Source of the DNA: an uncultured Acidimicrobiia bacterium
GTDB taxonomy: Bacteria > Actinomycetota > Acidimicrobiia > Acidimicrobiales > AC-14
NCBI GenBank assembly: GCA_963836205.1
Contig: CAWIIV010000010.1
Span: 1-12,243 of the forward strand
Length of the DNA stretch: 12,243 nucleotides
Reading direction: 5' to 3'
Both the position numbers and the translations under genes were made by a program. The notes under the pieces are model-generated. The model was given only the letters and a program-made list of their open reading frames with translations, was not told the origin of the DNA and ran no database searches. This document shows positions 1-12,243 of this stretch, in pieces (the first letter of the stretch is position 1; every line of letters begins with the position of its first letter).

Positions 1-6
1 CTAACT

Positions 7-34
7 TCCGCATCGTCTCCATCGTCCGTTCACA
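7..34 (+). promoter_or_regulatory. possible OmpR-family direct-repeat binding site
   Basis: TCCGCA (7-12), TCCATC (18-23) and TTCACA (29-34) recur with an 11-bp period upstream of the membrane protein/response regulator/kinase cluster. The match is degenerate. Confidence 0.25.
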
Positions 35-79
35 ATTGGGGCCGATCCTGAGGTCACGAACCTGACCAAGGAGCGAGAC

Positions 80-475
80 ATGAACAACCGGAAGGTGTGG
101 ACGGGCGTGCTGGCCGGGGTGCTGGCCGCCGGACTGCTGATCAGCGTGGCCTTCGGGGCCTACCGGGCGGGCGAGCGCCGGGAGGTCGTCACCCGGGTGG
201 CGGGCGACGGCGAGGTGGTGCGGGTCATCGACGACACTCATCGGGGGGGCGGCCACTGGGGCTACGGACCGGGACCGGGCTTCTTCCTCTTCCCCCTGCT
301 CGGCATCGGCCTGGTCGTCCTGCTCGTCGGCCGCGGCCGGCGCGGGTCCGGCGGGGGCGGGTGGTGCGGGCCCGGGCCCGGCAACGGTCCCGAGTCGAGG
401 ATGGAGGACTGGCACCGGCGGGCCCACGAACAGGCGCCGGCCGCGCCGGCCGCGCCGGCGCCGCCGACAAGCTGA
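80..475 (+). CDS. small membrane protein with two predicted TM segments, probable accessory/target of the two-component system
   Basis: SD AAGGAG at 68-73 before ATG 80. Hydrophobic stretches VWTGVLAGVLAAGLLISVAFG and FFLFPLLGIGLVVLLV, Gly/Pro-rich linkers and an EDWHRRAH tail. Confidence 0.8.
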   Translation: MNNRKVWTGVLAGVLAAGLLISVAFGAYRAGERREVVTRVAGDGEVVRVIDDTHRGGGHWGYGPGPGFFLFPLLGIGLVVLLVGRGRRGSGGGGWCGPGPGNGPESRMEDWHRRAHEQAPAAPAAPAPPTS

Positions 476-484
476 GATGGTGGG

Positions 485-1183
485 GTGACCAGGACCGTGC
501 TCGTCGTCGACGACGAGCCCAAGATCCTCCAGGTGGTGCGGGACTACCTGGCCGACGCCGGGTTCACGGTCACCACCGCCAGTGACGGGACGACGGCCCT
601 GGCCCAGGCCAGGGCCGTCCCGCCCGACCTGGTCGTCCTCGACCTGGGCCTGCCCGGCATCGACGGGCTCGACGTGGCCCGGGAGCTCCAGCGGCGGGGG
701 CCCGTCCCCATCATCATGCTCACCGCCCGCAGCGACGAGGTCGACCGGGTGCTCGGCCTGGAGCTGGGGGCCGACGACTATCTGGTGAAGCCGTTCAGCC
801 CCCGGGAGCTGGTGGCGCGGGTGCGGGCCGTGCTGCGCCGCACCGAGCGGGCGGCCACCGGGGCGGATGGCGGCGGGGCGGGGCCGTTCGCGGTGGGCGC
901 CGTGGCCGTCGACCCCGAGCGACGGCGGGTGACGGTGGCCGGGCGGGTGGTCGAGCTCACCGCCACCGAGTTCGAGCTGGTCGAACACCTGGCCCGCCAG
1001 CCGGGCCGGGTCTTTACCCGCTCCCAGCTGCTCGACGTGATCCACGGGCTGGCGGTGGAGTCCTACGAGCGGGCCATCGACGCCCACGTCAAGAACATCC
1101 GGCGCAAGCTCGAACCCGATCCCCACCGGCCCCGGTACCTGCTCACCGTCCACGGCGTCGGCTACCGGTTCGCCGAGGCCTGA
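485..1183 (+). CDS. OmpR/PhoB-family response regulator
   Basis: Receiver domain (VLVVDDE, phospho-Asp in LVVLDLGLP, LTAR, KPF) plus winged-helix domain (LTATEFELV, RAIDAHVKNIRRKLE, TVHGVGYRF). GTG start. Confidence 0.96.
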   Translation: MTRTVLVVDDEPKILQVVRDYLADAGFTVTTASDGTTALAQARAVPPDLVVLDLGLPGIDGLDVARELQRRGPVPIIMLTARSDEVDRVLGLELGADDYLVKPFSPRELVARVRAVLRRTERAATGADGGGAGPFAVGAVAVDPERRRVTVAGRVVELTATEFELVEHLARQPGRVFTRSQLLDVIHGLAVESYERAIDAHVKNIRRKLEPDPHRPRYLLTVHGVGYRFAEA

Positions 1184-2327
1184 TGCGAGGCCGCGGTCGT
1201 CCCCCGTGGTGGCCGGAGGGGAGTCGTGGCCGCCCGCGGGCGGGCCGCCGTGGGCTGGGCACCGGGGGCCTCCCCAGTTCCGCCGCCGTTTCCTGGTGGT
1301 GGCCCTCGTGGTGGTGGCGGTGCTGGTGGGTCTCGGGTTCGCGGTCGGGACGGCGGTGGACGGGTGGCACTGGGCCGGCGGGGGCCGTCCCGGGCCGGGG
1401 CCGGGTCCGGTGTCGGGGCCGGGGTCGGGTCGCAGCGGCGGACCGTGGTGGCCGCTCGGGATGATCGCCTTCGTCCTCCTCGTCGGCGGGATCGCCACCC
1501 GGCGGGCGTACCGCCGGCTGGGCGGTCCGGTGGCCGACCTGCTGGGCGCGGCCGAGCGCCTGGGCCGGGGCGACTACGACGTGCGGGTGGCGCCCGCCGG
1601 GCCCCGGGAGCTGCGGACCCTGGCGGAGACGATCAACGACGTCGCCGGCCGTTTGGCTGCGACCGAGGAGCAGCGACGGCGGTTCCTGGCCGACGTCACC
1701 CACGAGCTGCGCACGCCCCTGGCCGTCCTCCAGAGCGGCATCGAGGCCCAGGTCGACGGCATCCACCCCCGCGACGACCGCCACCTGGCCTCGCTGCTGG
1801 AGGAGACGCAGGTGTTGGGCCGGCTGGTCGACGACCTCCACACCCTCGCCCTGGCCGACGCCGGCCGGCTGGCGCTGCATCGCGAGCTCACCCACCCGGC
1901 GGCGCTGGTGGCCGACGCGGTCGAGGCCCACGCCGCCCTCGCCACCCGCAAAGGGGTGCGACTGGAGTCGACCGTGGCCGATGGCCTGCCCGAGATCGAC
2001 GTCGACCCCACCCGCATCCGCCAGGTCCTGGCCAACCTCCTGTCGAACGCGGTCCGCCACACCCCGGAGGAAGGGACGGTGGGCGTGGCCGTGACCAGGT
2101 CGAACGCGTCGGTCTGCTTCACGGTGACCGACTCGGGACCAGGCTTCGCGCCCGACCAGGTGGCGACGATCTTCGAGCGCTTCACCCGTTCGTCCGACTC
2201 CAGTGGAAGCGGCCTGGGCCTGTCCATCGCCCGCGACCTCGTCGTCGCCCACGGCGGCGCCATCCACGCGTCGAGCGAGCCCGGCCACGGCGCATCGGTC
2301 ACCTTCACCCTGCCCGCGGAGACCTGA
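1183..2327 (+). CDS. HAMP-domain sensor histidine kinase (BaeS-like); 5' end probably frameshifted at the G run 1218-1221, in-frame ORF 1206-2327
   Basis: Two TM segments, HAMP, H-box FLADVTHELRTPL, N-box QVLANLLSNAVRH, G1 DSGPG, F-box IFERF, G2 GSGLGL. ATG 1183 overlaps the regulator stop (TGATG) but is out of frame with the main body. Confidence 0.92.
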
Positions 2328-2341
2328 CGCGCCCGCGACCA

Positions 2342-2398
2342 GGCCAACTGGTGACAAAAATGGGTGTCTGGGTCACCGAAAACGTCACCGGTTCGGCC
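2342..2398. repeat. REP-like imperfect palindrome
   Basis: GGCCAACTGGTGAC (2342-2355) pairs with GTCACCGGTT(C)GGCC (2384-2398). Inner GGTG/CACC stem and an A-rich internal loop. Confidence 0.6.
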
Positions 2399-2440
2399 GG
2401 GGGCGGGCGGTCCGGCGTCGCCATCGGCTTCACTGGTCCG

Positions 2441-3262
2441 ATGGACGCGGAGGCCGAGGAGTTCGACACCGGGGAGGTGGCCGCCGTCTTCGGGCGGGCG
2501 GCCGCCACCTACGACACCGTCATCCCCTTCTTCACCACCTTCGGCGCCCGCCTGGTGGCCACGGCAGCCCCGGCCCTCGGCGAGCGGGTGCTCGACGTGG
2601 GCTGCGGGCGGGGAGCCACCCTCCTGCCGGCGTCGGTGGCGGTGGGACCCACGGGCCGGGTGGTGGGCATCGACCTGTCCGAGGAGATGGTGGCCCTGCT
2701 CGCCGCCGACCTGGAGGCCGCCGGCGTCGACAACGCCACGGTCCGGCTGGGCAACGCCCAGGCCCTCGACATGGAGGGCGCCACCTTCGACGTCGTCCTG
2801 TCGCAGATGGTGCTCCACCTGCTCCCCGACCCGCCCGCGGCCGCGGCCGAGTTCTTCCGGGTCCTGGTCCCAGGCGGCCGGTGCGTGACGTCCGTCCCGG
2901 CCGGAGCTCGCGGGTGGGAGTTCATGGGCTCGCTGTTCGAGGCGTTCGGGTCCCGGGCGGTGCGGCCCATGACTGTGCCGTTCCGCCCCGACTTCGACCT
3001 CCGGGCCACAGTGTCGGGTGCCGGCTTCGAGATCGCGAACGACCAGGAGGTGGAGGTCGAGTTCCACTTCCCTGACGAGCAGGGGTGGTGGGACTGGGGC
3101 TGGGGCAACGGGGTGCGCGCCCTCTACGAGATCCTGGCTCCCGACGAGCTCGAAGGACTCAAGGCCGCCGCCTTCGCCGAGCTGGCCACCCGCCGGACGC
3201 CGGAGGGGATCCCGATGATGCAGCGGGTCCGCATGGTGGTCGGGACGAAGCCGGCGGCCTGA
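2441..3262 (+). CDS. class I SAM-dependent methyltransferase (UbiE/Methyltransf_11-like)
   Basis: Motif I VLDVGCGRG, VVGIDLSEEM, FDVVLS, RVLVPGG. Start placed at ATG 2441 (MDAEAEEF); the upstream part of the 678-aa ORF is shadow of the kinase gene. Confidence 0.92.
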   Translation: MDAEAEEFDTGEVAAVFGRAAATYDTVIPFFTTFGARLVATAAPALGERVLDVGCGRGATLLPASVAVGPTGRVVGIDLSEEMVALLAADLEAAGVDNATVRLGNAQALDMEGATFDVVLSQMVLHLLPDPPAAAAEFFRVLVPGGRCVTSVPAGARGWEFMGSLFEAFGSRAVRPMTVPFRPDFDLRATVSGAGFEIANDQEVEVEFHFPDEQGWWDWGWGNGVRALYEILAPDELEGLKAAAFAELATRRTPEGIPMMQRVRMVVGTKPAA

Positions 3263-3290
3263 CGCCGCGACCGGGGCGCGTCCCCGACCC

Positions 3291-4469
3291 CTACTCCACC
3301 GCCCGCTCGGGCGCGCGGTTGACACCCACGCTGACCGCGACCAGGCCCGCCAACAAGAGGCCTGTGACCAGCACCGGCTCCGGCGACGCGGCGGAGGCCA
3401 CGATGAGGACGGCGGCCACGGGGACGGCGACGGTGCGGTGCCAGCCGGGCTGCTTGTCCCGGTAGTGGAGGGCCCACACCATCGTCACGTAGACCGCCAC
3501 CGGCACGGTGGCCGCGAATCCCGCCTCCAGGTCGGTGAGCTCGGAGTGGTGGGTGGCCTGGTCGACCGCCACCGCCAGGCCCGCCCCTGCGGCAGCCGCC
3601 GCCGCGAACACCACGTAGTGCCCGTACCCCCACAGGAAGGGGCCACCGAGCTTCTCGGCGAAGGCGGAGCGGGCCCGCTCCACCACGTGCTCGGCGGGCA
3701 GGTCGAAGTAGATCCACCACATGGAGAAGACCACGAGCAGCCCACCGACGACGACCGCGGCCAGGTCGCCGAAGACGGCCTCGTCATCGAGGGCGGCCTG
3801 CACCCCGACGGTGGCCGCCAGCAGCGTCTCCCCCAGCACGATGATCGTGAACAGCTGGTAGCGCTCGGCGATGTGGCGGGGGTGCCACGACGTCCGTCCG
3901 ACCGTCTCGGCCCACATCGGCACGGCCAGCTCGGCCGCCACCAGCACGAGGAAGGACGGGACGGCGAACCCGTCGGGCAGCGCCAGGCGGGCCAACCACG
4001 CGACCTGGAGGACGGCGATGCCTGCCGCGTATCTGAGGGCGCACGCCCGTCCCACCGGGTGGGAGGCGGCGGCCCGCAGCCACAGCCCCACCATCGCCGC
4101 CCGCATCACCACGTAGCCGGCCACGATGACCTCGAAGTGGCCGCCGTCGAACGCCCGGGGGACGCCGGCGGCCAGGATGAGCACCCCCGTCATCATCACC
4201 AGCACCGCCAACCGGTAGGTGGCGTCGTCGGTGTCGTAGGCGGACGCGAACCAGGTGAGGTTCATCCACGCCCACCAGATGGCGAAGAACACCAGGGGGA
4301 ATCCGACCAGGGCGTCGCCGGCGTGGCCGTCGACCAGGCCGTGGTGGAGGCTGGCCGCGGCCTGGGCGACGGCCACCACGAAGGTGAGGTCGAAGAACAG
4401 CTCCAGCGGGGTCGCCGCCCGGTGTTCCTCGAGGGGGTCCCGGGACGACATGCGCACGTGCAATTGCAT
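3291..4469 (-). CDS. ltrA: low temperature requirement protein A (LtrA family) polytopic membrane protein
   Basis: ATPLELFFDLTFVVAV, WWAWMNLTWFAS.YD, HIAERYQLFTIIVLGE, WWIYF, WGYGH motifs and many TM segments. ATG 4469 is preceded by CAGGAT plus 6 nt. Confidence 0.92.
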   Translation of the reverse strand: MQLHVRMSSRDPLEEHRAATPLELFFDLTFVVAVAQAAASLHHGLVDGHAGDALVGFPLVFFAIWWAWMNLTWFASAYDTDDATYRLAVLVMMTGVLILAAGVPRAFDGGHFEVIVAGYVVMRAAMVGLWLRAAASHPVGRACALRYAAGIAVLQVAWLARLALPDGFAVPSFLVLVAAELAVPMWAETVGRTSWHPRHIAERYQLFTIIVLGETLLAATVGVQAALDDEAVFGDLAAVVVGGLLVVFSMWWIYFDLPAEHVVERARSAFAEKLGGPFLWGYGHYVVFAAAAAAGAGLAVAVDQATHHSELTDLEAGFAATVPVAVYVTMVWALHYRDKQPGWHRTVAVPVAAVLIVASAASPEPVLVTGLLLAGLVAVSVGVNRAPERAVE

Positions 4470-4512
4470 CCCGCCATCCTGTCCCGCGCGCCCCGCCACC
4501 GACAGGCCCGGC

Positions 4513-4554
4513 AAATACGACTTGTTTGGTCGGCTTTATCGACATAGTCTGTCG
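4513..4554. promoter_or_regulatory. tandem palindromic operator-like boxes overlapping a -10 element
   Basis: CGAC-TTGTTTG-GTCG (4518-4532) and CGAC-ATAGTCT-GTCG (4540-4554), 22 bp apart. TAGTCT (4545-4550) lies 7 nt before ATG 4558. Confidence 0.6.
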
Positions 4555-4557
4555 GAC

Positions 4558-4632
4558 ATGCGGTCACCAGCCACGTCGAACGACACCTGGGGCGAGGCGT
4601 CCCGGCTGAAGTTCGACGAGTGCTGTCGCTGA
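4558..4632 (+). CDS. putative leaderless Cys-containing leader peptide MRSPATSNDTWGEASRLKFDECCR
   Basis: 24 codons ending TGC TGT CGC TGA, directly after a -10-like hexamer and 44 nt upstream of a cysteine dioxygenase-family gene. Confidence 0.65.
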   Translation: MRSPATSNDTWGEASRLKFDECCR

Positions 4633-4635
4633 CCG

Positions 4636-4671
4636 GACCTCCCGCCCATCCCCCGCTCGTCCCTGGAGGTC
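4636..4671 (+). promoter_or_regulatory. anti-SD/SD sequestering stem
   Basis: GACCTCC (4636-4642) is the exact reverse complement of GGAGGTC (4665-4671), which contains the SD of the downstream gene. Confidence 0.6.
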
Positions 4672-4676
4672 GTCCG

Positions 4677-5144
4677 TTGTCCCTCACCGCCCTGCCGGTG
4701 CGCGTCCCGTCCGCCATGCTCACGTCCATCGCCACCGGCCTGGCCGCGGTGGTGACACCGGCCGACCTCGACCTCGACGACGACCGGGCCTACCTCCGGC
4801 TGCTGACGACCGACGCCTACGAGGCCTGGCTGATCGCCTGGGCCCCGGGTGGGTCCCTCGACCTCCACGACCACGGCGGCTCGGCGGGGGCGGTGGCGGT
4901 GGTGGACGGCGAACTGCTCGAGCGCTACACCGACCGGCTACGCCCGCTCCCCCTGCGGACCAACCGGGTCCGGGCCCGCGAGACGCTCACCGTCGGGCCC
5001 ACACGGGTCCACGGCATGTGGAACCCTGGTCCGACGAACGCACTCTCCGTCCACGTGTACTCACCGCCGCTGTCGACGATGACCTTCTACGACCCCCGGC
5101 TGCTCACCCCCGTCCGCACCGAGCGGAGTGATCTCGCGGTATGA
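4677..5144 (+). CDS. cysteine dioxygenase-family (thiol dioxygenase) cupin
   Basis: SD GGAGGT then TTG 4677. Motifs WLIAWAPG, LHDHGGS, RVHGMWN (3-His iron site) and ALSVHVYSPPL (Ser-His-Tyr motif). Confidence 0.9.
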   Translation: MSLTALPVRVPSAMLTSIATGLAAVVTPADLDLDDDRAYLRLLTTDAYEAWLIAWAPGGSLDLHDHGGSAGAVAVVDGELLERYTDRLRPLPLRTNRVRARETLTVGPTRVHGMWNPGPTNALSVHVYSPPLSTMTFYDPRLLTPVRTERSDLAV

Positions 5145-5148
5145 CGGC

Positions 5149-5514
5149 GTGACCGCCCGCATCGACGAGCTGTTGGCCGAAGTCCGCCGGCAGCTGCCCC
5201 ACCGGCCGACGGCCGCCGAGGTGCCCGCACTTCGCCGGCGGGGCGCCCTCCTGGTCGACATCCGACCGGTCGAGCAACGATCCCGCGACGGCGAGATCGA
5301 GGGCGCCGTCGTCGTCGACCGCAACGTCCTCGAGTGGCGTCTCGACCCGACGTCGCCCCACCGCATCCCCGAGGTCACCGACCTCGACCAGGAGGTGGTC
5401 GTCGTCTGCAACGAGGGCTACGCCTCCAGCCTGGCCGCCCTCAGCCTCCAGCAGCTCGGGTTCCACCGGGCGACCGACCTCGACGGCGGCATCCAGGCCC
5501 TGCTCGCCGGCTAA
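5149..5514 (+). CDS. single-domain rhodanese-like sulfurtransferase
   Basis: LLVDIRP, GEIEGA, LEWRLDP, active-site loop VVVCNEGYAS, DLDGGI. Start GTG 5149 (alternative GTG 5128), immediately after the dioxygenase stop. Confidence 0.88.
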   Translation: MTARIDELLAEVRRQLPHRPTAAEVPALRRRGALLVDIRPVEQRSRDGEIEGAVVVDRNVLEWRLDPTSPHRIPEVTDLDQEVVVVCNEGYASSLAALSLQQLGFHRATDLDGGIQALLAG

Positions 5515-5560
5515 GGTCCGTGGGGCCGGCGACGACCCCCACCCGGGTACCCTCGACGTG

Positions 5561-6418
5561 ATGGACCACCTGCTGTGGGAGTCCCGTCCGAAGCTGCGGC
5601 GCCCGGTGCTGCTGGCCGCCTTCGAGGGATGGAACGATGCCGGCGACGCGGCCTCGTCCGCCGTCCGCTACCTGCGCGACCGCTGGCAGGCCAAGCGGTT
5701 CGCCACCATCGACCCGGAGGACTTCTTCGACTTCTCGTCGACCCGGCCCCACGTCCGCCTCAACGACGACATGGCCCGGGAGATCGCGTGGCCGTCGAAC
5801 GAGCTGTCGGCGGCGTCGCTGCCAGGCACGTCACGCGACGTGATCGTGCTGTTGGGCACGGAGCCCCAGCTCAAGTGGCGGACGTTCACCGAGGAGCTGG
5901 TGGGCGTGGCCACCTCCATGGGCGTGGAGCTGGTGGTCACCCTGGGCGCGCTGCTGGCCGACGTGGCCCACACCCGTCCCGTCCGGGTGACGGGCACCGC
6001 CGCCGACAACGAGCTGGTGCAGCGCCTGGGCCTGACCCGGTCGACGTACGAGGGCCCCACCGGCATCGTGGGCGTCCTGCACGAGGCCTTCAGCCGGGCC
6101 GAGATCCCGTCGGCGTCGCTGTGGGCGGCGGTGCCCCACTACGTGGCCGCCACCCCGTCCCCCAAGGCGTCGCTGGCCCTGGTCGAACGGGCCGCCCGCC
6201 TGCTGTCGACGTCGCTGTTCACCGCCGACCTCCAGGTGATGGCCGCCGACTACGAGCGCCAGGTGAGCGAGGTCGTCGACAGCGACGACGACGTGGCCGC
6301 CTACGTCCGCCGCCTGGAGGACAACGCCGACGACCCCGATGAGAGCGGCCGCCTGGAGCTGATGTCGGGCGACGCCCTCGCCGACGAGCTCGAACGCTTC
6401 CTGCGGGAGCAGGACTAA
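5561..6418 (+). CDS. PAC2 family protein (proteasome assembly chaperone-like)
   Basis: AAFEGWNDAGDAAS, IDPEDFFDF...RP, GTEPQLKW, LGALLADVAHTRP, YEGPTGIVGVL, WAAVPHYV, ELERFLR. TACCCT plus 7 nt before the ATG. Confidence 0.93.
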   Translation: MDHLLWESRPKLRRPVLLAAFEGWNDAGDAASSAVRYLRDRWQAKRFATIDPEDFFDFSSTRPHVRLNDDMAREIAWPSNELSAASLPGTSRDVIVLLGTEPQLKWRTFTEELVGVATSMGVELVVTLGALLADVAHTRPVRVTGTAADNELVQRLGLTRSTYEGPTGIVGVLHEAFSRAEIPSASLWAAVPHYVAATPSPKASLALVERAARLLSTSLFTADLQVMAADYERQVSEVVDSDDDVAAYVRRLEDNADDPDESGRLELMSGDALADELERFLREQD

Positions 6419-6446
6419 CCCGCCGGCCGGCGCCGGGCCGTGCGGG
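6419..6446. terminator. GC-rich hairpin between convergent genes
   Basis: CCCGCCGGCC (6419-6428) pairs with GGCCG(T)GCGGG (6436-6446). No U-tract. Confidence 0.45.
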
Positions 6447-6450
6447 CCGG

Positions 6451-7893
6451 TTACGGCTCGATGCCGAAGACGGCCAGTTTCTTGGCTGCGTCGGGGAAGA
6501 CCGCCGACGCGGCCGCGACGAAGTCGGCCGGCGTGGCGATGTCGTAGGCGTTCTGGGCGACGAAGACCCGCAGGGCGCAGTCGACCAGATCGGGGGTGCC
6601 CAGGGCGCCCAGGGCCTGGGCTCCCTGGGTGTAGACCCCGTCCTGATAGGCGTCGGGCTCTTGGGTCCAGAACGACATGGGCTCGCCCAGCCGGCCCTGG
6701 GCGACCCGGGGGACCTGTAGCCCCTCATAGAAGGCAAGGATGTGGTCGTAGCGCGCCTCGACGTACGTGGCGAGGCCCTCGTCGAGCCACGGGTCGCGGC
6801 CCTGGTCGTTGCCCACCAACCCGTAGAACCATTGGTGACCGACCTCGTGGGTGGTGATCTCGCCCTCGGTGAAGGGCCCCAACATGATGTGGGACGGGTA
6901 CTCGATCCCTCCGCCCAGCCCAGGTGTGAGCGCGACGGTGAGGGTGCTCCACGGATAGGGGCCGTAGCGCCCGGCGAAGGCTTCGAGGACGTCGACGGTC
7001 TGGTCGAGGAAGAACTGGGCGTTGCCCGGCATCCCGGGATGGCGGCCGACGGTGACGGTCACCGGGTCGGGCGCCAGGGCCACGGCGGTGACGAGGTCGG
7101 TGAAATGGCCGACGGACAGGGCCACGTCCCGCACCGCGGTGGCCAGGAACCGGTTGGGGTTGTCGGCCGTGGGCGCGCCGCTGGCCAGGACGTCGTAGCC
7201 GGCGGGGACGGTGACGGTGAGGTCGAAGTCGGCGGTGGGCGCGGTCGACGCCTCCGCGAAGTCGCCCACCGCCGCCTCCCGGGCCCAGCCCACGCCCGTC
7301 TCCCACGGCAGGATCGGGAAGAACGAGCCCAGGCGCATCGAGTCGGCTTCGAGGGCGAGGCGGTCGTTGGCGGGGCCGGGAACGGCGAGCGTCCATGGCA
7401 TGGCGATCTCGACGGTGGTGCCGGCGGCGATGGTGCGGCCGGGATCGACGACGAGGGTGGTGTCGTCCGGCTGGGTGGCGGGCGCGGGCTGGCCGTCGAC
7501 CGTCACCGGCCCGGGGTCGAGGCGGATGCCGGCGTCCGCTGGGCGGGGGCCGTTGGGCCACAGCCGGAAGACGATCTCGTTGGTGGGCAGGTCGGGCGTG
7601 AACGCCACCCGCAGGTCGCCGTCGACCGCGCCCTCCGCCGGCCGGATGTCGACGTGGAGGACGTACCGGGAGCGGTCGGCGCGGGGTTCGGCCCGGGCGG
7701 GGATGGCGGGGCACGACGGGTCGGTGGCGACCGGCAGGGACGACTGAGGGGCGCTGGTGTCCGGGGCGGTGGACGGGGTGGCTCGCCCGCTGCCACCGCC
7801 TCGGTCGCCGCCGTCGTCGCCGTCGCCACGGCAGGCGGCGAGGACCAGGGCGAGGACGACGCCCACCACCAGGCGGGAGGGGCGCCGGCTCAC
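6451..7893 (-). CDS. lipoprotein zinc metallopeptidase, M1/gluzincin type
   Basis: GTG 7893 gives a signal peptide with lipobox LAAC. GGIEY (GAMEN-like), HEVGH plus downstream WLDEGLA, and distal Tyr in VYTQG. Confidence 0.88.
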   Translation of the reverse strand: MSRRPSRLVVGVVLALVLAACRGDGDDGGDRGGGSGRATPSTAPDTSAPQSSLPVATDPSCPAIPARAEPRADRSRYVLHVDIRPAEGAVDGDLRVAFTPDLPTNEIVFRLWPNGPRPADAGIRLDPGPVTVDGQPAPATQPDDTTLVVDPGRTIAAGTTVEIAMPWTLAVPGPANDRLALEADSMRLGSFFPILPWETGVGWAREAAVGDFAEASTAPTADFDLTVTVPAGYDVLASGAPTADNPNRFLATAVRDVALSVGHFTDLVTAVALAPDPVTVTVGRHPGMPGNAQFFLDQTVDVLEAFAGRYGPYPWSTLTVALTPGLGGGIEYPSHIMLGPFTEGEITTHEVGHQWFYGLVGNDQGRDPWLDEGLATYVEARYDHILAFYEGLQVPRVAQGRLGEPMSFWTQEPDAYQDGVYTQGAQALGALGTPDLVDCALRVFVAQNAYDIATPADFVAAASAVFPDAAKKLAVFGIEP

Positions 7894-7932
7894 CGTCCCA
7901 TAGTGACAGGCGCTCGCGGGCAAACTGGGGGC

Positions 7933-8433
7933 ATGGCCTCCCGCACACCAACGTGTGTGTGGAGTGTGTCGGACGAATTGGTGGTGGCCCTCGACACCCG
8001 CTTCGGTCCGCCGGTCGACGCCTACGTCAACGGGTCGCAGGTGTGGCTGCGCGACGACGGGCCGGGCGGGATCACGGTCGAGTGGCGCCTCCACCCGGTG
8101 GCCGGGTACCAGCGGCCGGCGGGTATGGGCACCTACGAGGTCTTCGACGAGATCTCGGCCGCTCTCGGCGCGGGGTCGGCGCCGGTCGCCTCCGTCGACA
8201 CGCTGTGGGACGGGTTGGAGGCGTTCCCCGCCTACGGCGACGAGGTGGAGCCGGCCACCCTGGCCGCAGCCTGCACCGACGCCCTGGGCCGCCCGCCCGA
8301 CGCCGCCGGCCTGGCCGACCACCAGGGGATCGGCGACGCGTGGGAGCACTCGGGAGGCCAGGTGTCGATCGTTTCCGCCCTCCTCGAGCAACTCTCGCCC
8401 GGTCCCGACCCCGCCAATTCGGACCGTCGGTAG
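7933..8433 (+). CDS. hypothetical protein (166 aa)
   Basis: CAAACT plus 6 nt then ATG. Globular-looking composition (FGPPVDAYVNGSQVWL, EWRLHPVAGY, LWDGLEAFPAYGD) with GC-rich third codon positions. Confidence 0.78.
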   Translation: MASRTPTCVWSVSDELVVALDTRFGPPVDAYVNGSQVWLRDDGPGGITVEWRLHPVAGYQRPAGMGTYEVFDEISAALGAGSAPVASVDTLWDGLEAFPAYGDEVEPATLAAACTDALGRPPDAAGLADHQGIGDAWEHSGGQVSIVSALLEQLSPGPDPANSDRR

Positions 8434-8469
8434 GGCGATGAATCCGCGCCGTTCGGGCGAACCCCGGGA

Positions 8470-9783
8470 TCAGCGGCGGCGGCGGCCGCCTCGACGCCGG
8501 CCCGAACGACCGTGGGACGGGTCGTCGCCGTCGTGGTCGTCGGTCCGCCCGCCGAGGTCGACCACCAGCGCGTCCTCGTCACCGGTGGGAGCGGCGTCGC
8601 GACCCGAGCGCCGCCGCCGCTGCCGGCCGCCGATGTCGTGGACCTCCCCCTCCTGCCAGAACAAGTCGGAGTCGCTGTAAGGATTGGGCGCCTCCGCCTC
8701 GGCCGCCCGCGCGTCCTGCATGACGGCCGCGTCCCCCACGGACTCGTCGTCGCCAAGGCCGCCGATGCCAGGGGCGCCGATGTCGCCCGCCCCTGAGACA
8801 CCGGGATCGCCGGCCCCGGAGTCGCCCTCGGAGACGCCAGCTCCGGAGTCGCCGACGATGTCGTCCGCGGCGGCGTCGCCAAGGGACGCGCCGGAGTCGC
8901 CACCGGAGGAGGCATGTGCGACGGCGGTGACGTCCCCGGAGTCGCCGTCGGACTCACTGGTGGCGGGGTCCTTCGAGTCGCCTTGCTCGTCGGAGTCGTT
9001 CTCCTCCGAGTCCTCGTCCTCGTCGTCGCCTGAGTCGTCGTCGCCTGAGTCGTCGTCGTCCGAGTCGTCGTCGTCCGAGTCGTCGTCGTCCGAGTCGTCG
9101 TCGTCCGAGTCGTCGTACTCATCGTCGTCGTACTCGTCGTCGTCGTACTCGGAGTCGTCGACAGCCTCGGCGGGCTCGGAGTCGTCGACAGCCTCGGCGG
9201 GCTCGGCGGCGGGCTCGGCGGCGGGTACGGCCGGCTCGGCGGGCGAGGGCTCGTCGGCAGCAGCCGCAGCGGCGGCGGCCGCGGCGTCGGACTTCCGGCC
9301 GGCGTCGATGAGCCTGCGGAGGGCCTCGGCCTCTTCCCGGACGCTCGCTGACTCCTGGTCGCCGGTAGCGGTCTCCGGTCCTTGCGCGGCCATCTTGGGG
9401 GCCGGCTGCTCGACGACGGCGCTGTACACGCGGGCCCAGCGCACGAGTTCGTCCTCGACGCCCATGATGAACACGCCCGCCACCTCGACGTCGCGCCCGG
9501 CGCCGTGGAGCTCGACCCACACCGTGCCCTCGTTGGACGCCGAGCGCACCAGGCTCAGACGGAAGCCGGGCTCGCTCTCGAAGATCGCCTGCCAGTTGCG
9601 CTTGACCTGCATCGATCCCCGGAAGTTCCGGCTCGGATAGATGGGCTGGATGCTCTCGAAGTCGGGGTGGAGGCACTTGGCGATGGCGTCGGCGTCGTGG
9701 CGATTGGCCGCGTCGACGAAGCGGCTGACCACGGTGACCGGATCGGACACGGCCTTTCGACGACGAAAACGGCGCAGCAGCAA
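8470..9783 (-). CDS. SnoaL/NTF2-like domain protein with long acidic low-complexity C-terminal tail
   Basis: SD AGGAGGT, 7 nt, then TTG 9783 (alternative GTG 9750). NTF2-like segment VVSRFVDAANRHDADAIAKCLHPDF...VRWARVY followed by an Ala/Asp/Glu/Ser/Gly-rich tail. Confidence 0.82.
   Translation of the reverse strand: MLLRRFRRRKAVSDPVTVVSRFVDAANRHDADAIAKCLHPDFESIQPIYPSRNFRGSMQVKRNWQAIFESEPGFRLSLVRSASNEGTVWVELHGAGRDVEVAGVFIMGVEDELVRWARVYSAVVEQPAPKMAAQGPETATGDQESASVREEAEALRRLIDAGRKSDAAAAAAAAAADEPSPAEPAVPAAEPAAEPAEAVDDSEPAEAVDDSEYDDDEYDDDEYDDSDDDDSDDDDSDDDDSDDDDSGDDDSGDDEDEDSEENDSDEQGDSKDPATSESDGDSGDVTAVAHASSGGDSGASLGDAAADDIVGDSGAGVSEGDSGAGDPGVSGAGDIGAPGIGGLGDDESVGDAAVMQDARAAEAEAPNPYSDSDLFWQEGEVHDIGGRQRRRRSGRDAAPTGDEDALVVDLGGRTDDHDGDDPSHGRSGRRRGGRRRR
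9020..9225. repeat. compound coding tandem repeat (15-bp x9, 27-bp x2, 12-bp x2)
   Basis: TCGTCGTCGCCTGAG x2, TCGTCGTCGTCCGAG x4 and TCGTCGTACTCnnnG x3 (9020-9154). CTCGGAGTCGTCGACAGCCTCGGCGGG x2 (9148-9201). CTCGGCGGCGGG x2 (9202-9225). Confidence 0.92.
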
Positions 9784-9808
9784 GAAGACGACCTCCTGAG
9801 GACCGGGG

Positions 9809-10531
9809 TTACGGTAGTTCGTCGTTCCCGGCGCCGCCGGTAGCGGCGGTGCGCCAGAGGGGTTGCCGGGGCTGGTCGAAGAGCACTTCCACCGGCTCCC
9901 CCCGGATGGCCTCGAAGGCCGGCACCTGCCACCGGCCGGCTCCGGCAAGAGGGGTCGGCAGGGCGTCCTCCGCGAAAAAGCCCACATCGCGGCACTCGAG
10001 CGGGTGGGCCTGGAGCTCACCGCCCACCAGCCGGCAGTGGAACACCAGGGAGTACAAGGGGATGCGGGTGAAGCCGAGCCGCATCCCATCGAGGACCGCG
10101 ATGAGGCGCACCGGCTCGACCATCATCCCCGTCTCCTCCAGCACCTCCTTCACCGCCACCTCGGCCGGCGAGTAGCCCACGTCGGCCCATCCCGTCGGGT
10201 ACAGCCACATCCCCGAGTCCGACCGCTGGACGAGGAGGATCTCGCCCGCGTCGTTGCCGACGACGGCGCCGATCGCCACCTTGGGCGTCACGTAGCCGGC
10301 CACGCCCTGGCCGACGTGGGCCAGCCACTCCTCCACCCGGGCCACCGGGTCCGACCGGTGGCCGGCCGCGACCCCGATGTCGGCAGCTACCCGCAGCACC
10401 TCCTCGAACCGCTCCCGCTCGTAGAGGCTGTCCGTGAACCCGAGGCCGGTGCGGGCGATGGCGGCCAACGCCTCGCTCCATCGCAGCAGGTCGTGACCCG
10501 AAACCCCGCGGCCGGCATCCGGATCACTCAC
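9809..10531 (-). CDS. Nudix hydrolase with N-terminal helical (Nudix_N, YjhB-like) domain
   Basis: LAAIARTGLGFT..LYERERF, GYVTPKVA, and Nudix box GWADVGYSPAEVAVKEVLEETG. TAGGGT plus 8 nt before GTG 10531. Confidence 0.92.
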   Translation of the reverse strand: MSDPDAGRGVSGHDLLRWSEALAAIARTGLGFTDSLYERERFEEVLRVAADIGVAAGHRSDPVARVEEWLAHVGQGVAGYVTPKVAIGAVVGNDAGEILLVQRSDSGMWLYPTGWADVGYSPAEVAVKEVLEETGMMVEPVRLIAVLDGMRLGFTRIPLYSLVFHCRLVGGELQAHPLECRDVGFFAEDALPTPLAGAGRWQVPAFEAIRGEPVEVLFDQPRQPLWRTAATGGAGNDELP

Positions 10532-10579
10532 CGCAGCCGACCCTACCGTCCGGCTCTCGATCTGCGAAGATGGCGGGCC

Positions 10580-10762
10580 GTGAGCGTCAGGGCGGACTGC
10601 CGCCACTACTCCCGCCGGTCGCTCCCCACCGGCGACTCGGTCGAACGCTGCCGCCTCGACGTGGCCGAACAGGCCCCCTTCGCCTGCCCCGACGACTGCC
10701 TCTTCTTCGAGCCCCGGCCCATCAGCGACACCGGCTGGCAGCGCCCGGGCGACCGCCGCTGA
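10580..10762 (+). CDS. small four-Cys hypothetical protein (60 aa)
   Basis: MSVRADCRHYSRRSLPTGDSVERCRLDVAEQAPFACPDDCLFFEPRPISDTGWQRPGDRR. GC-rich third positions; fills the gap divergent from the Nudix gene. Confidence 0.75.
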   Translation: MSVRADCRHYSRRSLPTGDSVERCRLDVAEQAPFACPDDCLFFEPRPISDTGWQRPGDRR

Positions 10763-10974
10763 CTCGCAGTCTTCGAGGCCGGGGGTCGCAGCTCGAGTCC
10801 TGCTGTGGGTACTAACCGCAGGGCCACGGCACGAGCAGAGCCACCAATCGAAATGCGCAAACCACAGAGCGCGGTCGAACGCTTTCGTTGCGTAGTGAGG
10901 ACGTGGCGCGGCGAGCCGCTGCCTTCCCCGCGGCAAGAGTTTCGTGCCCCATCTCTCCGCCCGGTCGAGTGTGC

Positions 10975-10995
10975 AGAAAGGTACGAGATATGTCC
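10975..10995 (+). pseudogene. probable 5' stub (SD + ATG TCC) of a host gene interrupted by the IS
   Basis: AGAAAGG (10975-10981), 8 nt, ATG (10990), TCC, then the IS left end. Confidence 0.5.
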
Positions 10996-12239
10996 GGCGG
11001 CTTCAAGGGGTCACCGCAACGACCATGGCGATCAGGGAGGCTCCCTGGTCTGACTGAGGGGAGCGCCGGTGAGACATCTGACGGTGCAGGAACGTGCTCG
11101 GGCACGGCGTCTGGACCGGGAGGGCCTCTCGTTGCGGGAGATTGCCCGGGACTTGAGCAGGTCGGCTTCGGGGGTCCGGCTGGTCCTGCTCCGCGACCGT
11201 GGAGTCGATCCGGCGGCGCCGCCGCCGGCGGAACCCTGCTTCGTCGCCCGGGCCGGTCCGCTCGACGCCCGGTCCCGGGAGGAGATCGGACGTGGCCTGG
11301 TTCGAGGCGAGACCTTCACCGCCATCGCCCGCCATATCGGGCGCACGACCTCGACGGTGAGCCGGGAGGTCAAGGCCAACGGCGGTCGGCGTGGCTATCG
11401 GGCCATGGCCGCCCAGCTGGCATCCAGCGAGCGGGCGAGGCGGCCCAAGGACACCCACCTGGAGACCCGCCCCGAGCTGGCCGCGTGGGTCATCGCCCGC
11501 CTGCAGGAGCTGTGGTCGCCCAAGCAGATCGCCGACCAGTTGCCGATCGAGTTCCCGCACGATCCGATGATGCGGGTGTCCTACGAGACGATCTACCAGT
11601 CGCTGTTCGTGCAGGGTCGGGGGGCTCTGCGCAAGGAACTCACCGCCTGCCTGCGCAGCGGGCGGGCCACCCGCCGGCCCCAGGGCCGGCTCCAGACTCG
11701 GGGCAAGATCCCGGCGATGGTGATGATCAGCCAACGCCCGGCGGAGGCGGAGGACCGTGCGGTTCCCGGCCACTGGGAGGGCGACCTCATCATCGGCAAG
11801 GACGGCAGGAGCGCGGTGGGGACCCTGGTGGAGCGATCGACCCGCTACGTGATGCTGCTGCACCTGCCCGGCAACCACGGCGCCGAGGCGGTGCGGGCGG
11901 CGATGGCGGCCGCCATCCAACGACTGCCGGCAGAACTGTGGAAGTCGGTGACCTGGGACCAGGGCAAGGAGATGTCCCAGCACCGCCAGCTGCTCGTCGA
12001 CACCGGCGTGCAGATCTACTTCTGCGATCCCCACTCGCCCTGGCAGCGGGGCAGCAACGAGAACACCAACGGCCTGCTGCGCCAGTGGATGCCCAAGGGC
12101 ACCGACCTGAGCCGATTCAGCCCCGACGACCTCCTCGAGATCGAACGTCTGCTCAACGGTCGGCCCCGAGAGACCCTCGGCAAGGCGAAGCCCTGTGACA
12201 AGCTCGCCGAGGTTCTTGCGTCGACCGCTTGAGTCCGCC
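10996..12239 (+). mobile_element. complete IS30-family insertion sequence (1244 bp) with 3-bp target duplication
   Basis: IRL GGCGGCTTCAAGGGGTCACCGCAA versus reverse-complemented IRR GGCGGACTCAAGCGGTCGACGCAA, 19/24 identical. TCC flanks both ends (10993-10995 and 12240-12242). Confidence 0.9.
11069..12232 (+). CDS. IS30-family DDE transposase
   Basis: HTH segments (LSLREIARDL; IARHIGRTTSTVSREV), WSPKQI, VSYETIYQ, GHWEGDL, TWDQGKEM, PWQRGSNENTNGLLRQ. The stop codon lies inside the IRR. Confidence 0.96.
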   Translation: MRHLTVQERARARRLDREGLSLREIARDLSRSASGVRLVLLRDRGVDPAAPPPAEPCFVARAGPLDARSREEIGRGLVRGETFTAIARHIGRTTSTVSREVKANGGRRGYRAMAAQLASSERARRPKDTHLETRPELAAWVIARLQELWSPKQIADQLPIEFPHDPMMRVSYETIYQSLFVQGRGALRKELTACLRSGRATRRPQGRLQTRGKIPAMVMISQRPAEAEDRAVPGHWEGDLIIGKDGRSAVGTLVERSTRYVMLLHLPGNHGAEAVRAAMAAAIQRLPAELWKSVTWDQGKEMSQHRQLLVDTGVQIYFCDPHSPWQRGSNENTNGLLRQWMPKGTDLSRFSPDDLLEIERLLNGRPRETLGKAKPCDKLAEVLASTA

Positions 12240-12243
12240 TCCT

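Follow-up and report, generated by a model that had tools for sequence, protein, structure and literature searches.

In mycobacteria, leaderless short ORFs containing runs of Cys codons have been reported to lift attenuation when cysteine is limiting (Canestrari et al., bioRxiv 10.1101/834739). According to the account of these leaders given there, the unannotated ORFs stand first in sulfur and cysteine operons, carry 2–8 consecutive Cys codons at their 3' end, two being the minimum set by that study, and are present in several independent copies per genome. It was proposed that ribosome pausing keeps the downstream ribosome-binding site (RBS) open when cysteine is low; some conserved non-Cys residues were noted too, and transcription of Ms5788A was reported as constitutive. 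Leaders with Cys runs were also predicted upstream of cys/cbs operons of Mycobacterium, Propionibacterium and Bifidobacterium (Seliverstov et al., 2005, PMC1262725), where they are described with the Cys codons near the stop and without a terminator hairpin, and where Rho-dependent control was suggested.

In this study, we describe a short ORF ahead of a cysteine dioxygenase (CDO)-like gene and a rhodanese gene in a 12,243-nt stretch of DNA (the window) from an uncultured Acidimicrobiia bacterium. It resembles the mycobacterial 'Cys ribulon', as reported, in being an unannotated, leaderless-type ORF placed first in sulfur operons, in having Cys codons at its 3' end, in its several independent copies per genome and in the ribosome pausing that we propose for it. 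In contrast to that set, a single UGU is conserved here instead of 2–8 consecutive Cys codons, there is a strongly conserved 16-residue peptide core, pairing between the Cys codons and the Shine-Dalgarno sequence (SD) is absent from the folds, and the promoter carries a repressor operator. In addition, it belongs to another bacterial class; we found no sequence similarity and claim no homology. With the leaders predicted for cys/cbs operons it shares an actinobacterial host, Cys codons near the stop, the lack of a terminator hairpin and a possible Rho-dependent control, but those have Cys runs and precede biosynthetic cysK/cbs-type operons, whereas here one Cys and a conserved core precede sulfur-scavenging and CDO operons.

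To our knowledge, experimental proof of cysteine-responsive leader ORFs comes only from mycobacteria, through runs of Cys codons. Among other leader peptides, TnaC stalls in response to tryptophan and SpeFL to ornithine, both at the stop codon; in these systems, which also involve Rho, a free amino acid is sensed and regulation goes through a ribosome held where the leader ends. The family described here is likewise formed by short conserved peptides with key residues at a fixed distance from the presumptive stalling point. However, the distance to the stop, fixed in TnaC and SpeFL, varies here, and it is a rare sense codon that is invariant.

The explanation that we favour, and to which we give about an even chance as a whole, is that the 24 codons are a genuine ORF, translated into a leader peptide that acts in cis as a sensor of cysteine through the ribosome, on top of an Rrf2-type repressor. 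The initial annotation of the window had already proposed a cysteine-sensing leader. A cis-acting Cys sensor is still the best reading, but the importance given to tandem Cys codons, the specificity for CDO and the role of sole switch did not withstand comparison.

The short ORF and its downstream genes

The features of the window given below lie on the forward (+) strand, except for the operator, which has no strand. The short ORF, of leaderless type and 24 aa, runs from ATG at 4558 to TGA at 4630–4632 and encodes MRSPATSNDTWGEASRLKFDECCR, followed by the stop. TGC (4621–4623) and TGT (4624–4626) are its only Cys codons, separated from the stop by one CGC codon. A −10-like TAGTCT (TANNNT type) at 4545–4550 is followed by 7 nt (4551–4557) and the ATG, and a −35-like TTGTTT, read from the sequence, is found at 4522..4527, 17 nt upstream of the −10. 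This arrangement agrees with the initial annotation in the −10-like hexamer, the 7-nt interval, the ORF and its terminal tandem Cys codons. The ORF was also rightly said to be absent as such from the ORF list, which contains only a longer in-frame GTG ORF (4255..4632). A strict sigma-70 consensus scan of 4350–4800 called zero promoters, the −35-like TTGTTT included. In related loci the −35/−10 spacing is kept, and in 27 of 28 a −10-like hexamer (TAGGAT, TAGGCT, TACGGT, TATGGT and similar) lies 6–7 nt upstream of an ATG or GTG. An in-frame start codon is found 18–20 nt past a conserved palindrome, also in 27 of 28 loci. The geometry alone suggests that the short ORF is leaderless. As judged from the compared sequences, the fixed distance between start and palindrome, together with a peptide conserved through synonymous changes, is beyond what chance would give for a 24-codon ORF.

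Pfam identified the two downstream products as the thiol dioxygenase and the sulfurtransferase previously proposed. The first is a CDO-family cupin of 155 aa (4677..5144, likely with a TTG start), whose match to CDO_I (PF05995; E 5.6e-14) passes the cut-off. The second is a single-domain rhodanese (start at GTG 5128 or 5149, to 5514; Pfam Rhodanese, E 2.4e-13), which overlaps or abuts the CDO stop and shows only weak GlpE/MoeB-type similarity in NCBIfam. The SD of the CDO-like gene was read as GGAGG at 4665..4669, and a GGAGG 7–10 nt upstream of the start codon is conserved in CDO orthologues. A CDO start at GTG 4620 was considered and rejected, since in one locus (L012) the short ORF ends with a stop codon in the frame of CDO, and since SD and start are conserved at 4665–4679. 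The cupin contains both the 3-His iron site and the Ser-His-Tyr motif of CDO type I, with H64, H66, H112 and S124-x-H126-x-Y128 invariant in the alignment (A1), and its nearest solved structures are those of Bacillus subtilis CDO (3eqe and 4qm8, E 1.8e-14). The enzyme is an Arg-type CDO homologue, which may be able to destroy cysteine.

A conserved peptide family with an invariant rare Cys codon

The peptide belongs to a family with members at 29 loci, from both genomes and metagenomes of Acidimicrobiia type. The family core is N-D-x-W-G-E-x-x-R-x-x-F-D-E-x-C, after which 1–4 residues precede the stop. The CDO-linked loci with the short ORF number 15, drawn from 91 CDO-homologue loci examined, and all 15 keep a Cys codon adjoining the stop, in line with what the initial annotation had anticipated for orthologues. 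When 401 genomes of the class were searched with a profile, 13 further places came up in 10 of them. The same core recurs before unrelated operons in at least eight genome families, and the genes that it precedes comprise CDO_I, Rhodanese, TauD, an NMT1-type binding protein with an ABC ATPase, and PAPS reductase. One genome (G393) carries three leaders, ahead of CDO and rhodanese, of TauD, and of a binding protein with an ABC ATPase, while another (G347) has two. Several copies per genome before different sulfur operons are the pattern of a cis-acting leader.

The pN/pS ratio in the frame of the short ORF was 0.42 (8 sequences) and 0.47 (21 sequences), against 1.28 and 1.67–1.74 in the other frames, a difference that shows purifying selection on this frame. 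All 21 sequences have D-14, G-11, D-3, E-2 and C0, encoded by synonymously varying codons. The indels keep the frame, giving 8-, 24- and 29–37-codon forms; the spacing of the core to the Cys is fixed, the N-terminus varies in length (peptides of 24 to 37 aa), and TGA, TAG and TAA are used as stops. In every member the conserved Cys lies 1–4 codons upstream of the stop, so that a ribosome waiting at it reaches the end of the ORF. It must be noted that the core has decayed in the window's own genus (8-aa forms at L003 and L060, a diverged L004 and a lost stop at L062) and is therefore dispensable there. With E values up to 10 allowed, neither Pfam nor NCBIfam gave a match to the 24-aa peptide. 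In the literature searched, whose scope did not extend to the gene table of the mycobacterial operons, we found no account of such peptides, nor of any leader ahead of CDO genes in bacteria, and the family is apparently undescribed.

At all 29 loci the invariant Cys codon (4624..4626 in the window) is TGT, which is rare in the genome (8.9% of its Cys codons; 339/3815), and the profile search was blind to codon choice. Non-conserved Cys codons in the family ORFs are all TGC (6/6), and the neighbouring conserved residues use common codons (GAC in 17–21 of 21 sequences, TTC in 19, GGC in 18 and GAG in 18). Given that the genome has a single tRNA-Cys gene, with anticodon GCA, UGU is decoded by wobble. 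A hidden RNA constraint could be an alternative cause of the invariant U. Two consecutive Cys codons, as noted for the window in the initial annotation, are present in only 4 of 29 loci (the window, its C24 copy, L062 and L144); with just one Cys conserved, the tandem is lineage-specific. By the standard of known attenuators, a lone Cys codon is a weak sensor.

Because a tRNA-Sec is encoded in the genome, we also considered read-through of the UGA as selenocysteine. It was rejected, as the frames relative to CDO are at chance (5/13), no conserved peptide follows the stop, Rfam gave no SECIS match and the stop, where replaced, has become a Gly or an Arg codon, not Cys.

Proposed mechanism and role of the peptide

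The ORF, its conservation, its codon bias, the operator and the regulon are observations, to which we add by inference the translation of the leader, its action in cis, its polarity and its RNA mechanism. In Acidimicrobiia-type actinobacteria the ORF follows an operator-promoter of Rrf2/IscR type and precedes the SD-led gene that opens a sulfur-acquisition operon. In a first layer, as the motif and the regulon suggest, an Rrf2-family repressor on the palindrome over the −35 would gate transcription. In a second layer, the short ORF would open every transcript, and its single rare UGU would be decoded just ahead of the stop. With Cys-tRNA(Cys) in short supply, the ribosome would dwell at UGU, in a pause that the conserved nascent chain probably sharpens, and from there, close to the 3' end of the ORF, it would keep the downstream message expressible. 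It might do so by preventing the D-E codons from pairing with the SD-adjacent element of the spacer, and the anti-SD helix may be weakened and/or Rho hindered on the C-rich spacer. As a result, the CDO-like/rhodanese operon would be raised at cysteine or sulfur limitation, like the TauD, transporter and PAPS-reductase operons. Since the leader is not specific to CDO but also precedes TauD, ABC-transporter and PAPS-reductase genes, the operon is probably on when cysteine is scarce.

The family suggests a second design of cysteine-responsive leader, built on one rare codon and a conserved peptide, in at least eight genome families of a mostly uncultured class. It also suggests that CDO-like enzymes are tied to sulfur scavenging and not to cysteine disposal. 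Its sequence signature may be used to find unannotated first cistrons, and, with the operator, it provides a predicted sulfur regulon and a clean case for the regulatory reach of a single hungry codon and for its possible amplification by the nascent chain.

The conservation of the peptide exceeds what a pure codon counter needs. It is conceivable, though unlikely, that the core is a new nascent-peptide sensor, which from within the exit tunnel either makes incorporation of the wobble-read Cys rate-limiting or binds a sulfur metabolite. If so, one codon would be enough to switch the whole sulfur-scavenging regulon sharply, in an actinobacterial class that has been little studied and in series with an Fe-S-type Rrf2 repressor.

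A doubtful possibility, somewhat less likely than the former, is a ligand-sensing arrest peptide, in which W, G-E, R and F-D-E-x-C would form an exit-tunnel sensor that stalls elongation or release. The trigger would be a small sulfur metabolite or the peptide's own thiol, and the stalled ribosome would set Rho access or RBS exposure. An amino-acid core conserved at a fixed distance to the Cys, behind an N-terminus of variable length, is the pattern expected for residues read outwards from the peptidyl-transferase centre, and the C-rich, G-poor spacer, the presence of Rho and the lack of an intrinsic terminator are consistent with such a device. However, the distance from core to stop varies (1–4 residues, with TGA, TAG or TAA), so that arrest at the stop codon does not fit and would have to take place at or near the Cys codon instead. 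Moreover, a sensor of peptide alone leaves the invariant rare codon unexplained, 8-aa forms persist in the window's genus and the C-over-G skew is unexceptional in the window.

Purifying selection on the peptide and its invariant Cys would also suit a free micropeptide of 24–37 aa acting in trans as a small protein of the sulfur regulon, for example as a thiol or persulfide carrier for the rhodanese or CDO-like enzymes or as a partner of Rrf2. In this regard, the stop is replaced by CGA at one metagenome locus (L073), which reads in frame into CDO. We consider this explanation improbable. No fused peptide-CDO protein was found in a collection of 5.8 billion proteins, in which the L073 fusion query gave lengths of 117–375 aa only, and the other locus with a lost stop (L062) is out of frame with CDO. 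The short ORF is in frame with CDO in 5 of 13 loci, close to the one-third expected by chance, and the peptide has no Pfam or NCBIfam family. Divergent copies at the 5' ends of different operons of a genome, the rare codon and the leaderless position argue for action in cis, as in the cysteine sensor proposed above.

Spacer, RNA folding and polarity

The spacer (4633..4664) is C-rich, with 20 C, 5 G, 2 A and 5 T in 32 nt. Within the ORF, GACGAGTG (4615..4622), which comprises the D-E codons plus 2 nt, is complementary to the spacer element CGCTCGTC (4654..4661), 3 nt upstream of the SD. For this duplex of 8 bp, RNAduplex gave −13.1 kcal/mol in the window (p 0.08 vs shuffles). The reverse complement of the D-E hexamer occurred within the spacer of the same locus in 8 of 23 cases, compared with 1.2 expected, and it was the sole enriched offset among 49 tested. 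Duplex energies between sensor segment and spacer were no better than those of dinucleotide shuffles (mean z −0.30; −0.03 for a control segment) and reached p≤0.05 in just 2 of 23 loci. An anti-SD, GACCTCC (4636..4642), pairs with 4665–4671 in both the MFE and the centroid fold of 4558–4700, and outside the window's genus its position past the stop is kept only in L083.

In the folding model, the SD of the window had an unpaired probability of 0.01 in free RNA and of 0.40 with a ribosome placed at UGU or at the stop. Three-state folding (free, ribosome at UGU, ribosome at stop) of 11 loci gave inconsistent SD opening, with two loci (L003 and L060) shifting in the opposite direction and 7 of 11 nearly unchanged. 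Contiguous helices of a stop-codon hairpin reached p<0.05 in only 4 of 13 loci (L073, L077, L082 and L083), the fold of the whole leader in the window was not significant (z −1.30), and the Cys codons were not paired with the SD in the computed folds. Taken across the family, the duplex, folding, hairpin and anti-SD comparisons do not support any RNA mechanism.

Rho is present in the genome and no intrinsic terminator was found at the locus. The C-over-G skew of the spacer (0.30 per 60 nt) is about 2.4 sd above the window mean and is not the window maximum; a rut-like skew is present, though not exceptional within the window. Rfam gave nothing at gathering thresholds in the whole window and only a chance miRNA match (E 1.8) in 4350–4800, on which a riboswitch or other known RNA was rejected.

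The initial annotation had left room for an inverted polarity, and in the window the anti-SD begins 4 nt past the stop and pairs with the SD. In such a coupling gate, only ribosomes reaching the stop would melt the anti-SD helix, and CDO would be made when cysteine is plentiful. Toeprints lie at about +15 or +16 from the P site; by this geometry, the anti-SD is covered by a ribosome at the stop, while one waiting at UGU would reach no further than the first base of the anti-SD. In the window, a ribosome whose A site holds UGU would leave the anti-SD mostly free, so that simple sequestration could give the opposite polarity. An Arg-type CDO homologue that could destroy cysteine would be in keeping with such a gate. 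Nevertheless, we regard the gate as quite improbable. To be off when cysteine is scarce would be maladaptive for TauD, sulfonate-type ABC transporters and PAPS reductase, whose operons follow the same leader, and the same operator marks sulfite-reductase and metY-like genes. In addition, the anti-SD position is conserved only in one genus and L083, and in the folding model the SD opened to the same extent with the ribosome at UGU or at the stop.

The operator and the proposed Rrf2 layer

The initial annotation overlooked a palindromic operator at 4513–4537, over the −35. With the sequence AAATACGAC-TTGTTTG-GTCGGCTTT (4513..4537), this 25-bp element is Rrf2/IscR type-1-like; its centre is the −35-like TTGTTT, and it overlaps the predicted promoter. 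Compared with the E. coli IscR type-1 consensus, ATASYYGACTRWWWYAGTCRRSTAT as given in PMC3899308, the box of the window agrees at 18 of 25 positions and the perfect palindrome of the family at 20 of 25; sites called in that report match the type-1 consensus at 68% and 76%. It is similar to the IscR type-1 operators described there (PMC3899308) in being a 25-bp palindrome with GAC..GTC arms that overlaps a promoter, but the regulon is here sulfur assimilation and scavenging and not Fe-S cluster assembly.

A box-like site is present upstream of 30 of 91 CDO-homologue loci vs 0 of 78 control segments, and in 7 loci the box stands ahead of leaderless CDO genes without the short ORF. The same box was found in Acidimicrobiia upstream of metY-like, DUF4395, sulfite-reductase and MFS genes. 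It also lies directly upstream of Rrf2 genes in two Lentisphaerota MAGs, and the same 19-mer is located 4–6 nt before Rrf2 genes at L033 and L057. Going by the genes that follow it, the palindrome is the mark of a sulfur regulon. An Rrf2/IscR-type operator in the promoter would make the short ORF a second layer of control and not the sole switch.

That the Rrf2-type repressor does everything, the short ORF being a leaderless device for ribosome loading or reinitiation or an evolutionary remnant, is very improbable. The operator does stand alone before leaderless CDO, metY-like and DUF4395 genes, and decayed 8-aa forms exist, but in-frame purifying selection, the invariant rare Cys codon and the recurrence of one core before unrelated operons in at least eight families would all be left unexplained. 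The genome contains two full-length Rrf2 genes (C25:8298 and C6:379111), which are the candidate regulators.

Organization of the window locus

The window is carried by contig C10, of high G+C content, in an assembly of 4.05 Mb distributed over 25 contigs and 88.6% complete. The features pointed out in the initial annotation were found at this locus: a -10-like hexamer TAGTCT (4545-4550), followed after 7 nt by a 24-codon short ORF from ATG 4558 to TGA 4630-4632 (peptide MRSPATSNDTWGEASRLKFDECCR), whose sole Cys codons are the tandem TGC (4621-4623) and TGT (4624-4626), and downstream of it a thiol dioxygenase and a sulfurtransferase, namely a CDO_I-family cupin (4677..5144) and a single-domain rhodanese (5128 or 5149 to 5514). 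As stated there, the ORF list lacks this short ORF as such; the list holds only a longer in-frame ORF started by GTG (4255..4632). The likely start of the CDO-like gene is TTG 4677, with the SD sequence GGAGG at 4665-4669. A PAC2-family gene (5558-6418) comes after the rhodanese gene, and an LtrA-family gene lies upstream of the short ORF on the opposite strand. The window gave no match to Rfam families, and a strict scan of 4350-4800 revealed neither sigma-70 promoters nor terminators.

An IS30-like transposase gene (HTH_38 + rve; 11069-12232, forward strand) is located at the contig end. In addition, window positions 1-10995 are 99.09% identical to C24:77640-88666, pointing to a recent duplication or to a variant of the strain. 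Over 4300-5600 the two copies show five differences, three of them inside the 75-nt short ORF (4569, synonymous; 4600, S to P; 4610, K to T), all at non-conserved positions. The window locus and its 99%-identical C24 copy are the only occurrences of the element in this genome.

A predicted operator shared with sulfur genes

A palindromic box, AAATACGAC-TTGTTTG-GTCGGCTTT, occupies 4513-4537, and its centre TTGTTT forms a -35-like hexamer 17 nt before TAGTCT. It matches the IscR type-1 consensus, as quoted in PMC3899308, at 18 of 25 positions, and the perfect palindrome of the family matches it at 20 of 25. When a 19-nt version was scanned in one genome per species, 43 loci were obtained versus about 17 expected by chance, as calculated arithmetically for a uniform base composition; 16 of them belonged to unrelated phyla with no shared context. 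The remaining 27, assigned by Pfam on seven representatives and otherwise by N-terminal similarity, comprised CDO short-ORF loci (4), DUF4395 genes (9), Cys/Met PLP enzymes of the O-acetylhomoserine sulfhydrylase type (8), a sulfite/nitrite reductase, an MFS transporter, two unassigned cases and two Lentisphaerota MAGs in which the gene of an Rrf2-family regulator follows the box at 4-6 nt. The window's genome (G000) contains two full-length Rrf2 genes, and we infer that the box is an operator through which a repressor of the Rrf2 family controls a sulfur regulon. One of these Rrf2 genes (C25:8298-8693; L140) adjoins a bacterial proteasome activator (Bpa) gene. Further box-like sites occur in the same genome at C17:15256 and C11:107051, one beside a DUF4395 gene and the other, weaker, before a beta-carbonic-anhydrase-like gene.

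Architecture of CDO loci

CDO-like proteins were present in 8 of 41 relatives (E<=0.001) and in 10 of 58 genomes of the family (E<=1e-10), and a metagenome search yielded 115 stretches, the best 80 of which were retained. Among the 91 CDO-homologue loci inspected, part of them without upstream DNA, a box-like palindrome (at least 17/25 matches, at most 450 nt upstream of the CDO gene) was found in 30, versus none of 78 control segments taken from inside or after the gene. Fifteen boxed loci have a short ORF starting 19-20 nt past the box and then an SD-led CDO gene; in seven, the CDO gene's own start occupies the short-ORF start position, and in six there is no start codon at that position. 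Two (L005 and L092) fit none of these architectures clearly. In locus L016 (G058:C6), the CDO gene contains an internal TGA, and the GTG found at the leaderless start position does not share the frame of the conserved peptide; either this locus is decaying or its assembly is rich in indel errors. Other metagenomic CDO homologues (L064-L084) lack the palindrome and share a different AT-rich motif upstream (tttccccttgtaaa... then tacagt), which is probably a promoter or the site of a different regulator.

The short ORF encodes a conserved peptide

Examples of CDO-linked peptides are MRFPTTWNDTWGETQRQSFDERCR, MPRSPTTNDTWGQSRRLTFDERCH and MLAPFGILPATWNDPWGQASRLSFDERCR, and MPTSILTDLRTQPGTSLFDPLCP is a diverged one. 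Conserved residues are encoded by variable codons (ACC/ACG, GGC/GGT, TTC/TTT, GAG/GAA, CGC/CGG/CGA). Pooled over the last 20 codons of eight sequences, pN/pS was 0.42 in the ORF frame, while the two alternative frames gave 1.28 and 1.74; as pairs of kin are non-independent, these values are indicative and do not amount to a test statistic.

Six-frame translations of 401 genomes of the class were compared with a profile built from 11 peptides, which hit 18 genomes at E<=0.01. Inspection of the matches located the core at 13 places in 10 genomes besides the window's own, belonging to seven further genome families; seven weaker matches (L153-L155, L157-L160) were without it. The core reads N-D-x-W-G-E-x-x-R-x-x-F-D-E-x-C, followed by 1-4 variable residues and TGA, TAG or TAA, in peptides of 24-37 aa. 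Numbered from the conserved Cys (C0), D-14, G-11, D-3, E-2 and C0 are invariant in 21 aligned sequences, and W, R and F are each missing from a single sequence; over the whole set pN/pS was 0.47 in frame versus 1.28 and 1.67 out of frame. Of the 13 new places, 12 have a box and a -10-like hexamer, with a start codon (ATG or GTG) in frame 18-20 nt past the box; the exception, L164, has an SD-like GAGGGG upstream. According to Pfam, the downstream genes encode CDO and rhodanese (L144, where rhodanese was not seen, L145 and L152), CDO with a beta-carbonic anhydrase (Pro_CA) and rhodanese (L147), CDO with TauD (L151), TauD (L162), an NMT1-type binding protein (L146, L150, L156, L163 and L164, with an ABC ATPase next in three), PAPS reductase with sirohaem synthase (L149) or an unknown protein (L148). 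One genome (G393) bears three copies of the element, each before a different operon. The peptide has no entry in Pfam or NCBIfam, and no description of the element or the peptide family was found in the literature searched.

Members of the window's own genus show decay of the core. The short ORF of L004 is diverged, and L003 and L060 have 8-codon forms (MRTMLRCR and MRTTMRCR), which are 16 codons shorter than the 24-codon form with the frame kept. In the metagenome locus L062 the stop is replaced by GGA and reading continues out of frame. In another metagenome locus (L073:1015-1656), CGA replaces the stop and the frame runs into CDO. These stop losses may be natural or sequencing errors; no fused peptide-CDO protein like that of L073 was found in a large protein collection, where candidates measured only 117-375 aa.

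An invariant rare cysteine codon

The conserved Cys is encoded by TGT in all 29 loci (26 together with L002, L098 and L062), and the profile search is blind to codon choice. TGT accounts for only 339 of 3815 Cys codons (8.9%) in 895 long, high-GC3 ORFs of the window's genome; the six non-conserved Cys codons of the short ORFs are all TGC, and the remaining invariant residues mostly use the common codon. The genome has one tRNA-Cys gene, with anticodon GCA, and UGU is therefore decoded by G:U wobble. A 'hungry' codon that is read slowly is what selection would be expected to favour in ribosome-mediated sensors. The invariant U may alternatively reflect a constraint at the RNA level, against which stands the finding of no conserved pairing partner for it. 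Genes for tRNA-Sec (tca) and the single tRNA-Cys (gca) lie at C7:273666-273761 and C8:131363-131435; since tRNA-Sec is encoded, the organism probably reads some UGA as selenocysteine, and no sign was found that the short ORF's UGA is such a codon.

Proposed mechanism and polarity

The short ORF is conserved, under selection and promoter-proximal, its invariant rare Cys codon lies 1-4 codons before the stop, it recurs before sulfur-acquisition operons, sometimes several times per genome, and the operator is common to the loci. On these grounds we give an even chance to the element acting in cis as a sensor by which ribosomes gauge the supply of Cys-tRNA, superimposed on transcriptional repression. 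Amino-acid conservation nevertheless exceeds what a codon counter needs, as it would if the nascent chain sharpened the pause or sensed a ligand. In the TnaC and SpeFL models arrest takes place at the stop codon; here the distance from core to stop varies, which rules out arrest at that point and is still compatible with arrest at the Cys codon. Overall, an arrest peptide is unlikely. Action of the short-ORF product in trans, instead of the cis effect proposed here, is quite unlikely.

In the sensor reading, transcription would be gated by the Rrf2-family repressor and the short ORF would act as a second layer, at which a ribosome pausing at UGU would turn the downstream operon on. If the element is indeed a Cys sensor, this polarity is probable, because a shortage of sulfur calls for TauD, sulfonate-type transporters and PAPS reductase, and it would be maladaptive for a leader to shut these off in cysteine-starved cells. 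Since the same leader precedes these sulfur-shortage genes, the CDO-like/rhodanese pair probably serves sulfur scavenging and not as a cysteine-disposal valve; this would remove the paradox behind the inverted polarity suggested in the initial annotation, which for the window's lineage is the least probable of these alternatives.

At mycobacterial poly-Cys leaderless ORFs, a pause has been shown to switch expression on (bioRxiv 10.1101/834739). The likeness to these lies in the proposed mode of action. They are defined by at least two consecutive Cys codons, whereas such a run is missing in 25 of our 29 loci, and the tandem noted in the window is thus not a family feature. A further feature of theirs is an SD duplex; in our loci, the duplex energies between sensor segment and spacer were not better than those of shuffles (mean z -0.30; p<=0.05 in 2 of 23 loci).

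RNA features of the leader

In the free RNA of the window, the SD sequence pairs with GACCUCC (4636-4642) just past the stop, and its unpaired probability rises from 0.01 to 0.40 with a ribosome modelled at UGU or at the stop. Apart from L083, a single genus has the anti-SD at this position, and the three-state model (free RNA, ribosome at UGU, ribosome at the stop) showed no change in most orthologues and the wrong direction in L003 and L060. The spacer element CGCUCGUC (4654-4661), separated from the SD sequence by 3 nt, is complementary to the D-E codons, GACGAG (4615-4620). In 8 of 23 loci versus 1.2 expected, the spacer of the locus itself contains the reverse complement of the D-E hexamer, the only enriched offset among 49 scanned, an enrichment that is partly post hoc as the scan came after the motif had been noticed; the genes downstream in these eight loci are of four kinds. 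For a hairpin holding the stop codon, p<0.05 was reached in just 4 of the 13 loci; the hairpin shows one A:U-to-C:G exchange (GAACGG/CCGUUC versus GACCGG/CCGGUC).

The spacers are C-rich and G-poor (in the window, 20 C and 5 G of 32) and Rho is present, so that a tna-like Rho mechanism is possible; the skew of C over G is not exceptional for the window. A Rho mechanism has already been proposed for other actinobacterial Cys leaders (PMC1262725). Finally, in 15 loci a single codon separates the Cys codon from the stop position, and in 14 of these the stop is directly followed by the motif [AC]CGG (4630-4636 in the window), a case of conservation outside coding sequence.
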